In this document: piece by piece, positions 1 through 64,000 of the stretch | How the letters are laid out: each line of letters starts with the position of its first letter | Numbering within the stretch: the stretch's first letter is position 1 | From: a virus | Strand: one strand, 5' to 3' | Virus record (IMG/VR): IMGVR_UViG_3300045988_142085 | Coordinates: 64,001 to 128,000 of that record | DNA length: 64,000 nt | The notes under the pieces: generated by a model | Seen by the model: only the letters and a program-made list of their open reading frames with translations | Told to the model about the DNA's origin: nothing | The model's database searches: none | Program-made: the position numbers and the translations under genes

Positions 1-1422
1 TAAACGCTTATCGTTTTTAAAATATTTTTTAAGAACATTTTGGAGCTCACGTTTAACCTCTTCTAAAATAGAAGTGCTATTTTTTAGAATACCTTTAATT
101 TCTTTATTACGAGCTTCCAGCTCTGCGATCTTAGTATCGTAATCTCGTTGACTTAACTTAGTAAAGTCATTGATTTTCATACCAAGAATATAATCGGCCG
201 CTTCTTCGCTTATACTAAGAAGCTTCATTAATTCACTTTTAGGTTCGTCGCTAGTTTTAATTAGTTCTAAAATCTTAGCACTATTAGCGATCGCCAATTT
301 AATATTGTTGTATCTAAATAATAGTTTATTATTTTTATTTAACTCTAATGTTAATTTATTCTTAACAATATTATGATAATGAATTAATAGCTTCTTAACA
401 ATAGAAACTAATGGCATATGCTCGATAACTTTATTATTATAAATAATAGTAAAGATACTGTTAAAGCTATCTTCTAATTTAGTCTTTTTAAAAACTTGTT
501 TAATTAAGTCATCGACAGATTGACCACGTGCTGGTTTAATACTAATATTAAGAACGCCTTTTGCCGAGAAATTTTTAAACTCTCCACAAAGTTTATTTTC
601 TCTTAATTTTTTTAAACCAGACATGATAACACTAACATTAGTTGTGTATGGTATTGATGTAAATACTAATTCTTTTTTATTTTTAATTGTATATTGGCCA
701 CGGATAACGAACTTACCTTTGCCATTTTCATATACGGATTCTATATCGTCAGGATTCATAATAATCCCTTCGGTCGGGAAATCTGGTCCTTTGATATACT
801 TCATTAAGAATTTAGTATTAATATCTTTACCTTTGTTAACCTGATCGATAGTCTTAATTAAGGCCGTAATGACTTCTGTCGCATTATGAGACGGAATCAT
901 AGAGCTTACACCAGCAGCAATACCGTTAGTATAGTTACACAAAATATTCGGGAAAAATCCTCCTAAATATTTTGGTTCTAATCCTTCGTTGTCATACGTT
1001 GGCATCCATGGTACCGTAGCTTCATTAGTGTCTCCTAGGAGCAGATCTCCAGTCTTACTAAGTCTACTCTCGACGTACCTCATGGCTGCAGGTGGATCAT
1101 TTTCTATACTGCCAAAATTGCCACTACCATCTCCTAATGGATATCTGGCAGAAAATGTCGCCGTCATATTAACGAGAGCGCCATAAGGACCATCTAAGCT
1201 ATGTGGATGATATTGGCCGACAGTATCGCCGATAACTTTAGCAGCTTTTTTAAACGGTTTATTGTTATTTAAACCTAAATTGTTCATCGACAATAATACA
1301 CGTCGTTGAACTGGTTTTAAGCCGTCATTAAGTAACGGGATAGCTCGCTCGTATACAATGTGATTAGCATATTTACTAAAATTTTTAACGAGCAAGTCGC
1401 TTAATTCAATTTCAATTTCCAT
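1..1422 (-). CDS. gyrA: Type II DNA topoisomerase subunit A (GyrA/ParC/T4 gp52-like). N-terminal ~474 aa; the C-terminus lies beyond the window edge.
   Basis: A continuous minus-frame ORF translated by hand, starting MEIEIELSDLLVKN at 1422. It contains IVYERAIPLLNDGLKPVQRRVL, GQYHPH and the active-site Tyr motif AAMRYVESRL. Confidence 0.85.
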   Translation of the reverse strand, partial: MEIEIELSDLLVKNFSKYANHIVYERAIPLLNDGLKPVQRRVLLSMNNLGLNNNKPFKKAAKVIGDTVGQYHPHSLDGPYGALVNMTATFSARYPLGDGSGNFGSIENDPPAAMRYVESRLSKTGDLLLGDTNEATVPWMPTYDNEGLEPKYLGGFFPNILCNYTNGIAAGVSSMIPSHNATEVITALIKTIDQVNKGKDINTKFLMKYIKGPDFPTEGIIMNPDDIESVYENGKGKFVIRGQYTIKNKKELVFTSIPYTTNVSVIMSGLKKLRENKLCGEFKNFSAKGVLNISIKPARGQSVDDLIKQVFKKTKLEDSFNSIFTIIYNNKVIEHMPLVSIVKKLLIHYHNIVKNKLTLELNKNNKLLFRYNNIKLAIANSAKILELIKTSDEPKSELMKLLSISEEAADYILGMKINDFTKLSQRDYDTKIAELEARNKEIKGILKNSTSILEEVKRELQNVLKKYFKNDKRL

Positions 1423-2002
1423 TGCTAATTACCTTGATATCTTTAACGAGTACTTCATATGTCTCACGTTCACACTGATTAACTTTATCCCAGTATTTTC
1501 GATTAACGAACATACCTGTGATTTCAACATTCGTCTTTAACGGAATATCTCGTAAGATATTCGCATTAAGATTATGCCCGACACACGGGATAAAATCTTT
1601 TTCGGTGCCGTTATTGCGTTCGACCATTACAATATCATTACAGATATTATGACCATCTTTATTCGTAACTTTATTAATTTTAACGATTTTACCTTTAAGC
1701 TTCGTTTCGTTAAATTGAGACACGTGTTGATTAGCCTGGGTTAAATAACCATATACGATTAATTTAACTCCATTATCTGTTTTAATATTTTTAGTTCGAA
1801 TTTCACCGAATGCGTTAATGTGAGAACCATCTTTAAGATTGTATACTAAACGAACATTATCTTTAAAGTATACTGGAATTTTAATACTTCTTTTTTTAAC
1901 TTTCATTGATACGAAAGCTTTATATATATCTTGACCGTGAACATCTTGATGAGACACTTCAATCTCATCAATTGTTCCGGCTATATTTAGAAAATTATTC
2001 AC
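1412..2002 (-). CDS. hypothetical protein (196 aa)
   Basis: Long ORF in the co-directional array between gyrA and the DHFR gene. No recognisable motif. Confidence 0.6.
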   Translation of the reverse strand: MNNFLNIAGTIDEIEVSHQDVHGQDIYKAFVSMKVKKRSIKIPVYFKDNVRLVYNLKDGSHINAFGEIRTKNIKTDNGVKLIVYGYLTQANQHVSQFNETKLKGKIVKINKVTNKDGHNICNDIVMVERNNGTEKDFIPCVGHNLNANILRDIPLKTNVEITGMFVNRKYWDKVNQCERETYEVLVKDIKVISNGN

Positions 2003-2478
2003 TTTTTAATATACTTTCTAAATTCTAATTTAAATCCTGACTTCTCGTCAGTATCTTCTTTAGCATTAACTAGAGTAAAACCTCTAGTAATTTTATTGTA
2101 TGGGAACAACGTATCGCCGACTTTAAAATCTTCGACAACTGTTAAATAAACAGCGTCGCAATATTTTAAAAAGTCTCGATAAATTGTTCCGCCGCCAATA
2201 ATATAATAATCGTATCCTTCGAGCATAGCTGCTCTACATTCTTCGACCGAAGAAAATACTCGTACACCGGGATACGAAAAACCACTTTTACTAATTACCC
2301 AGTGTTCTCGATTAGGGAGAAGCCCAGGCAAACTTTCGAAGGTTTTTCGGCCCATTACGATAATTTTATTTAAAGTCTTCTTCTTAAAGAATGCAAGATC
2401 TTTAGGAATATGATATAGCAATTCATTATTCTTACCGATGTAATGAAATAAATTCATGCATCCGATCATATAGATCAT
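1999..2478 (-). CDS. folA: dihydrofolate reductase
   Basis: 159 aa with the DHFR fold signature (IVMGRKTFESLP...IIGGGTIYRDFL). Adjacent to thymidylate synthase, as in the T4 frd-td arrangement. Confidence 0.85.
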   Translation of the reverse strand: MIYMIGCMNLFHYIGKNNELLYHIPKDLAFFKKKTLNKIIVMGRKTFESLPGLLPNREHWVISKSGFSYPGVRVFSSVEECRAAMLEGYDYYIIGGGTIYRDFLKYCDAVYLTVVEDFKVGDTLFPYNKITRGFTLVNAKEDTDEKSGFKLEFRKYIKK

Positions 2479-3416
2479 ACAGCTACCTCGAAAGGAATTT
2501 TACCGCTATGCTCATAGTCTTCGAGAATTAAATCATCGATTTTAAAATCGTAAAAGCTTTTTACACGAGATTTAATTTCGACTTTTGGAGCATAATGGCT
2601 TCTATTTCCGACTTGAATAAATGCACCACGCAAATGATTTTCATAAACATGGGCATCGTTAATCATGATCGTAAACAAACCTGGTTTAAGATCACAGGTT
2701 TGCGCCATGAGTAATAATAGGAACGCATATTGGGCCATATTATATGGTAAGCCTACTAATGTATCGGAGCTACGAATATTTAATAATAAATTAAGTTTTC
2801 CGTTAGTGACATTCCATTCAGTTAAGAATGCACAAGGCTGCAATGCCATATTATTTAAATCTTCGACGTTCCATAGACTAACTACCATACGACGACTATC
2901 TTTATTAAAATGAAGATCGTAGATTAATTTATCGACTTGATTCATATAGATTTCTCCATTTTTACCGAGTCGATAATTTTTAATTTTACCTTCTTTTTTT
3001 AACTTAGCTACGTTTTCAGCTAATACGTCAAAATATTTATATTCTTTTCCTAGCTGATAACCGTAAGCTAAACCGATAGTACCGTCTTTACGTTCCCATT
3101 CATCCCAAATGGTAACATTATATTTACTACGTAATATTTCAACACTATTACTTTGATCTTGCCAGATCCACAGCATTTCTTTAATAGCTGTTTTAAGTCC
3201 GACAAATTTTGTCGTTAATAAAGGAAATTCATCTTCGAGATCGAATTGAAGCATCTTATGCGGTAAGCTAAAAGCATTAACACCGGTACGATTTTCTTTT
3301 AATTCGCCTTTTTCGATGATTTCACTGATCAACGGAATATACTGCCCGTCGGCTTCGTTCCGATAATCTTTATTAACGTCTTTAATAGTTTTAATTAATT
3401 GTTTAATGAAGCCCAC
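2475..3416 (-). CDS. thyA: thymidylate synthase (long Gram-positive type with insert)
   Basis: Contains NRTGV..FPLLTTK, VTIWDEW, DSRRMVVSLWNV and RSSD..GLPYNMAQYA (Asn, giving dUMP specificity). The catalytic Cys is present but the active-site motif reads QPCAF rather than PCH. Confidence 0.85.
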   Translation of the reverse strand: MGFIKQLIKTIKDVNKDYRNEADGQYIPLISEIIEKGELKENRTGVNAFSLPHKMLQFDLEDEFPLLTTKFVGLKTAIKEMLWIWQDQSNSVEILRSKYNVTIWDEWERKDGTIGLAYGYQLGKEYKYFDVLAENVAKLKKEGKIKNYRLGKNGEIYMNQVDKLIYDLHFNKDSRRMVVSLWNVEDLNNMALQPCAFLTEWNVTNGKLNLLLNIRSSDTLVGLPYNMAQYAFLLLLMAQTCDLKPGLFTIMINDAHVYENHLRGAFIQVGNRSHYAPKVEIKSRVKSFYDFKIDDLILEDYEHSGKIPFEVAV

Positions 3417-6077
3417 TTAGTCAACTCCAAAATTATTTAACACAAGATTCTTTCTAGCTTCCGAATCTTTCCCCATGATATCAGATACCATCTTAGCACA
3501 CTTTTCAGCGTCTTCGATAGTAATCTTATATAAATGTCTTTTCTTAGGATCCAAGGTAGATTCCCATAATTGATCGGGATTCATTTCTCCTAATCCTTTT
3601 ATATATTGCACATGCCATTGGTCTTTTTCTTTATATTTAGCTAGCTCTTCTTTCGTATAGATATATTTATGACTATTGCCTTTAACAAGTCTAAACAAAG
3701 GAGGAGCAGCTGCATAAATATAACCGTTCTCGATTAATTCTCGATAATGATTATAGAAGAACGTAGCCCAAAGGCAAATAATATGAGCCCCGTCGTCCGA
3801 CCGTACCCTCGGTTTCCCGATACTTCATAAAGGGACTAGACTATATTTTTATCCGTTCTGGATAGCACCTCTATAGTCGTTACACATTTACGATATTTTT
3901 TTAATATCGACTTAGCACGGTATTGCCATTGCTAGCCATTTCTGGCCCATCAGGTTCTCTTGATTATAGGAGCGCCTTCGCACATAATGTCTTATTCAAC
4001 TCCAACCGTAAGCATATTATTAGTTAATATACACCGCCTTGATAGCGTTAGGGTGCTTGTAATCTCTTGCATTCCTGCAAGGACGACTAATTTTTATTAA
4101 TCAGCATCTGACATTACGACAATCTTGTTATATTTTAAATCTTCGATATTGAATGATTTATCGATGCCGCAACCTAATGCGTTAACAAGGTCTAATAGTT
4201 TGTCAGACGTAACAGTACCGCCATTCTTTTCAGTATTCATTACTTTACCGAAAATAGGTAGCACAGCTTGATATTCGGGGTCACGTGCTTGCTTACTAGA
4301 GCCTCCGGCAGAATCTTAAGAGATATTTGTTTGGACTATATCTTACTTGTTAAAGCAAGTCCTACCGTTTCGATTTTTTAAAAATCTACTCTACTCAGTT
4401 CATATATATACTATATGCTTTTCGATAGTCTCTGAACGCGTTACAGATATCCGTTTTTTTTCCGTTCTGTAATTTCGCTGCGGATAATTTATAGTTTTGA
4501 CAATGTTACTATACCTAAGCCATTACGCTTTGCCATTATTATATCACTATAATAATTTAGTTGCCAATACTAATTTAAACTTCCCCGCAATTAGATAGGT
4601 TTAACGAGAGCGATTCTGTCTTTTACCCTCGACAATAAACAGTTCGCATTTTTTAGGGTCGTCACTATGACAATCGCTAAGTTTTTCTACGACAGTAGAT
4701 TTTAATGCTTTTTTCTGTTTACGTGCATTTTCTCTTGCCTTTTTAGCATCGAGTCTAGCTTTAATACTAAGATTAATTTTACTAGTCAATTGCTTAGCAA
4801 AAGTTTTTTTCTTTTTGAGCTCTTCTCCGAAAGACTCGGAAATTAATTCTTTAACTTGATCTCGAATCTCGGGCATCTGTAAATATAGTTTATTTTGACC
4901 TTCGAATTTTGGTTCGATAGTCTTAATATTTACGATAGCTACAAGACCTTCGATCGCATCGTCTTGTGTTAAATCTTTAATATTTAACTCTTTTAATGCT
5001 TGTACTATACCAGCTTTAAACCCATTTAAATGATCGCCGCCGTTTAAAGTATTGATATTATTTACAAACGTTAAAATCGTATTAGAATATAATCCATCAC
5101 AATAATTTAATACGACATGAACAGATGTATTATCTTTTTCTCCTTTAAATTCTAACGCTTTACCGATAGTTTCTTTAGGAGTAATATCTTTTAGATAATC
5201 TAAAAGAGTCGAAGATTTTAAGTTTACCCATTCTTCGCCTAAATTATATTTGATGGTAAGACCTTCGTTAAGATAACTTAACTGCTTAAGTTTCTTTTCG
5301 AGATCTTTAATATTAATAGGATCTGGATAGATTTCAGGATCTAATCGATATTCAATACGGGTACCCGTCTTTTTGGACTTTCGTCCTTTTTTAAGTTCTT
5401 GACTTAAGATACCTTTTTTAAAGCCAATAGACCATTCATATCCATCACGCCATACTGTGGCATTAAAATATTCGGAAACCGCATTAACGCAAGAACTCCC
5501 AACCAAAATCTTCAATAAAGAACGCTACTTCTTTATCAGTTCTCTTATGAACTTCTTTATGTTTCCATAAAGTTGAGACTATATCTTCTTAGACTTCCAC
5601 TTCGAGCACCAATAACTTGTGCCCTACTCCCTTACGGGATAGTCGTTGAACTTTATATATATACTTTTTAATATATATCTTAGCTGCTGATTACCCGCCC
5701 ATACGGGCTTTCCAGCAATTCAAAAGTTTTTACAACGGCATTTATTTACCGTTTAAGCCACCAGTAGCAGAGACCTGTCCGCTAAGTGAAACGAATTTTC
5801 CTCCAGCATGCAAAGAGCCTACCGCCAATTGTATTTGAGGAATGCCATATTTTTCATTAAGTGCGACTGGGATACCACGACCTTCGTCAGTGATAATCAT
5901 TACTTGAGTTTCGGGATTGTATTCTACAGTTATACATTTACCGAACCCAGTAACGAATTCGTCGACAGCATTGTCGATAATTTCGTGAGCACAATGATTT
6001 GGGCCATTCAAGTACATTTCTTTTCGTAGTCGAACATTGTCCGGATATTCGAGTACTAAAATTTCTTGTTCAGCCAT
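3417..6077 (-). CDS. gyrB: Type II topoisomerase ATPase subunit (GyrB/T4 gp39-like), split into 4 exons by three ORF-less group I-like introns. Approximate exons: 5748-6077, 4625-5503, 4101-4315, 3417-3797.
   Basis: Exon 1 carries the GHKL ATPase motifs (EIIDNAVDE, GRGIPV, LHAGGKF, TGGLNG). Exon 2 runs VGSSCVNAVS...ELFIVEG. Exon 3, translated by hand, reads DSAGGSSKQARDPEYQAVLPIFGKVMN...MSDAD (Toprim). Exon 4 reads DGAHII..YIYAAAPPLF...GLGEMNPDQLWESTLDP. Collinear GyrB homology resumes after each gap. Confidence 0.8.
3798..4100 (-). ncRNA. putative group I intron 3 in gyrB (~300 nt, no ORF)
   Basis: Interrupts DAD|DGAHI. Contains acGACTATAgagg...aaATATAGTCtag. Boundaries approximate. Confidence 0.55.
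4316..4624 (-). ncRNA. putative group I intron 2 in gyrB (~309 nt, no ORF)
   Basis: Interrupts IVEG|DSAGG. The 5' junction GGT|AAAAG is the same as in intron 1, and it has the same GACTAT...ATATAGTC candidate P7. Confidence 0.6.
5504..5747 (-). ncRNA. putative group I intron 1 in gyrB (~244 nt, no ORF)
   Basis: The exon ends on U (GGT|AAA) and the intron ends on G (..GATTTTG|GTT). An internal candidate P7 pairing is acgGACTATccc...agATATAGTCtc. Boundaries are good to about 3 nt. Confidence 0.6.
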
Positions 6078-6457
6078 TAATATACGTGGTCCTCATCTGC
6101 AATTAAATCATAATATCGATATAATAATGCACGAACTGTTTCATTAATAGATTCGTGTAGGCTAACATCTTTATTTAAAGTTACCTCTGCTTTAAATTTT
6201 CTAGGTTTAACAATTAAACCATTAGATGTAGTTAGCATATCGACACGTCCATGTCTACCAGAAATACCAATTCTAAATACGAATTGGAACAGTCGTCCAT
6301 CATAATCGACTTGATATGGTGTACCATATTTTTGTTTAGATAAAGCTTCGCCGACGTGGCCGGCAATATTATCTAAATCACTTTTAAGCTCTTGCTCTTT
6401 TTTAATAGCATCTTCCCAGGCTTTAATTCCCTGGTCGATATTATCTAAATAATCCAT
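6077..6457 (-). CDS. hypothetical protein (126 aa)
   Basis: ORF whose stop overlaps the gyrB start (ATGA). Confidence 0.6.
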   Translation of the reverse strand: MDYLDNIDQGIKAWEDAIKKEQELKSDLDNIAGHVGEALSKQKYGTPYQVDYDGRLFQFVFRIGISGRHGRVDMLTTSNGLIVKPRKFKAEVTLNKDVSLHESINETVRALLYRYYDLIADEDHVY

Positions 6458-6525
6458 GTATATCCTTTCTTTTTAAAAAGAAAAACTGGGTGCAGCGATC
6501 ACCACTACACCCAGTATACCATAGA

Positions 6526-6945
6526 TTAGCCAAGTAAATCTACAATAGGTTTCGCTTCTGCTTTTGGAGCATCGGCAAAGCTATCAAAGTTAGAAGCTTC
6601 GGATGCACCAGAGCCATCACGATGTTCATAATACATGCTGTCTACGATTACGTCAGTAGTATATACTTTAGTACCGTCTTCCTTTTCATAGGAACCAGTG
6701 CGGATAGCACCTTGTACAATAATTTGTTGACCTTGGTTTTTGTGAATTAAATCAGCAGTCATACCGAATGCTGTGCATGTAATGCTATCCCAATCTGGAT
6801 ATTCAGCATCTTTTGCTTTAAAATTACGTTGGCAAGACAAAGAGAAACGTAGCACGGATTTCTTTTCACCTTCACCTGGTTTGTAGCTATAAATACCTTT
6901 ACCTTCAGAATTAACACGGCCTTGAATAATTACTTGATTCAACAT
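6526..6945 (-). CDS. ssb: single-stranded DNA-binding protein (OB fold)
   Basis: MLNQVIIQGRV... has the SSB N-terminal pattern, an OB core and an acidic C-terminal tail (...DLLG). Confidence 0.75.
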   Translation of the reverse strand: MLNQVIIQGRVNSEGKGIYSYKPGEGEKKSVLRFSLSCQRNFKAKDAEYPDWDSITCTAFGMTADLIHKNQGQQIIVQGAIRTGSYEKEDGTKVYTTDVIVDSMYYEHRDGSGASEASNFDSFADAPKAEAKPIVDLLG

Positions 6946-7007
6946 AATAATAATTTCCTTTCGATAATTAAAAATTATTTAAATAAATATATATCTTAAG
7001 CATTTAA

Positions 7008-7916
7008 TTATGCTTTAAGAACAGATAAGATGGCTTCGATATTATAACGATTCAATTGCTTAACATCGTTTAATACGCCGCCAGACAATGCTTCCATAGC
7101 TTCTACGATTTGCTCGTCGCTGTAGCGATTAATTTCTTCACGCAAATCTAAGTAGTGAGCTAAGTAATCTAAGTAATACGGAGTAATATTAGACAAAGAA
7201 ACTTGATTTCTATCTTCGTCTTCAAGAATTTCGTCGAGATATCCTTGTAGTACTTTTTGATTCCCAGCATCTTCTTTAACAAATGTTTTTACTTTAGCAA
7301 TTTGACCAGCGAGATCTTTAGCGATTTGTGTCGTCATTTCATCTTCGCGTTTATATTTACTAACGTAGCAATCGAGCTGGCGCTCGTCGAATTTAAGAGC
7401 TTCGACAACTTCAGGATCGGCTTCATCTTTTTCTTCGAGCTCAGCTGTTTCTTCAGCAAAAGATTTAAAACCGTTATCGGCTTCATAGTCTACGTCTTCA
7501 GAACCCAATAATTCCATTGGAGATGCAACTTCGATAGGATTGCCGTCAAAATCAGTAACCGGAATTTCTTCCTTTACTTCTTCTGCAGAAGCTGGTTCTT
7601 TAATAATGACTTTTGGCTCTTCAGCTTCAATAGCAACTGGTTTACTTTCAGGTTCTTCCTTGACCAATTCAGCTTTGGGCTTCCGGCCACGCTTTTTAGG
7701 TTTTTCTTCTTTTACTTCCTCAACCTTATCGGTTGCTTCAGCTTTCCCAGCTACTTCATGTTTTACAGCATGAGCGTCGAGAGAAGAAATAATACCACTG
7801 TTATACATATCCAACAATAATTTACTGGATGCTGTATTAAAAGTGGCAGGATCTTCGTCTAACAGACGTTTAGCAATGACCAATAAATGATCAAATGCTT
7901 TTTCAGTGTAATTCAA
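7008..7916 (-). CDS. hypothetical acidic protein (302 aa)
   Basis: Long ORF with a central Glu/Lys/Pro-rich low-complexity region. Confidence 0.6.
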   Translation of the reverse strand: MNYTEKAFDHLLVIAKRLLDEDPATFNTASSKLLLDMYNSGIISSLDAHAVKHEVAGKAEATDKVEEVKEEKPKKRGRKPKAELVKEEPESKPVAIEAEEPKVIIKEPASAEEVKEEIPVTDFDGNPIEVASPMELLGSEDVDYEADNGFKSFAEETAELEEKDEADPEVVEALKFDERQLDCYVSKYKREDEMTTQIAKDLAGQIAKVKTFVKEDAGNQKVLQGYLDEILEDEDRNQVSLSNITPYYLDYLAHYLDLREEINRYSDEQIVEAMEALSGGVLNDVKQLNRYNIEAILSVLKA

Positions 7917-10776
7917 TTACTTTGCCTCCTTATTTAAATAATATGAATATTTATTATTAACATCTTCCGAAGTAATACGAATTTCTTTCGTATTCTCATC
8001 GATGTCGAATAATTTATCGTCGACTAAACCTTGTACGACGCTTTTAAGTGCACGAGCACCTGTTTTTCGATCGTAGGCAAGTTTAGCAATAGTATCGACA
8101 GTATCGTCATCGAAAGTAATTTCGATATCATACATGCCGATCAATTCTTTAATTTGTTTAAAGATTGCGTGTTTTGGAGTCGTTAAAATTTGTTTTAAGT
8201 CTTCCACACTCAATTCTTTAAGCGGGCAAATTACTGGTAATCGACCTAATAATTCTGGAATAATACCAAAGTTATCGAGATCTTCAGGTAAGATATAATC
8301 GATTACGTCGTTATACTTAGATTTTTCTTCCAATACGTCTTTAGATGCTTCACTAGAGAAACCGAGGCCCGTATCTAAATCTTTATTTAACCTTGCCGCA
8401 ATCTTCTTTTCAATACCGGTAAATGCACCACCACAAATAAATAAAATATTAGTAGTATCAATTTCAACAGTAGGAGATGACATAGCAAATCCACCTTGTT
8501 GATCGTTAGACTTAATAGCGACTTTGCCGCCTTCAACGAGTTTTAATAACTCATATTGTACGTCACGACCACCGATATCACTACCTTGAGAGCCAGCATT
8601 TTTAGGATCTCGAGCAGCAATTTTATCGATTTCATCGATATAGACAATACCTTGTTGAGTTCGTTCGACATCGTTACCGGCTTCACGGTATAGTTTGGCT
8701 AAGATGCTATTAACGTCTTCACCAACGACAATTTGTTACCCTATAGGCTTTTTATCCTATAGCTCTTACAGTTACCTGTAAGTTCAGCGTACATTTTTTC
8801 AGTAAAAATATTATACAAACTGAAGTGATCACTCTTGGGAATATTTTATTCTTATCATTAAGGTTCAATTCCTACGCGTTACGGTGTCAAAAGCCTTTTA
8901 AAACTTTTGATTACCTCGGTATTTTCCACATGGGTGCTTCACCGATTTTGATCACTTTAATTACTCTGACTTATTTGTACTTTCATCAGAGAGGGCTCGT
9001 TTTAAAGATAAATATCTTTTCATTTTTCTATCGAGAAAAATAGAAGCATTAGAATATAAATAATCATAAAAAGATAATGTTAAATTTTTCTTATAAAGAA
9101 CTAATTTTTTATATGTGATATAATCATCTATTTTAAATTCAAAATTTGACAGTATTTGATTAATTGATTCTGCTAATAAAGAAGAACCAACAACTATAAC
9201 TGTTTGAATTTTTTTTATATTTTTAGTGATATATCCATTTCCATCAAAATATCCACGGATAAAACTTGAAATAAGATTTTCTTTTATATTTGGCATAAAA
9301 GCATTTTCTGTTTTATTATAAACTACACCTAATTTAAATAAATCTTCTACTAATTCTTTTGACACAATAGATACAACAGATGTTTTTCTATTTTTTCTAT
9401 GCTTAATTTCTAAATTTTTGGCGCCAATATCATTAATAAATTTATTTAAATGGTTATCATCAACAGAGCTTAACTCAATTGATAATCTATTTTTATAAAC
9501 ATTACCATCAGCCATAATAAAACCCAGCCAATATGCTTGTTTTTCTGACTCTATTTCCTTAAAAAAACTTTTATCAAACGTTACATTAGGTCTTTTATAA
9601 GTAAATCTCATATTAACATTTTTCTTTTTTAAGTATGCTGAAAATGATTTAACAGAAATTTTTAATTGTTCTGCTACTTTATACATAGGAATATTTTCTT
9701 CTACATATAGTCTTAATCCTTCAACATATCTAGGATCTTCTATTTCAAAATGGACATTTTTTTTAATTTCTATTCCATTTCGTTTAAAATATCTTCTTAA
9801 AGAACCTACATCTACATTATATTTTTTTGCTAAAGTAGAAGTAGATACTCCTTTATTTTCAGTATATTCTTTTATTGCTTTTTTATATTTATCTTCATTT
9901 TTATATCGTGTCATATTATGACCCTCCTTATGGTCATAATTATATTACACAATATATTTGTCTGTCAACCCCGATTTGGTGAGACTACTTGCATCGACAA
10001 TAACACATGGTCGACCAAGATATTTTGCTAATTGTTTAATTAAGAATGTTTTCAGTTGTGTTATCGTAAAAGTTTTTTATCTTCTACTTCTTATAGTTTC
10101 CTATAAGCTCAGCATACCTTTTTAGCGTATATTTTTTTACCAAACGCTAGAGCGGCCTCGTGGTAGAATTATATTCTTATTTTAAAAATAAGGTTCATCT
10201 ACTATGCGTTGCCCCTGACTAGAATATTATTTCTAGCCTTCGGTTCAGATTAGCATATGCACTTTATGCACTTAGCCTTCCTGCTTAATTCCGCTCAAAT
10301 AATCCAGAAGTTCATGGTTTTTTCTTCTAGAACGGCAAACTTTTACAGCCACCGCAACCCGAGGACCCCAGCATTAATATATTTGATTTCTCAACATCGA
10401 TTCCAACATCTTTTTTCTTAAACGCATTATATTCGAGAAGCTTAGTATGATTAGTAATCGCGACACTAAGAATTTTCTTAGCGTTATCCTGATTGATTAC
10501 ACTTTCATCCAAGTAGGCTTTAATTTCTTTAGGCTTAACATCAGACTTTTGAACTTTAGAAGATTTTTTCTTTTTAGGTTTTTCATCGTCTTCACCATCT
10601 AAAGATAAGCCTAAGATGTCATCGATATCAAAATCACCTTCATCGTCTTGAACTTGAGATGCCATTTTCATGACGCATTCTTGACAAATAGCGATATTTT
10701 TATTAACGGAAGACTGAAAAGTAATATTGTGACTTTTTTGATCGTCGATATCTTTACCGCAATAACTACATTTCAT
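7917..10776 (-). CDS. clpX: ClpX ATP-dependent protease ATPase subunit, split into 3 exons by two introns. Approximate exons: 10351-10776, 9969-10052, 7917-8735.
   Basis: Exon 1 has the zinc-ribbon start MKCSYCGK and ..KSNILMLGSSGCG. Exon 2 (hand translation) reads KTFLIKQLAKYLGRPCVIVDASSLTKSG, completing the Walker A. Exon 3 reads (Q)IVVGEDVNSILAKLYREAGNDVERTQQGIVYIDEIDKIA...NILFICGGAF...GARALKSVV. Confidence 0.8.
8736..9968 (-). mobile_element. group I intron B in clpX carrying a LAGLIDADG homing endonuclease gene
   Basis: A free-standing ORF with its own RBS (aaggaggg) sits inside the gap between clpX exons 2 and 3. It is flanked by ~50 nt and ~225 nt of non-coding intron sequence. Confidence 0.7.
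8961..9914 (-). CDS. LAGLIDADG-family homing endonuclease (317 aa) with N-terminal helix-turn-helix-like region
   Basis: Two LAGLIDADG motifs: WLGFIMADGNV and IRGYFDGNGYI. Confidence 0.8.
   Translation of the reverse strand: MTRYKNEDKYKKAIKEYTENKGVSTSTLAKKYNVDVGSLRRYFKRNGIEIKKNVHFEIEDPRYVEGLRLYVEENIPMYKVAEQLKISVKSFSAYLKKKNVNMRFTYKRPNVTFDKSFFKEIESEKQAYWLGFIMADGNVYKNRLSIELSSVDDNHLNKFINDIGAKNLEIKHRKNRKTSVVSIVSKELVEDLFKLGVVYNKTENAFMPNIKENLISSFIRGYFDGNGYITKNIKKIQTVIVVGSSLLAESINQILSNFEFKIDDYITYKKLVLYKKNLTLSFYDYLYSNASIFLDRKMKRYLSLKRALSDESTNKSE
10053..10350 (-). ncRNA. putative group I intron A in clpX (~298 nt, no ORF), inserted in the Walker A codons
   Basis: The exon-1 frame runs into a stop right after GSSGCG. 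Collinear ClpX sequence resumes at 10052, preceded by an intron-terminal G (..cacaactg|aaaaca). Its 3' end resembles the 3' end of intron B (gctgagcttataggaaactataag versus gctgaacttacaggtaactgtaag). Confidence 0.55.
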
Positions 10777-10777
10777 A

Positions 10778-11350
10778 TTACTTTTTCTCCTTCGCTTTAA
10801 TGATTTCGTCGATAAGACCCATATCGAGAGCCTGTTGAGCTTCTAGATAATTATCGCGTTCACATGCTTCATGAATTTGTTCGTAGGTAATTTTACCGTT
10901 AGATTTCTCAGCATATTTACGTTCCAACTTTTCGCGTAAGCGCTCAATATGTTTAGCGACAATCTGAATATCGGTCTGTTGACCTTGTACACCAGTTAAT
11001 GGCTGATGAATCATAACTTCGGTGTTTTCGAGAACACTTCGTTTGTCGCCCATACTCAATAAAAAGCTAGCCATACTAGCACACATGCCCATACCGACAG
11101 TATGAACTGGACAATTAATGGTACGCATAGTATCGTAAATTGCCATACCGGCCGTAATACTGCCACCAGGACTATTAATATATAGTTTAATAGGCTTACG
11201 ACTACTTTCGTTCGCTAAATATAACATTGCAGGAACGACAAAGTTAGCTAATTCGTCATTAATTTGGCCCGTGATAAATAACACACGGTCTTCTAAAAGT
11301 TTATCGAAAAGGTTTACGCGAACACCTTCAGAATCTTTAATTACGGACAC
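10778..11350 (-). CDS. clpP: ClpP serine protease subunit
   Basis: 190 aa with GMCASMAS (Ser), MIHQP (His) and the ClpP fold pattern. It lies immediately downstream of clpX exon 1. Confidence 0.85.
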   Translation of the reverse strand: MSVIKDSEGVRVNLFDKLLEDRVLFITGQINDELANFVVPAMLYLANESSRKPIKLYINSPGGSITAGMAIYDTMRTINCPVHTVGMGMCASMASFLLSMGDKRSVLENTEVMIHQPLTGVQGQQTDIQIVAKHIERLREKLERKYAEKSNGKITYEQIHEACERDNYLEAQQALDMGLIDEIIKAKEKK

Positions 11351-12017
11351 GTCCTACCTCCTCAAAATTATTATTTAAAATAGTTTTTACAGCGAATACG
11401 ATCTTTTTAAATGTCGACATATTTTCTGTAAAAATAATAGCTTTATATCGCACTACTTCTTTTTGTTCAGGAGTAGCGACAGCTTCTTTTACTTTTTTAG
11501 CAGCTTTTTGTTTTTGTTCTTGATAATCGGTTTGTTTATTTTTACGTTTTTCAAGAACTTTGGCAATCTTTTCTGCACGAACTGCATCAGAATCTTTTTT
11601 AATCTTATTAGCAGACGCTTCGATTAACTTTAATTCAAGTTCGGTAAACAACTCAGATTCTACAAGTAACTTTTTAGTTCTTGGTCGTAAAATACCGATA
11701 CCACTTAAAAATAATTGCTGTACGTTACTATCGCTAAAACCGGCTACACGAATAGTCGTTTTAAGATTATTATTATAATCTTGATTAATTAATATCCATA
11801 GTTTAGCAATACTAACAGCACTTAAATTATTCCATTCTTTACACCAAGGATATTTCTTATAGCTCTCTTGAGCGATCATAGCACTAAAGCTAGAATAGGA
11901 TTCTTTAGACCAATCTAGTTTAGTAAGATCTTTAATCCTTGTGTAAAACTTAGAGATTCTTTCTTCTCGTTCACCGAACAAGATTACAGCACCTTGTTCT
12001 ATAATATTTGAACGCAT
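11337..12017 (-). CDS. hypothetical protein (226 aa)
   Basis: ORF in the co-directional array. Confidence 0.55.
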   Translation of the reverse strand: MRSNIIEQGAVILFGEREERISKFYTRIKDLTKLDWSKESYSSFSAMIAQESYKKYPWCKEWNNLSAVSIAKLWILINQDYNNNLKTTIRVAGFSDSNVQQLFLSGIGILRPRTKKLLVESELFTELELKLIEASANKIKKDSDAVRAEKIAKVLEKRKNKQTDYQEQKQKAAKKVKEAVATPEQKEVVRYKAIIFTENMSTFKKIVFAVKTILNNNFEEVGRVRN

Positions 12018-12068
12018 TAAGTTCCTCCTTTGTTAAATAAAAAAGACTCCTTACGGAGTCTTTAAAAT

Positions 12069-12671
12069 TTATTTTTTCTTATGACGAAGCATTTGAAGAA
12101 TTTGTTCACCTTCGTCAATTTTATCTTTATTATCTGGATTGTTATTAAAGAAATCCATAATTTGACGCATTAACAACGGTGTTTCATCTTCGCCGAAGAA
12201 TGCTTGGTCGTAAATATCGTCTTCTTTAATTAAATAATTATAACGATTATGGATACGATCGTATTCTGCACGAGCATCAATATTATGGTCGGCATCACCA
12301 CGCATTTTCATACGTTCACGACATGTAGACTCTAGAGTATTTAAATAAAAAGCATAAACATATTCAGGGAATAGTTCTTTAAGTTCTTTAGTGCCGGCCT
12401 CATCGAGAACGACAATATAATTTAAATCTTTATTTAAATCTTCCAAATAGTCTTTACTAATACCGTATGTTTCACCATTAATTACAGTACGACAAATATA
12501 GTCTTCGTCATTCCAATCTTCTTTGTCGACAAAGAAATACTGATCGACTGGATCGTTTAAACGACGAGATCTTGTTGTCGAAGTAATAATACGGTAAAAA
12601 CCTTTTACTTCGAATAAACCAGCTAAAGTACTTTTGCCACAGCCACTCGGGCCAGATAAAACGATTATCAT
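12069..12671 (-). CDS. guanylate kinase-like nucleoside monophosphate kinase
   Basis: P-loop GPSGCGKST plus TTRSRR, which resembles the guanylate kinase TTRxxR signature. Confidence 0.65.
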   Translation of the reverse strand: MIIVLSGPSGCGKSTLAGLFEVKGFYRIITSTTRSRRLNDPVDQYFFVDKEDWNDEDYICRTVINGETYGISKDYLEDLNKDLNYIVVLDEAGTKELKELFPEYVYAFYLNTLESTCRERMKMRGDADHNIDARAEYDRIHNRYNYLIKEDDIYDQAFFGEDETPLLMRQIMDFFNNNPDNKDKIDEGEQILQMLRHKKK

Positions 12672-12727
12672 AAATATAACCTCGCTTTAAAAAAAATATA
12701 TATATTTTATTTATATATTATACCATA

Positions 12728-13201
12728 TTATTTGACTTGTGTCACGACCGTTTTTCCGTCTTTAAATTCGACACAAAAACGCCGATCTGCATACTTCTGT
12801 AATACGTAATCAGCAAATGGTTTATATTTATTGATATCGTTCTCATTAAAATTATGCCGTACTTGATTAATAATCAAGACCGACAATTTTTTATTATTAT
12901 AAATAAATTCTTGAATTTTATAGATGTTATTTCTTGGTTGTCCGCAAAGAGAGAAAAAATCGTCGATAATTAATAAATCGACTTCGTTAACGATTTCTTC
13001 GACATCTTCTAAATTATTTGTAACGGCAACATAATAATCGCCGTCAAAATTATGTTGATGTAAGGCATCAACCCATAACGTAATAGGATACTTCTTAGCA
13101 ACTTCATGAGCCAGAAAACTTTTTCCACTTTGGCTCATTCCGTATAGTTCTACAACATTATTATTTAACGCTTTAATAATTTTATTAACAGACTTATTCA
13201 T
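12728..13201 (-). CDS. small P-loop ATPase (RecA/KaiC-like core)
   Basis: Walker A GMSQSGKS and Walker B DLLIIDDF. Confidence 0.5.
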   Translation of the reverse strand: MNKSVNKIIKALNNNVVELYGMSQSGKSFLAHEVAKKYPITLWVDALHQHNFDGDYYVAVTNNLEDVEEIVNEVDLLIIDDFFSLCGQPRNNIYKIQEFIYNNKKLSVLIINQVRHNFNENDINKYKPFADYVLQKYADRRFCVEFKDGKTVVTQVK

Positions 13202-13616
13202 CTGGAGTAAACTTCCTTACAAAATTAACTCTTAAGATAGCACTAAAATCTTCGAACATATGAATTAACAGTTCTTCAATATTTTTGCACACGTAGGTGT
13301 TTTCAAATAATTCACCTAAATACAAGAACTGATGTTTGCTCCAGTCAACTTTTTCAATACCGAAATCACTTACAACTGTAGTCGGTACACCGCCACCGAT
13401 AACGGAACAAATTCGTAATTCGTCGACCATAATAAATAATTCTGTTTCATTTAAAGCGATATATAATTTTTCTTGTCGTTTCTCTCCGCATGAAGCGTCA
13501 AAAATAGCTACAATAGCTTTTCTGACATCTTCTAAAGTATTTGCATCTTCTTTAATTTTGAGCGTCTTAATACATTCCTTAATATGATTTACGACGTTCT
13601 CTTTAATATATAGCAT
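13194..13616 (-). CDS. hypothetical protein
   Basis: ORF in array. Confidence 0.5.
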   Translation of the reverse strand: MLYIKENVVNHIKECIKTLKIKEDANTLEDVRKAIVAIFDASCGEKRQEKLYIALNETELFIMVDELRICSVIGGGVPTTVVSDFGIEKVDWSKHQFLYLGELFENTYVCKNIEELLIHMFEDFSAILRVNFVRKFTPDE

Positions 13617-13918
13617 TAATTATTGATAGTAATCCTATTATTTAAATAATCTTTAACCAAATCCCAAGATTTATAGAAGTCTTTATACATGTTGAACGAA
13701 ATTCTAAAAATATCTATGCATTCGTTAACTAAAGCATCTTGTCGACCTATTGTGTTTGTTATGGCTTCTAAAATTAACATAACTTCGATCTGTTCTGCTT
13801 CAACGAGCGGACGAGTCTTCGTAAAGTAATTTAACTGGCACAATCTAACGAATAAATCGATAATATATTCCTTGGGATTATCTAAGAGTAAAATTTGATT
13901 TGATTTTAAAATTTTCAT
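13616..13918 (-). CDS. hypothetical protein
   Basis: ORF in array. Confidence 0.5.
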   Translation of the reverse strand: MKILKSNQILLLDNPKEYIIDLFVRLCQLNYFTKTRPLVEAEQIEVMLILEAITNTIGRQDALVNECIDIFRISFNMYKDFYKSWDLVKDYLNNRITINN

Positions 13919-14235
13919 TAGTCAATTTTATTATAATAATCCTCGATTAAACTTAAATCGAAATCGGCATTAAGATCGATTTCATTGATTTCTAGTTTCG
14001 CAGGATTATTATAACATTGAATGAGTAGTTTTGCCAAGAACTCAAATTCTTTATAATTATCTTTTAAACCATTTTCTTTAACGATGGCTACGACATTTTG
14101 TGTAGGCTGATTGCCCATTAAAATATCTTCGCCGACTTTTGGTCGCTGATTAGGTTTAAAGCTATTAAAGACCTTGGCAATATGCTGAACCGATAAATAT
14201 AGGTTAAGCAACTGTTCTCGTTGTTCAGGTTGCAT
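13918..14235 (-). CDS. hypothetical protein
   Basis: ORF in array. Confidence 0.5.
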   Translation of the reverse strand: MQPEQREQLLNLYLSVQHIAKVFNSFKPNQRPKVGEDILMGNQPTQNVVAIVKENGLKDNYKEFEFLAKLLIQCYNNPAKLEINEIDLNADFDLSLIEDYYNKID

Positions 14236-14261
14236 TCTTTTCTCCCAATAAAAAACCGACC

Positions 14262-14636
14262 CTATTTCTCTAGGATCGGTAAATATTTAACAGATTCGAT
14301 AGCTGGTGCCATCATTGTATCACGCAATTCAATATCGTGACCTTTGCTTTGCATATATTTAATTTTTTTACGGAAATCGTTTATGATAGATTCTAATATA
14401 TCTTTATCGAAAACTTTTTCGCCAATACGCTTAGCAATAATATTATTTAATGCAACATCGATATCTTTATATGTTTCATTTTCTTTAAGAGAACGATCGC
14501 GGTTAATAACGCTATAATTAGTATAACCTAATAAATATAATTTAATCACTAAGTTAATTAAATTAGTATTGTTCTCGATATAAGATACGATGTTATGAGA
14601 GGTTAAAATTTCGCTATATAAATTATCTAGATTCAT
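14262..14636 (-). CDS. hypothetical protein
   Basis: ORF in array. Confidence 0.5.
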   Translation of the reverse strand: MNLDNLYSEILTSHNIVSYIENNTNLINLVIKLYLLGYTNYSVINRDRSLKENETYKDIDVALNNIIAKRIGEKVFDKDILESIINDFRKKIKYMQSKGHDIELRDTMMAPAIESVKYLPILEK

Positions 14637-15022
14637 GGCTTCTTTTTACAGCAACAACAGCAGTCATTGTTAGTATTATTATTACTGTTTTCACGACGAG
14701 ACGGACGCCCAGTATATTCATCGAACTGAGAAAACTCTTGTTTATGTTCGTTAATATACTTAATAGCATTTTCCTTATCGGTAATACCGTGTTTGTGAAA
14801 TTTATATTCTAAATCTGATACTGTCGTCATCATATTGTTTTTGTAGCAGTAATAGACTAATTCTTGTAAGTCGGTATATTTTAAAAATTTAGCCGGATTA
14901 CCTTGACGCCATCTTTTCCATTTTTCAGCAAAAGAAGGTTCGTCGATAGTAGACGGCATCGGAATATAACCTTTATAAGAATTGGTCTTAGATTTAGACG
15001 TCGACCGCCATAAAATTGCCAT
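14633..15022 (-). CDS. hypothetical protein with C-terminal poly-Cys/Lys tail (..NDCCCCCKKKP)
   Basis: ORF in array with an unusual CCCCCKKKP C-terminus. Confidence 0.5.
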   Translation of the reverse strand: MAILWRSTSKSKTNSYKGYIPMPSTIDEPSFAEKWKRWRQGNPAKFLKYTDLQELVYYCYKNNMMTTVSDLEYKFHKHGITDKENAIKYINEHKQEFSQFDEYTGRPSRRENSNNNTNNDCCCCCKKKP

Positions 15023-15026
15023 TTAT

Positions 15027-15650
15027 TTAACCTTTCTTCATTAGTTTTACTAAATATAATTTAAATCCGATACTTAATCCAGTAACAGTACTTAACAAAC
15101 TTAATATAGTAAAGAATAATGTAAATACGATCGGTAACGGATTAGATACGGTATAAATATTAGAATTATAAAAAGCACAGCTAAATACAGCTAAAATAAC
15201 TGTTATAATATTAATGATACCGACATAGATCGGATATGCCATAGCAGCCATTAAATTATATTTTTCACGTGTGCTTTTAGCTCTAACATTGTTAGTTTCA
15301 ATTAAGATGCCGATATAATTAATGCTGTTAATAATCATTAAGACTAGCATCATCGTAACAGAACTAACAGCTAATTTAAAATGTGTTGCATCGTTTGCCA
15401 TATGACTTACGATTAAACTGATTAAGCATAAGGCAGTAATAATGAGTGCAACAATAAATTCACGTTTTAAAAACGTTTCATGTACATTTAAAAACCGTAA
15501 ATATCCAAAAATATTACGATCTTTAAATAAATCTTTTTCTTCCACGGTGCCTCCTATTAGGGCATATAGAATACAAAGTACGCCGATAAACGGCATAAAA
15601 TTTATAAATCCTTGCAATATCCACAGCAAGAAAAGATATAATATTATCAT
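15027..15650 (-). CDS. polytopic membrane protein (207 aa)
   Basis: Multiple hydrophobic segments. Confidence 0.55.
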   Translation of the reverse strand: MIILYLFLLWILQGFINFMPFIGVLCILYALIGGTVEEKDLFKDRNIFGYLRFLNVHETFLKREFIVALIITALCLISLIVSHMANDATHFKLAVSSVTMMLVLMIINSINYIGILIETNNVRAKSTREKYNLMAAMAYPIYVGIINIITVILAVFSCAFYNSNIYTVSNPLPIVFTLFFTILSLLSTVTGLSIGFKLYLVKLMKKG

Positions 15651-15728
15651 TAAAATTTCTCCGCTAAAAACAAAGTTTCTAGCACTAAGTTGTGTGAGGT
15701 GAAGTGGACACAGAGGCCTGAAAAGTTT

Positions 15729-16049
15729 TTACGCTACGACGTATACTTCGCCATATTGGCGTCCGAATTGGATAGCCTCATCATAGCTGTCGACAAAAAT
15801 ATCGACTACGCCATGAATACCGGGAGCCATTCGGTCAGCTACAACATAATTGTAACCGTTGATATTTAGTACTGTGCCTAAAGCAAAATCGTTGCTCGCA
15901 ACGGCACCAACGTAAGGATACTCACCGTTGGCCATTACTGACCCAGTGTGAGTATAAGCGGTAAGTTCCATCGCATTAGCATTTGGAATACTCAATAAGC
16001 CTAATACCAATGCAAAAGATGCTACTAAAAACTTTAATTTATTAATCAT
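15729..16049 (-). CDS. secreted 3D-domain protein (MltA/RlpA-like double-psi beta-barrel)
   Basis: Signal peptide MINKLKFLVASFALVLGLLSIPNANA, then T.YTHTGS..ANG...GAVA...GT.L.I.G....V.DRMAPGIHGVVDIF. Confidence 0.6.
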   Translation of the reverse strand: MINKLKFLVASFALVLGLLSIPNANAMELTAYTHTGSVMANGEYPYVGAVASNDFALGTVLNINGYNYVVADRMAPGIHGVVDIFVDSYDEAIQFGRQYGEVYVVA

Positions 16050-16203
16050 AGTTAAAAGTCTCCTAACTTCTGTTCGTCTTCCTATTATTATTTAAAAATT
16101 TAAATAATAAGTTGTAGGGCGACATGAAATTAGTAAACTTTGAATGCTATTCACCTAAACAAACAAAGCCACTATTTGAAATACTTGTTTTTACGATATT
16201 GTA

Positions 16204-16518
16204 CTATCGAGGGCCAAGTGGAGGTCGATGATCTTCAAACAAAATTTGTACTGGATCTGGCAATGCCCAGATTAAAAAAATACTGAATACCAGCAAAACA
16301 ATAGACCACGTTAATAAATTCTCCACTTCTTTTCTGTGTTTTCCTTGCTCCTTAGCAAGACTGAATACTCCAGCAATTATTAACGAAATACATGCGCCTG
16401 AAGTAAATACGGCTACAAACGTTAATATCTGGATTACAGATACCACAAGGAGTTCGTCTTGAGTCATATAATACGAATTCCTTTCACAACAAAAACTTTT
16501 GCTAAAACAATTTAGCAC
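16204..16518 (-). CDS. small membrane protein (the start may be the internal Met at ~16467)
   Basis: Two hydrophobic helices. Confidence 0.45.
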   Translation of the reverse strand: MLNCFSKSFCCERNSYYMTQDELLVVSVIQILTFVAVFTSGACISLIIAGVFSLAKEQGKHRKEVENLLTWSIVLLVFSIFLIWALPDPVQILFEDHRPPLGPR

Positions 16519-16566
16519 TAAGTCTTTAGCAAGAGAAATAGTGCTAGCACTATTTATATTACATGG

Positions 16567-16764
16567 TTATGGCATGATTGCCACATCGCAAGGACATTCC
16601 CAATCGACATCTTCAGAATTCAACCAGTTTATAATATACTGATTGCCATCTTTATCTAAACCTTCTGAACAAAATTTGTCGCCGATGAGAATAGGATCTG
16701 TTACAAAATCTAATACATATATTTCTTGAAAATACTTTAACTTCATTCCTTTGCGAAATCCCAT
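16567..16764 (-). CDS. hypothetical protein (65 aa)
   Basis: ORF in array. Confidence 0.4.
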   Translation of the reverse strand: MGFRKGMKLKYFQEIYVLDFVTDPILIGDKFCSEGLDKDGNQYIINWLNSEDVDWECPCDVAIMP

Positions 16765-17306
16765 TCAGCTGCCTGAATTACTGGTTCTGGACAGAACACA
16801 GAATTAAATGGATCTTCTCCTTTCACACAGAATAGGGAGTTCTTAACAACGATTTTACAATCTGGAGCAAGTACTTTTAATAGATATTGTAACACACCAC
16901 GATACCAGTAGTCTTCTTCTCCAGAATCCTTACAAAATTCTTTAAATAAGTAAAGAATATAGTCTGGGCAATTTTCTTTAAAATATTTAAATTGAAAATC
17001 GCTTAAAGATTTTTTACCGTTAATATCTGGAATATCGGCCGGAGAAAATTCAATTAGATTAGGAGACTCGTCCCGAATTTCTTCGTATGGTTCATCGAAA
17101 TTATCTTGAATATATTGCAAGAAAATAGTGCCGACTAAATCGGTTGGCACACGAATGATTTTATCTTCGCTATTTTTTTGCTTTGTAATTTTATCGAACA
17201 ACCATTCAAAGAAGTCTTCTTGAGTCATATGTTTTTCTAAATACTCGACAGCTTTTGCTGGAGACTTAGGATCTATAAGTTTTTTAAGAGCTTCTTTGTC
17301 AATCAT
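16743..17306 (-). CDS. hypothetical protein, paralog of 17701-18183
   Basis: Shared N-terminus: LIDP..P.KA.EYLE..MT....W....I. Confidence 0.55.
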   Translation of the reverse strand: MIDKEALKKLIDPKSPAKAVEYLEKHMTQEDFFEWLFDKITKQKNSEDKIIRVPTDLVGTIFLQYIQDNFDEPYEEIRDESPNLIEFSPADIPDINGKKSLSDFQFKYFKENCPDYILYLFKEFCKDSGEEDYWYRGVLQYLLKVLAPDCKIVVKNSLFCVKGEDPFNSVFCPEPVIQAAEWDFAKE

Positions 17307-17309
17307 TAT

Positions 17310-17723
17310 TTAACCTTTCTTTGCTTTAATATATCTACTAGGAACAGTAACCATGATAAGTTCTGGTGTAACAATAACATGATTTAGACCTTTAGATTTT
17401 AAATAAATGCATTCATGCTCTTTATTGCCTTCAGTAAGGATTACTTTGTCGCCAAATTTAAAATTATGTTCATCGATTTCACCATTAGCAAAATCTTTAA
17501 TACTGTATATAGTATTTTCTTTTAATTTTGGATACGCTTTAAACATTTCACTCGTTAAAAAATTAACGTTAGGATTAAATTCTTTATTAGGACAAGTGAA
17601 TACAATGCCGTACATATCGTCGATATAAAATTGTTCAAAGCCTTCGTTAATAAGACTTTCTAAAAACCATTTAAGGTTATCGTTAATTTCGATTTTCATA
17701 TTAATCTTCCTTTGCAAAAACAA
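17310..17723 (-). CDS. hypothetical protein
   Basis: ORF in array. Confidence 0.5.
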   Translation of the reverse strand: MFLQRKINMKIEINDNLKWFLESLINEGFEQFYIDDMYGIVFTCPNKEFNPNVNFLTSEMFKAYPKLKENTIYSIKDFANGEIDEHNFKFGDKVILTEGNKEHECIYLKSKGLNHVIVTPELIMVTVPSRYIKAKKG

Positions 17724-18183
17724 AATCGTCGATATCTACAAGTTTTTCAGGTAAAAAAAGATCTACCATGTCAGTATCTTTTTTCTCAGCATACAAATTT
17801 CCTGTAAATTTAAATTTTTTAGCAGATCCATTATGCTTTTTAAGAATATCTTGAGTTAGGCTAAAGAAATATTCTTTAGACCATTTCTGATTATTTAAAA
17901 CTTCTGAATAGTCTTTAAAATAAATATTGACAGGCTCATTATCTTCAAAATGGTCTTTAAATATATCATATGGTTCTTGACAGGCATCTTGAATATAATC
18001 CATGAAAATATTAAACATAATTGTAATAGGAAGTTTAATCACTTCATTATCTTTTTGATCGATTATTTTTTCTGTAATCCAATCAATATATTCTTTTTCT
18101 GTCATATTTTGTTCAAGATATTCTAAAGCTTTGTCAGGATTATCAGGATCAATCAAAGATTTTAAAATAATTTTATTGATCAT
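17701..18183 (-). CDS. hypothetical protein, paralog of 16743-17306
   Basis: Paralog pair. Confidence 0.55.
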   Translation of the reverse strand: MINKIILKSLIDPDNPDKALEYLEQNMTEKEYIDWITEKIIDQKDNEVIKLPITIMFNIFMDYIQDACQEPYDIFKDHFEDNEPVNIYFKDYSEVLNNQKWSKEYFFSLTQDILKKHNGSAKKFKFTGNLYAEKKDTDMVDLFLPEKLVDIDDFVFAKED

Positions 18184-26303: not shown

Positions 26304-26586
26304 AATTTTCTAATAGCGTAGCGGTAATCGTTAAGAAGTCTTCCTTGTCGCTATTTTCATAATAGAAATTAATAGCAGAAGCTTTCTCGTAAATGTTCCA
26401 GTCAATCGCACAAGAATTTAATACGTCGCCATTCCATTCTAATGTAATCATAATATTCTTATCTCGATTAACAGTGATATCGAGATAATAATTACCTTGT
26501 TCTGTATGAATGAAATTGCCATTATTTAACCTTTCATCGATTAAATTTAATAATTTAATTTGCATATTAACAAGATTATTATTCAT
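26293..26586 (-). CDS. hypothetical protein
   Basis: ORF in array. Confidence 0.5.
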   Translation of the reverse strand: MNNNLVNMQIKLLNLIDERLNNGNFIHTEQGNYYLDITVNRDKNIMITLEWNGDVLNSCAIDWNIYEKASAINFYYENSDKEDFLTITATLLENYEI

Positions 26587-27160
26587 CTATTTCTTTATCT
26601 CCTTTAAATTCAGGATAATAATTAATATTATTAGCTTTAGGATGACCATTAATCAGTAAAAGCGCAGCCAAAACAATTTCAAGATTATTTTTATATAAAT
26701 TTTCAAAACTAATATGAATATTCTTAGGACCATTTCTTGTAAAATGGAACAAAAAAATTGACCTTGAACTTGTATCTGTTACAAGAGCTAATAATGGTGA
26801 AATATATCTATTTATTCCGACAACTTTTTTTAATGTTATTTGATAGTAAAAATCTTCGTAGCCTTGTCCTTTTTCAAAATATAATTCATAAGTAGAATCA
26901 TTATATTTAAATTTATTTGAACAGACTTTAATAAATTGATCTTTACTTAGTTTTGGTAAAATAACATAAAAAATATAGTTATATAAATGTTTACGATTTT
27001 GATCTGCTATTGCTAATTCTTTTCTATACCTTATTGTATATATCTTATTTCTTAATTTAGATATACCGTTAGTGATACTTTTAAAATCGACAATAAGAAT
27101 AGTAATAAAGCATATTATAAAAATAGCTTGTGTTACTTGAAAAACAACTTCTTCACTCAT
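26579..27160 (-). CDS. hypothetical protein with N-terminal TM helix
   Basis: ORF in array. Confidence 0.5.
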   Translation of the reverse strand: MSEEVVFQVTQAIFIICFITILIVDFKSITNGISKLRNKIYTIRYRKELAIADQNRKHLYNYIFYVILPKLSKDQFIKVCSNKFKYNDSTYELYFEKGQGYEDFYYQITLKKVVGINRYISPLLALVTDTSSRSIFLFHFTRNGPKNIHISFENLYKNNLEIVLAALLLINGHPKANNINYYPEFKGDKEIDE

Positions 27161-27438
27161 AATGCCGGATTAAGAATATCGTATAATAAAGTTAAATCTT
27201 TAACGTTAATATACTTATTCGTTTTATTGTTATAAATAGCGCGTTTAGGTAAATCTTTACAAGGATATTCGATACCGAGATTTAGGATATTTTTCTTATC
27301 TTTAGATACTAAAATATCACCACTATCAAATTTCTTTTTATCTCGGTTATCGATACGAATATCATAACCATCGATCGCTAATTTTTTAACGCCTTTGATG
27401 GGTTCTAATTTATTAACGAGTTCTACAATTTTACCCAT
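27157..27438 (-). CDS. hypothetical protein
   Basis: ORF in array. Confidence 0.5.
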   Translation of the reverse strand: MGKIVELVNKLEPIKGVKKLAIDGYDIRIDNRDKKKFDSGDILVSKDKKNILNLGIEYPCKDLPKRAIYNNKTNKYINVKDLTLLYDILNPAL

Positions 27439-27440
27439 AA

Positions 27441-27839
27441 TTATTCCTCCGTTTCTTCTAACACCATTTTTAAAATATATAATTGATTTGCTAAATTCTT
27501 TTCTAGTGCCGGTATAACTTCTAAAAATTCTTTGTTTAAATCTTCGAAATATATTCCTGCAGATTCTAATTTATCTGCAGCAAAAACAATATTGATACTA
27601 CCAGATTCACATTTTCCTGTTTTTTGATTAACAAAAACTATATCTAAAGTATAGCTAATAGTTTCTATACCGACATAAATACTAATAGTATTAATTTGTA
27701 TTCCGACAGTGTCTAAATCAATAAGATATATAATGTCATCTTGTAACGCATAATATGATAACGACATTAATTTATCCATGAATTTAGGTGTTAAGTTTTT
27801 TAAATATTTTATATCTAATAATATTTCGGACATTCGCAT
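27441..27839 (-). CDS. hypothetical protein
   Basis: ORF in array. Confidence 0.5.
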   Translation of the reverse strand: MRMSEILLDIKYLKNLTPKFMDKLMSLSYYALQDDIIYLIDLDTVGIQINTISIYVGIETISYTLDIVFVNQKTGKCESGSINIVFAADKLESAGIYFEDLNKEFLEVIPALEKNLANQLYILKMVLEETEE

Positions 27840-28177
27840 TTCTTTTCAAAATATTTCCTATGATAACATAAAGCTAAAATTATTTTAAATAATTTAAATG
27901 GATTGTCGCCGCACATCATAGCATAATTATCTACAACAATATGATCTTTAATAATTTCGATACCGTAAATATATCGCCTACGGTCGTTGTTCTTAGAATA
28001 TAACGATACTTTAGATGTGCCGGCATACTTATCAAATCGAAACCAATCTTTATCAAATTTATAATAATTGCTAAGATAATGATTAGTATACAGTACCTCT
28101 TCAGCTATTTTAAACATAGCTTTAGATTTAATTTTTTCAGAATTTAACTGTTCAAAATCGATCATAATGTACACCAC
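27815..28177 (-). CDS. hypothetical protein
   Basis: ORF in array. Confidence 0.5.
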   Translation of the reverse strand: MVYIMIDFEQLNSEKIKSKAMFKIAEEVLYTNHYLSNYYKFDKDWFRFDKYAGTSKVSLYSKNNDRRRYIYGIEIIKDHIVVDNYAMMCGDNPFKLFKIILALCYHRKYFEKKCECPKYY

Positions 28178-28749
28178 ATAATTAAATTTTGCATCGTTCC
28201 ATTCACTAATAAATTCATTTTATTTGTATGTTCTCCAAGATTATAAACGACATAATATATTTTATTATCTAACGCATATATCAACATAAACGCAATAGGA
28301 TATTCTTCTTTAATAAACGATAACGATATTAATGCACTACCGTCTAAGCTTTCAACTTCAACACAATATTTATTATATTTAAATAATACTTGTCCTTCGT
28401 CCAAGTTGCAACAATTTAACGATAAATTTTCATAAATTTCTTGATTTACTTTATACTCATTAATCTTAATAGCTTTTTTAATCTCAGATATTGCAGTTAA
28501 AACATTTATTTTTGTTTTAGGATTATCACTAATTAAATTATTATTACTATCAATAGCAAATCTTAAAGTAAGATTGTCGAAATTATCACGAAGCTCGAAC
28601 AGTACTCCGATATTATTTTCATTAAAATATACTGACTCACAATGTAGATAACAATATATATTGTTGTACGGAATAGTAAGAAAATTGTCTTCTATTCTTA
28701 AAAAGCTTAAAAAATCTTGAAGTATAATTAATTCGTTTTTTGTAAACAT
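28162..28749 (-). CDS. hypothetical protein
   Basis: ORF in array. Confidence 0.5.
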   Translation of the reverse strand: MFTKNELIILQDFLSFLRIEDNFLTIPYNNIYCYLHCESVYFNENNIGVLFELRDNFDNLTLRFAIDSNNNLISDNPKTKINVLTAISEIKKAIKINEYKVNQEIYENLSLNCCNLDEGQVLFKYNKYCVEVESLDGSALISLSFIKEEYPIAFMLIYALDNKIYYVVYNLGEHTNKMNLLVNGTMQNLIMWCTL

Positions 28750-29384
28750 TCTAATTTATAAGCCTTAATATAATTAATATACAAATAAAGAAAATATCTC
28801 TTTAGCCTTTTGTCGATAAGTTTGTCATTCTTACTGATCGAAACATAAGCGTATTTACGATCTTTAGTATATTCAATAGTTATACAATTACTTTTATTTT
28901 TACCAAAATCAGTTTTTCGTATATGAAAATGACCGCCATATGCACTTAAGCTTATTGCTTTATGATATAGAACATTTTCAAATACTACTTCATAATGAGG
29001 AAATGCATTCGTCGGCCAATTTATACTATTAGAAATATCGAGAGCAAAACAAGTTTGATTACCTAATATTTCTTTAATATTATTTAAAATAATATCGAAG
29101 AATAATTCAGTTCGTAAATTATAGTCAAAAGCTTTTAGATAGATTTTCTTTTCAGTTTCATCGAGGCGCAAATGATAAGTAGCAACAGTAGCACCATTTT
29201 TATTTAACTCGACAATATCATAAAGATATTCATTACGTTTATCAGGATATAGTTTTCTAAACAAATATGTCATACCGTCATAATGTTTAGTTTTGCCGTT
29301 CATATTATAATCGACTAGTGCAACGAAAGCATTGCGAGCTTCTTGCTTGTTAAAGACTACTTCTTTCCAACTCAGATAGCTCAC
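28728..29384 (-). CDS. hypothetical protein
   Basis: ORF in array. Confidence 0.5.
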   Translation of the reverse strand: MSYLSWKEVVFNKQEARNAFVALVDYNMNGKTKHYDGMTYLFRKLYPDKRNEYLYDIVELNKNGATVATYHLRLDETEKKIYLKAFDYNLRTELFFDIILNNIKEILGNQTCFALDISNSINWPTNAFPHYEVVFENVLYHKAISLSAYGGHFHIRKTDFGKNKSNCITIEYTKDRKYAYVSISKNDKLIDKRLKRYFLYLYINYIKAYKLECLQKTN

Positions 29385-29976
29385 CTGCTTTCATACAATA
29401 TCCTAATAATAAATTAATAATAGCTAATACAAAATTCTGATTAGTTCTAGGCTTAGGAAATGCAACGATAACTTCATTGCCGAAAAATCTTGTTACATAG
29501 AAAAAATCTTTTGTTTTAAATTTACTATGTTTAACTTGGTAGAAACCAAGATTTCTTGGAACGATATTAACGAATTTCTCATATTGAATAATTTTATCTA
29601 AACAAGTTCTTCTTATATTTTTAGAATATTTAATCGTTCTAACGATAAATATATTTAAAAAATCATTCCATATCTCTCGTTGATATTCTTGAAAAATAGG
29701 ACTATCACATTGGACAAAGTTTCTTGGAACGTTATAAATAAAAGTTAATTTATATTTACTTTTTGTTATACTGTCCCAAATTGAAACTTTAATATTTAAC
29801 CAAATTCCGTTGCCATAACTAATAACTTCTTTACAAGAATATAATAATCTTCCATCAGAAGACTTATAACTAAATTCCCTTTGCCATTTTGTATAGCCCA
29901 TTAATGCGACTAGTCGACTTCTAATTTGACGAGCAAATTTTTTATCGTATTGAACTCTCATCGCAGTGCACCACAA
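29350..29976 (-). CDS. hypothetical protein
   Basis: ORF in array. Confidence 0.5.
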   Translation of the reverse strand: MWCTAMRVQYDKKFARQIRSRLVALMGYTKWQREFSYKSSDGRLLYSCKEVISYGNGIWLNIKVSIWDSITKSKYKLTFIYNVPRNFVQCDSPIFQEYQREIWNDFLNIFIVRTIKYSKNIRRTCLDKIIQYEKFVNIVPRNLGFYQVKHSKFKTKDFFYVTRFFGNEVIVAFPKPRTNQNFVLAIINLLLGYCMKAGELSELERSSL

Positions 29977-30034
29977 ACGAACACTGCGACAAGCATTAAC
30001 AATAAGATGCAGACTAAAGTACTTTCATCTTTCA

Positions 30035-30409
30035 TTATTTAACGTCCTCACAGAATTTAAAATTAAGATAATCGGCTAATACAACACCGATCATACTATG
30101 CAATACAACGCTAGTGTAATCATTAGAATATTCTTCTTCTGTGATATTATCATATAAAGATAGCTCAACAGCTAAGAATTCTTTATGACGACTAATGTTA
30201 ATATCCATGTAATTATTTTCACTAGCTACAGTTAAATAAAAAGATTTTAATTCTTTATTAATGTCGCTAATATAAGCAACAGACCAATATTGGCCCCACT
30301 GAGGAATGCTAGTGAACGTGTCATTTCTTCTAGTAAGCTCTTTATGCAATTTTTTAAATAAATCTTTACATTGTTTTTTATTATTCAAATTAATTTCAGT
30401 AGTAACCAT
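30035..30409 (-). CDS. hypothetical protein
   Basis: ORF in array. Confidence 0.5.
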   Translation of the reverse strand: MVTTEINLNNKKQCKDLFKKLHKELTRRNDTFTSIPQWGQYWSVAYISDINKELKSFYLTVASENNYMDINISRHKEFLAVELSLYDNITEEEYSNDYTSVVLHSMIGVVLADYLNFKFCEDVK

Positions 30410-30504
30410 AATAAGCCTCCATTAAATAAGTAACATTTTTATATATACTAAATTAAATAATAAACATAAAAATACCGCCTATTTTATAATAGACGGTTAA
30501 ACAA

Positions 30505-30822
30505 TTAATCTTTTAATAACTGACCAATAATTTCTGGTAACAATTCCATAAGATCTTCAAAGTCTAAACAATATCGTGGTTCACAATCCGGAATAATATG
30601 AATCCCGTTATGATCTAAAAATGTATAGATATAAGCATCATCAACCAAACCTTCGTTATTGTCGATACCTAACTTAAAATGATCGTATTTGGGATAACTA
30701 ATATTATTATCGATACGCATGCTATAGACATTTTCTGCGCCACGATTATTATTTAAATTATTTACTAACATACGATATTTATCAGCATTAAGCTCTAAAT
30801 ATCGATAATCGATTGTAATCAT
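30505..30822 (-). CDS. hypothetical protein
   Basis: ORF in array. Confidence 0.5.
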   Translation of the reverse strand: MITIDYRYLELNADKYRMLVNNLNNNRGAENVYSMRIDNNISYPKYDHFKLGIDNNEGLVDDAYIYTFLDHNGIHIIPDCEPRYCLDFEDLMELLPEIIGQLLKD

Positions 30823-31037
30823 TTTTTCTTTTCCTTCGGTTGTTTAGTTTTAAAATTATTATATTTTAAACCATCTGGAGTAATTTGTACAGGCGACTGT
30901 TTAAACGTAATTTCTTTACCTTGATCTTGTTCGACTTTATAAGGGAATACATATCCGTTATATTCAGGTACATCGGTAGCTATAGCACCAACAGCAATTA
31001 AACTTAAAACACATAATAAAATAAATTTTTTATTCAT
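30819..31037 (-). CDS. small secreted protein (72 aa, signal peptide)
   Basis: N-terminus MNKKFILLCVLSLIAVGAIA. Confidence 0.5.
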   Translation of the reverse strand: MNKKFILLCVLSLIAVGAIATDVPEYNGYVFPYKVEQDQGKEITFKQSPVQITPDGLKYNNFKTKQPKEKKK

Positions 31038-31054
31038 AATTCACCTTCTGACTG

Positions 31055-31112
31055 ATGCGGTTGAGCGGATAACGCTGAAAGGAACCGCGAAAAGATTTCG
31101 GGCCGGAGGCCA
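31055..31112 (-). terminator. terminator-family element f (GGCCtccGGCC + CGAAATCTTTTCGCGG)
   Basis: GC hairpin and U-rich tract immediately after the 31113 gene stop on the minus strand. Confidence 0.55.
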
Positions 31113-31421
31113 CTATCTAAAAACAAGTTTCAATATTTCTTTCATTACATTGCCGCCTCTTTCAGAATTAAATACAATTCTATTACTAGAAACAGCAAAC
31201 TGATATTCAAAAAATGTAGGTTCATATATATTATAATTTTCATTAATTTCTTTAATAAAATCACATTGAATATCTAAATGAAAATTATTCATTCCTTCGT
31301 TTTTTTCTAGTGACCGAACTGGGCTTGTAACAGTTACGCCAGGTAGTTCAATTTCTTTATGTGCTTTAAGATAATTAATAACTTCGTCGATAACACAACC
31401 ATTCTTTAATTGAATGTACAA
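31113..31421 (-). CDS. hypothetical protein
   Basis: ORF in array. Confidence 0.5.
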   Translation of the reverse strand: MYIQLKNGCVIDEVINYLKAHKEIELPGVTVTSPVRSLEKNEGMNNFHLDIQCDFIKEINENYNIYEPTFFEYQFAVSSNRIVFNSERGGNVMKEILKLVFR

Positions 31422-31495
31422 ATTATGACACCACCTTTATCTAAATTTCACTATACACAATTTCTAAGAATAATTTAAATTCTAACCATAGTAAA

Positions 31496-31885
31496 CTAAA
31501 TGTAGTCAGCATAATTAATCCTTTTGCTTTCATTAAGATCACGATACATTTTATATATTAGATATTTAGCGAAAGTCTTGTTGAATAATCTTTTATTAGT
31601 AGAATTATGTTGAGTTATACTCATATGCAATATTTTATCGAAAATACAATCGTCGAAATCTATCGTTATTTTAAGTTTAAATGGGCAGAATGCCTCATTA
31701 AACGCTATCTTATATCGAACTTCTATTGTAAAATATCGAAACAAATCAGACATATTTTCATGAATAGGAATAGTTACTTCAAAATATTTATTATTCATAA
31801 ATATGAGACTAGACATAGTCATACTTCTCGTCGATATGTTATGCATATGATTGTGTATTTCCATTAACATTTTATATAAAAGCAT
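31496..31885 (-). CDS. hypothetical protein
   Basis: ORF in array. Confidence 0.5.
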   Translation of the reverse strand: MLLYKMLMEIHNHMHNISTRSMTMSSLIFMNNKYFEVTIPIHENMSDLFRYFTIEVRYKIAFNEAFCPFKLKITIDFDDCIFDKILHMSITQHNSTNKRLFNKTFAKYLIYKMYRDLNESKRINYADYI

Positions 31886-31887
31886 AA

Positions 31888-32262
31888 CTACACATTCATT
31901 TCGAAATAAGATACTGAAATAGTATGGCCTTTTTCATTTTTAACGATATGATTTTCGTTTGTAGTCGGACTTAACAAATCTTTACGATTAGATAATTGTT
32001 TACGTACTAATGTACTAACGATATAATATACATTATTTTGAGGATCCGGTAAGTTTTCAACGCTAGGTTCGCCATAAGCATATTCTACTTGAAATGGGCC
32101 GACCATACCGTTATGCATTTTATAATGATCTTTTACACGAACCGGAGGTACGTTATTCTTAGGAATAATAATAATTGTTATACCGTTATCATAAGTGATA
32201 TCATGCGGTGTTAAATTAATAATTGTATCGCCATTTAAACTAATAGACTTAAATTTATTCAT
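31888..32262 (-). CDS. hypothetical protein
   Basis: ORF in array. Confidence 0.5.
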   Translation of the reverse strand: MNKFKSISLNGDTIINLTPHDITYDNGITIIIIPKNNVPPVRVKDHYKMHNGMVGPFQVEYAYGEPSVENLPDPQNNVYYIVSTLVRKQLSNRKDLLSPTTNENHIVKNEKGHTISVSYFEMNV

Positions 32263-32264
32263 TG

Positions 32265-32687
32265 TTATTTATCCTTTCTACGACCATCGATATATCTTTC
32301 TTTATATTCGTTAATTAAATGATTATAACATAATGGTAAAAACATACTGAGATCTTTAAAATAATCCTTATCGGTATCGATTTTTACAGTGCCATAAAGA
32401 TTGCCATAGCTTTTAGTTTCACGTCTATCTTTAGGAATAACTAAAATATCGTTAATCTTATTATATACTGTATTGTAACAAACCTTTAAAAATATTGTTA
32501 ATTGATATCGTTTATTGTTTTTAAATAATGTTAAATAATAGTTACGTTGAATATCGACGCCATTAGCATATTCTTCGACATATGCCGGAGCAGTTAATAT
32601 TTGAATAGTAAGCTGTAAATCTTCATCGACATATATATAACTTAAATTAGACCGTTCTGTCTCATATACTAATTCTTCTGACTCCAT
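32265..32687 (-). CDS. hypothetical protein
   Basis: ORF in array. Confidence 0.5.
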   Translation of the reverse strand: MESEELVYETERSNLSYIYVDEDLQLTIQILTAPAYVEEYANGVDIQRNYYLTLFKNNKRYQLTIFLKVCYNTVYNKINDILVIPKDRRETKSYGNLYGTVKIDTDKDYFKDLSMFLPLCYNHLINEYKERYIDGRRKDK

Positions 32688-32704
32688 TTACAACTCCTTT
32701 CTAA

Positions 32705-33121
32705 TCATAAAAAATTACTATTTTTAATTTTTTTTAACACATGATTAATTAATATAGTAACACGATTTTCCTCATCGAGCATATTAGCTACTCCTACTGT
32801 TTCAATTTGAGAGTCACCGATAATTAATTTTTTAGAATCAGGATAATAATAATATACTTGATCTTTTTCTTCTGTCGAACAATAAAAGCACATTACTCCA
32901 TATTCAGATGGAACATTTTCTTCTGGTGAAACATGATATCTTCTTTTAAAAGAAAAAACATATTTTTTATTTTTATTCTTTAATTTTACAGGACTAATAC
33001 TTTTATCGTCGACAAAATAATCTATAGGTCCATAACAACTAGGCTCATCTAATGTCTTAACAAAAGTATACTTCGTTACGCCAAATTTTTCTTTCAATTC
33101 TTCTAGTTTCTGATTAATCAT
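32705..33121 (-). CDS. hypothetical protein
   Basis: ORF in array. Confidence 0.5.
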   Translation of the reverse strand: MINQKLEELKEKFGVTKYTFVKTLDEPSCYGPIDYFVDDKSISPVKLKNKNKKYVFSFKRRYHVSPEENVPSEYGVMCFYCSTEEKDQVYYYYPDSKKLIIGDSQIETVGVANMLDEENRVTILINHVLKKIKNSNFL

Positions 33122-33133
33122 ATTTTATTTTCT

Positions 33134-33535
33134 TTATAGAATTTTAGAATAAGAAAAGTTATCTAACTTTTTCTTGAGCTTAATTCTATCCTCTAATGTA
33201 GTTATTAACATATTAACACAAAGATAAGCATAATGTTTATTAAAATAATCTTTTATTTGATCTTCATTAGGATAGCCTGGCCTGTCATCATTAATATAAA
33301 TATCTCTAAACTTTATAATATAAATATTATTTTGATAAGGTTTATGTATTAAAGTAACAGACACAGTTAATTCATAGTCAAAAGACTTGCCGTTTATAGG
33401 CTTATCTAATTTTTTAACAAAGCTAAAAATACAGTTAAGTTGGCAATCTAAACCAAGAGATTCAAAGATTATAAAATTATCTGTATTCATACAAAGCTCT
33501 TCTTTATTGCGATCAAATGAATAAGTTAACTTCAA
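33134..33535 (-). CDS. hypothetical protein
   Basis: ORF in array. Confidence 0.5.
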   Translation of the reverse strand: MKLTYSFDRNKEELCMNTDNFIIFESLGLDCQLNCIFSFVKKLDKPINGKSFDYELTVSVTLIHKPYQNNIYIIKFRDIYINDDRPGYPNEDQIKDYFNKHYAYLCVNMLITTLEDRIKLKKKLDNFSYSKIL

Positions 33536-33936
33536 ACAGACGCCACCTTTCTTTATTTAACTTTCTATTATAACATAAATAGTCTTTTTTAGCAACAAAA
33601 CCTGCTATTATTTTAAATAAATATTTCTTCTATAAAGCGAACGTTCGTTCCTATTTTAAATCGCTCAGCATCCAGTTATACACTTTTTCGACTTGAAAAT
33701 GCTCGAGCTTGCGTAATTTTTTATCGGGATAATATCGATTCATATAATAGTTTAACTTATGAGTTACTTTATTTAAACGATATATCTCCGAAATCAATTC
33801 TTTTCTTTTCATTATTTATTTTTTTTCTTTTTAATTTTCTGTTTTCTATCATGTTTTTTAACAAAACGTTCCCAATCTTTTTGCGATGTTTTATCTAGTT
33901 CTTCAAACATGGTTTTCCAGAAGTCTTGAGTGTCCA

Positions 33937-34269
33937 TTAATAATACTCTCTATCGATAAAATACCAGCTACATTTTTCCAAAGATTCTTCTGTTAAATAA
34001 AGACAATATGCACCAAGGTTTTCAATTTGTTCGCCGTCTTCGAAGACTACCGTAATATTCTTAATATTAGACCATTTTCCGTCTTGGCTCCATTCATAGT
34101 CTGTTATTTTACATTGGCGCCCATCTAGATAATAAAAATCGAGATTTTCAAATTCAAAATCATCGATATCGTAATCATCGAAATTATACATTTTATCGTC
34201 AAGACAATATCTTTCATTGATAATTTTGTCGAAAATATCCTGATATTTTAAAATTAAATCGTTGTTCAT
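33937..34269 (-). CDS. hypothetical protein
   Basis: ORF in array. Confidence 0.5.
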   Translation of the reverse strand: MNNDLILKYQDIFDKIINERYCLDDKMYNFDDYDIDDFEFENLDFYYLDGRQCKITDYEWSQDGKWSNIKNITVVFEDGEQIENLGAYCLYLTEESLEKCSWYFIDREYY

Positions 34270-34279
34270 ATTTTACTCC

Positions 34280-34741
34280 TTATAAATTATCTAAATCTTC
34301 TAATAAGCAATGAATTTCTTTAAAATAATATTCCAGCTCCATTGCGCTATAATCATTTTCTTTAGTGTATACTCCATATTCTTTCCGAATAGGAATAACA
34401 TCTTTTACTTCTTGACTGAGATCTTTATAATTGAACTTATAATCGAAGTTCCGCAAGAAGCAGTTGAGCATTTGTAAATCAGAATCGAAGTCGCCAGAAT
34501 CTAAATCATATAGCATCTGGTAAAACATATTTAATTTAAATAAAATGCCGTCTTTATAAATAATTTTCTTATCTTTAAATTCAACGACTAATTCTTTTTT
34601 ATGGCGATTATATCCAAGTTTATTGTTAATCAAAGCCAAATCTTTAAAAGATTGATTTCTATCGGTAATTATACAATCGATATTGCCAAGAATTTCGTCA
34701 ATCTTTTTCATGTTTTTATAAGTCATAGTCATATCCTTCAT
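34280..34741 (-). CDS. hypothetical protein
   Basis: ORF in array. Confidence 0.5.
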   Translation of the reverse strand: MKDMTMTYKNMKKIDEILGNIDCIITDRNQSFKDLALINNKLGYNRHKKELVVEFKDKKIIYKDGILFKLNMFYQMLYDLDSGDFDSDLQMLNCFLRNFDYKFNYKDLSQEVKDVIPIRKEYGVYTKENDYSAMELEYYFKEIHCLLEDLDNL

Positions 34742-34746
34742 TCTTA

Positions 34747-35244
34747 CTATCTTAATTCTTCTAATAGTTTTTGAATATTGTTTAATCGATCTTGTAAACT
34801 ATAAATATACTGTTCTAGACAATCAATATTGTCATCGTTGTTGCTAGAATATCCTTTCCTTATATTCATATAACTATATAGATCATCATGTAAATCATCT
34901 ATATCAGAGTCAGTATATTCAATATAATTTTGGATTATTCTTAATCCTTTATTTTCTTTAGCTAAGTTTTCTATTAAATATCTTAAATAAACTAATTTGA
35001 ATATAACATCTGTAAATCTATCAGAAGAACCACCATATTCATAAGTCTTATAAATAAATGAAATTGTTTCATCTTCTGGATTAAATTTTACTAACCAAGA
35101 ATTGAAAGTAGTTAATGAATAAAGATGGCCAATAGCGCCATTTAATTCATTAGTAATTTTATCGTTAATTTTCGTTACGTTATTAATCTTTTCATAGAAA
35201 TCAAGATTATCTTTTAATATTCCATAATCCATAATGGGCGCCAA
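34747..35244 (-). CDS. hypothetical protein
   Basis: ORF in array. Confidence 0.5.
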   Translation of the reverse strand: MAPIMDYGILKDNLDFYEKINNVTKINDKITNELNGAIGHLYSLTTFNSWLVKFNPEDETISFIYKTYEYGGSSDRFTDVIFKLVYLRYLIENLAKENKGLRIIQNYIEYTDSDIDDLHDDLYSYMNIRKGYSSNNDDNIDCLEQYIYSLQDRLNNIQKLLEELR

Positions 35245-35254
35245 CTTTCTTTAT

Positions 35255-35539
35255 TTAAAACTCTAATAATAATTCACTAATAGGATACATAATAAATGAT
35301 ATATCTTTATAATTAAAATATTCATTTAAACATTCAATTTTAATTTCTCTATTAGATAAGTCTATACTATATTCTTTTTCTTCTTCTTCGTATCTTAATG
35401 TAAACTTAAAACAATAATTATCTTCTTCTTTAAAAGAAGCAATATAATATGAACTAATCATATCTTTAAAGATTATTTGTTTTAAATAACGATATATTTC
35501 CTTCGCTTCGTCGTACGATCTAAATTCAAGTGTTATCAT
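35255..35539 (-). CDS. hypothetical protein
   Basis: ORF in array. Confidence 0.5.
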   Translation of the reverse strand: MITLEFRSYDEAKEIYRYLKQIIFKDMISSYYIASFKEEDNYCFKFTLRYEEEEKEYSIDLSNREIKIECLNEYFNYKDISFIMYPISELLLEF

Positions 35540-35855
35540 ATTTTTCTCTTCTAAAATCTTCTAACCATTTTCTTATATCGCATTCTTCAATGGTTCTTTG
35601 TAATACATCTGAAGTACGATAATATGGATCTCTAAAATCCATTCCAATATTTTCTAAATAAACTAACGTCTTAGCTTCTATTATCGCTATATAATATGTT
35701 CTTTTAGTTAATATACATTCGCAATAAGCTGTTTGTATTAAATAAATAAAATTATTATTTTCTGAAAAAACATCGTAATGAAAATGACCGTGATCATAAT
35801 GATAGCGTACTAATACAAAATCCTTATCTTTATTTAATTCGAATATTTTACTCAT
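35526..35855 (-). CDS. hypothetical protein
   Basis: ORF in array. Confidence 0.5.
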   Translation of the reverse strand: MSKIFELNKDKDFVLVRYHYDHGHFHYDVFSENNNFIYLIQTAYCECILTKRTYYIAIIEAKTLVYLENIGMDFRDPYYRTSDVLQRTIEECDIRKWLEDFRREKYDNT

Positions 35856-35893
35856 AATATTATCTTTTTAACGTAATTTTATTTTGATCCACA

Positions 35894-36166
35894 TTATTTA
35901 AATTTTATATAGTCTTTCTTTCTAATATCTTCCCAGAGATATTCATACATTTTCTCGACAGCATTTGTAGTATATTTCATTCTTTCTATTGATTCTTCTA
36001 TTTCTTTTGGAACAGGCATATTGAGATTATATTCGACGGCAATAGTCTTCTTGTCATAATAATATATTAAATGAGCGAATAGATAGTTAAATATATCGGA
36101 CTTAAATTTTAAATATAAACAAAAGCTTTTAATAAAATATGATTCTCTTTTCCATGTTCTATCCAT
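35894..36166 (-). CDS. hypothetical protein
   Basis: ORF in array. Confidence 0.45.
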   Translation of the reverse strand: MDRTWKRESYFIKSFCLYLKFKSDIFNYLFAHLIYYYDKKTIAVEYNLNMPVPKEIEESIERMKYTTNAVEKMYEYLWEDIRKKDYIKFK

Positions 36167-36270
36167 TTGAGATATATGTATTTCACAGTTGCTGTCTTTA
36201 TATAAATAATCGCTCGCTATCGCTCGCCGCCCCTTTCATTATTTAACAATAATATTATTCTAAGACCATA

Positions 36271-36675
36271 TTATCCACCATGGCACGCTAAAACATGTCT
36301 TTTTTTAATAATATTAACATCTTTTAAATTAGTTTTCCATAATTTTTTAGCCGTCACATCTTTAGTTAATTTGCCAAATTCATATGTACTCATTAGTGGC
36401 CACAAATTATCTTCGCCAAATTCATTTAACAAATCTTTTTCCATATAAAAAACATATCCGTCTTTTATTAATATAGCATAAAATGTAATAAAACCATTTT
36501 TATCTTTTTTGCGAACTAATTCAGTATCGGTAGTAAATTTATGAGCAGGAAGTCTCATAATTTCTTTTTTCATTCTTCTATAAATTCTATTTTCTTCTGA
36601 AGAAAATAAATCTAATATAGTATCAAACATAATTCGTTTCCTCGTTAATAAATGTATAACAGAAAATATCACCAA
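36271..36675 (-). CDS. hypothetical protein
   Basis: ORF in array. Confidence 0.5.
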   Translation of the reverse strand: MVIFSVIHLLTRKRIMFDTILDLFSSEENRIYRRMKKEIMRLPAHKFTTDTELVRKKDKNGFITFYAILIKDGYVFYMEKDLLNEFGEDNLWPLMSTYEFGKLTKDVTAKKLWKTNLKDVNIIKKRHVLACHGG

Positions 36676-36958
36676 TCATATCTTTGTATTCTTCTTTGAA
36701 TTCATCATAATCTTCAAATTTTACTTCGATGATTTCATAAAGATCTTTATTATTTTTTTGATAATAAATATATAATGTTAATTGATGTTCATTATTTTTG
36801 TCGAATTCGATGCGTTCAATTACTTCTAATTTAACCATTATTTTATTAAGATATAGAAGCATACTACCGCAATTACATTGAGATATCAATACTTCTAATT
36901 TTGATATACGATCATATTTTTCTTTGTCGAATTTTTCTTTACAATATAAATGTTTCAT
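36623..36958 (-). CDS. hypothetical protein
   Basis: ORF in array. Confidence 0.5.
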   Translation of the reverse strand: MKHLYCKEKFDKEKYDRISKLEVLISQCNCGSMLLYLNKIMVKLEVIERIEFDKNNEHQLTLYIYYQKNNKDLYEIIEVKFEDYDEFKEEYKDMIGDIFCYTFINEETNYV

Positions 36959-36974
36959 ATGCGTCCTTTCTTCA

Positions 36975-37196
36975 TTAATTTTTTAGTTCAGATTTTCTAA
37001 CATTACCATCTAAATCGACTACAAATCCTTTTGGAATAATCCATTGATCTTTTGGAGCAATCGGTAAAATACCGATTTCGTCGATATATTTAAACTCATC
37101 TTCGGTTAATCCTTTACCGGTCATAATTTGATAATGAGAAATTAATTTTCCGCCCGGTAATATTTTATTTTTAATTACATGGTTATAGTTTTTCAT
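36975..37196 (-). CDS. hypothetical protein (73 aa), first gene after the large non-coding region
   Basis: RBS aaggag 8 nt upstream of the ATG. Confidence 0.5.
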   Translation of the reverse strand: MKNYNHVIKNKILPGGKLISHYQIMTGKGLTEDEFKYIDEIGILPIAPKDQWIIPKGFVVDLDGNVRKSELKN

Positions 37197-37482
37197 TTTG
37201 TTTACTCCTTTATGATATAATAATATAATTAATTATGTTTGAATTTAAAATAATAAAATCGAGCCGCTATTACACATCTCTTTATTTAACTCTTAATATA
37301 TATTTAATTATAACTACCTATATAATAATAATATAATACTCTATACATTTATTATACTATGATTAATTTACTATTATACTAGTAATATTTATATAATTGT
37401 TTATGTTATATGTTATTATAATAATATATTAGCGTAACTGGTCGGCTTTAGCCGAACTGTTGCTGTCAATTATATTAAATAA

Positions 37483-37870
37483 GGTTTGAAGTATTGTAGC
37501 TAGTTTATTTTAAAAACAATACGAAAACAAATGAATTAGGTAAGTAGAGATATGTTTCAATATATTAATTAAAATATTAAAATTAACCAAAAACACTTGA
37601 AATAGAACGGTTGTAGAGTGTTTCTGCCCCTCTTTGTCTCAAAAAATAGAAAACACTCAAAAATATCAATAATAAGCAGGGTTTGAAGTATTATAGTAGA
37701 TTAAATGCTTAAAATATTAAAATGAGTAAAAAATATGCAATTAAGGTAGATGTGAGAGTGTTATATATATAGTCTAAAACTTAAAATAGCCTAATATTGC
37801 TTTAAAAACGGTGTGAGATAAGTGTTTCCTACCCTCCTCCCCCACCCAGCAAGCAATACTACACTTGCAG
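37483..37870. repeat. tandem direct repeat, 2 copies of a ~195-nt unit
   Basis: GGTTTGAAGTATTRTAGTAG.., ..AATTARGTARRTRGAGA..GTT and ..AACGGTKTRAGA..GTGTTTC.. recur with a period of about 196 nt. Confidence 0.6.
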
Positions 37871-38380
37871 GATGTTGTCGTCGGGGCGCTCGTGAGGCGA
37901 CAGCGGGCTTTATTATTTTTTTTATTTATTATATATATAGTATATATAGCCTAAGTTATATAATAGTATAAGCTACGCAATAATTAAAGGCGGTGCCTCT
38001 AAGACTCTTGTTATTTAAAAGGCATTAATCTGTGTTATAGTATTATATAGACAGCCTTAATATTATATTATATATATGTTAAATAATAATATATCAGTCT
38101 ATATACGAGGCGCCAAGTCCTCTCTTAACACACGGGAATTGGCTCAATCAGGTGACGGTTATTTAAGAAATAATCTATACTTAATAATTATACAACAAAT
38201 GTATAATCCATTTAGGTTATCCTATTATATACTATAGATATAATAAATTAATACTAAGATTAAAAAAGGTTAGATAAAATCTACATTTTTAGCGACGATA
38301 TTTTTTGATAAAAAAATACCAAAAAATATCACGAATTTCTATTATACAAAAATAATGTATAAATAATTATTTTAATATTT

Positions 38381-38506
38381 TTAACCCGCTACACAACCAT
38401 AGATTGTAATATACCGGTGTAACAAGTTACACCGCTCCGCAATTTTTAATATAAAATAATATAACCAAGGCCCCCTGAAATAAATTCAGCAGGGTCTTTT
38501 CTTTAT
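38381..38506 (+). ncRNA. sRNA-like unit 1: TTAACCCGC box, TGTAATAT -10, 8-bp hairpin, intrinsic terminator
   Basis: TTAACCCGC at 38381, TGTAATAT at 38405, hairpin cggtgtaa/ttacaccg, terminator ccctgaa..ttcaggg followed by TCTTTTCTTT. Confidence 0.45.
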
Positions 38507-38569
38507 ATTATTATATATATAATATAATAAACACTAACAATTAAAATAAAAAAATTATTTTTATTTTTT

Positions 38570-38682
38570 TTAACCCGCGGTGCTAACTTAACATGTAATA
38601 TACCGGTGAACGACAGTTCACCGCTTCCACTCACTTAAATATATAATAATCCTCAGAATAAAATCTGAGGATATTTTTTTTG
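38570..38682 (+). ncRNA. sRNA-like unit 2 (same architecture as unit 1)
   Basis: TTAACCCGC at 38570, TGTAATAT, hairpin cggtgaac/gttcaccg, terminator cctcaga..tctgagg followed by ATATTTTTTTT. Confidence 0.45.
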
Positions 38683-38689
38683 GAATTAA

Positions 38690-38787
38690 TTAACCCGCTT
38701 CGCTAATATACTACGTAATATACTAGTGGACGCAGTCCACTACTTCAGAACCTAAGCATCCTGACCTAACGGCCAGGATTTTTTCAT
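38690..38787 (+). ncRNA. sRNA-like unit 3 (same architecture as units 1 and 2)
   Basis: TTAACCCGC at 38690, CGTAATAT, hairpin tagtggac/gtccacta, terminator atcctg..caggat followed by TTTTTC. Confidence 0.45.
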
Positions 38788-39960
38788 TATTAAGCATAAA
38801 CAAAGTTGGCCCATTTTAAAAATGCTCCAAACCCTTACTCACGTAATCTGCTGTGAAGATAAACAACTCGCAGAGGATCGTACACGAATAACCGTTTAAC
38901 GTATTCGGGCCTTAGCCCTCGATACTACTTTATATATAATATATATATAATTATTCTAATATTATTTAAAGATTTAAATAAGCGTCACTATTATTATCTA
39001 AATATAATAATTTATTTTAATATAATTAAAAAACCGTTCGCCTAAAATATTCGGTGTTCATTCTCTCTATCCATAACACCTAGTAAAAGAGGTAACAGTA
39101 TAACGCCGGAACCAGAGCAATAAAATTCCAGCTAACTGGTTAGAGCTTTCAAACTCTAACAACTTGGAATGATTAGTACTCGATAATAATTGTATCCTAA
39201 TAATTAATATTAATTATTATAAATTAATCTCGCACTAAGCAGAGCCTTCGTCACGAACTATAACACAGAAAATTGTAATTACGCTACGCTAATACAACCA
39301 GCCAACTTCGCTGCGCTATCTTTCTCTGGATCGGATCAAGACATTCTTTTATAATATATATAATTTAATAAAAGAATCAAAAGGGATTCGCCACCTAATA
39401 TAACCTTCGCCCCTAAATTAAATCCGGGGTCTCAGAACATATATTCCTTCGGAAATAGCCGGCGGCTCAAAATAATTGAATTATTTAAATCCAATTATAA
39501 TCACTGTTGCTCACCTAATTGAATAACTAGCAATAGTGTCCTATATAATATATATACTAATACTTAATTAATAATATACTTCATATATTATTATTAATAA
39601 CTAACATTACTTTTAAATAAAAAGTAATACAAAATACATATGGGGGGCGAAAAATATTCGAAATTTTATAACCTAAAGTTTCAGATTTTTCAGCCCGGAT
39701 TTTCGCTTTTATATATAGTACGACATAGTATACCGCTCACGGTCGTCCTCGCTAACGCTCGTTCCTTACCTACAGCTCAGTCGCAAGCTCCTTTCGCTTT
39801 CGGGATGCGTTTGCTATACGGCCCTCCGGGCCTCCATTATACTATACATATAGATAGCTTAAGGCAGGCGCTTTAATCGGTCGCTCCCGCTCCCTCTTCG
39901 CTTCTTTATCTAACCTATCTATATCCTTACGGATCGTAGCTAAAAGCTTAATACTAATAA

Positions 39961-40320
39961 CTTACTTCTCTTAATAAGAGAAGATAACAAGAGAACTTAA
40001 TATACTATATACATATATAATAAACGCTCGCTACCGCTCGCTTCTAATATAAATATAATATATATAATAATAAATACTTACTTTCTTAGGAAGAAAGATA
40101 ACAAAGAAGATATACGCTCGCTTCGCTCGCTCTTAATATAAATAATAAATACACACTTACTCTCTTAGAAAGAGAGTAACAGAGAACTCTAATAATAAAT
40201 AATAAACTGCTTACTTCTCTAAAGAGAAGATAACAAGAGACACATATACGGCTCGCTTATGCTCGCCTTGTTAAATAAATAAAATGAATATGCTTACTCT
40301 CTTAACAAGAGAGATAACAG
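39961..40320. repeat. array of five ~25-nt polypyrimidine/polypurine hairpins (cTTACTYTCTTa-N3-aAGARAGATAAC, each followed by AAGAGAA) interleaved with CGCTCGCT..CGCTCGCT motifs. Iteron-like, possibly an origin.
   Basis: Hairpins at 39961, 40077, 40155, 40209 and 40293. Their stems covary (cttctctta/taagagaag, ctttctt/aagaaag, ctctctt/aagagag). Confidence 0.55.
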
Positions 40321-40751
40321 AGAATATTATAACGGCCGGCTCACGTGCGTTCGCACGGCCTACTATACAAAATAAGAGATCTACGCTCAGCTCGCATTCG
40401 CTCGCTTCGCTTATAGAGCGCTCGTGTGGCTTTATTAAGCAGTAACAACTTCACGCTATAAGTAATCATAGCCACCCAATTAAATATCATATACTGACGC
40501 ATATGATATTCAAAAAAAATAATTTTAGTACATACATATATATTGGATTAAAACCATACTCCAATATATATGTATATATTAAATAAATTTTAAAAGAGCA
40601 AGCCGTCCTTTATATATACAGGACACCGCATCAAAAAAATATAGCTTTAGTCGGGAGCCATATTAATATTATTTATTTAAATAAAAATAAGGTTTAGATA
40701 ACAGATGCGACCCACTCCCGTGTGCTTTTCCATTATCTAAACCTTTAATAA

Positions 40752-41234
40752 CTAGCCTTCAGCTTGAGCTTCTTTAGCTTGGTTAGATACCATAACGATA
40801 TCATCGCTACCATCACCAGTAGAACCGAAAGATTTCTTAATAGAACGAATTTCATCGCTCTTAGTTAATTCGCCCCAGGATGCTTTTGCTTCGTCTACGA
40901 TGACACTAGTGCCACCAATTCCAAGCTCAGCAACCTTTTTAAGGCCACCAAAGAGACCTTTGGATACAACTTTAATACCGCCAATGCCAGCATCTTTAGT
41001 AATGCCAGCAACGATACCTAATTTCTTTCCGCCCCAGTTCACAATGCCACCAGTAGTAGCTTTGAATTTTGCCATTTTGTAGGCAGAAAGAATATCTTCT
41101 ACGACTGCATCGTCGCATTCTACTGTAAGAACTGTGCCATCTTGTGTGACACTTGCGTTGAATTCTTCAGTAGCTTTTTCATTGATATAATTAAGGATTT
41201 CTAAGTTTTCGTTTGTAATCTTAAATTGAGCCAT
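40752..41234 (-). CDS. hypothetical virion-block protein (160 aa, Gly-rich)
   Basis: ORF in the higher-GC block. The start is preceded by a terminator/promoter-like cassette. Confidence 0.55.
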   Translation of the reverse strand: MAQFKITNENLEILNYINEKATEEFNASVTQDGTVLTVECDDAVVEDILSAYKMAKFKATTGGIVNWGGKKLGIVAGITKDAGIGGIKVVSKGLFGGLKKVAELGIGGTSVIVDEAKASWGELTKSDEIRSIKKSFGSTGDGSDDIVMVSNQAKEAQAEG

Positions 41235-41290
41235 GATGAGCCCTCCTCTTATTTAATAAAAAATAAGGGAGCCATGTGGCCCCCTTTAGA

Positions 41291-41980
41291 TTAAAATACA
41301 CCAGACACGTCTTCAACTTTCTTATTCGGGATTTCACGAACAAGATTAAATGTTTTGCTAGCCAAAGCATTAATTGCACGGCTAGAAGCACTTTCTGGAC
41401 GTTTAGCATACAAGTCACCATTGTGACGAGTAGCTACAGGGTAAGAGTAGTTACCCTTCATACCATTGGCGAATTTCACGCCATCTTCTGTAATACCATC
41501 TTTGAATACCAGCATTTGACCTTCTTCAAGTGCAACGCCTTCAGGCACTACTAGGTCAAAACCAGATAATTCAGATTGACGTGTGATTCGAAGATTAATG
41601 CCAGCTTCTTTGCTAGCTTCAAGAGCTTCTGCTAAACGAGTATAAGCAGTTGTATGCTCAGGAGTGTCATATTCGCTAGTAGCGAGTTCTGCACTTTCTT
41701 CAGGAGTATTGCCTTTAGCCAACAAGCCCATCAACTGATAAGTCTTGATAGCAACAGAATCAGGCAATACCATTTGTGCTGTCATATTGTCATATTCAGC
41801 ACGACGAGAAACAAAAAGATTTACTGCATCAGCAGTATGAAGAATTGCTACCGGCACAAACGCACCTTCGCGTTTCGCCAATTTAGCAACGTTTTCTTTG
41901 CCCCATGCTTGGAATGCACGAGCAAATCCGCCAAGTTTTGTACCAGCGATAACAGATGTAATGATAATGTTTTTAGCCAT
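41291..41980 (-). CDS. hypothetical virion-block protein (229 aa)
   Basis: Strong RBS ttaaggaggctattatcATG. A ~400-nt structured leader lies upstream. Confidence 0.6.
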   Translation of the reverse strand: MAKNIIITSVIAGTKLGGFARAFQAWGKENVAKLAKREGAFVPVAILHTADAVNLFVSRRAEYDNMTAQMVLPDSVAIKTYQLMGLLAKGNTPEESAELATSEYDTPEHTTAYTRLAEALEASKEAGINLRITRQSELSGFDLVVPEGVALEEGQMLVFKDGITEDGVKFANGMKGNYSYPVATRHNGDLYAKRPESASSRAINALASKTFNLVREIPNKKVEDVSGVF

Positions 41981-42280
41981 GATAATAGCCTCCTTAATTA
42001 AAAAATCCGATGAGGGCCGGATATCCCATTATTTAAATAAAATTACTGCCTCCCTTATAAGACAGTATCCAATATACTAATATATATAATATATATTAAT
42101 ATACTCGATACTGCCGTCGTCTAGTTTTCACCGACGACAGTATTGTAGTAGAGAGGAGGAGAACCAAGCTTTACAGCCTGGATAAATGATACAGTCCTAG
42201 GCTAGGATTGTTTGTACATAGGAGTTCAGAAAGAGGTTTTTTGAGAACCCAAGACTATACCATTTATCCAAACGGTAAAC

Positions 42281-42320
42281 CCGCGAAAAAGATTTCGTGG
42301 CGGAGCCGACCGAATGTCGG
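42281..42320 (-). terminator. terminator-family element e
   Basis: CGAAATCTTTTTCGCGGG flank plus ccgaccgaatgtcgg hairpin. Confidence 0.4.
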
Positions 42321-42416
42321 AAGGTGCTCTGCCGTGAATTACGCGAAAAAGAAATAGTGATAAAGGAAGAAGCGATATGATATGATATCGGCTTCTCCCT
42401 CGCCACACTGAATTAA

Positions 42417-42542
42417 TTATTTTCTTAATGCTCTGTTAGCTAAATCTGTAATCATATAACCTAGAGCAAAGAACATAATTCTAAAATACCAAGGACGTTC
42501 TTGGTAAAATTTTTCTAAAGATACTACTAAATTGTCTAACAT
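42417..42542 (-). CDS. small hydrophobic protein A (41 aa; MLDNLVVSLEKFYQERPWYFRIMFFALGYMITDLANRALRK). Not in the ORF track.
   Basis: RBS ggaggaattcattATG. Paralog of 42555-42665 (shared P-W-[YS]-[FY]-R-I-x-F-F-A-L-G-Y). Confidence 0.5.
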   Translation of the reverse strand: MLDNLVVSLEKFYQERPWYFRIMFFALGYMITDLANRALRK

Positions 42543-42554
42543 AATGAATTCCTC

Positions 42555-42665
42555 CTATGCTATGAATAAACTAACTAAAGAATAACCTAGAGCAAAGAAT
42601 GCAATTCTATAGCTCCATGGAGATACTTGATACCAAAGATTTAAATAATTTTTAACTGCAGACAT
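42555..42665 (-). CDS. small hydrophobic protein B (36 aa; MSAVKNYLNLWYQVSPWSYRIAFFALGYSLVSLFIA)
   Basis: RBS aaaggaggacacatcATG. Paralog of protein A. Confidence 0.5.
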   Translation of the reverse strand: MSAVKNYLNLWYQVSPWSYRIAFFALGYSLVSLFIA

Positions 42666-42732
42666 GATGTGTCCTCCTTTTAGACAAAATGATGCGGGCG
42701 TTAAATATTTATTTATCTAACGCCCTTAAATA

Positions 42733-42891
42733 CTAATCAGCAATTATAGTTTTATAGCCATACTCATTACGAGATACAAACTGAGCACCTGGATGCTCTT
42801 TTAAAACAGAGAATACGCTATCATCAGATAGCAAAGATACATATTGGCCGTCAGCCATTTTTAATACATAATTGTAAACCATAGTAATCAT
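42733..42891 (-). CDS. small protein C (52 aa; MITMVYNYVLKMADGQYVSLLSDDSVFSVLKEHPGAQFVSRNEYGYKTIIAD)
   Basis: RBS aggaggaattaaaaATG. Hand translation. Confidence 0.45.
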   Translation of the reverse strand: MITMVYNYVLKMADGQYVSLLSDDSVFSVLKEHPGAQFVSRNEYGYKTIIAD

Positions 42892-42930
42892 TTTTAATTC
42901 CTCCTGTGATTACATATTGAATTGAGATGA

Positions 42931-42972
42931 GAGGGAAAGCCCCTCAAATAAGATTTCGGGCCGGAGGCCCCT
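42931..42972 (-). terminator. terminator-family element a (GGGCCtccGGCCC + CGAAATCTTATTTGAGGGgctttCCCTC)
   Basis: Immediately follows the stop of 42973-43257 on the minus strand. Confidence 0.6.
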
Positions 42973-43257
42973 TTATTTAAATAAATTAATAAAACTTTGG
43001 GGAAGCTTTTTATAATCTTCTTCCTCACATATAAACATAGGATGTCTTTCATAAGAGAAGAAACTCTCTTCTTCTTCGTCCCAAATCTCGGCCCAAGCCG
43101 ATATTTCTATAAATTCTATACCGGAAGTTTGTGTCATACAACCAGCACAAACACAATCAGTATAAAATTGATTAATTATTTTATCGTAAGCCTCTTTGTA
43201 AGAGCCGGCCTCGATAATGACATCTTTATATAACTCACCGAAGAATACGTACTTCAT
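42973..43257 (-). CDS. hypothetical protein (94 aa)
   Basis: RBS aggaggaattattATG. Confidence 0.55.
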   Translation of the reverse strand: MKYVFFGELYKDVIIEAGSYKEAYDKIINQFYTDCVCAGCMTQTSGIEFIEISAWAEIWDEEEESFFSYERHPMFICEEEDYKKLPQSFINLFK

Positions 43258-43287
43258 AATAATTCCTCCTCATAAGAATAAAGTACT

Positions 43288-43330
43288 GAGAGAAAGATTC
43301 CCTCATATAAAATTTCGCCCCGGCGGGGCA
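43288..43330 (-). terminator. terminator-family element b (CCCCgccGGGG + CGAAATTTTATATGAGGGaatctttCTCTC)
   Basis: Covarying stem. Same flank as element a. Confidence 0.6.
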
Positions 43331-43605
43331 AGGTCACACTAGTAAACTGATACCGCCGGATTGAATAAATTAAATTAATAAAATAAGTTTAGATAAAAAA
43401 TGTATTAAGGACTACGCCGTAATCCAGAATAAGGTGACAGTCGAATATTTGACGACCAGAGACGAAATGATGCGGGCCACACCCCAATATCATGAGCGTC
43501 GGAAGTCAAATATGGTCCCGTGTGCGGGCGACTGCCACCGTTCTTTATTTAAAAAAATTAAGCTTTAGCTACAAGATATATATCTCATAACTAAAGCTTT
43601 AAATG

Positions 43606-43857
43606 TTATGCTTCGCAATTATAATGATTTACTACTTTCACGTGTTCATTATAAATGCTTTTTCTGTTGTGTGGCCAGAAGTCTGCATGCTCCCAATTTC
43701 CGGAAGCCAAATAAAATTCCACCATATCCTCATATTGTGCTTCGAGTTCTTTTAGTCTGGTGTAAGCCACATTACAGCTGTTTGTGTCTACGACCTCGAA
43801 GCAATCGATGATATAAGAATTTTCAGTAAGTTGTTGAATGCCGATAATAGAAATCAT
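43606..43857 (-). CDS. hypothetical protein (83 aa). The start is trimmed to the internal Met with RBS gaggag.
   Basis: The annotated N-terminal extension overlaps terminator element c. Confidence 0.5.
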   Translation of the reverse strand: MISIIGIQQLTENSYIIDCFEVVDTNSCNVAYTRLKELEAQYEDMVEFYLASGNWEHADFWPHNRKSIYNEHVKVVNHYNCEA

Positions 43858-43913
43858 GATAGTCTCCTCTGCCGGATTATAGTGGTCGGTCGCACTTAAT
43901 ATTAAATAATATA

Positions 43914-43958
43914 ATGAGAGAAAATTTCCCTCATAATAAATTTCGCTCCGGAGGAGCC
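43914..43958 (-). terminator. terminator-family element c (CTCCtccGGAG)
   Basis: Covarying stem plus CGAAATTTATTATGAGGGAAATTTTCTCTC. Confidence 0.6.
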
Positions 43959-44005
43959 TTCTATTTTTGTAGAATGCTTGTTCCAGAGCGAAAGTATTCG
44001 GGAAG

Positions 44006-44275
44006 CTATGCTTCCCGAACAAGAATATCATCTGGGACGCACCCAGACGCAAAATGTAGGTAGGTTACGTCTCCGACAATGAAGCCGGGCGCTAACCCAA
44101 CTCCATTATCTAAATTCATAACTACAGGTATACTACCTGTAACATCAATGCCAATAGAAGCATAAGCTTCTTTAACATCATAAACAGAAGAACATGGTTC
44201 TACTGCTTTTAATTCAGCGGAACCTTTAAATACAAAACCCTCGGCATAAGCGCCGTAAATAACGATAGTGTTCAT
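44006..44275 (-). CDS. hypothetical protein (89 aa). The start is trimmed to MNTIVIYGAY with RBS aggaggtttaatcATG.
   Basis: The upstream extension overlaps element d. Confidence 0.5.
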   Translation of the reverse strand: MNTIVIYGAYAEGFVFKGSAELKAVEPCSSVYDVKEAYASIGIDVTGSIPVVMNLDNGVGLAPGFIVGDVTYLHFASGCVPDDILVREA

Positions 44276-44306
44276 GATTAAACCTCCTATGAACAACAAC
44301 AATACT

Positions 44307-44350
44307 GAGGGCAAATTTACCCTCATATAAAATTTCGTAGCGGAGCGTTT
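44307..44350 (-). terminator. terminator-family element d
   Basis: CGAAATTTTATATGAGGGtaaatttgCCCTC conserved flank. The 5' stem is less clear. Confidence 0.45.
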
Positions 44351-44469
44351 GCTTTCTCTTTAGCTGTGCTCTACTACTAATAAGAAATGGGGCGTATCCG
44401 TTATGGACTAAGGAAAGAACGTTGGATATTCTTTGCCTTAATCCCTAACGGGCCCCGAAGGGGAATCTG

Positions 44470-45531
44470 TTAATCCAATACTGTAAGCATCAAAGCCACA
44501 GATTTGATTTCTTTTCCTCCTTTCTCGAACTGATTAAAGCACATATTATCCACATGTACTCTAACCTTAACAGATCCGTAAAGCTTTGTAATCATTTCAC
44601 GGATTTCGCCTGAAAGAGATAGACCGCACAATTGTACATAGCCTTCACCTTTTAAGCTTTTGACATATAGACCATCAGATGGAGCTTTGCCATCTAAACC
44701 TTTACAAATGTGAAGGTCTTTATTTTTGGCAACAGAACCATCCATTAATATAAACTCTTCATAGCGAGTTACTTCGCCATTAGAATTTTCATTTCGATAA
44801 CCTTGAGCCATCGCAATATTTTTAGCAGCATTAGCAAAGTCTGCAGATTTTACTAACAACTGTTTTTTAGGACGGTCTAATTCCATACCGTCTAATGGAG
44901 TAACAATGATATACAGAGATCTGTTCTCTCTAATGAATAACTCATATGACCCATTTACTGTAGGGTCACAGAATAAATATTCATCAGAGCTAAGGCCCTT
45001 ATTGAAGAAGACGTATTCGCCTTCTTCTTCGTCAAGACCTGTTGCAGGACGATACGCATCTGCAGCGCCCTTAAATCTTGGAGTCACTTCTACTATACGA
45101 AGAGACTCTAGTTGCTTCTCTTCACTAGCATGTTCCCATGCATAGTGAACAAGGTCTTTTTTAAGGCATACACTGCCATAAATAAAACCTTGTTTACGAG
45201 CTTCTTCATAAACATTTGTTTCGTCTGGATTAATGCCCATGCCCCAGATAAGCATGTTGCGAACATAATTCGCAATCTTGGACATTGGAGAGCTCATTAG
45301 CTCTCCTTTAATGTTCTCATTGGAGGACTTTCTAATGTCCTCAATGAGTTCATTTACATAACCAGTAAGGCCTTTAGCGTTACTGGTTTCTTTTTTTAGA
45401 TTGATGCCGTATGCATTTACAACATCTTTAAGTTGCTCAAGAGCTACTTGAGCAACCTCATTTTGAATTTTGTATAATCCAGAAGAAATACCTAAACTTT
45501 TCACTTGTTGGTTATTTTTTACTAATTTCAT
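44470..45531 (-). CDS. hypothetical virion-block protein (353 aa)
   Basis: Long ORF with higher GC codons. Start overlaps the stop of the upstream gene. Confidence 0.6.
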   Translation of the reverse strand: MKLVKNNQQVKSLGISSGLYKIQNEVAQVALEQLKDVVNAYGINLKKETSNAKGLTGYVNELIEDIRKSSNENIKGELMSSPMSKIANYVRNMLIWGMGINPDETNVYEEARKQGFIYGSVCLKKDLVHYAWEHASEEKQLESLRIVEVTPRFKGAADAYRPATGLDEEEGEYVFFNKGLSSDEYLFCDPTVNGSYELFIRENRSLYIIVTPLDGMELDRPKKQLLVKSADFANAAKNIAMAQGYRNENSNGEVTRYEEFILMDGSVAKNKDLHICKGLDGKAPSDGLYVKSLKGEGYVQLCGLSLSGEIREMITKLYGSVKVRVHVDNMCFNQFEKGGKEIKSVALMLTVLD

Positions 45532-46928
45532 TTTGTTTCTCCTTTTAGGTACTCGCGACCAATTTTTACTGCGTCGCTTAATGTTAAAGTACCTTCTTCT
45601 AAATTAAAATCAATACATGCGTATTGTTTTCTACGCATAGAGTGAATACCTTTAAGCATATCGCCCAAAGGATCGAAAGCTGTGCCAGGACCAGCTTTGG
45701 CCATATCAATGATATGACCAATGATACTTGGCGCGATAATTAATACGTCGACCAAGTAATTTAATATGGATTTATCATCCATATTAGAAGCCAAGAAATC
45801 TTCATACATGGCTTTAACTTTATCTGTACAACATTCATCTTCATGAATATCGACATTAGCCATATAATGACGTTGATATTCTGGCTTGGATACATCCACT
45901 TTGAGATCAAGATTCTTGCGAATAATGTCGCAAGACTGATGGAACACGATTGTTCCTCGTGTTCCAACTATTTCAAGAACGAGGGAAGATTTGTTTACAT
46001 ATTTTCCCACATTCATGTCGGTCAAGCCAGACACAAATACGTTCTCGATAAATTCAGCATAACTAGCTGCTTCAAGTAAGCCTTGAGCAGCTACCTCGCT
46101 TTTAATGCCTACCATATAATGGACCTTGCCATCATATAGATCAGCATCAGAACCGACCAACCACAGATGTTTATCTGTGTCATGATCGGAACCGCCTTGA
46201 GACATTTTAAAGTACTCAGAGCCTGTGCAGATGAAACCAGAAATCGGAATCATCTTCAATTCGTCAGCTGCAGCATTAACTAAACCTTGAGCTAACTTTT
46301 CAAGGTTTTTTACCACGCCTTTGGACGCTAAATATTTCATGGCGTCCTTAACGTATTCGTCATATCTGTTATTTAACAGATTAACGAAATGCTGTGCAGG
46401 TAAAATCACAGCGTTGTAAGATTCTCCAGCATGTGGGAATCTTATACCTTCAGCCTTAATACCAAGACCAAGGTTTAGACAAAGTTCCATAAGTTCTTTG
46501 TCATTTTTTGCAGCAATAAGTTCTGCTTTAATTTCGTCAGAAACTTCATTGCCTACAACATCAATGGCACGATATCCGCACTTTCTTAAAGTACGGATAA
46601 ACTTAGTATTAGAAACACCGATTTGGTGTTCCTCTACTAAGCGTGTCAGAGAAAATTTTAATATAGGATCTACCTCTGCAGTAGCCATAAAGCTGCCACA
46701 GTTAGAGTCCCACTTAGAGTCCTCAAACATCTTGTTTAAGGCCTCAACTATATTCTTCACGAAAGATATCCCAATTTGGGAATCTTCTTGAAGTATTTGA
46801 GGCATAAGAGCTACAGCTCTATCTACCTCAGATCCATGAAAGTTGCCATTGAAATGAGCATTAATTTTTGCTGCCACTTCTTTTTTAGCCACTTGAGCGA
46901 TGTACGCTCTATTTAACTTTTTATTCAT
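45528..46928 (-). CDS. hypothetical virion-block protein (466 aa)
   Basis: Long ORF. Confidence 0.6.
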   Translation of the reverse strand: MNKKLNRAYIAQVAKKEVAAKINAHFNGNFHGSEVDRAVALMPQILQEDSQIGISFVKNIVEALNKMFEDSKWDSNCGSFMATAEVDPILKFSLTRLVEEHQIGVSNTKFIRTLRKCGYRAIDVVGNEVSDEIKAELIAAKNDKELMELCLNLGLGIKAEGIRFPHAGESYNAVILPAQHFVNLLNNRYDEYVKDAMKYLASKGVVKNLEKLAQGLVNAAADELKMIPISGFICTGSEYFKMSQGGSDHDTDKHLWLVGSDADLYDGKVHYMVGIKSEVAAQGLLEAASYAEFIENVFVSGLTDMNVGKYVNKSSLVLEIVGTRGTIVFHQSCDIIRKNLDLKVDVSKPEYQRHYMANVDIHEDECCTDKVKAMYEDFLASNMDDKSILNYLVDVLIIAPSIIGHIIDMAKAGPGTAFDPLGDMLKGIHSMRRKQYACIDFNLEEGTLTLSDAVKIGREYLKGETK

Positions 46929-46958
46929 TATTTTTTCTCCTCTTTCTGAACAAAGCTC

Positions 46959-48068
46959 CTACACAACATATTGGCAATGTTGCGTGGAGATCCTCCCACG
47001 AGTCTCGTGGAAGAATTGTAAAATACGCCACTCCCATGCTTTAGGAGATGGCGCCAATTCAGGTGTACGTTTCATGCCATTCTCATCAGTAATTGCTAAA
47101 AGCTTACCAGAAGGATTACCAAAGATGGCAACATTATAATTACCTTTCTTATAATAATCACTAAAATGTTCGGCATGGATCACACCATATTCCATACCGT
47201 AAACCATAACTTTGTCCATGGCCAAGAAGGCTTGTTTCCAAGCTTCCATAGACTTAGCATGGAGTGGCTGAGAACCAACCTTAATTGATAAGGCTGTAAT
47301 TCTCATTTGATGGTAGCTAGGTTTACTAGCCGGCATGCCATATGTATCACAAAACCACTCGTGGTTGTGATACGCCATGCCATCATAGCTATCACCAAAC
47401 TCGGTCGAATCGAGCTTAGGTACGATTGCAATGCAATCTTTGTTTAAGTCGATTCCAATAGTTTGTGATGGAGCTGCAAATAGCCCAATATAAGTGTTGA
47501 GCTTTTGCGCTTTACCAGGCGTTAGTGCAATGGCATGGAAGCCTTGTGCACATAACGCTTGTACACGAGCCTCGAACTTTTCACGTTCGGACTCGAATAC
47601 CATTACTACCATCAATTGCCGAATCATTGATGGTGATAATTGTAGTGCATTTAAATAACGAAGCAATGGATGTTTCTTCGTCATTTCAAGCATTGCAATA
47701 ACATCTTGAACTTCTCTTAAGTGAGAAAAGTCCAATTTCGCTATCCCTGGGATATAAGCATTCGTGTCAACGAATACTTTATTTTCCCATCTTACACCAT
47801 CGGATGGGCCATCTAAACAGATGACACCAGTAGCAATACTGGCACGAATTGTATCCCCATGCTCGAGAATACCAGAAACTGGAAGACTGGAAATGCTAGC
47901 ATGCGCTAATGGCACACGAGCCTTTCCCTTCAACTCAAACGTGAAGCTAGACACATTTGCAGTTTCAAACTGCTGTAATGCGCCTAGATCTTCCATATGG
48001 TTATGGAAGACTTGTTTTACTGCCTCTTGAGTAGCACGTTGTTTTCTTAGTGATTTAATTTTATCCAT
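46959..48068 (-). CDS. hypothetical virion-block protein (369 aa)
   Basis: Long ORF. Confidence 0.6.
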   Translation of the reverse strand: MDKIKSLRKQRATQEAVKQVFHNHMEDLGALQQFETANVSSFTFELKGKARVPLAHASISSLPVSGILEHGDTIRASIATGVICLDGPSDGVRWENKVFVDTNAYIPGIAKLDFSHLREVQDVIAMLEMTKKHPLLRYLNALQLSPSMIRQLMVVMVFESEREKFEARVQALCAQGFHAIALTPGKAQKLNTYIGLFAAPSQTIGIDLNKDCIAIVPKLDSTEFGDSYDGMAYHNHEWFCDTYGMPASKPSYHQMRITALSIKVGSQPLHAKSMEAWKQAFLAMDKVMVYGMEYGVIHAEHFSDYYKKGNYNVAIFGNPSGKLLAITDENGMKRTPELAPSPKAWEWRILQFFHETRGRISTQHCQYVV

Positions 48069-48144
48069 ATTTTTATTACTCCTCTTATAAATAAAACAAA
48101 TAAAAATAGTTTAACGTCATTTCGGACAAATGGCATTAACAGAT

Positions 48145-48651
48145 CTACTTAATTTGTTTAAGATCTGTATAGCCTTCAAAAGTTTTGGATGGAGCATGAT
48201 TCTCTCTCATCCATGTTTTAGCTTCCTCTAAGCCATTGAAACCTTTATATTTGGCGCTTTTGCCATTAGTAAGCTCTTTGCATCGAGCCCACTTCAAAAC
48301 AAAACCTGTGAACTCTTTGCTAATAATAGCATAAAAGTTCTTGTTTTGACCTTCCGGTCTTACAAATTCACCGTTGGCTTCTTCAACTTCTTTTTTTATG
48401 GTCGTATGTTTAGACCAGAAAAACTCATTCTTTTCTGGTCCAGCAACGGCCATTAGCTTATCGTTTTTAGAAGAAAATACTCCGCAGAAACGCGGATCTT
48501 TTTTAGAGACTCTCACTTCCGTTTCTATGCCTTTGCTAGCATAGTATTCGGAAGCATCTAAGCAGAACTTCTCTGCAGAACGACTGCTTGTTTCAACTAC
48601 TTTACGATAAGAACCATTAGATAATACTTCGATAAAAATAACGTTAGTCAT
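48145..48651 (-). CDS. protein with C-terminal RNase H1-type hybrid-binding (HBD/Cauli_VI-like) domain. The start is trimmed to MTNV with RBS gaggagg.
   Basis: NFYAIISKEFTGFVLKWARCKELTNGKSAKYKGFNGLEEAKTWM fits the FYAV..G...GIY..W.EC...V.G...A.YK.F.T.EEA..W pattern. Confidence 0.5.
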   Translation of the reverse strand: MTNVIFIEVLSNGSYRKVVETSSRSAEKFCLDASEYYASKGIETEVRVSKKDPRFCGVFSSKNDKLMAVAGPEKNEFFWSKHTTIKKEVEEANGEFVRPEGQNKNFYAIISKEFTGFVLKWARCKELTNGKSAKYKGFNGLEEAKTWMRENHAPSKTFEGYTDLKQIK

Positions 48652-49102
48652 GACTTTTTCCTCCTCATCATGAATAAAATAAATAAAAATAAAGGGCATA
48701 ATATATCCCTTATATAAGAGCTACATATTGTATATTTTTATATAGCTCTTATATAAAGAATGAGTTAGTATTTATATAGCGTCCTAACTCACGACGCTTA
48801 AACATCTTTCATAATGTTCACCTCCAGATGGCAGCTTTCGATCCTCCAGGAGTTTGCTATATCTTTGTATAGCAATACCGCTGCCACACCTTGTTGCTCA
48901 ATAGATAGATATTTCCTTATGGATATCTATTAAGCCAGAATATGACATCATAGGGGCAGAGTCCTTCTCTGCATCCACCTCCGCCATATTAAAGCCATCT
49001 TTTGCTGTTAATAGCCAGGCAGGTCTTTCCTAGGTAGTTCATAAGGTACCAGCTTTTACATGCATCCATAATAGCATCACCTCCTCATATATGGATACTA
49101 TA

Positions 49103-49489
49103 TTATTTAAAATGATGCCATATTGTCATGGCAGAATCACGACTGGATTCGTGATCCCATACCAAACGATAGGCGTCATTTTTCTTCAAGTATCTTTTAA
49201 ACTTACGGAATCCGTAAGTGTGGAATGATACTTGAAGTTTCTGACCGTTTACTCTGCATGTGAAGTAAACGATCAGGTTTTCATCATTATCGACAACTCT
49301 ATATCGGAAGGAACTGTTCCGATCAGAAACGATCAAGTTCAAAGCCTTCTCGATATAGTTATCTTTTATATCATATCCTTGATACCATGCACTCTTGTTC
49401 ATATGCATGATCTCACGAATACCTTTTCCGCCATCTGATGCTACTTGAGCATCCAATATGGCTTTCGCAACAATACGATCTCTGTTCAT
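49103..49489 (-). CDS. hypothetical protein (128 aa)
   Basis: ORF. Confidence 0.55.
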   Translation of the reverse strand: MNRDRIVAKAILDAQVASDGGKGIREIMHMNKSAWYQGYDIKDNYIEKALNLIVSDRNSSFRYRVVDNDENLIVYFTCRVNGQKLQVSFHTYGFRKFKRYLKKNDAYRLVWDHESSRDSAMTIWHHFK

Positions 49490-49564
49490 TTACTTCACCT
49501 CCTTTATCTAAACGAACAGAACAACTTAGCTATAGTTTATAGTCATACAGCTGGACTATGTTGT

Positions 49565-49855
49565 TTAGCGATAGATTGGTACTGCAACTCTATCGCCAGG
49601 TTTGATAGAACGAGATGTTGCACCTCCTTCCATCTTCTTGCTTTCAGCTACTGCTGTTGCTGTAGCTTCCCTGATGTCATAATTGACACTAGAGTTAGTA
49701 TTAGCATCATTGATGATGCTCTCAATGCTTTCACCATAAGAAACGGTATGAATCACATACCGCTCTGGTTGTGTTGGTGTTGCAACATAAACTGTTGCTC
49801 CACCTAATACTGCTGTTGCTAATAAAATTGTTGTGAATTGTTTTTTCATGCTCAT
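49565..49855 (-). CDS. secreted LysM-domain protein (start MSMKKQF)
   Basis: Signal peptide plus YVIHTVSYGESIESII...IKPGDRVAVPIY (LysM-like). RBS caaggaggaaaagacaATG. Confidence 0.55.
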   Translation of the reverse strand: MSMKKQFTTILLATAVLGGATVYVATPTQPERYVIHTVSYGESIESIINDANTNSSVNYDIREATATAVAESKKMEGGATSRSIKPGDRVAVPIYR

Positions 49856-50224
49856 TGTCTTTTCCTCCTTGAACATAAAGAAAGCATCAACTCTTTTGTT
49901 GAAGCTATAAATTAAAAAGCAGACATCGTTATGTATGCCTGCACGGTCTCGAGGCCAAGCTCTCCCTCAAATAACACCCTGAATCAAAGCAGGGGGGGCG
50001 AACTTTAGCTCCGAGACCACTTATATATAAAACACTTACCCCTTCGATCCGAAACCAATTTTTAGCTCTATATAGGTCATTCTCAATTAGTAAAACAAAA
50101 ATGAGAAAAGAAATAAAAAACGTATCGTCACACAAACTCTTCAGTGCACAAAATTTAATCTTAAAAATATGCGCACAAAAAATTTCCCTTATATAGCGAA
50201 CATATGTACGCCAAAATAATATAA

Positions 50225-50262
50225 AAAAATACCCGTGGCTCCTTAGAGTAAGGGTCGCCACG
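50225..50262 (-). terminator. Rho-independent terminator after gene 50265-50609
   Basis: cccgtggcgacccttactctaaggagccacggg followed by UAUUUUUUU on the minus strand. Confidence 0.65.
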
Positions 50263-50264
50263 GG

Positions 50265-50609
50265 CTATTTAGAAAATAATATTTTGCTTCGTTTAGTAAT
50301 TGCATTAACAAGCGGGAACAAGAAACTATAATCTTTTTGATGATAGTAAAAAGAAATTAAATTAATAAGCATACGATACCTACGGGGCAAAACGTATTTT
50401 GTATTTTCTTGTAATAAAAGACTTACTTTGATATAACCAAGATTATTTAAAATATGATGGCCAGGCGATAATTTTTTTACGACATCTCTATATATAGAAT
50501 AAATAACAAGCATATTATTGTCGTAAGAACCAATCATATATTTAATTCTATTAGACTCTATAGAGTTTATATATTTAAGTATAGCTATCGTTCTCTTTTC
50601 AGGGCTCAT
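50265..50609 (-). CDS. hypothetical protein
   Basis: ORF. Confidence 0.5.
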   Translation of the reverse strand: MSPEKRTIAILKYINSIESNRIKYMIGSYDNNMLVIYSIYRDVVKKLSPGHHILNNLGYIKVSLLLQENTKYVLPRRYRMLINLISFYYHQKDYSFLFPLVNAITKRSKILFSK

Positions 50610-50967
50610 ATTTACCTTCTCGTATTATACTACAAATCTTATCTGATAAGCGCCATAGTATTAAAGTATCTGATAATAACTGAGTATATAAAAAATATAC
50701 GATACAAATATAGCGAAGTGCTTCTTTATCGCAAAACAACGAAACATTTGTCTCGTCTAAAATATTAGATATATCTCGTATATTTATATCGAAAAGATTT
50801 GCATAGCGAGGATCAACGTGCTCAGATAATACGTCGAGAAGAATCTTATAAAGATCTGATACAACAACAATCGTTGTTGGTGCGTCGAATTTAATTCGCC
50901 AACGATCATGAGATATTAAATTATTTAAATAGTGTATTAAAGATCTCGTCGTTTCATAATAATCCAT
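50599..50967 (-). CDS. hypothetical protein
   Basis: ORF. Confidence 0.5.
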   Translation of the reverse strand: MDYYETTRSLIHYLNNLISHDRWRIKFDAPTTIVVVSDLYKILLDVLSEHVDPRYANLFDINIRDISNILDETNVSLFCDKEALRYICIVYFLYTQLLSDTLILWRLSDKICSIIREGKYEP

Positions 50968-51329
50968 TATTTAACACTCCATACTTTTAACGCTTCTTTA
51001 AAGAATACTTTAGTTGCGCTACGTCTCATTATATCTTCCTTCTGGTTATATGCATAAAATGCTTGATGTATAATTCGTTTTTCCTCTTTTTTGATCGGGT
51101 ACGAATATTCACTTCGCTCATATTGTTCTAATTGAGTCGACGTAAGTTCGCTCATTTCGGTCTTAGGATGAACCGTTCTTAATAACTTTACATATAAGTT
51201 ATATGTCGCATATACAACGAAATTAGTATTCGTTAAATATTTTCGATATTTCAAATTATACAATACGATATCGCGAATATAATTAATCGTGGATAAAAAT
51301 CGTTTTCTATTCATAGAGCCTCTCCTCAT
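50967..51329 (-). CDS. hypothetical protein
   Basis: ORF. Confidence 0.5.
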   Translation of the reverse strand: MRRGSMNRKRFLSTINYIRDIVLYNLKYRKYLTNTNFVVYATYNLYVKLLRTVHPKTEMSELTSTQLEQYERSEYSYPIKKEEKRIIHQAFYAYNQKEDIMRRSATKVFFKEALKVWSVK

Positions 51330-51737
51330 TTATCTAAATTTTACCTCGTCGGCAAATTCGCACATCGCTTTAAATACGTTATCATATACTTCGAGAAAAT
51401 GAGTTCCCTCTCCGCATTTAAAATAATATAATATAACGATATTAATAAAAGTCTTGATATCGTTATCTAACGGTATTCTATATTTAAAAAATGTCGTATA
51501 TTCACTAACTTCGACAAAACTAGCATTGTCTAAATTAAAATACCAACCGTCTTTAAAATCGTATAGAAGACGGTGTGCTATATTATATACAACAGAAACT
51601 ATAACATAATGATCTTCAGAGTATTTCATTCTCCATGCATTGCGACGAAGAACACGATCGATATAAAGAATCATATCTTCTTTTAGCTTCGCGCATTGCA
51701 TATCATATTCTTCTTCATTCATACTTTTTTTTAACAT
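51330..51737 (-). CDS. hypothetical protein
   Basis: ORF. Confidence 0.5.
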   Translation of the reverse strand: MLKKSMNEEEYDMQCAKLKEDMILYIDRVLRRNAWRMKYSEDHYVIVSVVYNIAHRLLYDFKDGWYFNLDNASFVEVSEYTTFFKYRIPLDNDIKTFINIVILYYFKCGEGTHFLEVYDNVFKAMCEFADEVKFR

Positions 51738-51739
51738 TG

Positions 51740-52183
51740 CTATACTATCCTCGTATTATTTAAAAATATATTCCTTCCCATAACGACACTATCGAAATAA
51801 CCGTTAACTTTATTAAAATTAATATTAAATACTTTCGACTTATAACGATCGAAAGAATTACTATCGCATAAATAACATCCATCCATAAAGAGAGAATGAA
51901 TAATCATAATTATAAAAGCTTTTTCTCGATTGTTTAAAGTAGTATAATCGGGTTCCCGTCCCTCGAACTCTTTTTGTAATCGCCAAGATTTCATATAAGT
52001 CTCTAATTCCATAAAATAATTACGATTATCTTTTTTAGCTTCGCTTACTAGAATATCGATGGCTATATAATTTAAAGTGCCGACGTCGACAGTGCCTCTA
52101 ACATAAGGCAGCATTAATGCTATATAATATCGTATAAATTTTAACGATGCATGTGCTTTCTCATACATAAAAATATCCTCCAT
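51740..52183 (-). CDS. hypothetical protein
   Basis: ORF. Confidence 0.5.
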   Translation of the reverse strand: MEDIFMYEKAHASLKFIRYYIALMLPYVRGTVDVGTLNYIAIDILVSEAKKDNRNYFMELETYMKSWRLQKEFEGREPDYTTLNNREKAFIIMIIHSLFMDGCYLCDSNSFDRYKSKVFNINFNKVNGYFDSVVMGRNIFLNNTRIV

Positions 52184-52231
52184 ATAATATAATAATTTAT
52201 ATAATATATTATATCATATGGAGGATTAAAA

Positions 52232-53410
52232 TTAAAGTTTATAAACCGAAACATCGTCGCCATTGTGAGCGATGCCACGTAGATACAAAGTATTGTCTTC
52301 GGCTACAAAAATTTTCGGAATATTAGCTCCATCTTTTGCCGCAACAACATCTGTTTTTTGTCCTTTAACCAGGATAGCAAAGCAGTTCGTATTTACAATT
52401 CCGACCAAAGTATCTTGTTCGATCGTAGAATAAACAATAATCTGTTCCCAGTCGCTAGGTAAATCACATATTTTAATTTTGCCATAATTACGACCAGCAG
52501 GTCCTCGGTTATAAACGTGACCACTCCAAATTTTATTAGCCGAGATCTTAGCAAATGTAGTACTACCGCCGCCACCTTTAGGAAGATTGTTTACTTTGTT
52601 ATTCAAAGATTCTATTTCTTCCCGAAGTGCAAACTGTTTAACTTCTTTTGTCGTAGCATTAAACCAGCCTGGACGACTTACACAACATAAATTAGTTTCG
52701 TAAGTATTGCCGTCGTAATCACCTAAATCGAGATGGGCATTACCTGCCGCAATTTCCTCTAAAGTAGAACCGGCGCCAATGCGATGATATTTGCCGGTAC
52801 CTGGGCCTGTTTCCATAAGAATCGGATTGCTATAAGCAAATTTAAGAGGGCCAGCAATAGTATCACCATTTTTATTTAACTTATTATTTAACTCCTGAGA
52901 TAAACTGTCGGCGAGTTTTTCTTTTGTCACAGAACGATCGCGTAGTTTTCGAGTCGTAACACTAGCATCAGGATGATCGATTTCATCTAAAGTGCGATGT
53001 TTAGATAGCTCACTCTTTAAATCGTTTAGTTTTTTAAGTGCTCCACTTCCGGCATCGTCTAAAGAAGATTTCAATTCATTCTTCAAATTATTTAACATCG
53101 CATCAATCTGATCTTTTAAATAATATTTAGCGATAAGATCGCCTAATAAGCCATCAATTTGTTCTTTCGTATAATGGTCTTTTAATAGCCCAGCCTTAGA
53201 CGGGAATAATTTATTTAACAGAAAAGCACTTAATGCTTTATCCTCGCTAAATCCGGATTCGCCTTCGACATATTCATCGGAAGAAATTACTTCTTTTTTA
53301 TCGACATGCTGTACTCGATCTTTCAATCGATTAAGCATCTCAGCTCGTTTAGGTTCGCTTTCTCGAACACTAAATTCGTAATTGTATATCGTATTATTTT
53401 CTTGTGTCAT
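52232..53410 (-). CDS. tail fiber protein
   Basis: Fiber-shaft repeats (DHPDASVTTRKLRDRSVTKEKLADS), coiled-coil and Gly-rich segments. Confidence 0.6.
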   Translation of the reverse strand: MTQENNTIYNYEFSVRESEPKRAEMLNRLKDRVQHVDKKEVISSDEYVEGESGFSEDKALSAFLLNKLFPSKAGLLKDHYTKEQIDGLLGDLIAKYYLKDQIDAMLNNLKNELKSSLDDAGSGALKKLNDLKSELSKHRTLDEIDHPDASVTTRKLRDRSVTKEKLADSLSQELNNKLNKNGDTIAGPLKFAYSNPILMETGPGTGKYHRIGAGSTLEEIAAGNAHLDLGDYDGNTYETNLCCVSRPGWFNATTKEVKQFALREEIESLNNKVNNLPKGGGGSTTFAKISANKIWSGHVYNRGPAGRNYGKIKICDLPSDWEQIIVYSTIEQDTLVGIVNTNCFAILVKGQKTDVVAAKDGANIPKIFVAEDNTLYLRGIAHNGDDVSVYKL

Positions 53411-53498
53411 AAGAATATCCTTTATTAATTATTATTAGTATAAGATACTGTTATATTACAGAAAAAATCCCCGCACATAGTACGGGGATATATATTTA

Positions 53499-56400
53499 TT
53501 ATAAATGATCGTTAGGTTGTAACGTTACCATTCGCCAAGAGCCAAGGTCGGTGGATTCTGCAATATATAGTGTATTGTTAAGAATAGCCATTTGACCTGC
53601 GAAAGCGGGAGGTTGAGTTACGTCGGTCGTAAAGATTTTATCGATACGAACATATTCTTTTAACTTTTCACCGACATCACTAGCGCTAACAACCCATTTA
53701 GTACCGTTCCAGAATACCGGCATTTCGAGTGTCGTATCGAAATACTGTTGACCGACAACTAAATGTTCAGTCGGACGATTTTCTGTCGGGCCAGAATGAA
53801 TAACCGGAATTGTTTCGTATGTCATATTAGACATAATATTAAGACCGGATTCAGGTTTAAAGTAGATTTCCATATTGAAATCTTCTGGCGCCTTAACGAC
53901 GTCGGCTTTATAAACTTCAGGGATACTAAGCTTCATTGTCTTAGCAGTAGGATCGGCTTCCACGATGGGAAAATTACCTTTACCTAACGCTTCCATAGAC
54001 GCACCGGCTTCGACTGGTTTACCGGCATGAGAACCGTTTTGCCATACTGGATATACGTCGAATCCGACTGTCATAGTTCTGTCGCCATGATTCACGACGG
54101 AAGTCGGTTTATCGTGAACGTACTCTGTTTCAGTCGTATATTTATATGTCGATACATAACCTAAATGACCGGTTGCCTTCGGATCTGATTCGATATATAA
54201 ATCGCCGGAAACACCAGCTGCATAACGGCTATAATCATTATCTTTAACGTCGGTCACTGGCGTTCCCTTAGCGTTAAAGTAGATAGCCGAACCTTCCTCT
54301 TGGAAAAGTTGATTTTTTCTATTATGGCCATCATCGGCATTACGGATAGTACGATCTCGACCGACGAAAACTCTTGTCTTGGCATCTTCTTCGGCACGAA
54401 CTTCGAACCTACGATTTAGATAACCTTTAGCTCCGTATTCATCGGTAGAACCTAAGTTAGTAAATAATTTTAATTTATCGTATTCTTCGACGTTGTTAGG
54501 AGCAATCGAAAATTCAGGAGAGTCGATCCAAGAGAATAAGTATCGATCAGTAAGAGCTGCAAAGTTCTGGGCGAAGTTCGGGAACTTCAATCCATTAATC
54601 TTAATCTCAGCTTTATCGTCGTTAGGAGAATCAAGTTTAATAAATGGAGTCGGATATTCTTCGGCTGGTAAATATTCTTTTTCGCCAGAATGAGTAACAT
54701 CCAAGTGAATATTATTTAACTCGGTCGAAGCGATTGCATTTACATTAAGAAGATTAGTCGCTAAATTCCAACGACCTGTTAATTTAAGATTATTTATTTT
54801 ATTAGCGTAGAAAGTAACGCCCGATAGATTAACTAGATCGATATTATCATCATAGTGAATTAATACGTTATTAATATCGACATAAGAATAAGAACAAATA
54901 CCAAAAGTACAGTTATTAGAAATAACGTTACTGATCTTAGTATTTGATCCTTCTACTTCGATGTATATAGCATATTGACCATAATTAGCTTCGATATTGT
55001 CGATTACGGAGTTATTTAACGGTTTGTCAAAATCGATAATTTGGCCTTGAGCATCTTTTGTGTTAGTCGCTTTAATATTTCTAACGATAAAGTTATAGTA
55101 GTTAGCATTAAGGTCGCCATCATTGCCAATAAATTTAATATAACTACCGTTCATATCTTCTCGTGCTACTTTAAAAGAGAACCCTTCAATAGTCGTATTG
55201 TAAATATCATGATAGTCACTATTGCCATCATCAACACAGCTAAGAATAAAACCGATCGTGCTAACACTAGAATCAGATTCATCGTGGTCACAATTGATTA
55301 CGGCACCATATAATGTTTCAGATTTAACAGTTAAATAACGATTACGATCTAATGGACACAAGATTTTAACTTTGTTGCTAATCTTATAAATACCGTCCGG
55401 GAAGATAACTTCATCATATTTTTCGGCGTTGGCCTTAACGAAAATTTCGTTTAACTTAGCTGTTACGTCGGTAGCACCTGTATTGTCGACACCTTCTGTG
55501 ACTACGTTAAGAGATTTTTTACCACCGGCTAAGGCCGAGATTTCGGCTTTCTTAACAAAGAGTTCATCGGTCTTAGTTTTATTATAAATCGCTTTATCGT
55601 AGTGATAAGTCGTAAGTACCGTATAAGAATTAGTACCATTATAGTGTTTAAATTCTTTGCCCAAGATGGTCGTTAAATTACGTTTGTCGCCGACTTCTAA
55701 ATTGTTATTAGCATTAATTTTAGCCATAACATAGTTAGTAGCTTTATCGACAGATTGACCATGATAACCGACTTGATTGCCGACTACGATACCGTTATTT
55801 AAAAAGTCGTTATTAATATTATTATAATAGCTTCTAGCAAAATCATATTTATAGATACGAATATAATCGTGGCTATTAGCCGCCATATAGATAGCACCGT
55901 CGACTAAAGCAAAGTCTTCGATTTCGGCCTTCGGTTCGAATTCGAGCTCTCTAACAATAGTGGCCGTATTATCGCCAATTTCGACTTCGACGATGCGTCT
56001 CATTAGACTGAATATAACTTTATTACCGACGAACAAAGCACCGTTAGAATCGTTATTTTTCTCATTCACGGTAATGATATATTCTTTACCGTCGGTTAAA
56101 TCGCTGTTAGCGTAGATTTTAATTTTACGAGTGCTATTATCTTCGCCCGGTAAAATACTAACATATTGACCGGTAACATTATTATAACCTACATTATAGA
56201 AACGATCGGTATAATTTTTATATTCACCTGCATTTAAATTATCATCGATCGCGTAAATACGATTACCGTTAGCTGCACCATTAGTAGCTCGTAGTTTGCC
56301 GTCGAAGAATAAAGTATTACAGTGGCCAAGTTTGTCGGCACCTGTGTTTTCTACACTTCGCGCGACAGTAAAATCTTTATTTAACTCATAAAGAATTTGT

Positions 56401-56603
56401 ATCGTGCTATCGGCATTAATACAAGCTACGATAAATTTTTCTGTCTGAGGGTTATATGTAAACCCCTGACACTGATTTACCTTTTCTTTATCGAAAGGGA
56501 CTTCGGCAACGAGAGCGATATTTTCAGCATATTGCATAACAGGCTTTTGGTTTTTCTTGAGGATAGAACTAAGACCTTGAGCAATTTCAGAAATAATAGA
56601 CAT
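53499..56603 (-). CDS. large tail spike/fiber protein (1034 aa) with putative right-handed beta-helix. Possible depolymerase.
   Basis: Size, position in the fiber module, and N/I/V-rich beta-helix-like repeats in the C-terminal half. Confidence 0.5.
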   Translation of the reverse strand: MSIISEIAQGLSSILKKNQKPVMQYAENIALVAEVPFDKEKVNQCQGFTYNPQTEKFIVACINADSTIQILYELNKDFTVARSVENTGADKLGHCNTLFFDGKLRATNGAANGNRIYAIDDNLNAGEYKNYTDRFYNVGYNNVTGQYVSILPGEDNSTRKIKIYANSDLTDGKEYIITVNEKNNDSNGALFVGNKVIFSLMRRIVEVEIGDNTATIVRELEFEPKAEIEDFALVDGAIYMAANSHDYIRIYKYDFARSYYNNINNDFLNNGIVVGNQVGYHGQSVDKATNYVMAKINANNNLEVGDKRNLTTILGKEFKHYNGTNSYTVLTTYHYDKAIYNKTKTDELFVKKAEISALAGGKKSLNVVTEGVDNTGATDVTAKLNEIFVKANAEKYDEVIFPDGIYKISNKVKILCPLDRNRYLTVKSETLYGAVINCDHDESDSSVSTIGFILSCVDDGNSDYHDIYNTTIEGFSFKVAREDMNGSYIKFIGNDGDLNANYYNFIVRNIKATNTKDAQGQIIDFDKPLNNSVIDNIEANYGQYAIYIEVEGSNTKISNVISNNCTFGICSYSYVDINNVLIHYDDNIDLVNLSGVTFYANKINNLKLTGRWNLATNLLNVNAIASTELNNIHLDVTHSGEKEYLPAEEYPTPFIKLDSPNDDKAEIKINGLKFPNFAQNFAALTDRYLFSWIDSPEFSIAPNNVEEYDKLKLFTNLGSTDEYGAKGYLNRRFEVRAEEDAKTRVFVGRDRTIRNADDGHNRKNQLFQEEGSAIYFNAKGTPVTDVKDNDYSRYAAGVSGDLYIESDPKATGHLGYVSTYKYTTETEYVHDKPTSVVNHGDRTMTVGFDVYPVWQNGSHAGKPVEAGASMEALGKGNFPIVEADPTAKTMKLSIPEVYKADVVKAPEDFNMEIYFKPESGLNIMSNMTYETIPVIHSGPTENRPTEHLVVGQQYFDTTLEMPVFWNGTKWVVSASDVGEKLKEYVRIDKIFTTDVTQPPAFAGQMAILNNTLYIAESTDLGSWRMVTLQPNDHL

Positions 56604-56615
56604 AGTGTCTCCTTA

Positions 56616-57209
56616 TTACAAATAATTAATTCCGTTCATTTTAGCAATTTCTCGAGCACGATTACGAATCCAGTTACCACCTGCAGTATGTAAACCGTCT
56701 TCGGTGCGAGTATGACATTCAGGTACAAGAATATCGAGATCCCAACGTTCTGCCGGGTAATCGTATAAGTCTTGACGTGCTAAGCAACGTTCGCCATGAG
56801 TAAATACTTTGCTTAATGGTAAGCCCCAAGATACACAGCATAAATAAATGACAGTCGCCATAGCTTCAAGTTGTAAAGCATTAACGGGCTCCGGCCCCGG
56901 AGCGTAAGTCGAATATCCAGTGAATCCATCACCGTTTAATTCGGAGCTATAATTAGAACATGCCGAGATACCGAAATTGTTTGTATTTTCTCGGTAGCAA
57001 TGGCTCGCTCTATTATCTAAATCTTGCATTACATGCACGTTACCAGATCCATCGATACACATATGATAGTCATCGAACAACTGGTCATAATGACCAGCTG
57101 TCCAATGTAAAGTAATCATGGTGTTCGAAGAACCTTGTTGTTGAATAGTCGGATAAATATTTTTAATTACATTATCACGAACTTGTTTTAACTGTTCTTC
57201 GTATGTCAC
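56616..57209 (-). CDS. N-acetylmuramoyl-L-alanine amidase (Amidase_2/PGRP family)
   Basis: Has the HWTAGHY motif. Further candidate Zn ligands lie in ..HGERC.. and ..ECHTR.. Embedded within the tail fiber cluster. Confidence 0.65.
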   Translation of the reverse strand: MTYEEQLKQVRDNVIKNIYPTIQQQGSSNTMITLHWTAGHYDQLFDDYHMCIDGSGNVHVMQDLDNRASHCYRENTNNFGISACSNYSSELNGDGFTGYSTYAPGPEPVNALQLEAMATVIYLCCVSWGLPLSKVFTHGERCLARQDLYDYPAERWDLDILVPECHTRTEDGLHTAGGNWIRNRAREIAKMNGINYL

Positions 57210-57211
57210 TA

Positions 57212-58303
57212 TTATTCTCCTAAATCAAAAATCATAAAACCATTATCCATGCCACTGTTTTCAATATATTTCTTTTTACCTGTAGAGTCATACAAATATG
57301 TCTCTAACCTGGACGGACATTGATAAGCAGTAATATCTTTAAGATCTTCTGTGGTCACTTGACCACTTGTTATGTAATGTCTATCGGTGTCGACTTTATA
57401 ATATTTAATAGGATTATTGTTTTTAAATTCAATGGGCTTTTTAAAATTAATTTTAGAACTATTATCATTTTTAAGAACAGAATCTTTATCAAAATATAAT
57501 CCATCTTGATTATAATCTTTTGTTTGATTAAATAATTCAATAAATTTTTGACTTATAGAAGAAACAAAATCAGATGGAAAAATATATGAATTGTTAGCTA
57601 ATGTTTTATTGCTCCAATCGCGAATATATCCAAAATAAGTATCACTACTAGTTAATAAATTTTTAACAGTAAGAGGCACTTTTATCGTGGATTTTTTTTC
57701 GATCTTATGACCGTTAACATAAATATCGAATGGCGCCGTATTCTTAATAATAATTTTATTATTTAAAAATTCTGCTTTAAGAATATTTGACAAGTCATCA
57801 TTATATATTTTTTTAGAAATTAAAAATTTGTACAATCTATCTTCTTGTTCATAAGAAAGATCAAATGTTTTATTTTCAATATTTTTTTCTTCAGAAAAAG
57901 TATCGAAAGCTAAAGATGTATCTTTTTCTGCTTTAAATGGCGTAGATTGAATTAATAAATTTAAGAAAACTCCACCTTGAGGAGTTACTTTAGCATTTTT
58001 TAACGTAACGGTAGCTATACCATTATTATCAAAATTAGCATCTTTACCATTAATATTTGCATATGATTTAAATGGGCCAGATAATTTAACTATAATATCA
58101 GGACCATTAAAATCATAAGAAATAACTTCGATATTAGGGATACTTAAAACGCTATTAAATAGTCGTTGTACGTATAAATCTGTTTGGTTCGCAAACGGAA
58201 TATTTTTATCGGCTAAAAATTTCTCGAACTCAGGCTTAAAGCTTTTAGAGAATAAGCTAGCGATTAATTCAGAAATTTCTTGAATTTGATTGTTTTCAGG
58301 CAT
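57212..58303 (-). CDS. receptor-binding/tail fiber paralog 1 (363 aa)
   Basis: Shares an N-terminal ~100 aa (IQ.I.DEI....., APFPE, GPF.SY..IN) with the next two genes. Divergent C-terminus. Confidence 0.55.
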   Translation of the reverse strand: MPENNQIQEISELIASLFSKSFKPEFEKFLADKNIPFANQTDLYVQRLFNSVLSIPNIEVISYDFNGPDIIVKLSGPFKSYANINGKDANFDNNGIATVTLKNAKVTPQGGVFLNLLIQSTPFKAEKDTSLAFDTFSEEKNIENKTFDLSYEQEDRLYKFLISKKIYNDDLSNILKAEFLNNKIIIKNTAPFDIYVNGHKIEKKSTIKVPLTVKNLLTSSDTYFGYIRDWSNKTLANNSYIFPSDFVSSISQKFIELFNQTKDYNQDGLYFDKDSVLKNDNSSKINFKKPIEFKNNNPIKYYKVDTDRHYITSGQVTTEDLKDITAYQCPSRLETYLYDSTGKKKYIENSGMDNGFMIFDLGE

Positions 58304-58320
58304 ATTAAATTATCCTTATA

Positions 58321-59937
58321 TTATAATGAATCAAAATTTGTATCTGTTATAACGAAACCAGCGGCAGCTTCAAGCGTAAAATCATCAATAAAATCACTAT
58401 GCTCGCCAATTTTAAATATCAAATTATCTTGCGTTTCAGTATTATAGTTTATAATAAGATGATATGATCCATTCTTTTTATATACTTTAATAGAATTTGT
58501 CGATTTAATTTTATCGGAACCATTAATAATATTATAGTTATAAGCCGTTGTATATTGTTTATTTTGAGCGAATGGTACAATTCGTAATCCATTAGTATTT
58601 TTTGGTAAGTTTTGAGAACTTATTAAGTCGACAGCGCCAGACTCATCAGTTTCTTCTAATGTCTTAAAAACATTATCGATAACATATACATATTTACTTA
58701 TTTCAGTATTGTATCCATAGTCATTTTTTTGAAGGTTTACTTTGTTGCCATCAAAACCGAATTCTTTTAATTCGTCAAATGTATACCATTGATAAAAAAT
58801 ATCGTCGTTGTTAAATAATTGTTGAATACAATCTTTACTAAGTATTGTATTACTCCGATCATGTCGTTGTTCTTTCATCCAAGGATATTTGAAGTTATTT
58901 TTAATTTTTACTTTTACTTCTGTAGTCCCAGGCTTAATTTTAGACAACATACTTCCACGAATTTTATCGTCAAATTCCATTGATTTTTGCCCGACAGGAA
59001 TCGTAAAAGTTTCACCTAAATATTCTATTTCTAATGGTTCATAATATCGATTAACAATATGATGTGAATAACTAGGATTAGAACTAGAAAACAGTGATTG
59101 ATTTATAAAGAAATATCGCCCAAAAACACTCGGCACAGTATATATTGTTGAACCATCATTAGGAACTGGAATATTCTTTGTAGAATGAAGAGCGTCTTTA
59201 AATTTACCTTTATAGTCGGATACGACATCAATAGTTTCTTTTAATTCATCAAATGTTTCTGCTAATCGAACACCGTCTTCGATCGTTGCAATACCGCCGC
59301 TATCAGCAGTAAATTTTACGCCGTTAATTTCATATTTTTTATTCGGAAGCAATCCACTAACTTTAAGAATTTTAGGATCATCTTGATCAGGATATATAGA
59401 AACATTGTCAGAGAATAAAAGTCCTGATGGCTCTTCATAAAAAATATATCCAAATTTGACATAGTTTTTATTTCTATGTTCACTATCATCTGCTAAAGGA
59501 TAAGTAAAATTTTTAGAACAATTTTCTAGATATTTACTTTCTTCAGGTTTTTCATAGCCTTCAGGAAGATTTTTGTTCATAGGAACCCATAAAATTTTAG
59601 CATACGGGAAAGGATTTTCTGCATCTTGTCTTACTGTAATAGTTAAAGTACCAGATTCAGGAAATCTATACACAGTATCGTTGATTTCGATATAGCTAAA
59701 TGGTTGGCCACTGAACGTTAGAATATAATTATCATCTTGTTCAGTTACAATACCAATATTTACACCAATACCATAAGCGACACCAGCATTATTAAATATT
59801 CTTTTTAAATAATATTTTGTTTCTTCTGGGAATGGAGCATTAATATCTTCTAAAGCAGCTTTAACTAAAGAAAGAGTTGTATATGGTTTATAAGCCGTAA
59901 TTTCGTCAGCTATATTTTGTATTTTATTATCAGACAT
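58321..59937 (-). CDS. receptor-binding/tail fiber paralog 2 (538 aa)
   Basis: Paralogous N-terminus. Confidence 0.55.
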   Translation of the reverse strand: MSDNKIQNIADEITAYKPYTTLSLVKAALEDINAPFPEETKYYLKRIFNNAGVAYGIGVNIGIVTEQDDNYILTFSGQPFSYIEINDTVYRFPESGTLTITVRQDAENPFPYAKILWVPMNKNLPEGYEKPEESKYLENCSKNFTYPLADDSEHRNKNYVKFGYIFYEEPSGLLFSDNVSIYPDQDDPKILKVSGLLPNKKYEINGVKFTADSGGIATIEDGVRLAETFDELKETIDVVSDYKGKFKDALHSTKNIPVPNDGSTIYTVPSVFGRYFFINQSLFSSSNPSYSHHIVNRYYEPLEIEYLGETFTIPVGQKSMEFDDKIRGSMLSKIKPGTTEVKVKIKNNFKYPWMKEQRHDRSNTILSKDCIQQLFNNDDIFYQWYTFDELKEFGFDGNKVNLQKNDYGYNTEISKYVYVIDNVFKTLEETDESGAVDLISSQNLPKNTNGLRIVPFAQNKQYTTAYNYNIINGSDKIKSTNSIKVYKKNGSYHLIINYNTETQDNLIFKIGEHSDFIDDFTLEAAAGFVITDTNFDSL

Positions 59938-59950
59938 GTATACTCCTTAT

Positions 59951-61075
59951 TTATCTAATTGATGCTTTTATTAATTTTACGTTATTAGTAACGAAGATTG
60001 TCGGAGTAATTGATTTACCGATCATATTTCCGTCTTTATCGCAAACGAATAATGTTTTATTGTTTTCATCCATAGCAAGAACTTCAGCTTTGGATACAGG
60101 AACACCTAGAACAGCTTCAGTTTGAGGCGGTATTTTTATAACGGAGCTCATGAAATTAATATAATATCCGGCTGCGCCAAAGAAATTAAGATTAACAAGA
60201 TTTGGTCTAATTTTTGCTGGGAACTCTTTATCACTAGTTCTTTCGATATTGGTATTTATACCTAGTCGAACATTATTTAACTCATCTTGAGTTAAAAGAT
60301 TTGCAACAGTAACAGTCGATACATCTGTTCCTTCTGAATTTTTTATAACGGCTTGATTATAGTTAGAATTTTTATAAACCTTTAAAAATTCATCTAAATC
60401 AAATGGTACGTCAACATGATTATTTTCTACGACAATATGCTCTTGAGCATTAAATACTATTTTTACCGGTACATTAGAACTATTTGTAAATCTAATAAAT
60501 CTTTTAATAGTATTATTTTGAGTATCTTTTTCACTTACCCATTGAGCATTAACATTATATTCAGCAACAATGTTATTAATATGTTTCAATACGCCAATAA
60601 CAGGCTCTTCAATCATATCGTAAGTTCTTAATGATTCAGAAATTTCTACAGTATCGATAATATTTTGAGCTGTTTTACTGTTTGTATAACTAGTAGGTTT
60701 TTCTTTTTTATAAGGGAAATTAACTACAGAAAGATAAAAATTAAGAATATCGTCTGCTTTATTTAATGCTGGTACATTAAAATTAATTATTTTACCTTCG
60801 CTATTAAAATGAGTCGGAGTACCATTAATTTCGATATAGCTATCGAATGGACCTGTTAACGATACAATATATTCATTATTTTCTTTTCTAATAGAATTTA
60901 ATGTAACTTCATTAGGTTTTATTAATTCATATGGAAATAATAAATCTAAATAATGAGTAACGTTCTCAGGAAACGGTGCTTTCTTTTCTCTTAAAAAATC
61001 ACTAAAAATTTTAAAGAAAAATTTATTTTTATATTCTAGAATTTCATCAGAAATATTTTGTATTTGCTCGGACAT
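59951..61075 (-). CDS. receptor-binding/tail fiber paralog 3 (374 aa)
   Basis: Paralogous N-terminus. Confidence 0.55.
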   Translation of the reverse strand: MSEQIQNISDEILEYKNKFFFKIFSDFLREKKAPFPENVTHYLDLLFPYELIKPNEVTLNSIRKENNEYIVSLTGPFDSYIEINGTPTHFNSEGKIINFNVPALNKADDILNFYLSVVNFPYKKEKPTSYTNSKTAQNIIDTVEISESLRTYDMIEEPVIGVLKHINNIVAEYNVNAQWVSEKDTQNNTIKRFIRFTNSSNVPVKIVFNAQEHIVVENNHVDVPFDLDEFLKVYKNSNYNQAVIKNSEGTDVSTVTVANLLTQDELNNVRLGINTNIERTSDKEFPAKIRPNLVNLNFFGAAGYYINFMSSVIKIPPQTEAVLGVPVSKAEVLAMDENNKTLFVCDKDGNMIGKSITPTIFVTNNVKLIKASIR

Positions 61076-61085
61076 ATATATCTCC

Positions 61086-62279
61086 TTAACTTATACGTTT
61101 CCACATATTAACGACGATATATGGAGGCATATTATTATGTGGTTGATTTTTACCGGACGGCAAGAAATTATGAGTATGAGCTCCGCTTTCACTTGTTTCA
61201 CCAGTCCAAGATTTAGAGGCTTTAAACCATACTCTTTGACGTGGGTCTCCTTTGTTGCCAGCCGGACCAATTGTCTCATGTCGTTCATGATAGAATGCAC
61301 CATGAACACCATAATCAAAGTTACTTTGCAGTGCTCCTACAAAATCACCAGTGATATCCATTGTACCACGAGTATGAGTATGGCCACCAGCCATTTCTCC
61401 AGCGCCATGGTTATGAGAAGCTAATTCGTCTTCAGTTAGACGATGTTCTTTTTCGCCGCCAACTTCGTTAAGGTTAAAACCATCGCCGCTGTTAACAAGC
61501 ATACGACCTGCCGGCATTCTTTCCCATGTACCACCAAAAATAGCAGCTGGATCGACATTATTAATATTCATATAAATAGAACCGACCGGATATAATTGAC
61601 CAGCTAATCGGTTTAATTGATCCAAAGCTGAGCTTAATTTTTTATTTAACTGTCCGACAGTTACCACATCGTTAGCTTCGACTCCGTCGGCTACATTACT
61701 AATAATACGTTTAACTTCAGTGTTACCGACCGATATTTGATTAGCAAGCGCAGCAACCGAGTCTGCACCTAACGCAACACTGTTGTCACCAGTTGCCGAA
61801 GCATTAACGCCAACGGAAGTGCCACGACCCAAAATAGAATTACCGATAGACATTGCTTTATCTCGGAGCTTGTACGCAATTGTCGTAGCGATTTTTGGGC
61901 GACCGCTCTCATTAGATATAGAAATATTGTCGCCAGCAATAATGCCATTAATACCTGTTCTTTCATCGATCTCCTCTTTAGTATACGTTTCGTCACGGCC
62001 CATAAATAATTTAGCTGTTTGCGTCTTCGTATAATAAGGACTTAAATCGACTTCGGCACTAATTTCGTTATTACTATTAATGCTAATAGAGTTACCTGCT
62101 TTAAGTTTATTTTGTTTAGATTCTTTTAAATTTTGAATATCTTCAAAATTCTGAATCATCTCGTCGGGATCTTGAATATAGATCTCGCTTTTATTATATT
62201 TATTATTACTCTTAGCAGTCTTTAATTGCAAAGCACTTAAAATATTGACTTTAAGAGATTCAACTTTTAATTTATTCAC
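61086..62279 (-). CDS. tail fiber protein with C-terminal phage tail-collar domain
   Basis: PVGSIYMNINNVDPAAIFGGTWERMPAGRMLVN...EGGEKEHRLTEDELASHNH matches the tail-collar domain pattern (as in the T4 gp12 C-terminus). Confidence 0.65.
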   Translation of the reverse strand: MNKLKVESLKVNILSALQLKTAKSNNKYNKSEIYIQDPDEMIQNFEDIQNLKESKQNKLKAGNSISINSNNEISAEVDLSPYYTKTQTAKLFMGRDETYTKEEIDERTGINGIIAGDNISISNESGRPKIATTIAYKLRDKAMSIGNSILGRGTSVGVNASATGDNSVALGADSVAALANQISVGNTEVKRIISNVADGVEANDVVTVGQLNKKLSSALDQLNRLAGQLYPVGSIYMNINNVDPAAIFGGTWERMPAGRMLVNSGDGFNLNEVGGEKEHRLTEDELASHNHGAGEMAGGHTHTRGTMDITGDFVGALQSNFDYGVHGAFYHERHETIGPAGNKGDPRQRVWFKASKSWTGETSESGAHTHNFLPSGKNQPHNNMPPYIVVNMWKRIS

Positions 62280-62321
62280 GCTATAATCCTTTCATTAGTC
62301 GATATACATTATATTACAACA

Positions 62322-62972
62322 TTATTTAACTAATCTAAAGAAATTAATGCGATTTGCTAACATACAACGAGATGGATTCTTATAATTATTTAATCCTCTA
62401 AACTTATATCCTAAGTAAATACTTTTTTTAAATAATCGGCACCATCTGCGGTCATCTTTAATACAGAAAATTTTATTTTTCATGTCGACAGCAACATAAT
62501 AATCTTCTTGGTCGACATATACTTTAACGTCTCGAGGATGAACATGCATACCGAATATATAGTAAGCAAAGCCATATCCACAGTTTCGATATAACCAAGC
62601 ACATCGACATACATATCGTTGCCACCATTCTTTACGAGTAAAGTTAGCATCGATTACGTCGACATATCCCGGAATCATATATCCGTCGCCCTTATTTTCG
62701 AAATGGTATAAATAATGTTTATTAAAATCGTATTGAGCGAATTTCGGTACATTATTTTCATAGATCATCCAAGCCACATCGAGACAGTTATCATACGTTT
62801 GCCATAATTTAAAAATCTTAGGAAGATTACCTTTATTGTCGGCAAACAATACGACGAACCAGTTCGTTAAATAACATAGCATCATGCAGAGCAAATTTGC
62901 TCCGCACAACACTAACCATTTTAAATAATACTTATTCAGCATCATTTTTTTCCTTGTATGTACCAACTTCAC
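62322..62972 (-). CDS. hypothetical Cys/Trp/Tyr-rich protein with N-terminal TM helix
   Basis: ORF. Confidence 0.5.
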   Translation of the reverse strand: MKLVHTRKKMMLNKYYLKWLVLCGANLLCMMLCYLTNWFVVLFADNKGNLPKIFKLWQTYDNCLDVAWMIYENNVPKFAQYDFNKHYLYHFENKGDGYMIPGYVDVIDANFTRKEWWQRYVCRCAWLYRNCGYGFAYYIFGMHVHPRDVKVYVDQEDYYVAVDMKNKIFCIKDDRRWCRLFKKSIYLGYKFRGLNNYKNPSRCMLANRINFFRLVK

Positions 62973-63189
62973 TATTATATTTACTATTAATAAATTTATT
63001 AGCGATTTGGGTGGCAGCAGAACCGCCGCCAGTTAAACTAGCGAGAGTTTCATAATGTTGCCAGTTGTGACCGGTAGCAACTAAATATAAAGTTACTCCG
63101 ATCAACAAAAGCAACAAAGAGAAAGAGATGACGCGAGTATAACTTAATTGTTCGTTTTCAAATAACATCATTTTAAATATTTTAGTCAT
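62932..63189 (-). CDS. small single-pass membrane protein (holin-like candidate)
   Basis: One TM helix and a charged C-terminus. Near the lysis/fiber module. Confidence 0.4.
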   Translation of the reverse strand: MTKIFKMMLFENEQLSYTRVISFSLLLLLIGVTLYLVATGHNWQHYETLASLTGGGSAATQIANKFINSKYNSEVGTYKEKNDAE

Positions 63190-63703
63190 CTTTTTTTTCC
63201 CTCAATTTTAATTTTAATTCGCCAAAAGATACACTTTCAAATTTATCTAACACAGATTTATCGAGCTTAGAAATAATATCGTGATTATATTTAATCAGCA
63301 TATAGTTTTCTTTAAAGCTCCATAGCTCTGTAAGAACGATTGCAAGATAACACATAATAGATATAGCATCCATTAATTGTCCGAATCCGTTATGAACAGT
63401 GACCGGTATCTTTATAACATCGATACCGAAGGCAAATAAACATAATAAAGAATATTCAAACAACTTAAAAACAAAGCCGCGATAAAACACGCGGCTTGAT
63501 TTTTGTTGGCCCCATCCACCCCAGAACACATTAATTATTGTTTTATAGTGCCATAAGCTATGCTTCGTAACTGTTAAACTAAACAGTTTCATTATCGTAT
63601 CGATAATGATTAAAACAAACGTAATACAAAAAAACATAATTAAGCGTTCTACGGCGTCTGGAGCATAATTGTTTAAGAATATAAAGAAATTAAATAATTG
63701 CAT
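63182..63703 (-). CDS. membrane protein with 3-4 TM helices (holin-like candidate)
   Basis: Hydrophobic helices and a charged C-terminal tail. Confidence 0.4.
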   Translation of the reverse strand: MQLFNFFIFLNNYAPDAVERLIMFFCITFVLIIIDTIMKLFSLTVTKHSLWHYKTIINVFWGGWGQQKSSRVFYRGFVFKLFEYSLLCLFAFGIDVIKIPVTVHNGFGQLMDAISIMCYLAIVLTELWSFKENYMLIKYNHDIISKLDKSVLDKFESVSFGELKLKLREKKDD

Positions 63704-63763
63704 ATTCTTTTCCTTAAGTCTTTAGCGAGAGAAGATTATGAAACCTTAAGGAAAGATTTTAAA

Positions 63764-64000
63764 TTATTCACCCTTCAATGCTTTAATAGCATCGAGAATA
63801 GGTTGCAAGTCGGCTTGAGTAATGAAGCCTTTTTCTTTTAACTTAGTTTCGATATCTTCAAGTTTTAAGAATTTAGTTTCAGCTTCTAATTTAGTTTCGT
63901 ATGGAGTTAAATCGACTGCATGATCTTCGGCAACAATTCTAAGTTTAGATTTATTACCGTCAGCTGCATCTTCGAAAGATTGAACTGTAATGCCTTGACC
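63764..64000 (-). CDS. hypothetical protein, C-terminal 78 aa only (the gene starts beyond the window)
   Basis: Open minus frame from the window edge to a stop at 63764. Confidence 0.45.
   Translation of the reverse strand, partial: GQGITVQSFEDAADGNKSKLRIVAEDHAVDLTPYETKLEAETKFLKLEDIETKLKEKGFITQADLQPILDAIKALKGE

Follow-up and report, generated by a model that had tools for sequence, protein, structure and literature searches.

Among phages, group I introns with homing endonucleases are known from the T4 genes td, nrdB, and nrdD (sunY) and from the DNA polymerase genes of the SPO1 family. In Staphylococcus phage Twort, Landthaler and Shub reportedly found three such introns within orf142 and two within nrdE. 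Topoisomerase genes are also invaded by selfish elements; a mobile endonuclease gene separates T4 genes 39/60, and bacterial gyrB genes can contain inteins. The accepted two-step splicing mechanism depends centrally on the P7 pocket recognizing the terminal guanosine (omega-G), and a G414A change in the Tetrahymena intron is reported to block exon ligation. Michel et al. in 1989 and Been and Perrotta in 1991 are said to have found that engineered Tetrahymena ribozymes ending in A (omega-A) were active after G264-C311 was changed to A-U. Among large phages, the "Jug" jumbo gut phages (360 to 402 kb) have essential genes interrupted by homing endonucleases and numerous short group I introns, with splicing validated by metatranscriptomes; topoisomerase IV is counted among their conserved single-copy genes and is not named as a gene that contains introns (PMC12880540).

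Here we describe a GyrB-like gene with three small introns (A, B, and C) in a 64-kb window, i.e., the whole stretch of viral DNA that was analyzed. The locus resembles Twort in that several small group I introns with related cores occupy conserved sites in one phage gene, and a 62-nt stretch of the intron A core matches, at 89% identity, the group I intron annotated in nrdE of the Twort-like Staphylococcus phage phiIPLA-C1C. It differs from Twort in its host gene, in belonging to an uncultivated and unrelated lineage (no INPHARED match), and in that its introns are not all of one type (intron C lacks P7.1/P7.2) and one of them (intron B) lacks omega-G. With the T4 and SPO1 systems it shares a location in genes of nucleotide metabolism or replication, ORFs in peripheral loops, presence/absence polymorphism, and ORF loss; here, however, a natural population has five different sites in a single gene, and the endonucleases are of the HNH-AP2 and LAGLIDADG types. 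T4 genes 39/60 and the gyrB inteins show that selfish elements have repeatedly entered this protein family at conserved motifs, but in those cases the interruption is dealt with at the level of the protein, by separate subunits or by protein splicing, and not in the RNA. Like the Jug phages, the present lineage consists of large uncultivated phages of animal-associated microbiomes with intron-fragmented essential genes; it appears to be a different lineage (~230 kb), in which splicing is predicted from the sequence.

The GyrB-like gene and its exons

The first-pass annotation had proposed a GyrB-like gene interrupted by three ORF-free gaps of ~245 to 310 nt. This description held: the gene lies on the minus strand in four exons (Table 1), the gaps measure 244, 309, and 302 nt, and none contains a sense-strand ORF of ≥30 amino acids (aa). 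When joined, the exons form an unbroken frame of 1806 nt (601 codons plus stop), and the encoded protein matches four Pfam domains (HATPase_c, DNA_gyraseB, Toprim, and DNA_gyraseB_C), all above their cutoffs. It therefore has the GHKL ATPase, transducer, Toprim, and C-terminal domains of GyrB/ParE, the B subunit of type IIA topoisomerases. The joined protein aligned as one tblastn piece with 99% coverage to phage and bacterial GyrB/ParE (≤38% identity) and was collinear over its full length with GyrB/ParE proteins of solved structure, the alignment being seamless at all three junctions. The GxxGxG, EGDSA, and DxD motifs were restored only once the exons had been joined. Two of the breaks proposed earlier (GGLNG|VGSS and IVEG|DSAGG) were placed correctly; the third, given as DAD|(V)DGAHI, has no V and reads DAD|DDGAHI. 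All three upstream exons end in U, as had been remarked (GGT|AAA twice and GAT|TAA once).

The predicted product is a GyrB/ParE-like ATPase/Toprim subunit of a type IIA topoisomerase of an uncultivated ~230-kb phage, a designation that spans gyrase and topoisomerase IV-like enzymes. No GyrA-like partner gene was found within the 64-kb window. The start codon of thyA follows directly after the stop codon of exon 4. In a protein search for uninterrupted close homologs, the nearest clusters were exon fragments (P0001, with 410 aa and 736 members, and P0002), and the next matches had ≤45% identity. Searches of INPHARED by megablast and tblastn revealed no close relative, the matches consisting of 54- to 62-nt intron-core stretches and of GyrB proteins with ≤38% identity.

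Table 1. Positions of exons, introns, and intron elements of the GyrB-like gene in the window
Feature	Position	Strand	Remarks
Exon 1	5748..6077	-	aa 1-110, ends ...GGLNG, last codon GGT
Intron A, ORF-less group I, 244 nt	5504..5747	-	Rfam RF00028 94.2 bits, E = 6e-23; ends G5504
Intron A internal guide GCCGUU	5734..5739	-	pairs with exon AACGGU (5748-5753), U.G at 5' splice site
Intron A P7 arms	5577..5644	-	GACUA 5640-5644, UAGUC 5577-5581; J8/7 AAGAUA before UAGUC
Exon 2	4625..5503	-	aa 111-403, ends ...FIVEG, last codon GGT
Intron B, ORF-less group I, 309 nt	4316..4624	-	large P5 extension, P7.1/P7.2; ends ...CUCUUAA|GAUUCU
Intron B guide region CAGAAUC-GCUCUCG	4605..4618	-	contains P1 and P10 strands
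HNH-AP2 ORF 3'-end remnant (…NGYL*, ACGGAUAUCUGUAA) in intron B	4441..4454	-	from comparison with 932- to 946-nt versions
Intron B P7 arms	4333..4432	-	G-A(bulge)-GACUA 4426-4432; UAGUCC 4333-4338
Last nucleotide of intron B, A	4316..4316	-	from reading frame, intronless alleles, P10 register
Exon 3	4100..4315	-	aa 404-475, DSAGG...MSDAD, last codon GAT
Intron C, ORF-less group I, 302 nt	3798..4099	-	ends G3798
Intron C guide UUAGUCG	4084..4090	-	pairs with UGAU|UAA (4097-4103), U.G at splice site
Intron C P7/P3'/P8	3839..3878	-	GACUAUA 3872-3878, UAUAGUC 3839-3845, P8 3851-3863
Exon 4	3417..3797	-	aa 476-601, DDGAHI...NNFGVD + stop

Group I features of the three introns

The gene very probably carries three small ORF-less group I introns, the identity first suggested for the gaps, and we infer that they are spliced autocatalytically. 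In each of them, the U at the last exon position is paired with a guide G in P1, and a P3-P8 core is conserved, including the P3/P7 pseudoknot, the P4-P6 domain, and J8/7. The guanosine-binding G-C pair lies in a GACUA/UAGUC P7 (G-A(bulge)-GACUA / UAGUC-C in intron B), which we take to be the classical guanosine site, with the same sequence as the Tetrahymena P7. A complementary pair had been singled out in all three gaps as a candidate P7; it is indeed present in each as GACTA...ATATAGTC, with spacings of 54, 83, and 26 nt in place of the 30 to 40 nt reported. Precisely empty alleles and endonuclease-bearing relatives (see below) also support the group I assignment. Given the E value of intron A and the related alleles that precisely lack each gap, the gap pattern is far beyond chance. 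The terminal omega-G is present in introns A and C and absent from intron B.

An Rfam search with Intron_gpI (RF00028; curated gathering threshold, 50 bits), which had been proposed as a check, gave a full-length covariance-model match for intron A, whereas introns B and C scored 24.3 and 24.4 bits, respectively (E = 0.002 each; local scans). In both of these, P3, P4, P6, J8/7, and P7 were aligned to the model, and both have large P5 insertions, which it penalizes. At its curated threshold, this single model misses two of the three introns of the gene, as well as all three non-A introns in a relative with four introns. The lack of a group I core in Rfam, which the first-pass annotation had named as a refutation, would have misjudged the same two introns. 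Both introns that it had mentioned in clpX are real; an Rfam scan of these two gave no group I match even at an E value of ≤10. Its term "intron-rich phage" is apt, with five introns within 7 kb of the window, and is not new as a concept (PMC12880540).

Between P7 and P3', intron A has one extra hairpin of the P7.1/P7.2 type (UCCCGUAAGGGA), intron B has two, and intron C has none; intron C is of another type than A and B. Such hairpins are a trait of subgroup IA2-like architecture, which introns A and B may share. The structure of intron B was examined by covariation. Across 68 pairs, including the P3/P7 pseudoknot, 98.5% of cells were paired, versus 36 to 48% in slid controls, and 27 pairs showed double (compensatory) changes, versus 3 to 8 in the controls. 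The covarying helices were P1, P3, P4, P5, P7, P7.2, and P8. In P1, GCUCUCG (4605-4611) pairs with exon CGAGGGU; all 12 of the 12 sequences keep the U.G pair at the splice site, and a compensatory change is seen at one pair of P1. The P10 strand CAGAAUC (4612-4618) pairs with GAUUCUG (4309-4315) of the 3' exon through seven Watson-Crick pairs in the window. P7.1, P7.2, P3' (GGUAGG, 4361-4366), and P8 (4345-4360) lie between the P7 arms.

In intron C, P2 is present, P5 is greatly extended, and P9 forms a hairpin capped by a GAAA loop. Its P3, P4, P6, P7, and P8 were assigned from the Rfam alignment, RNAalifold, and inspection, with P3' GGUGC (3865-3869) pairing with GCACC (4052-4056) and RNAalifold recovering P2, P6, P7, and P8; support is weaker than for intron B, covariation being near nil in homologs that are too alike (three double changes only). 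A perfect 6-bp match between guide GUCGUC and GACGAC of the 3' exon was not taken to be P10, since it shares bases with the P1 strand and results from the repeated Asp codons.

Distribution and ORF loss among related loci

The comparison set consisted of 39 related loci (denoted by L and a number) on ~230-kb uncultivated phage contigs. Each intron was precisely present or absent across these loci, one of which (L001) was intronless throughout. Since related alleles lack each gap precisely, the junctions are exact: empty alleles read AATGGC|GTGGGA at site A, GAAGGC|GATAGT and GAAGGT|GATTCG at site B, and GCTGAT|GACGAC at site C. At least five intron sites occur in the topoisomerase gene across the lineage. 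ORF-bearing versions encode HNH and AP2 domains at sites A and B and LAGLIDADG proteins at sites C and A'. Intron B measures 932 to 946 nt with its HNH-AP2 ORF, and a 1230-nt version of intron C carries the LAGLIDADG ORF in the P1 loop. The ORF of intron B has been deleted three times independently (leaving 309, 320, and 528 nt), each time with the ribozyme core intact. In the window, where the ORF itself is gone, the remnant of its 3' end also forms the 3' strand of P6a.

Precise presence or absence together with endonuclease ORFs in peripheral loops identifies these elements as mobile (homing) group I introns, and the three introns in the window are ORF-less, degenerate descendants of them. 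Their location in the most conserved motifs may reflect a constraint on the endonuclease targets there, which have the least freedom to escape by mutation. By itself, a phage gene with three introns is nothing unusual in a class that is already well known. Empty, ORF-bearing, and ORF-less forms occur at each of at least five sites and together represent an unusually complete natural snapshot of the homing-endonuclease/intron life cycle.

The terminal A of intron B

According to the splicing pathway that we propose, each intron would fold as a ribozyme whose guide pairs with the end of the upstream exon (P1, with the U.G wobble at the cut). Exogenous guanosine at the P7 G-C pair would attack the 5' splice site, and the freed 3'-OH of the exon would then attack the P10-aligned 3' splice site and join the exons, yielding a protein of 601 aa in which the GGLNGVG, EGDSAGG, and DADDDG motifs are whole. 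A scan of viral contigs for the spliced junction ATTGTCGAGGGTGAYWSTGC hit only unrelated phage topoisomerase genes (25 to 33% identity; chance motif sharing), and no spliced cDNA or metatranscript of the gene was found among the viral contigs and protein matches searched.

Intron B lacks one defining group I feature, since its last nucleotide (A4316), as set by the one junction that keeps the frame, is A, not G. The same omega-A state was found in L007, L011/27, L012, L013/39, L014/38, L026, L036, and L037. Overall, at least nine independent contigs from different assemblies share it, which excludes a sequencing error. Other 3' sites ending in G were enumerated by hand, and none was an acceptable in-frame alternative: the nearest upstream G lies within P7 and out of frame, and use of the single in-frame site downstream, 24 nt further on, would cost the protein its DSAGGSSK motif. 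The engineered Tetrahymena ribozymes resemble intron B in ending in A, but their A-U rescue does not apply to it, since intron B keeps the G-C pair. The literature treats omega-G as the rule (one database has "most frequently, the terminal G"), and a terminal A with a G-C guanosine-binding pair contradicts textbook requirements (PMC3984707). Our literature search revealed no natural group I intron with a non-G omega.

We assign a probability of roughly 0.5 to the reading that intron B and its relatives in at least eight other contigs form a natural clade that splices accurately with a 3'-terminal A, in which the G-C pair is kept and P10 sets the 3' site. For intron B, the balance tips slightly toward completion of exon ligation with the terminal A, which would be held in place by P10 (6 to 7 bp in omega-A introns).

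An unlikely alternative is that omega-A impairs the second step or that intron B mis-splices after G4315, the nearest G, with a frameshift that would leave an ATPase-only product of 403 aa plus ~25 aa. The omega-A allele would then be selfish and slightly harmful, and it would persist because a phage may be able to do without its topoisomerase; in T4, mutants in this enzyme are viable. The guanosine-binding G-C pair in P7 of omega-A introns is the same as in omega-G alleles, so no adaptation to A is visible. However, exons 3 and 4 (198 codons downstream) are intact in all omega-A genomes, which differ there by 26 to 45 synonymous versus 0 to 4 nonsynonymous codons, and the downstream exons thus appear to be under purifying selection. 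This signal could be older than the arrival of the omega-A tail, since introns move by homing and recombination; L013 combines an omega-A tail with an omega-G-type P8, and the tail recombines together with the flanking exon, so the signal may be inherited from earlier backgrounds. Also against mis-splicing, a P7 U-A pair is changed to C-G in L007, L012, L014, L026, L036, and L037, while L013 has the intermediate U.G pair, and this compensatory change arose inside the omega-A clade. Retention of the core through the three ORF deletions, an intact intron C downstream in the window, and the pairing of G4315 as exon in P10 argue in the same direction.

It is quite improbable that G4315 is a normal omega-G and that the 5' cut falls one base downstream (GAGGGUA|), replacing EGDSAGG with EGNSAGG. 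The product would be in frame, GyrB of E. coli still functions with D426N, a change that confers resistance to nalidixic acid, and the guide base beside the wobble G, which is U in most omega-A alleles, could pair with the first A of the intron. Such a shift, however, would move the conserved U.G wobble to position -2 and place cleavage after an A. Moreover, the guide base opposite G4315 in the window is C, which pairs with the exon G in the canonical register but would form an A.C mismatch with the first A of the intron, and D is encoded at the junction in all intronless and omega-G alleles. The idea that nothing is spliced and the subunit assembles from separate polypeptides, as for T4 gp39/gp60, can practically be dismissed: split type II topoisomerase subunits do exist in T4, and an in-frame stop follows each interrupted exon within a few codons of the intron start, but exons 2, 3, and 4 have neither a start codon nor a ribosome-binding site at their 5' ends, exon 3 starts with GAU right after UAA, the interruptions lie within the motifs GGLNGVG, EGDSA, and DxD, the gaps hold ribozyme cores with covariation, and homologous genes are uninterrupted.

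Should accurate splicing with a terminal A be real, intron B and its relatives would provide a ready system for second-step studies and ribozyme engineering, and circular-RNA and trans-splicing designs, which are now constrained to end in G, could gain. They would also show how far P10 and P9.0 alignment can replace omega-G recognition, and the omega-A clade would stand as a naturally occurring departure from a rule that is taken to hold for all group I ribozymes.

The gyrB-like gene and its insertion sites

The gyrB-like gene lies on the minus strand within a tightly packed replication/nucleotide-metabolism operon, the neighbors of which were identified with Pfam. Its four in-frame coding blocks, taken from the ORF listing and the raw sequence, joined into 1,806 nt with no frame break, and the 601-aa product matched Pfam HATPase_c, DNA_gyraseB, Toprim, and DNA_gyraseB_C, each above the cutoff. 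The spliced protein aligned with GyrB/ParE genes as one tblastn piece (99% coverage; identity up to 38%) and with solved GyrB/ParE chains without a break through the joins tgglngvgsscvna, fivegdsaggsskq, and msdadddgahi. Gaps A, B, and C (244, 309, and 302 nt) had G+C contents of 0.35, 0.32, and 0.40, versus 0.32 for the window, and none of the three contained a sense-strand ORF. Frame, Pfam, tblastn, and structure alignment thus agree with the first-pass annotation of a GyrB-like gene split by three ORF-less gaps.

Features of the window (caret, splice junction)
Feature	Coordinates	Strand	Remark
DHFR	1999-2478		Operon neighbor (Pfam)
Thymidylate synthase	2475-3416		Operon neighbor (Pfam)
gyrB-like exons 1 to 4	6077-5748, 5503-4625, 4315-4100, 3797-3417	-	
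Introns A, B, C	5747-5504, 4624-4316, 4099-3798	-	
SSB	6526-6945		Operon neighbor (Pfam)
clpX, split	7917-10776	-	Operon neighbor (Pfam); exons 10776-10351, 10052-9968, 8728-7917
clpX intron 1	10350-10053	-	298 nt, ORF-less, GGT^...CUG^AAA
clpX intron 2	9967-8729	-	1,239 nt; LAGLIDADG ORF at 8961-9914
Hairpin in clpX intron 2	9917-9963	-	
clpP	10778-11350		Operon neighbor (Pfam)
Macro-domain protein	18173-18667	-	Same operon-like block
TnpB-like ORF	19780-20991	-	OrfB_IS605 and Cas12f1-like TNB domain, inside the phage genome
Rfam OTKONC RNA (RF03053)	38792-38962	-	Full-length match, 170 bits (gathering score, 141)

Scans with the spliced protein yielded 19 loci on viral contigs and 23 close ones in metagenomes, most of them on contigs of about 230 kb; INPHARED megablast and tblastn searches found no close cultured phage. 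Each gap was polymorphic for presence or absence among these loci. No site was occupied in L001; intron A was absent from L002 to L004, L009 to L011, and others (AATGGC^GTGGGA), intron B from L006, L020, and L040 (GAAGGC^GATAGT), and intron C from L003 to L005, L007, L011 to L013, and others (GCTGAT^GACGAC). The boundaries used here are those fixed by these empty-site alleles.

Longer forms occupy the same sites in relatives: at sites A and B, introns of 932 to 946 nt code for HNH+AP2 endonucleases that are homologous to each other (34% identity; E = 2e-33), and at site C, the P1 loop of forms of 1,230 to 1,250 nt codes for a LAGLIDADG protein. In intron B of the window, the final 14 nt of the HNH ORF survive and also serve as a P6a strand (4441-4454), which marks this intron as an ORF-deletion derivative. 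Relatives have a further site at LHAGG^KF (286 to 289 nt, or 1,369 nt with LAGLIDADG), and L040 has a fifth at TLNGGD^HLNGFK (L040:4220-4831; about 610 nt, U at -1, terminal G), in which no long ORF was seen. All five sites fall within the protein's most conserved motifs, and L036 carries four introns simultaneously. The exact 20-nt intron B target ATTGTCGAGGGT^GAYWSTGC also occurs, uninterrupted, in unrelated phage topoisomerase genes (L098 to L103; 25 to 33% protein identity); the intron B homing site exists well beyond this phage lineage.

Group I cores and the clpX introns

The group I assignment of the first-pass annotation, put to an Rfam Intron_gpI search, held for intron A (full-length match, 94.2 bits versus a gathering score of 50; E = 6e-23), whereas introns B and C scored just 24 bits (E of about 0.002 in a 2.9-kb scan); the model penalizes their roughly 100-nt P5 insertions. 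In L036, likewise, the site A intron alone passes the curated threshold. One part of the intron A core matches the nrdE intron of Staphylococcus phage phiIPLA-C1C, annotated as group I, at 89% identity over 62 nt; another part matches the gap that splits the terminase gene of Escherichia phage Av-05 (87% over 54 nt). The P7-type arms, initially placed 30 to 40 nt apart, are in fact separated by 54, 83, and 26 nt (GACUA/UAUAGUC).

For intron B, 12 distinct ORF-less copies were aligned, and RNAalifold independently recovered P1, P3, P4, the P5 extension, P7.2, and P8. In an explicit structure including the P3/P7 pseudoknot, 98.5% of cells were paired (36 to 48% with partners slid), double-sided changes occurred in 27 pairs (3 to 8 in slid controls), and none of 500 shuffles reached the observed covariation. 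The U.G pair at the P1 cut was invariant, and compensatory changes affected four of six P3 pairs and five of seven P8 pairs. Intron C has P1 with U.G, P2, P3 (GCACC/GGUGC), P4, P6, P7, P8, and a P9 hairpin, UCGG-GAAA-CCGA (UCAG/CUGA in L036 and long L014-type copies); its copies were too similar for covariation statistics. The last base of each upstream exon is U, and introns A and C end in G. Since P7.1/P7.2-type hairpins between P7 and P3' are present in introns A and B and not in C, the gene appears to hold at least two intron types. Several site B introns ending in G (L002 to L005, L017, L021 to L023, and L041) have UAGCCC rather than UAGUCC as the P7 3' strand and keep GACUA, so that the pair stacking on the guanosine-binding pair becomes an A.C mismatch.

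The two introns claimed for clpX were borne out, the joined 440-aa ClpX being collinear with solved structures over both junctions; neither intron had an Rfam group I match even at E<=10. Intron 1 is about 70% identical (220/317 columns) to the gyrB LHAGG^KF intron (L006:2722-3007 and L036:4090-4378). Both are inserted at GGT^AAA; one intron family thus occupies two genes, a pattern suggestive of ectopic transposition. The hairpin in intron 2 (UAUGACC-AUAAGGAG-GGUCAUA), just 5' of the LAGLIDADG ORF start, bears that ORF's AAGGAGG ribosome-binding site and is a weak Rfam cow-rumen-4 match (29 bits, below threshold).

The terminal A of intron B

Reading frame, empty-site alleles, and P10 concur in making A4316 the last base of intron B and G4315 the first base of the next exon (CUCUUAA^GAUUCU), and there is no alternative in-frame junction ending in G. 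Exon CGAGGGU pairs with the GCUCUCG part of the guide region (CAGAAUC-GCUCUCG); the CAGAAUC part forms seven Watson-Crick pairs with the next exon's GAUUCUG, abutting P1. The last intron nucleotide (omega) at site B is G in about two-thirds of contigs (UUUG^GAC, AUUG^GAU, and CUCUG^GAC) and A in the window, L007, L011/L027, L012, L013/L039, L014/L038, L026, L036, and L037. Sequencing error was rejected because the omega-A contigs come from different assemblies. Within 4309-4332 (minus strand), the short intron B tail can, by eye, form a hairpin across the splice site with the first 3 or 4 bases of the next exon, and the tail sequence, here and in L009, L015, L002, and L007, tracks the exon (GUCCA...UG^GAC, AAUC...AA^GAUU, and AUC...AA^GAU). 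Such a helix might be regulatory or compete with P10.

P7 and J8/7, including the G-C guanosine-binding pair, are the same in omega-A and omega-G copies. We argue that the omega-A copies still function, because the 198 codons downstream differ among omega-A genomes at 26 to 45 synonymous versus 0 to 4 nonsynonymous codons, all being intact; inside the clade, U-A gave way to C-G at one P7 pair via a U.G intermediate; the core survived at least three losses of the endonuclease ORF (309, 320, and 528 nt); and the guide base opposite G4315, C in the window and U in others, pairs with the exon G, not the intron's first A. Because recombination occurs among these introns (L013 joins a P8 of the omega-G type to an omega-A tail), part of the selection signal may be older than the omega-A state.

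The best-supported reading (probability of about 0.85) is that three degenerate, formerly mobile introns would self-splice by the conventional group I route, restoring a GyrB/ParE-like subunit. A viral-contig scan for the spliced junction and a protein search for uninterrupted close homologues found no RNA evidence of splicing. Intron B would most likely ligate accurately with its terminal A, helped by the long P10, at slightly better than even odds. With A in place of the usual G, it might instead splice poorly or be mis-spliced, which we consider unlikely. A junction shifted by one base, giving Asn, is quite improbable, being disfavored by the window's guide C opposite G4315. Expression of the subunit as separate polypeptides is scarcely credible, as exons 2 to 4 are without start sites.

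Several group I introns per phage gene are already known (Twort orf142 and nrdE). Intron-rich jumbo phages have also been published, with splicing validated by metatranscriptome (PMC12880540). An intron-bearing topoisomerase B-subunit gene that is polymorphic at five sites within a natural population adds a new instance, not a new kind. Omega-G is treated as the rule in the literature consulted (PMC3984707; 10.1101/2020.01.27.920355), an intron database having "most frequently, the terminal G" (PMC11835236), and a limited literature search found no description of a natural omega-A group I intron. Judged from sequence comparison, the omega-A clade is without one defining feature of the family and otherwise looks and evolves as a working group I ribozyme, which makes it a candidate new variant among group I introns.

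What the first reader, a model, noticed from the sequence alone, without database searches (positions are those of the whole stretch)
7917..10776. Phage clpX interrupted in the Walker A codons by an intron plus a second HE-carrying intron; adjacent phage clpP
Exon 1 stops right after GSSGCG. A 28-codon micro-exon (KTFLIKQLAKYLGRPCVIVDASSLTKSG) lies ~300 nt downstream. A 1.2-kb insert containing a LAGLIDADG endonuclease follows, and then the rest of ClpX. The two intron 3' ends share a ~45-nt similar hairpin region. A phage-encoded ClpXP pair is itself uncommon.
Basis: partly seen in the sequence, partly recalled or inferred. Interest (0 to 1): 0.7.

Follow-up and report, generated by a model that had tools for sequence, protein, structure and literature searches.

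The report
Two self-splicing introns split phage clpX
A large phage's clpX protease-ATPase gene is cut into three pieces by two related self-splicing group I introns, one carrying a homing endonuclease, which is a clear but ordinary example of a known kind of mobile element that the standard RNA database fails to recognise.

Summary
On the minus strand, clpX is exon 1 (10776-10351), a 298-nt intron (10350-10053), an 85-nt micro-exon (10052-9968), a 1239-nt intron (9967-8729) holding a 317-aa LAGLIDADG endonuclease gene, and exon 3 (8728-7917). The joined product is a 440-aa protein that passes both NCBIfam ClpX equivalog cut-offs. clpP lies directly upstream.

Both inserts are paralogous subgroup-IA group I introns. 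Each has U at the 5' splice site, a terminal G, P1 and P10 guide pairings, and a P2-P9.1 core with the P3/P7 pseudoknot. Covariation supports this fold across 110 distinct relatives.

Thirty-five related phage contigs carry every state: intronless, either intron, both, and with or without the endonuclease gene. The inserts are absent exactly at the predicted junctions. Intron-linked exon haplotypes point to homing.

Rfam finds neither intron. The same ribozyme family does occur in the Lactobacillus phage JCL1032 terminase intron and in many Firmicutes phages.

Splicing itself is inferred, because no transcript data were available. This is a new member of a known kind, of modest interest.

The parts
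10778..11350 (-). clpP, 190 aa, uninterrupted in this window. It ends one base before the clpX ATG.
   Evidence: Pfam CLP_protease 1.5e-62 over 7-181 of 182 positions. The best NCBIfam hits are ATP-dependent ClpP models but fall below cut-off, 229.7 against 249 bits. It is adjacent to clpX in every relative that holds the upstream DNA.
10351..10776 (-). clpX exon 1 (codons 1-142). It holds the zinc-finger cysteines CSYC and CQEC and the first half of Walker A (GSSGCG). Its last base is U.
10053..10350 (-). [quoted passage not shown] Elements: P10/P1 guide 10340-10332, P2 10331-10303, P3 10296-10291 with 10155-10150, P4 10283-10280 with 10249-10246, P6 10243-10214, P7 10209-10203 with 10116-10111, P7.1 10202-10163, P8 10149-10123, P9 10107-10090 (GAAA loop), P9.1 10087-10066, terminal G at 10053.
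   Evidence: Fold and covariation. Helix coordinates. P1 (GCGGU paired with GCCGU). R1 scores it 125.8 bits. The insert is absent precisely in intronless alleles. The longer forms in relatives (about 400 nt, and 1.5 kb with a 385-aa LAGLIDADG ORF) show it is an ORF-deletion derivative.
9968..10052 (-). clpX exon 2: an 85-nt micro-exon covering codons 143-170 plus the first base of codon 171. It supplies the K-T of Walker A.
   Evidence: Against the intronless allele L001 it has 17 nucleotide differences and no amino-acid change.
8729..9967 (-). Intron 2: a 1239-nt group I intron inserted after the first base of the Phe171 codon, in the pore-1 loop (G-F-V-G). The endonuclease gene sits in the P1 loop.
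   Evidence: (329 bits)
9939..9968 (-). Promoter-like site for the endonuclease gene: TTGACA-18-TATAAT, 12 of 12 consensus matches. The first T is the last base of exon 2.
   Evidence: It is the only 12/12 match in 7800-11500. Both hexamers are conserved across relatives while the spacers vary. Function is inferred.
9918..9937 (-). Hairpin AUGACC-AUAAGGAG-GGUCAU presenting or partly sequestering the ribosome-binding site, 3 nt before the endonuclease ATG.
   Evidence: Fold z-score -3.25. Sub-threshold Rfam cow-rumen-4 match, 29.1 bits.
8961..9914 (-). LAGLIDADG homing endonuclease gene, 317 aa: N-terminal helix-turn-helix repeats followed by two LAGLIDADG motifs (YWLGFIMADG and FIRGYFDGNG). 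Its last 41 nt (9001-8961) overlap the P10/P1 guide and P2 of the ribozyme.
   Evidence: Pfam LAGLIDADG_3 6.7e-11 and LAGLIDADG_WhiA 5.9e-06. PHROG 4645 at 2e-49. The ORF is intact at 81-91% identity in 6 relatives. It is 34% identical to the site-1 endonuclease. Overlap coordinates.
8729..9001 (-). Ribozyme core of intron 2. Elements: P10 guide 9001-8997, P1 guide 8996-8992, P2 8991-8964, P3 8955-8949 with 8831-8825, P4 8945-8940 with 8921-8916, P6 8915-8883, P7 8879-8873 with 8791-8786, P7.1 8872-8838, P8 8824-8798, P9 8782-8765 (GUAA loop), P9.1 8762-8741, terminal G at 8729.
   Evidence: ORF-less forms of 278-284 nt in 8 relatives consist of exactly this core plus a loop of about 10 nt.
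7917..8728 (-). clpX exon 3 (rest of codon 171 to the stop). It holds the pore-1 loop VG, Walker B (VYIDEIDK), the LGF ClpP-docking loop and sensor-2 (GARAL).
   Evidence: Against L001 it has 44 nucleotide differences and 2 amino-acid changes.

Best explanation
The phage clpX gene carries two paralogous subgroup-IA group I introns.

**Splicing (inferred).** After transcription of the clpP-clpX operon, each intron folds into the group I core. Its internal guide sequence pairs with the end of the upstream exon, giving P1 with a U.G wobble at the cleavage site. A free guanosine cleaves there. The terminal G of the intron then enters the G-binding pocket in P7. The guide also pairs with the start of the next exon (P10), and the exons are ligated. 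Two such reactions join three exons into one mRNA for a complete 440-aa ClpX, which works with the adjacent ClpP.

**Mobility (inferred).** Intron 2 also carries, in its P1 loop, a LAGLIDADG homing endonuclease gene with its own promoter-like site and ribosome-binding-site hairpin. In a mixed infection the enzyme would cut an intronless clpX allele at the pore-1-loop codons. Repair from the intron-bearing genome would copy in the intron together with a short tract of flanking exon. Intron 1 is a derivative of a sister intron whose own LAGLIDADG gene, 34% identical, has been deleted. It is now passive unless a co-infecting relative supplies that enzyme.

**Shown:** the gene anatomy, the RNA fold by covariation, the exact presence/absence polymorphism, the intron-linked exon haplotypes, and purifying selection in the spliced frame.

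**Inferred:** catalysis, endonuclease activity and its target, promoter use.
For: 1. **The spliced product is a complete ClpX.** It aligns without gaps across both junctions to solved ClpX and passes two NCBIfam equivalog cut-offs.

2. **Splice-site rules hold.** All 27 intron copies at the two sites follow a U and end in G. P1 has the U.G wobble in every copy.

3. **P10 covaries with the downstream exon.** Exon TCGTT goes with guide AACGA, and exon TTGTT goes with guide AACAA.

4. **The fold is supported by covariation.**
   - RNAalifold independently recovers P2, P3, P4, P5, P6, P8, P9 and P9.1 for site 2. For site 1 it recovers P2, P3, a P5 hairpin, P6, P7.1, P8, P9 and P9.1.
   - On the MAFFT alignment A3 the full structure with the P7 pseudoknot is 99.1% paired. 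Ten pairs show compensatory change, and 0 of 500 shuffles reach the observed covariation score.
   - On 110 distinct family members it is 95.3% paired, with compensatory change in 62 of 67 pairs.
   - P7 was left out of the model, yet it is 100% paired, covaries at 3 pairs, and has an invariant G-C pair after a bulged base.

5. **There are links to accepted group I introns.**
   - The family HMM hits the Lactobacillus phage JCL1032 terminase intron, annotated as a joined CDS, at E 7.7e-18. The covariance model scores it at 123.6 bits.
   - The same model also hits the Rfam-certified group I intron in this window's topoisomerase gene at 31.9 bits, E 1.3e-5.

6. **The population data fit a mobile intron.** Among the window and 35 relatives, 12 are intronless, 8 have site 1 only, 10 have site 2 only, and 5 have both. 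One contig starts inside intron 2, so its site 1 is unknown. Forms with and without the endonuclease ORF both occur, and the inserts are absent exactly at the predicted junctions.

7. **The exons are under selection in the spliced frame.** All 13 reconstructed spliced CDSs are intact. Substitutions in exons 2 and 3 are almost all synonymous.

8. **There are signatures of homing.**
   - Nucleotide diversity peaks at the two insertion sites (0.21 and 0.145, against roughly 0.02-0.10 elsewhere).
   - All site-2 intron-bearing alleles in the 98%-identity clade share one flanking exon haplotype. All intronless alleles carry a different, synonymous one.

9. **The endonuclease looks functional.** Both LAGLIDADG motifs are intact in 14 copies. 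A 12/12 promoter consensus is conserved at the intron's 5' end.
Against: - Rfam's group I model RF00028 gives no hit to either intron even at E<=10. It also misses 17 other family members at E<=0.1.
- No transcript, cDNA or biochemical data exist for this phage, so splicing is inferred.
- P1 of the site-1 intron is short. It has 3 Watson-Crick pairs and 2 wobbles here, and only 3 pairs in relatives whose exon ends CGGGU.
- Alignment A4 was fitted to the model's structure, which inflates pair counts for every helix except P7.
Confidence: 0.9

Rival explanations
1. The gene is split or decaying. A free-standing homing endonuclease gene and junk DNA have been inserted into clpX with no RNA splicing. 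The fragments are non-functional or act as separate polypeptides.
For: There is no Rfam intron hit and no expression data. ORF callers would report separate fragments of 149 aa and 188 aa.
Against: The inserts fold into a covarying group I core with correct splice-site nucleotides and guide pairings. Exons 2 and 3 remain under strong purifying selection in the spliced frame: 17 nucleotide changes with 0 amino-acid changes, and 44 with 2. Neither the 28-codon micro-exon nor the start of exon 3 (8728-8484) has a start codon of its own. The same inserts are kept in many otherwise intact genomes of 170-230 kb.
Confidence: 0.03
2. The inserts are removed by a different mechanism: group II intron splicing, protein splicing by an intein, or translational bypass.
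For: LAGLIDADG domains also occur in inteins. The weak NCBIfam hits of the ORF are to intein-bearing proteins.
Against: The endonuclease ORF is not fused in frame to ClpX, and stop codons follow exon 1 after 7 codons. There is no reverse transcriptase and no group II hit. Inserts of 298 and 1239 nt are far beyond known bypass gaps. The RNA has the group I pseudoknotted core.
Confidence: 0.01
3. They are group I introns but do not self-splice autonomously. Efficient splicing, especially of ORF-less intron 1 with its weak P1, would need a protein cofactor such as maturase activity of the LAGLIDADG protein or a host chaperone.
For: P1 at site 1 is short and wobble-rich. A LAGLIDADG maturase is documented for a Thermotoga group I intron, and T4 introns are helped by StpA and S12 (review PMC3984707).
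Against: ORF-less copies persist alone in genomes that carry no copy of the cognate endonuclease within the clpX locus. Examples are L014, L015, L020 and L032-34 for site 2, and L023 and L027 for site 1. The core helices are complete.
Confidence: 0.1

Closest known systems
Group I intron in the large-terminase gene of Lactobacillus delbrueckii phages JCL1032 and LL-H
   Same: It belongs to the same ribozyme family. The core HMM hits it at E 7.7e-18 over model positions 46-276, and R1 scores it 123.6 bits. It has the same order of P1-P9.1, the same P7 sequence (GCAUA/UAUGC), the CCACGAG junction, a GAUAAAAAG P9.1 loop and a GAUAACA...G tail. The JCL1032 CDS is annotated as a join. In vivo splicing of the LL-H intron is from my own recollection of Mikkonen & Alatossava 1995, which I did not read here.
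   Different: The host gene differs (terL, not clpX). The JCL1032 copy has no ORF inside. The host range is different.
B. cereus-group prophage introns TMP-IVS1/IVS2 and TMP-IVS3/term-IVS1 (Tourasse & Kolsto 2008, PMC2504315)
   Same: These are homologous introns sitting at different sites of one phage gene, with P1 and the guide sequence re-adapted to each site. Similar ribozymes carry different endonuclease genes or none. The paper's Table 3 lists a JCL1032 intron among the BLASTN relatives of term-IVS1, and the paper files term-IVS1 and TMP-IVS3 as subgroup IA1.
   Different: Those elements are in tape-measure and terminase genes of temperate phages and carry GIY-YIG or HNH genes. Here both sites carry paralogous LAGLIDADG genes, and the target is an AAA+ ATPase.
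T4 td intron with I-TevI, and Staphylococcus phage Twort orf142 with three introns (own knowledge; Twort ribozyme crystal structure cited in PMC3984707)
   Same: These are phage subgroup-IA introns in conserved coding genes. The endonuclease ORF is looped out of the ribozyme and expressed from its own signals. One gene can hold several introns.
   Different: The T4 and Twort cores are recognised by standard models. In T4 the ORFs sit in P6a or P9.1 loops and encode GIY-YIG or HNH enzymes. Here the ORF is in the P1 loop, overlaps P10, P1 and P2, and encodes a LAGLIDADG enzyme.
Unannotated members in Staphylococcus phage 6ec and C. difficile phage phiCD211 tape-measure genes, C. perfringens phiCP39-O, and Streptococcus prophage Javan355
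   Same: They show 70-79% nucleotide identity over the core and score 113-163 bits with R1. An endonuclease ORF lies 5' of the core in 6ec and Javan355. In phiCD211 the intron sits in tandem with a second intron.
   Different: The genes and endonuclease families differ (HNH in 6ec). None of these is annotated as an intron of this family in the records.
PhiPA3 gp210 intron endonuclease (PMC11620839)
   Same: It is a jumbo-phage intron-encoded homing endonuclease that targets an essential gene of related co-infecting phages.
   Different: That case has experimental evidence for a competitive benefit. Here that role is only a possibility.

Membership tests
Group I intron | The 5' splice site follows a U that forms a U.G wobble with the internal guide sequence in P1 | tested here: met
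   All 27 copies follow ...GGT or ...GGGGT. The guide is GCCGU at site 1 and GCCCU at site 2, and both start with the G opposite that U.
Group I intron | The last intron nucleotide is G (omega-G) | tested here: met
   All copies end ...CUG or ...UUG.
Group I intron | P10 pairing between the guide sequence and the start of the 3' exon | tested here: met
   At site 2 there are 4-5 pairs, with covariation between exon and intron: TCGTT with AACGA, and TTGTT with AACAA. At site 1 the pairing is weaker, about 3 pairs.
Group I intron | Core helices P3-P8, P4-P6 and P7-P9 in canonical order, with the P3/P7 pseudoknot | tested here: met
   On A3: 99.1% paired, 10 compensatory pairs, 0 of 500 shuffles reach the covariation score. 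On A4: 95.3% paired, with compensatory change in 62 of 67 pairs. P7 was not in the model and is 100% paired.
Group I intron | Guanosine-binding site: a conserved G-C pair in P7 next to a bulged nucleotide | tested here: met
   The G-C pair at A4 columns 339 and 521 is invariant in 102 of 102 sequences, and column 338 is unpaired. Binding itself cannot be tested with these tools.
Group I intron | Match to the curated covariance model Rfam RF00028 | tested here: not met
   There is no hit at E<=1 or E<=10, and none in 17 other family members. The same scan does find the topoisomerase intron in this window at 94 bits. My family model cross-hits that intron at 31.9 bits. The literature notes that the Rfam and GISSD models are incomplete for phage introns (PMC11878797).
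Group I intron | Guanosine-dependent self-splicing | not testable with these tools
   This needs in vitro transcription and splicing, or cDNA from infected cells.
Group I intron, subgroup IA | Extra hairpin(s) P7.1/P7.2 between the 5' strand of P7 and the 3' strand of P3 | tested here: met
   There is a two-tier hairpin at 10202-10163 in intron 1 and 8872-8838 in intron 2, and it covaries. Assignment to IA1 rests on homology to introns so classified in PMC2504315. GISSD subgroup models were not available.
LAGLIDADG homing endonuclease | Two LAGLIDADG motifs, each with the catalytic acidic residue, in one chain | tested here: met
   The motifs are YWLGFIMADG and FIRGYFDGNG. Pfam LAGLIDADG_3 matches two stretches at 6.7e-11. 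Both motifs are conserved in 14 copies.
LAGLIDADG homing endonuclease | Cleaves the intronless allele at or near the insertion site and drives homing with exon co-conversion | tested here: inconclusive
   Support is indirect: intron-linked flanking exon haplotypes and diversity peaks at both sites. Cleavage was not testable.
ClpX | Full-length match above curated equivalog cut-offs, with Walker A and B, pore-1 loop, ClpP-docking loop and N-terminal zinc finger | tested here: met
   NF003745 scores 398 against 359 bits and TIGR00382 scores 372.3 against 370.75 bits. Motifs: CSYC and CQEC, GSSGCGKT at 137-144, GFVG at 170-173, VYIDEIDK at 199-206, GLGF at 291-294, GARAL at 394-398.
ClpP (ATP-dependent protease subunit, as opposed to a ClpP-like prohead protease) | Score above a curated ClpP cut-off | tested here: inconclusive
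   Pfam CLP_protease scores 211 bits. The best NCBIfam ClpP model scores 229.7 bits, below its cut-off of 249. The head-maturation model scores 116.6 bits, below its cut-off of 120. Operon linkage to clpX favours a true ClpP.
IStron (group I intron fused to an IS200/605 element) | TnpA and/or TnpB genes inside the intron | tested here: not met
   Neither clpX intron holds a transposase ORF. An IStron-like insert does occur in clpP of some relatives.
Intein | Endonuclease domain fused in frame within the host protein | tested here: not met
   The ORF has its own start and ribosome-binding site, and stop codons separate it from the clpX exons.

The most novel reading that the evidence does not exclude
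The clpP-clpX operon of this lineage of roughly 170-230-kb phages from human-associated samples may be a recurrent landing pad for several kinds of self-splicing selfish elements. These would be two paralogous LAGLIDADG introns aimed at the Walker A and pore-1-loop codons of clpX, and an IStron-like element in clpP of relatives. The endonucleases may act as weapons between co-infecting relatives, as shown for PhiPA3 gp210, by cutting the competitor's ClpXP genes. That would imply the phage's own ClpXP is essential for its replication. A weaker version is already largely shown: this ribozyme family is abundant in phages and invisible to Rfam, so many 'split' phage genes are mis-annotated.
Probability: 0.2. 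Interest if true: 0.55.

Novelty: new member of a known kind. Interest (0 to 1): 0.3.

Why it matters
- **Annotation.** Without the intron model, clpX would be called as two or three fragments plus an 'endonuclease'. The standard check (Rfam RF00028) fails for this whole ribozyme family.
- **Evolution.** The 36 alleles form a natural series covering invasion, endonuclease-gene decay, ORF loss and intronless (possibly resistant) states at two sites 85 nt apart. Co-conversion tracts are visible. This is useful material for studying the homing cycle in uncultured phages.
- **Enzymes.** It supplies two new, diverged LAGLIDADG enzymes whose targets can be predicted: the Walker A and pore-1-loop codons of an AAA+ ATPase.
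- **Limit.** It does not change what is known about how group I introns or ClpXP work.

Tried and rejected
- **Rfam scans** of the region at E<=1 and of intron 1 alone at E<=10 gave no group I hit. They returned only a sub-threshold cow-rumen-4 match on the endonuclease leader and chance hits.
- **Megablast** of the region, and blastn of a structural gene, against 50,697 phage genomes found no close isolate.
- **Scan of one genome per bacterial species** with the spliced ClpX returned only cellular ClpX at 38-45% identity, all uninterrupted. This gave no host clue and no cellular copy of these introns.
- **Literature search** for a clpX intron in phages found nothing relevant.
- **Hand-folding P4/P5 of intron 1** was ambiguous. 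A copy of the same family in the topoisomerase gene of relatives, and L039, showed compensatory changes: CAGG with UCUG, CGGG with UCCG, and CUGG with UCAG.
- **RNAalifold's pairing** of the site-1 guide sequence with GGUA near P7 was rejected as an artefact of its inability to form the P7 pseudoknot.
- **Other mechanisms considered and rejected:** intein, group II intron, IStron, translational bypass, and a pseudogene split by a free-standing endonuclease gene (see rivals and membership tests).
Full report
**1. Anatomy**

Every gene in the region is on the minus strand.

- An ORF starting at 10776 encodes a zinc-finger N-domain and runs into a Walker A motif...NILMLGSSGCG. It stops 7 codons later.
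- From 10052, 298 nt downstream, an 85-nt stretch encodes KTFLIKQLAKYLGRPCVIVDASSLTKSG.
- After a further 1239 nt, the frame resumes at 8728 with (F)VGEDVNSILAKLY... and runs to the stop at 7917.
- Joining 10776-10351, 10052-9968 and 8728-7917 gives a 1323-nt CDS encoding 440 aa.

That protein aligns to solved ClpX structures (best 9ndj, E 6.5e-79) with no gap at either junction: GSSGCG|KTFL against GPTGSGKTLL, and TKSG|FVGEDV against TEAGYVGEDV. It exceeds both NCBIfam ClpX equivalog cut-offs. It has every ClpX hallmark: CxxC...CxxC, Walker A and B, pore-1 loop GFVG, an LGF docking loop, and sensor-2.

A 190-aa ClpP gene (Pfam 1.5e-62) ends one base upstream of the clpX start.

The long insert holds a 317-aa ORF (9914-8961) with two LAGLIDADG motifs.

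**2. What the inserts are**

Rfam finds nothing in either insert, even at E<=10. It does find a canonical group I intron elsewhere in the window, at 5555-5780, 94 bits, inside a topoisomerase II gene. I therefore folded the inserts by hand and then tested the fold against relatives.

Both inserts begin after a U and end in G. Each has a guide sequence whose first G faces that U:
- Intron 1: exon GCGGU pairs with guide GCCGU.
- Intron 2: exon GGGGU pairs with guide GCCCU.

The guide is followed in order by P2, P3, P4-P5, P6, the 5' strand of P7, a two-tier P7.1 hairpin, the 3' strand of P3, P8, the 3' strand of P7, P9 with a GNRA loop, P9.1, and a short tail ending in G. This is the subgroup-IA group I layout.

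**3. Relatives and the presence/absence test**

A scan of IMG/VR with the spliced protein returned 35 contigs whose ClpX is 68-99% identical. Many of these contigs are 170-230 kb. tblastn and boundary extraction give the following states:

| State | Contigs |
|---|---|
| Intronless | 12 |
| Site 1 only | 8 (six with a 385-aa LAGLIDADG ORF, two of about 400 nt without it) |
| Site 2 only | 10 (four with the ORF, six ORF-less at 278-284 nt) |
| Both sites | 4, plus the window |
| Unknown at site 1 | 1 (contig starts inside intron 2) |

In intronless alleles the sequence reads straight through (...GGC|AAG... or ...GGT|AAA...), so the inserts are absent to the nucleotide.

The ORF-less site-2 introns read UGACAnACGA-GCCCU-CUCUGA.... 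This confirms that the endonuclease gene lies in the P1 loop. Its last codons double as the P10/P1 guide and P2.

The 400-nt site-1 forms keep a decayed promoter and ribosome-binding-site leader but have lost the ORF body. The window's 298-nt form has lost everything between the first 14 nt and the guide sequence.

**4. Covariation**

- RNAalifold on MAFFT alignments of each site independently returns most of the nested helices, with compensatory changes.
- My full structure for site 2, including the P7 pseudoknot, is 99.1% paired. Ten pairs change on both sides, against 31-42% paired when the partners are slid by 1-3 columns. No shuffle out of 500 reaches the observed covariation score.
- A covariance model built from the site-2 alignment, with P7 deliberately left out, found 120 matches in 100 sources.
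- On that alignment (110 distinct sequences) the structure is 95.3% paired, with compensatory changes in 62 of 67 pairs.
- The unmodelled P7 helix is 100% paired. It covaries at three positions and has an invariant G-C pair after a bulged base, which is the expected guanosine-binding site.
- P10 also covaries between intron and exon.

**5. Link to known introns**

blastn of the cores against isolated phages hits 74-97 records, mostly Staphylococcus, Bacillus, Clostridium/Clostridioides and Streptococcus phages.

- In Staphylococcus phage 6ec and Streptococcus prophage Javan355 the match lies between two tape-measure fragments, just after an HNH or 'homing endonuclease' gene.
- In C. difficile phiCD211 it lies between 'minor tail protein' and 'tape measure', next to a second, annotated Intron_gpI.
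- The family HMM matches the intron of the joined terminase CDS of Lactobacillus phage JCL1032 at E 7.7e-18.

Tourasse & Kolsto (PMC2504315) list a JCL1032 intron among the relatives of term-IVS1. They classify term-IVS1 and TMP-IVS3 as IA1, and describe homologous introns adapting to two sites of one gene by changing P1.

My model also weakly recognises the Rfam-certified topoisomerase intron of this window (31.9 bits, E 1.3e-5).

Rfam misses all 17 other family members tested. This fits published remarks that the Rfam and GISSD models under-represent phage introns (PMC11878797).

**6. Evidence that the gene is expressed through splicing and that the introns move**

- All 13 reconstructed 1323-nt CDSs from the 98%-identity clade are intact.
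- Between the window and the intronless allele L001, exon 2 has 17 nucleotide differences and no amino-acid change. Exon 3 has 44 differences and 2 changes.
- Nucleotide diversity peaks exactly at the two insertion sites, although these encode the most conserved motifs.
- At site 2, all intron-bearing alleles in this clade share the flank AGTAGTCTCACCAA[A/G]TCGGGGT|T[C/T]GTTGGTGAAGA. Every intronless allele carries the synonymous flank TCAAGTTTAACAAAAAGTGGGT|TCGTnGGnGAAGAT. This is the pattern expected from exon co-conversion during homing, from endonuclease-resistant intronless alleles, or from both.
- The two endonucleases are 34% identical paralogues. They are intact in 14 copies, with both catalytic motifs conserved.
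- The window's endonuclease gene is preceded by the only 12/12 sigma-70 consensus in the region, TTGACA-18-TATAAT at 9968-9939. Its first base is the last base of exon 2. The hexamers are conserved in relatives while the spacers vary.
- A hairpin holding the ribosome-binding site follows.

**7. Verdict**

Two paralogous subgroup-IA group I introns interrupt phage clpX, one at the Walker A G|K codons and one inside the pore-1-loop Phe codon. One retains its LAGLIDADG homing endonuclease gene and the other has lost it.

Splicing and homing are inferred from sequence. They were not observed.

Multiple homologous introns in one phage gene, looped-out endonuclease genes with their own promoters, and homing-cycle polymorphism are all established phenomena. 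The new elements are:
- the host gene (I found no report of an intron in clpX);
- the LAGLIDADG type, which is uncommon in phage introns (PMC3984707; 1 case in PMC11878797);
- the P1-loop placement with ORF-ribozyme overlap;
- the demonstration that this abundant ribozyme family escapes Rfam.

Phage ClpX itself is uncommon but known, mainly in jumbo phages (208 of 50,697 records). No cellular ClpX is closer than about 45% identity, and the host remains unknown.

Noticed in passing
window 5526-5780 (-), within a topoisomerase II large-subunit gene (ORFs 6077-6457 and 4601-5515): A canonical group I intron recognised by Rfam (RF00028, 94 bits) splits the topoisomerase gene. Relatives L001 and L002 lack it. 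L019, L005, L003 and L004 carry an intron of the clpX site-1 family about 17 nt upstream of that site; in L019 this is in addition to the Rfam-type intron.
   Followed up: partly
L025 1520-3720 (also L006, L010, L026; a shorter insert of about 1.9 kb in L012, L022, L024): In these relatives clpP itself is split after ...SGFAIYD. The insert has classical group I R and S boxes (GGTTCAACGACTAGA ... AAGATATAGTC). It also holds IS200 TnpA (Y1_Tnp 4.8e-40) and TnpB (OrfB_IS605 8.4e-28). This is an IStron-like architecture. Rfam gave no hit, and the window's clpP is intact.
   Followed up: partly
window 19780-20991 (-) and 21028-21266: A 403-aa TnpB/Cas12f-like ORF (OrfB_IS605 7.6e-22, Cas12f1-like TNB 1.1e-9) is preceded by three degenerate 35-nt direct repeats. 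On the minus strand they read GTTTTAGAGCTGTATAGTTTGATACAGTACTAAAA and variants, with spacings of 66 and 138 nt. They resemble type II CRISPR repeats.
   Followed up: partly
window 21440-21760 (-): The non-coding stretch upstream of the repeats contains pieces resembling the intron family (a P3-like ATTGCGG...ACCGCAA and GAATATAAT). The covariance model gives only 11.4 bits, E 0.26. It may be a decayed or divergent ribozyme.
   Followed up: no
window 38792-38962 (-): An Rfam OTKONC RNA (RF03053) match at 170 bits, above the gathering score. No paper in the library mentions the name.
   Followed up: no
window 9917-9963 (-): A sub-threshold match to the Rfam cow-rumen-4 RNA (29.1 against 48.5 bits) covers the -10 box and ribosome-binding-site hairpin of the endonuclease gene. 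That Rfam motif may be, at least in part, a leader of homing-endonuclease genes.
   Followed up: no
L090, L173, L101 (IMG/VR contigs): Single contigs carry three to seven copies or fragments of this ribozyme family within a few kb. Some phage genes appear to be heavily colonised.
   Followed up: no
L081 (phiCD211) 2767-3032: The record's own 'Intron_gpI' feature was not recovered by the Rfam 15 scan at E<=1. The current scan therefore misses even a previously annotated phage intron.
   Followed up: no

Follow-up and report, generated by a model that had tools for sequence, protein, structure and literature searches.

On the + strand of a phage DNA of 64,000 nt, referred to here as the window, three tandem units combine a TAATAT element with a short perfect hairpin and a terminator. 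An earlier note had described them as candidate phage sRNAs on the strand opposite to all genes. We considered what these units could be: genes for small terminated RNAs with the hairpin in the transcript, or sites at which the inverted repeat acts in the DNA itself.

The window belongs to an uncultivated phage with a genome of about 236 kb. The wider genome was represented by the contig ena:ERZ27263288:k119_70580 (236,270 bp), which matches the window and of which about 105 kb were examined. The open reading frames of at least 100 aa in the window are located on the minus strand, bar three short overlapping ones, in agreement with the description of the units as lying opposite to all genes. 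The window genes have strong Shine-Dalgarno sequences and some are preceded by TTGACA or TATAAT-type promoters, which is consistent with the use of the host RNA polymerase. The phage encodes RecA, Pol III alpha, SSB, a GyrA-like protein and GyrB, the last of which is interrupted by a group I intron. The three units are situated within an ORF-free, AT-rich island of 3,555 bp, which extends from the last gene of the structural/lysis block (40752-41234) to the early-type genes, a long run of small genes starting at 37196, and which also contains a 5-unit palindrome array. The ORF at 41291-41980 has a weak match to a terminase small subunit (E = 0.0086) for which Pfam and PDB searches gave no confirmation. 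The homologues of an island-adjacent 160-aa protein are restricted to the lineage, share at least 71% identity and are found on contigs of 222-242 kb, the size range of the lineage; since all are that similar, distant relatives are out of reach with this protein. Comparing the island and four of the proteins with 50,697 phage records by BLAST revealed no relative, and the lineage has no cultured one; scanning a 14-mer across genome contigs for a host yielded chance matches only. The lineage is widespread, with genomes of about 230 kb from human-associated metagenomes, and its public copies number more than 160 genomes.

The units comprise positions 38381-38505, 38570-38682 and 38690-38785 and share one layout: the box TTAACCCGC, 17 nt (the same gap in 3/3 units), the 9-mer G-TAATATA-C, a perfect stem of 8-9 bp, a spacer of 15-33 nt (33 nt in unit 1, 25 nt in unit 2, 15 nt in unit 3) and an intrinsic terminator. 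The features of the locus are:

38340-38380, + strand: A/T-rich tract upstream of unit 1, UP-element-like; units 2 and 3 have equivalents
38381-38389, + strand: TTAACCCGC box of unit 1, clade-specific
38406-38414, + strand: invariant 9-mer G-TAATATA-C of unit 1, with the -10-like TAATAT at 38407-38412
38415-38434, + strand: stem-loop of unit 1, CGGTGTAAC-AA-GTTACACCG, 49.1 bits with covariance model R1; arms 38415-38423 and 38426-38434, 9 bp with loop AA or 8 bp with loop CAAG
38468-38505, + strand: intrinsic terminator of unit 1, imperfect stem 38468-38497 with a G·U pair, then TTTTCTTT
38570-38578, + strand: TTAACCCGC box of unit 2
38595-38603, + strand: 9-mer G-TAATATA-C of unit 2
38604-38623, + strand: stem-loop of unit 2, CGGTGAAC-GACA-GTTCACCG, R1 44.8 bits; 8-bp arms 38604-38611 and 38616-38623
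38649-38682, + strand: intrinsic terminator of unit 2, 9-bp stem, hairpin 38649-38672 and T8 tail
38690-38698, + strand: TTAACCCGC box of unit 3
38715-38723, + strand: 9-mer G-TAATATA-C of unit 3
38724-38742, + strand: stem-loop of unit 3, TAGTGGAC-GCA-GTCCACTA, R1 34.6 bits; 8-bp arms 38724-38731 and 38735-38742, with three pairs exchanged in a compensatory way as compared with units 1 and 2
38758-38785, + strand: intrinsic terminator of unit 3, hairpin 38758-38779 and T6, adjoining the OTKONC 3' end
38792-38962, minus strand: OTKONC RNA (Rfam RF03053), 170.3 bits against a gathering score of 141.4, E = 2.8e-28

All elements of the three box-TAATAT-hairpin-terminator units described before were found in place; the units are paralogous and conserved in relatives. 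Small open reading frames were dismissed as an explanation: the + strand of the units has no ATG combined with a Shine-Dalgarno sequence, and the sole ORF listed there is a 43-aa minus-strand GTG ORF.

The units stand out from the remainder of the DNA. Both TTAACCCGC and GTAATATAC occur three times in the 64 kb and are confined to the units, and a covariance model made from the units returned the three window copies and nothing else. Seven distinct perfect hairpins with at least 8 bp and at least 4 G/C per arm were counted in the window, compared with 0.32 in shuffles, and three of the seven are those of the units. When folded, each full unit forms the two expected hairpins (z = -3.9 to -6.9). 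In whole contigs of about 230 kb the unit 14-mer was detected in this cluster only, with the same outcome for the stem alone; there is one locus per genome.

Relatives were fetched by means of the OTKONC core, an anchor independent of the units; 37 viral contigs with lengths reaching 236 kb were obtained. The cassette is present in 34/34 contigs reaching far enough, in 2-3 tandem copies (94 in total). Order and orientation are constant, and the copies are located left of the OTKONC 3' end in every sampled member of the lineage. A scan of metagenome contigs, with the outer stem fixed and the inner 9-11 nt free, added 113 further copies of the lineage, bringing the sample to more than 200. Conservation is concentrated around the stem. 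The 9-mer G-TAATATA-C is identical in 94/94 copies apart from an exchange of C9 for T in 3; within TAATAT, the A at position 2 and the T at position 6 are invariant, and a CT(Y) directly 3' of the stem is conserved. Further upstream, from about -27 to -55 relative to TAATAT, the A/T content exceeds 90% (profile of 26 + 52 distinct units). A terminator composed of a GC-rich hairpin and a T-run follows in 3/3 window units and in about 90/94 copies of the relatives. The spacer between stem and terminator is poorly conserved among relatives, with 7-67 nt and varying sequence; in some genomes it carries inserts of about 40 nt that are CGCT-rich and flanked by CACCGCT duplications. A CRISPR-like repeat-spacer arrangement or an RNA anti-CRISPR was rejected, the spacers being conserved among relatives rather than hypervariable and 7-67 nt in length.

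The OTKONC match is full-length and lies directly right of unit 3 on the opposite strand. As the terminator of unit 3 abuts the OTKONC 3' end, the units and OTKONC are convergent. In the relatives it is always the terminator of the nearest unit, whichever unit this is, that abuts OTKONC. An Rfam scan of 36900-41000 at E <= 1 reported OTKONC only, plus two chance miRNA matches. OTKONC is an orphan motif from metagenomes that is not known to have an assigned function. With this locus the family gains a genomic context, namely a non-coding control island of 3.5 kb situated where the late and early blocks meet; in the sampled lineage it is always convergent with the cassettes.

The pairing of the stem is maintained throughout. 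In the alignment of 48 distinct rows, 409/409 stem cells are Watson-Crick paired. Five of the nine stem pairs are changed on both sides, four are invariant, and none is changed on one side only or unpaired. This covariation score was matched by 0/500 shuffles, and in slid registers of the stem alignment the pairing collapses to 25-48%. The compensatory stem changes reported earlier are thus confirmed. They had been called typical of functional RNA, and here only the covariation itself stands: it is not diagnostic of RNA. Not a single G·U pair or mismatch occurs in the stem across more than 200 copies. The terminators of the same units have about 10% G·U.

About 20 stem or loop variants were observed among these copies. 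The base of the stem, CGGTG/CACCG, is nearly invariant together with its flanks; the variants include CGGTG(-/A/T)AAC, CGATG..., TAGTGAAC and TAGTGGAC. The loops are mostly 3 nt long, also 2 or 4 nt, and read GAA, GCA, TAC, AA, GACA, GTA or ACA, besides rarer ones. Arms with CGGTG, CGATG and TAGTG coexist within a single genome and are always paired. Likewise, the spacing between the half-sites CGGTG and CACCG is 9, 10 or 11 bp inside one genome, and the inserted bases are always complementary. The coexistence of arm variants, the variable spacing and the complementary inserts argue that pairing within one strand is selected and not a symmetric site for a dimer. The invariant sequence of stem base and flanks argues in addition that some factor also reads the sequence.

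These observations bear on the possibility that the palindrome is a double-stranded operator at which a dimeric repressor of the Aca, Cro or LexA type would shut off three strong early promoters. The perfect palindrome does overlap the -10 and start region, and three AACGGTGAAC-N3-GTTCACCGTT sites in tandem on an unrelated, GC-rich contig (L265) are operator- or iteron-like. Unit 2 contains GAAC-N4-GTTC, the core of the Gram-positive LexA box. However, a single genome can have outer half-sites spaced by 9, 10 or 11 bp, always with complementary insertions and with different arms side by side, and the N4 spacing of the LexA type is present in 7-16 copies only. A LexA box or other dimer operator was rejected for this lack of a fixed half-site spacing, and we regard the operator as a whole as quite improbable.

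The direction of transcription can be judged from the terminators. For 27 of 35 distinct terminator hairpins the + strand RNA gives the better fold, for 7 the minus-strand RNA. There are 7.4 T in the 9-nt tail on the + strand versus 4.9 on the minus strand. Most terminator stems include G·U pairs that become A·C on the opposite strand, and several have UUCG loops, which are of RNA type. This strand specificity implies that + strand transcription is what the terminators were selected to stop, and it makes short + strand transcripts plausible. The simplest source of such transcription would be the -10-like element in each unit.

The most likely reading, to which we subscribe tentatively, is that the units are small terminated RNA genes of the + strand with the stem in the RNA. 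Each unit would be a self-contained non-coding mini-gene, antisense to every phage protein gene and made up of five parts: the A/T tract, a -10-like region around G-TAATATA-C, the paired stem-loop, the 7-67-nt spacer and a strong Rho-independent terminator. RNAs of 50-140 nt would be synthesized by an RNA polymerase of the bacterial type, probably that of the host. They would carry the stem-loop at the 5' end and close with the terminator hairpin, a short linker rich in C and U (CUYC...) lying in between. If the transcript is to contain the complete stem, it must start within TAATATA, upstream of the stem. Stem base, flanks and pairing are conserved but the body is not, and the stem-loop is therefore most likely a handle, specific in both sequence and structure, to which a protein binds, which protects the 5' end, or both. 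The RNAs may act as stable decoys or ligands, the 2-3 tandem copies would raise the dose, and the last terminator would shield the convergent OTKONC gene. The anatomy, its conservation and covariation, the strand-specific terminators, the lack of an ORF and the single locus per genome are seen in the sequences, whereas we infer the use of the promoter and its start site, the action of the stem at the RNA level and the function.

Regulation by seed pairing is unlikely. Target prediction had been proposed as a check, but for pairing to OTKONC or to 103 translation-initiation regions the duplex energies were no better than those of shuffles, and together with the unconserved spacer this lack of a target signal argues against a seed-pairing sRNA. 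An RNA that binds protein or serves as a decoy, or else a purely cis-acting promoter element, fits better.

The TTAACCCGC box, which begins 26 nt before TAATAT, is limited to the clade of the window; the sister clade has no such box and shows WTAACT instead, beginning 22 nt before TAATAT. In the clade of the window, 20 bp separate a -35-like hexamer from TAATAT; the sister clade has TTAACT at a distance of 16 bp. A simple scan with the sigma-70 consensus flagged 0/3 window units. The earlier note had likened the box to an activator-dependent promoter class similar to that of T4 MotA and had named the lack of further boxes in the genome as an argument against it. In the window TTAACCCGC is found at the three sites only, and in the contigs of about 230 kb the unit 14-mer is confined to the cluster; by the note's own measure the promoter class therefore fails. 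The absence of the box in the sister clade and the lack of resemblance to the MotA box point the same way. Among the Pfam and PHROG matches of the minority of ORFs searched, no homologue of MotA or AsiA was noticed. The sequence TTAACCC resembles the start of the T3 promoter, but a T3/T7-like promoter was discarded: nothing else aligns, the sequence is absent in the sister clade, and there are 3 sites per genome only. Early promoters of jumbo-phage virion polymerases consist of an AT-rich 10-mer centred at -10 and precede dozens of early operons (PMC7598289). A promoter of this type is unlikely here, as the 9-mer occurs 3 times only.

Where transcription would start is decisive for the stem, which begins 2 nt past TAATAT. 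In sigma-70 promoters the canonical start lies 7 nt downstream of the -10 element. If TAATAT is the -10, this start is a G, the fifth base of the 5' arm, with a T before it. An RNA starting there would retain a stem of 4 bp with -0.6 to -4.2 kcal/mol, which is no better than shuffles. Stem positions 1-3 would remain untranscribed, and yet three of the five compensatory changes fall there. In many copies, though not all, a TAnnAT-like hexamer precedes the 9-mer by 2-4 nt; used as -10, it would place the start inside TAATATA and the whole stem in the RNA. With neither start site is there a canonically spaced -35 in the clade of the window. The proposal of candidate phage sRNAs thus keeps its plausibility from the strand-specific terminators and is weakened by the canonical start, which would leave only the 4-bp stem.

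It is possible, although on balance unlikely, that the inverted repeat acts in the DNA, as a hairpin, a cruciform or the site of a hairpin-binding factor inside the promoter at about -4 to +17. Such a hairpin could gate initiation through supercoiling or a factor; the promoter would, for example, be on in the newly injected, relaxed DNA and off after the phage gyrase has supercoiled the genome. The closeness of the stem to the -10-like hexamer and the covariation of pairs upstream of the canonical start would be accounted for, and so would the absence of G·U pairs in more than 200 copies, although this absence is based on few independent substitution events. Folded with DNA parameters, the stem is stable on both strands (-6 to -9 kcal/mol, z about -5). 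The loops are also of a DNA type: cGNAg and cGNNAg form extra-stable DNA mini-hairpin loops (PMC3201870, PMC13037366), and loops of this kind, closed by C·G and with AT-rich flanks, predominate here. A GNA or GNNA loop is found on the + strand in 64/102 distinct contexts, on the minus strand in 15 and on neither in 23. Against this, GNA-type loops also close RNA hairpins, and the strand of the loop is inconsistent, a TAC on the + strand, equal to GTA on the minus strand, being present in 15-17 copies. The phage encodes GyrB, the GyrA-like protein and SSB, and there is a precedent in the N4 hairpin which, placed in the rrnB promoter, led to gyrase-dependent shut-off (PMC4496689). On the other hand, regulatory DNA hairpins are rare, arms of 8-9 bp are short for extrusion, and a candidate for the factor is lacking. 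Taken together, the zero wobble pairs, the DNA-type loops and a stem too near to TAATAT favour an element at the DNA level, whereas RNA is favoured by the higher prior for hairpins at the 5' end of RNAs and by a complete anatomy resembling that of an sRNA gene.

A hairpin in the DNA could also serve transcription in the opposite direction. In this alternative, which we consider improbable, the units would be N4-like hairpin promoters read leftward, in the sense of the genes, with a phage RNA polymerase recognising the hairpin of the + (template) strand. The RNA would start at or near the complement of G-TAATATA-C, begin with GUAUAUUAC... and run for about 1.2 kb before reaching the early genes at 37196, and only spurious rightward transcription would be stopped by the terminators of the + strand. 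The 2-3 clustered copies just upstream of the early gene block recall the three N4 early promoters, as do the mixture of conserved and variable stem positions with pairing kept, the mostly 3-nt GNA loops on the + strand and the conserved sequence between hairpin and putative start (PMC4496689). Leftward transcription would pass the terminator hairpins, most of which are weak when read from the minus strand. However, the stems have 8-9 bp and not 5-7, the loops vary from 2 to 4 nt, and in the 15-17 copies mentioned above the GNA loop is found on the opposite strand. The approximately 105 kb examined of the 236 kb genome gave no match to an RNA polymerase gene, and searches with a 1322-aa ORF near the island, a candidate polymerase, gave zero matches. 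The terminator after and the A/T tract before every unit are explained more simply by units of the + strand. It is a minority possibility that a second, unrelated phage lineage uses extruded, sequence-specific mini-hairpins for its very first transcription, be it as a supercoil switch on promoters of the host polymerase or as N4-style promoters.

Finally, the units could be cis-acting DNA sites for replication or packaging, that is an R-loop- or nick-primed origin, a nick site of the HUH type or pac sites. The location in a 3.5-kb ORF-free AT-rich island between late and early blocks, with its 5-unit palindrome array, would suit such a role, but the GC-skew has no inflection at the island. Similarly, 13/23 related contigs end within the island, but these ends are spread over several repeats and do not define one terminus. 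On the minus strand the hairpin is followed by GTATATTAC, which resembles the TATTAC core of the Rep nonanucleotides. In Rep origins of the HUH type, TAnTATTAC lies in the loop; this candidate was rejected, as here GTATATTAC is outside and 3' of the stem, and the loops measure 2-4 nt. An HUH or Rep gene was not seen, and a dedicated + strand terminator for each copy would be left unexplained. We therefore consider this explanation very improbable.

With zero wobble pairs and an element that abuts a -10-like hexamer, the cassettes provide a clean natural test case for RNA versus DNA hairpins. Should the preferred reading as small + strand RNA genes be true, the phage would produce abundant, very small RNAs with a 5' hairpin resembling a protein handle, possibly as decoys. 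Should the hairpin act in the DNA, hairpin-dependent promoter control would no longer be a curiosity of N4 only.

The cassettes form a new family that is specific to this lineage, while its general kind is already known. The early promoters of N4 (P1-P3), which are used by the virion RNA polymerase, are likewise clustered as three copies close to where the early region begins. They too have a small hairpin with a conserved sequence next to it; some stem positions are conserved and others covary freely, and the loops, closed by C·G, are mostly G-N-A of 3 nt. The loop of the N4 promoter hairpin adopts a sheared G:A geometry (PMC4496689). For its hairpin promoters N4 borrows the activities of gyrase and SSB from the host; both are available here as well and are encoded by the phage. 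The differences are that the stems have 8-9 bp compared with 5-7 in N4, that the loops have 2-4 nt and the GNA strand varies, and that there is no sequence similarity; an N4-like polymerase was not found in the part of the genome examined. Moreover, the units described here have a + strand terminator 7-67 nt downstream and an A/T tract and a -10-like hexamer upstream.

Among short, constitutively terminated phage transcripts, lambda oop RNA and lambda 6S RNA (PR'-tR') are examples. Like these and other phage sRNAs, the units consist of a putative autonomous promoter followed by a terminator, would give products of less than 150 nt without an ORF and are located in regulatory intergenic DNA; as with oop, they are antisense to the neighbouring genes. 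They differ in that they are tandem paralogues, 2-3 in number, and that the first 25 kb or more downstream hold no gene of that strand; in addition, their body is unconserved and an invariant stem base is placed directly against the -10-like element. Stabilising 5' stem-loops such as the ompA 5' hairpin and the Bacillus 5' stabilisers need structure only. What they share with the units is a stable hairpin located at the presumed 5' end or a few nucleotides from it, with a single-stranded segment after the hairpin, but the units have a sequence-invariant stem base with invariant flanks, never contain G·U, and carry the hairpin too near to TAATAT for a canonical start. The T7 promoters A1, A2 and A3 stand in tandem, are directed into the early genes and lack individual terminators. 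The units resemble them as three strong-looking tandem promoters at the place where the early region starts, whereas they point away from all genes and each of them is terminated.

The 3.5-kb ORF-free, AT-rich island between the late and early gene blocks contains, besides the three tandem plus-strand units of box, stem–loop and terminator, the following features:

37820-37925, plus strand: GC-rich structured segment with a T-run at its plus-strand end
38792-38962, minus strand: OTKONC RNA (Rfam RF03053), full-length match, 170 bits
39961-40324, plus strand: second palindrome family, five copies

The OTKONC RNA is situated upstream of the early genes within the noncoding island, has the sense of the genes and is convergent with the units. 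As the match in the window is full-length, the orphan family OTKONC belongs to the uncultivated phage lineage of ~222-242 kb in which the units are found. On the other side, left of unit 1, the GC-rich segment possibly represents the 3'-terminal part of a fourth plus-strand noncoding RNA. Part of it (37885-37948) is kept in both clades of the lineage.

The palindromes of the second family consist of CTTAC, a Y-rich arm of 6-7 bp, a loop of 2-3 nt, an R-rich arm and (G)ATAAC-ARAGAA. Their stems are perfect, changes in the arms are compensatory, and the family is likewise kept in both clades. These palindromes may serve as iterons or as pac sites, or they may represent a further hairpin family. 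CGCT-rich blocks (GCTCGCTTCGCTCGCT) alternate with the copies, and CGCT-type sequence accompanies the array at 39740-39800, 40026-40045, 40107-40125 and 40385-40412. Such sequence is also present in the unit spacers of four related loci (L001, L005, L008, and L029), where ~40-nt CGCT-rich cassettes are inserted immediately 3' of the unit stem. CACCGCT is duplicated on both sides of these cassettes, a pattern like that left by target duplication or by template switching.

Three tandem AACGGTGAAC-N3-GTTCACCGTT palindromes with fixed spacing were found in an unrelated GC-rich viral contig (L265, 2436-2516). Their arms are nearly identical in sequence to those of the units, here in what looks like an operator- or iteron-like use.

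Thirteen of the 23 related contigs (loci L242-L262), some of them 203-232 kb long, terminate within the island. Since these ends fall at several different repeats, they point to assembly breaks at repeat families rather than to one physical terminus.

The window's contig (L277, L278) codes for Pol III alpha, SSB, RecA, a Rad52-like protein, UDG, GyrB, a GyrA-like protein, ThyA, DHFR, Clp protease and ATPase, and a radical-SAM protein. Pfam and PHROG searches gave no match for the majority of the phage's structural proteins, and the lineage is therefore very divergent. Outside the island the window contains the following elements:

5555-5780, minus strand: group I intron, 94 bits, interrupting a gyrB-like gene
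8961-9914, minus strand: LAGLIDADG ORF within 8484-10326, with ORF-free flanks on both sides
19780-20991: TnpB gene (OrfB_IS605 and Cas12f1-like TNB domain)
20992-21764 and 23629-24025, minus strand: repeated structured elements, ~140 nt each

In the flank 8484-8960 of the LAGLIDADG ORF an AAA+/ClpX-like coding sequence is still readable (GIVYIDEIDKI), which suggests a second, undetected intron in a Clp ATPase gene.

The ~140-nt elements are located upstream of the TnpB gene, and an Rfam search with them yielded no significant match. Their hairpins are similar to type II-A CRISPR repeat:anti-repeat duplexes (GTTTTAGAGCTGTA...TACAGTACTAAAATTAAGG), and the elements might be guide-RNA-like or RNA anti-CRISPR-like.

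Follow-up and report, generated by a model that had tools for sequence, protein, structure and literature searches.

A conserved array of predicted intrastrand triplex units and tandem-G·A mini-hairpins in a gene-free region of an uncultured phage genome

We analyzed a 64-kb stretch of DNA (64,000 nt, hereafter the window) from the ∼230-kb genome of an uncultured phage, together with the corresponding loci of related genomes. All substantial ORFs of the window lie on its minus strand, in agreement with the co-directional gene setting described in the initial annotation, and the 3.5-kb non-coding stretch reported there is real: 3555 bp without genes, bounded by the minus-strand ORFs 36975–37196 and 40752–41234. 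Small ORFs within this gap (at most 78 aa) were judged not to be conserved, because indels among relatives are not multiples of three. The gap sequence is ∼80% identical at the nucleotide level among close relatives, and the synteny around it is also found in a clade in which the flanking protein is only ∼30% identical. Towards higher coordinates, the gap is flanked by structural and RNA polymerase (RNAP)-like genes, and towards lower coordinates by small AT-rich ORFs and then DNA-metabolism genes. The GC content of the region is 27–35% per kb rather than the ∼20% initially given. A tandem repeat of 2 × 195 bp had also been described; a direct repeat does exist at ∼37472–37872, but it is degenerate, with ∼54% identical alignment columns, and was not called by Tandem Repeats Finder. 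The general features of the gap are as follows:

37197–40751, no strand: gene-free region separating two minus-strand gene blocks, from ORF maps
40690–40742, minus strand: long hairpin with a T-run, likely terminator, directly after the gene for a 160-aa protein, from the sequence
40673–40684, no strand: palindromic motif TTATTTAAATAA, between terminator and array (23 matches vs 5.3 expected)

The hairpin at 40690–40742 is likely a terminator that sets the upstream operon apart from the array described below; its equivalent in one relative (L095) differs in sequence. TTATTTAAATAA is enriched in the window, occurs upstream of several genes and is a possible promoter element. Another candidate, GTATATTAC, was rejected as a general promoter, as it showed no enrichment and its exact copies were found only in three small plus-strand units. 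The gap further contains an OTKONC RNA (Rfam RF03053) at 38792–38962, on the strand of the array and of the flanking genes, and this arrangement was present in all clades examined except one (L074). A literature search on OTKONC gave no result. Neighboring proteins had no sequence match in Pfam, PHROG or PDB; a 229-aa protein gave only a weak RNase H-like fold match, and the available homologs of the 160-aa protein were all at least 71% identical to it. Further away, the ORFs at 44470–48068 are homologous to a 1493-aa protein with a weak match to PF05183 (RdRP), and the phage itself encodes a gyrase B subunit.

Within positions 39961–40324, we found five hairpins with a pyrimidine arm, a loop and a purine arm (Py-loop-Pu), each followed, in the plus-strand reading, by a second purine block. 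The plus-strand layout is CTTAC-Py(6–7)-loop(2–3)-Pu(6–7)-G(A)TAAC-Pu(6–7). On the minus strand, which is the gene-sense strand, each unit reads 5′-Py3-G(N3–4)C-Py-loop-Pu-GTA-3′, where Py3 is the third block:

39961–39995, minus strand: triplex unit 1, TTCTCTT-GTTATC-TTCTCTT-att-AAGAGAA-GTAAG, with a symmetric arm (sequence and orthologs)
40077–40108, minus strand: triplex unit 2, TTCTTT-GTTATC-TTTCTT-cct-AAGAAA-GTAAG (sequence and orthologs)
40156–40186, minus strand: triplex unit 3, TTCTCT-GTTAC-TCTCTT-tct-AAGAGA-GTAAG
40210–40240, minus strand: triplex unit 4, TCTCTT-GTTATC-TTCTCT-tt-AGAGAA-GTAAG (sequence and orthologs)
40293–40324, minus strand: triplex unit 5, TTCTCT-GTTATC-TCTCTT-gtt-AAGAGA-GTAAG

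Five hairpins with a purine block at irregular spacing had been noted before and were confirmed here, with start-to-start distances of 116, 79, 54 and 83 bp. The homopurine/homopyrimidine mirror anatomy ascribed to them is likewise correct: the second purine block always mirrors the hairpin purine arm, and Py3 on the gene-sense strand complements Pu in parallel register. Such parallel complementarity is the signature of an intrastrand triple helix. All five stems are perfect (6–8 bp) and conserved in ∼250 instances among relatives, with arms of 6–8 nt, hairpin loops of 2–4 nt, linkers of 5–6 nt and a G-T-A after almost every unit; unit 5 represents the type shared with the distant clade. A strict search of the 64-kb window for a Py6/Pu6 hairpin with an exact parallel-complement block 4–7 nt upstream recovered four of the five units on the minus strand, the fifth being missed only through the linker cut-off, as well as one poly-T/poly-A low-complexity site at ∼38315. 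The plus strand of the window gave no match. In 100 first-order Markov sequences of 64 kb, the same motif occurred 0.02 times on average (maximum 1), compared to five units within 360 bp here.

To follow the third strand through evolution, we collected 50 distinct units from ∼60 related genomes, using only the hairpin and one G anchor for extraction. Parallel complementarity between the six upstream bases and the purine arm held in 300 of 300 cells, with coordinated changes on both sides at five of the six positions, a record behind which stand few independent evolutionary events (∼3–5) and a low arm diversity (seven types, all obeying the rule). The antiparallel control reached 70% in register and ∼90% at a one-base shift, with G·U counted as paired. 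An instructive example is the ortholog of unit 2 in one genome (L019/L026/L043), which reads CTCTTT / TTTCTC / GAGAAA and so carries a three-way compensated change. Similarly, the unit 4 ortholog in L046, L048, L049 and L054 has swapped its arm type to TTCTTT / TTTCTT / AAGAAA with unchanged flanks. The third strand never contains two consecutive C, matching the poor tolerance of consecutive C+·G-C triples (PMC7583470). Several other ways of pairing were rejected. An alternative antiparallel hairpin between Py3 and Pu would have at most 5 bp and is never 100% complementary. Neighboring units might pair through the third block of unit 3 and the Py arm of unit 4, yet TTTCTT units do not permit this, and in the distant clade the partner is absent. 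A CRISPR array is not compatible with units that differ from one another and spacers that are conserved between genomes.

It could be argued that the units have no function of their own and are decaying copies of a small REP- or MITE-like repeat, or a low-complexity TC/GA by-product. Indeed, low-complexity arms make near-matches easy, as the shifted antiparallel control illustrates, and intrastrand triplex motifs as short as 6–7 nt often arise by chance when genomes are scrambled (PMC4666352). We regard this explanation as extremely improbable given the rarity of the strict motif in the Markov sequences. Furthermore, the units occur nowhere else in the window or in the relatives' 10–20 kb flanks, their arms stay exact beside variable loops, and their number, order and position persist even where the neighboring protein of a clade is ∼30% identical.

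The units agree with the published sequence definition of intrastrand triplex motifs (arms of 6–15 nt, connecting loops of 1–6 nt; PMC4666352), and we therefore describe them as predicted triplexes, of class IV in the nomenclature of Hoyne and Maher and of Holder, with a class II purine-type motif on the complementary strand. In this module (five copies), Py and Pu would form a Watson–Crick hairpin of 6–8 bp, and Py3 would lie parallel to Pu in the major groove, where T(U)·A-T(U) and C+·G-C triples would arise. At neutral pH, a DNA stack of six to eight triples, C+·G-C among them, has only marginal stability and the all-RNA form would be more stable, which weighs against a fold in DNA.

A second module is interspersed with the first. 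The initial annotation had reported CGCTCGCT clamps in GC islands; on the gene-sense strand these are predicted to fold as NNGANN-[GNA/GNNA]-NNGANN with tandem G·A pairs. Six or seven copies would have two Watson–Crick steps on each side of the tandem G·A pair, and the fold would be strand-specific, as T·C and C·T mismatches would replace the G·A pairs on the complementary strand. The copies in and near the gap are:

40390–40405, minus strand: tandem-G·A hairpin GCGAGC-gaat-GCGAGC, overlapping a GCGAAGC mini-hairpin core with its 5′ base at 40410
40339–40354, minus strand: GC box GCGAAC-gcac-GTGAGC inside GGCC...GGCC
40251–40266, minus strand: tandem-G·A hairpin GCGAGC-ataa-GCGAGC; loops in relatives gtaa, gata, gcta and ggta
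40116–40130, minus strand: tandem-G·A hairpin GCGAGC-gaa-GCGAGC, core GCGAAGC
40026–40041, minus strand: tandem-G·A hairpin GCGAGC-ggta-GCGAGC, core GCGGTAGC
39879–39894, minus strand: tandem-G·A hairpin GGGAGC-ggga-GCGACC, conserved in L029, L033 and L053
36212–36227, minus strand: tandem-G·A hairpin GCGAGC-gata-GCGAGC, standing alone in a spacer between genes, ∼45 nt upstream of ORF 35894–36166

GC islands had been placed before each Py-Pu hairpin; in the plus-strand reading this holds for units 1, 2, 3 and 5 but not for unit 4. Before unit 1 the island is degenerate (CGGTCGCTCCCGCTCCCT), and further islands lie past unit 5 at 40339–40354 and 40390–40410. The gap contains seven G·A hairpins, all of them on the minus strand, at a density ∼12 times that of the rest of the window, and GCGNAGC/GCGNNAGC cores are similarly distributed (10 on the minus strand, 1 on the plus strand). 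The window hairpins conform to the mini-hairpin core G-C-G-N(N)-A-G-C, with variant loops (GAAT, GCAC, ATAA and GGT) in four boxes. Nearest-neighbor folding recovers the hairpin, even though sheared G·A pairs and GNA loops earn no bonus in the model. Across the array zones, the gene-sense strand carries 348 perfect instances with 47 distinct sequences and 16 covarying stem types; on the antisense strand of these zones there are none. The most conserved box is the hairpin at 40116–40130, with 85 instances across loci. The outer stem of the hairpin at 40251–40266 covaries between GGC...GCC and GCC...GGC, and the ortholog of 40026–40041 in L050, L052 and L057 reads ACGAAC-gtat-GTGAGT, with two compensated pairs. 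Other genomes carry CCGAGC-gcaa-GCGAGG in place of the box at 40339–40354, which could alternatively fold as CGTGCG-aa-CGCACG. Pairing of the GC boxes with a distant complement was rejected, GCGAGCG being absent from the plus strand of the region. G4-type and ssi signals have a primase start trinucleotide 3′ of a stable hairpin on the template strand; here the base after a G·A hairpin is G in ∼82% of contexts, with GTA at offset 0 in only 23%.

Each genome has a single such locus, to whose array zone both G·A hairpins and triplex units are confined. Exceptions are the copy at 36212–36227 and a few isolated matches, mostly inside ORFs, in the 12–20 kb loci. Searches of GenBank phages with blastn in distant mode and of GTDB genomes for a unit gave no result; a metagenome scan with a G·A-hairpin 15-mer was swamped by unrelated GC-rich contigs, and of its 120 loci only one was a member of the family. 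The covariation of the GC-island hairpins, together with the mirror covariation of the third block, points to folding within one strand rather than to double-strand binding sites. Comparison across relatives thus gives good support to the view that the array (39879–40405) is a dense, conserved cluster of modules predicted to fold within the gene-sense (window minus) strand.

The array had initially been interpreted as initiator-binding iterons with GC clamps or as a packaging site. A classical double-strand origin or packaging site, in which iterons or pac boxes recruit an initiator or small terminase and the A/T-rich DNA is the unwinding element, would fit a locus that is unique per genome, repeated, A/T-rich and situated in a long gene-free region. 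Furthermore, the GC half-sites are 9–11 bp apart, and many metagenomic contigs break within the gene-free region. We nevertheless consider this explanation quite improbable. The change from GCGAGC...GCGAGC to ACGAAC...GTGAGT destroys the direct repeat and keeps every pair, and the GGC/GCC exchange has the same character, so that pairing rather than repeat identity is preserved. The mirror relation of the third block would be meaningless to a protein reading B-DNA, and the spacing of the units (54–116 bp) is irregular. Neither repeats conserved as double-strand sites nor a switch in strand composition, as expected of an iteron origin, was found: cumulative GC skew falls monotonically across the window with no inflection, although coding-strand bias could mask a switch. 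Contig ends are scattered in the gap or lie ∼2 kb away in variable tandem repeats (14, 21, ∼77 and ∼195 nt), the region is internal in many ∼230-kb contigs, and one contig of 229,898 bp is circular, closed by a terminal overlap of 79 nt. Genome termini at the array were rejected on this basis, we found no evidence for packaging, and neither GC skew nor contig ends support a terminus or a bidirectional origin here. No replication initiator or terminase gene was recognized near the array. Of the initial interpretation, the anatomy therefore stands and the iteron mechanism does not. The array may still have an origin-type function, which gains indirect support from the GCGNAGC/GCGNNAGC mini-hairpins at the primase origins of G4, St-1 and alpha3, at ssiA and at N4 promoters (PMC13037366).

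The loop sequences bear on which molecule folds, ssDNA or RNA. The loops of the 348 G·A-hairpin instances are GAA (125), GCCA (48), GTCA (28), GTA (27) and GCA (22), with fewer of the others. As many as 78% of the tetraloops have a pyrimidine at position 3, in violation of the RNA GNRA rule, and GNA triloops are common. This spectrum fits DNA mini-hairpins, which are characterized by exceptional thermal and nuclease stability and whose RNA versions are reported to be much less stable (PMC13037366), and from it we infer DNA rather than RNA.

The main rival is a structured non-coding RNA. The array would be part of one or more gene-sense transcripts, with the units as pyrimidine-motif triple helices and the GC boxes as G·A/GNNA hairpins, compact folds that would serve in exonuclease protection or in binding a phage or host protein. 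We find this doubtful, albeit worth serious consideration. The folds share their strand with every flanking gene and the OTKONC RNA, which also counts against an initiation zone, and a terminator followed by a probable promoter motif (at 40673) stands directly upstream; the array may simply be transcribed. Only the gene-sense strand yields the pyrimidine motif, which is compatible with RNA, whereas the purine motif is not (PMC4666352). Natural RNA triple helices have at most six consecutive triples, a similar size (PMC7102945). Read in the gene sense, one L050 unit closes its loop with a U·G pair, and in phage phi14:2 long intergenic regions are very highly transcribed. Apart from the loop spectrum and the low stability of RNA mini-hairpins, this explanation is weakened by the near absence of G·U from ∼250 unit stems and by single-mismatch variants of the G·A hairpins, which show no G·T excess (10 G·T vs 12 A·C). 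In addition, the A/T spacers are conserved even across clades of 30% protein identity, and the array has no match in Rfam, even at E ≤ 1.

Known RNA triple helices provide only a partial parallel. The ENE elements of PAN and MALAT1 and the pseudoknots of telomerase, SAM-II and preQ1-II have major-groove U·A-U triples and isolated C+·G-C triples, as the units would, in similar consecutive numbers. Unlike ENEs, however, the units would be a 5′ tail folded back on a simple hairpin; they have neither a U-rich internal loop clamping an A-tract nor the A-tract partner, and there is no pseudoknot. OTKONC is ∼1 kb from the array in the same gap and on the same strand, and the array lies outside the OTKONC model. 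These elements have no known phage example, and phages are unmentioned in a review (PMC7583470). If the array acts as RNA, the short list of natural RNA triple helices would gain a new topology and its first phage member.

Our leading, still tentative, reading is that the array is a single-strand DNA initiation zone, either origin-like or hairpin-promoter-like. The modules would act once the DNA is unwound: stable folds would lock one strand between easily melted A/T spacers, holding the duplex open or presenting structured single-stranded DNA (ssDNA), and a polymerase would start RNA synthesis at the opened cluster. Used as a primer, this RNA would make the site origin-like, a case of single-strand initiation comparable to the G4, St-1 and alpha3 origins or ssiA; as a transcript, it would make it a hairpin promoter comparable to the N4 early promoters. 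It speaks against this reading that N4, G4 and ssiA, to our knowledge all the known systems, use the structured strand as template, since the RNA made here would by analogy be antisense to all genes. A transcript start would fit this phage because an RdRP-like two-barrel RNA polymerase is encoded next door. Its crAss-like homolog transcribes ssDNA and denatured double-stranded DNA efficiently and native double-stranded DNA poorly or not at all, and no promoter motif could be found for the early transcripts of the crAss-like enzyme. An initiation zone of this kind could explain how phages with ssDNA-preferring RdRP-like polymerases find their start sites. In phi14:2, early transcription is highest in the long intergenic regions (bioRxiv 10.1101/2020.03.07.982082).

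The initiation-zone reading draws on phage sites of priming and transcription start at which the mini-hairpin motif recurs, with GCGGAGC in N4 and GCGTTAGC in St-1 and alpha3 (PMC13037366; N4 review PMC4496689). The array shares the identical core with the complementary-strand origins of G4, St-1 and alpha3, with RSF1010 ssiA and with the N4 virion-RNAP promoters (GCGAAGC, GCGGTAGC, GCGTTAGC, GCGGAGC and others are present here), as well as a strand-specific fold in a non-coding phage region. Unlike in those systems, the core continues here into a tandem G·A step and another G-C step (NNGANN-loop-NNGANN), six to nine copies per genome are paired with triplex units, and no cognate primase or N4-type polymerase was identified near the array. 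The N4 early promoters are supercoil-extruded hairpins with a stem of 5–7 bp and a loop of 3 nt, three in tandem; the array likewise has tandem small hairpins in a non-coding stretch, with unit stems (6–8 bp) and loops (2–4 nt) of matching size and, in the G·A hairpins, GNA loops. If N4 geometry applied, synthesis would begin at the conserved purine that follows the invariant G-T-A. N4 promoters, however, have no third mirror block, and their T7-like virion polymerase recognizes a common GC-rich heptamer and purines in the loop. The unit loops of the array are variable and pyrimidine-rich, no T7-like or N4-like polymerase was found, and the candidate polymerase is RdRP-like.

A composite non-B-DNA device appears unlikely to us. 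Here, triplexes and G·A mini-hairpins would together sequester the gene-sense strand as non-template and expose the opposite strand as template for the RdRP-like two-barrel polymerase. If it were true, a promoter or origin would be set by three-stranded DNA structure rather than by sequence, and this would be the first nucleic-acid triple helix with biological selection documented through three-way covariation.

Bacterial intrastrand triplex motifs have been catalogued for 25 years, and studies of their occurrence and function in vivo are still sparse. At this locus, coordinated substitutions keep a third strand in register among clades as far apart as ∼30% protein identity; RNA secondary structures were established by comparative evidence of this type. 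The objects are small enough to be testable: the unit measures 35 nt, the G·A hairpin 16 nt and the array 530 bp. The prokaryotic motifs described by Hoyne and Maher (2000/2002) and Holder et al. (2015; ITxF database, TM_ECO/BoxC) resemble the units in having three consecutive homopurine/homopyrimidine blocks on one strand, arms of 6–8 nt, loops of 2–6 nt that are less conserved than the arms, and class IV opposite class II. The bacterial examples are dispersed, mostly G/C-rich class II and linked to genome instability, whereas the array is an A/T-rich class IV/II set at a single syntenic phage locus, kept by three-way compensated substitutions and interleaved with a second structural module.

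The minus strand carries every substantial ORF of the 64-kb window and is the gene-sense strand, and a 3,555-bp gap without conserved ORFs (37197-40751) lies between ORF 36975-37196 and ORF 40752-41234. The five hairpins that the initial annotation reported in it were all found, as parts of triplex units at 39961-40324; the observation is confirmed, and the array that holds them (39879-40405) is far more structured than was visible from a sequence-only reading. On the + strand, the unit layout is CTTAC-Py-loop-Pu-G(A)TAAC-Pu'; in gene sense, every unit reads 5'-Py3-G-N3-4-C-Py-loop-Pu-G-T-A-3', Py3 being a third block. By chance, the strict motif is expected 0.02 times per 64 kb.

Elements of the array and its surroundings
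39961-39995, 40077-40108, 40156-40186, 40210-40240, 40293-40324 (+ strand coordinates): triplex units
40390-40405, 40339-40354, 40251-40266, 40116-40130, 40026-40041, 39879-39894 (-): G·A hairpins in the array
39907-39921: weak A/T-rich G·A hairpin
36212-36227 (-): lone G·A hairpin (GCGAGC-gata-GCGAGC) beyond the array, within the spacer that precedes ORF 35894-36166
40690-40742: likely terminator just upstream of the array
40673: palindromic motif TTATTTAAATAA, enriched in the window, after the terminator and just upstream of the array

Using the core of the OTKONC RNA (RF03053) and the 229-aa protein of a gene beside the gap, we gathered relatives at ~100 loci (IMG/VR, ENA, Logan), many on contigs of 220-242 kb; nothing similar was found among GenBank phages and GTDB genomes. 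Close relatives (group 1) share ~80% identity over the entire gap. In a second clade, whose 229-aa-type protein is only ~30% identical, gene order is unchanged (229-aa-type gene, 160-aa-type gene, >3.5 kb of non-coding DNA), and the non-coding DNA holds four units, GC boxes and OTKONC; a third small clade (loci L069, L074, L077, L078) has three units. Except for the hairpin at 36212-36227 and a few stray hits in the flanks of relatives, the array modules are essentially single-locus per genome and do not recur before other genes.

Judged by its sequence, the third block of the units is a mirror and not a repeat, and in all seven arm types Py3 complements Pu when both are read 5' to 3'.

Arm types of the triplex units (Py, Pu, Py3)
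TTCTCTT, AAGAGAA, TTCTCTT
TTTCTT, AAGAAA, TTCTTT
TCTCTT, AAGAGA, TTCTCT
TTCTCT, AGAGAA, TCTCTT
TTTCTC, GAGAAA, CTCTTT
CTCTTT(+), AAAGAG(A), TTTCTC(T)
TTTCTTT, AAAGAAA, TTTCTTT

Units were extracted by a Watson-Crick hairpin and one anchoring G only, with the six upstream bases left free, yielding 246 instances (56 distinct sequences); the Watson-Crick score of the stems is circular because this pairing was imposed by extraction. In 50 of the 56 distinct units, parallel Py3-Pu letter complementarity held in 300/300 cells, with changes on both sides at 5/6 positions, and slid registers gave 54-88%. Antiparallel Py3-Pu pairing was rejected, reaching 70% in register and ~90% at a one-base shift, even with G·U counted. 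Unit 2 of one genome (L019, L026, L043) carries T->C, T->C and A->G at the three positions of one triple, and at the orthologous site of unit 4 in four aligned genomes (L046, L048, L049, L054) TTCTTT/TTTCTT/AAGAAA replaces TCTCTT/TTCTCT/AGAGAA between the same flanks, a swap that may stem from gene conversion by unit 2. The arm types of the third clade are peculiar to it. We estimate that three to five independent events underlie the covariation, so its statistics overstate independence.

A mirror relation is the defining feature of triple-helix formation and is meaningless to a protein reading B-DNA, which makes the classical iteron origin or pac site of the initial annotation improbable. Its origin and terminus tests point the same way: no inflection of GC skew is seen at the gap, several ~230-kb contigs contain the region internally, and a contig of 229,898 bp is circular through a 79-nt overlap of its ends. 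The ends of contigs lie at scattered points of the gap or fall in genome-variable tandem repeats (14, 21, ~77, ~195 nt) at its far end (37472-37872), which looks like assembly breakage at repeats and not a fixed terminus. The inverted and mirror repeats use a common purine arm on a single strand, which makes the fold intrastrand; by the classes of PMC4666352, the unit is a class IV motif when read in gene sense, with class II on the complementary strand. A doubled C was never seen in the third strand, in agreement with the destabilisation reported for consecutive C+·G-C triples (PMC7583470).

The GC islands described beside the hairpins are also present, but not as clamps, since they covary as tandem-G·A hairpins. 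In an alignment of 13 group-1 arrays, GGCGAGC-GTAA-GCGAGCC alternates with GCCGAGC-GATA-GCGAGGC, and GCGAGC-GGTA-GCGAGC with ACGAAC-GTAT-GTGAGT. As aligned, these changes are compensatory for a predicted fold in which a G·A/A·G step has two Watson-Crick steps to either side. In the array zones of ~60 loci, a scan found 348 perfect NNGANN-(G..A loop)-NNGANN hairpins on the gene-sense strand (47 distinct sequences, 16 stem types) and 0 on the opposite strand. On the complementary strand, T·C and C·T would face each other instead, which makes the fold specific to one strand. Covariation makes it highly probable that both module types fold as single strands.

The folding molecule is somewhat more probably DNA than RNA. 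A pyrimidine occupies position 3 in 133/170 tetraloops of the G·A hairpins (GCCA, GTCA, GTTA, GCTA, GGTA, GATA, GACA), so these are not GNRA loops, and 178 instances have GNA triloops. The hairpin cores (GCGAAGC, GCGGTAGC, GCGTTAGC, GCGGGAGC and similar) match the mini-hairpin DNA motif GCGNAGC/GCGNNAGC, which allows any N in DNA, is far less stable as RNA, recurs at primase/polymerase starts on single-stranded phage DNA (G4, St-1, alpha3, ssiA) and occurs in the N4 promoter as GCGGAGC (PMC13037366). Single-mismatch variants show no wobble preference (G·T 10 vs A·C 12), G·U is essentially absent from the unit stems, and the A/T spacers of the array are kept even between distant clades. All these features, from loops and precedents to spacer conservation, favour ssDNA.

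That the array acts as a structured RNA is a serious rival, if a rather unlikely one: both folds are on the sense strand of all genes and of OTKONC, the terminator and then the enriched TTATTTAAATAA stand just upstream, and an RNA triplex of unit length would be more stable at neutral pH than its DNA version. The sense strand also has the pyrimidine motif, the only one able to form in RNA (PMC4666352), but the low stability of RNA mini-hairpins (PMC13037366), the mostly non-GNRA loops, the scarcity of G·U in unit stems and the lack of a G·T excess over A·C speak against RNA.

Our best explanation, a tentative one, is that the array is an ssDNA initiation zone. One strand would be fixed in triplex hairpins and G·A mini-hairpins, separated by readily melted A/T spacers, and would hold the duplex open or offer structured single-stranded DNA, at which a primer or transcript would start. 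Several phage primases use 5'-GTN-3', and G-T-A is of that type, but only 23% of the contexts after G·A hairpins have G-T-A at offset 0. In N4, three hairpin promoters in tandem are extruded by supercoiling (PMC4496689), and G4-type origins and ssi signals are priming sites (PMC13037366). Applied to the unit hairpins, the N4 geometry would put the start on the conserved purine after the invariant G-T-A, which is arithmetic, not evidence. The crAss-like RdRP-type virion polymerase is efficient on ssDNA or denatured DNA and poor or inactive on native dsDNA; no early promoter motif can be recognised for it, and its transcription is highest over long intergenic regions, already at the earliest sampling times (bioRxiv 10.1101/2020.03.07.982082). 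Both kinds of module, intrastrand triplex motifs and mini-hairpin DNA, are already known; neither the literature that could be searched nor Rfam describes a conserved, covarying, interleaved array of the two at one phage locus.

On one side of the array locus lie a baseplate gene (61086-62279), an RdRP-like polymerase homologue and the 229-aa and 160-aa genes, the latter between the 229-aa gene and the array; on the other are AT-rich small ORFs, then TnpB, a LAGLIDADG gene, gyrB with a group I intron, and thyA.

Neighbouring features
44470-48068 (-): three ORFs (353 + 466 + 369 aa), jointly homologous (26-28% identity) to one ~1,493-aa distant-clade protein
41291-41980 (-): 229-aa gene, one of two genes always preceding the non-coding region
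19780-20991 (-): TnpB/IS605 OrfB-type protein (OrfB_IS605 + Cas12f1-like TNB domain) within a block of small phage ORFs
8961-9914: LAGLIDADG endonuclease ORF
5555-5780 (-): group I intron (RF00028, 94 bits) between the GyrB-domain ORF (4601-5515) and the next ORF

The ~1,493-aa protein has weak PF05183 (RdRP) and PF06908 (YpsA) matches, and the three ORFs may be a split two-barrel RNA polymerase adjoining the non-coding region. For the 229-aa protein, no sequence-family match was found; its AlphaFold model (pLDDT 76.6) weakly matches RNase H-like folds (NurA, RNase HI, RuvC, UvrC C-terminal half), whose first catalytic Asp is not conserved in it. From the intron position, the phage topoisomerase gene appears intron-split. 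No tRNA was found in the window. The 12-mer TTATTTAAATAA has 23 window-wide matches at <=1 mismatch vs 5.3 expected (exact copies at 6975, 7930, 13638, 40673, 42029 and 42973), also stands before the 229-aa gene, often precedes ORF starts by 30-50 nt and probably serves the phage as a promoter or regulatory box. A near-copy adjoins the G·A hairpin at 36212-36227.

OTKONC, the sole Rfam family detected within the gap, is full-length (38792-38962, -), scores 170 bits against a gathering threshold of 141, is 1 kb away from the array and has a promoter-like TTATTTAAAT box immediately upstream; it also occurs in relatives L033, L095 and L097. Three tandem units at 38381-38790 (+), opposite to all genes, look like small RNA genes: each has a conserved TTAACCCGC...TGTAATATAC box, an 8-bp hairpin covarying between copies, an A/U-rich stretch and a + strand hairpin with a U-tail (fold z-scores -3.7 to -6.0), and they are kept in the distant clade. 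Only four segments of the gap can still be aligned with that clade, among them (~75% identity) a GC-rich hairpin (GTCGTCGGGGCGCTCGTGAGGCGACAGCGGGC) followed by a T-run (37878-37948, +). Between the terminator of the 160-aa gene and the array lies an A/T-rich inverted repeat (40516-40591; 35-nt arms, 83% complementary), whose distant-clade counterpart (L095 8350-8410) is a hairpin of different sequence. The gap's far end has a degenerate ~197-bp direct repeat (37472-37872) with GAAACACT/CAACACTC motifs; in this zone relatives carry tandem repeats of 14, 21 or ~77 nt, which differ between genomes, and several 220-234 kb contigs terminate there (ends of L025, L032, L096, L098, L099).
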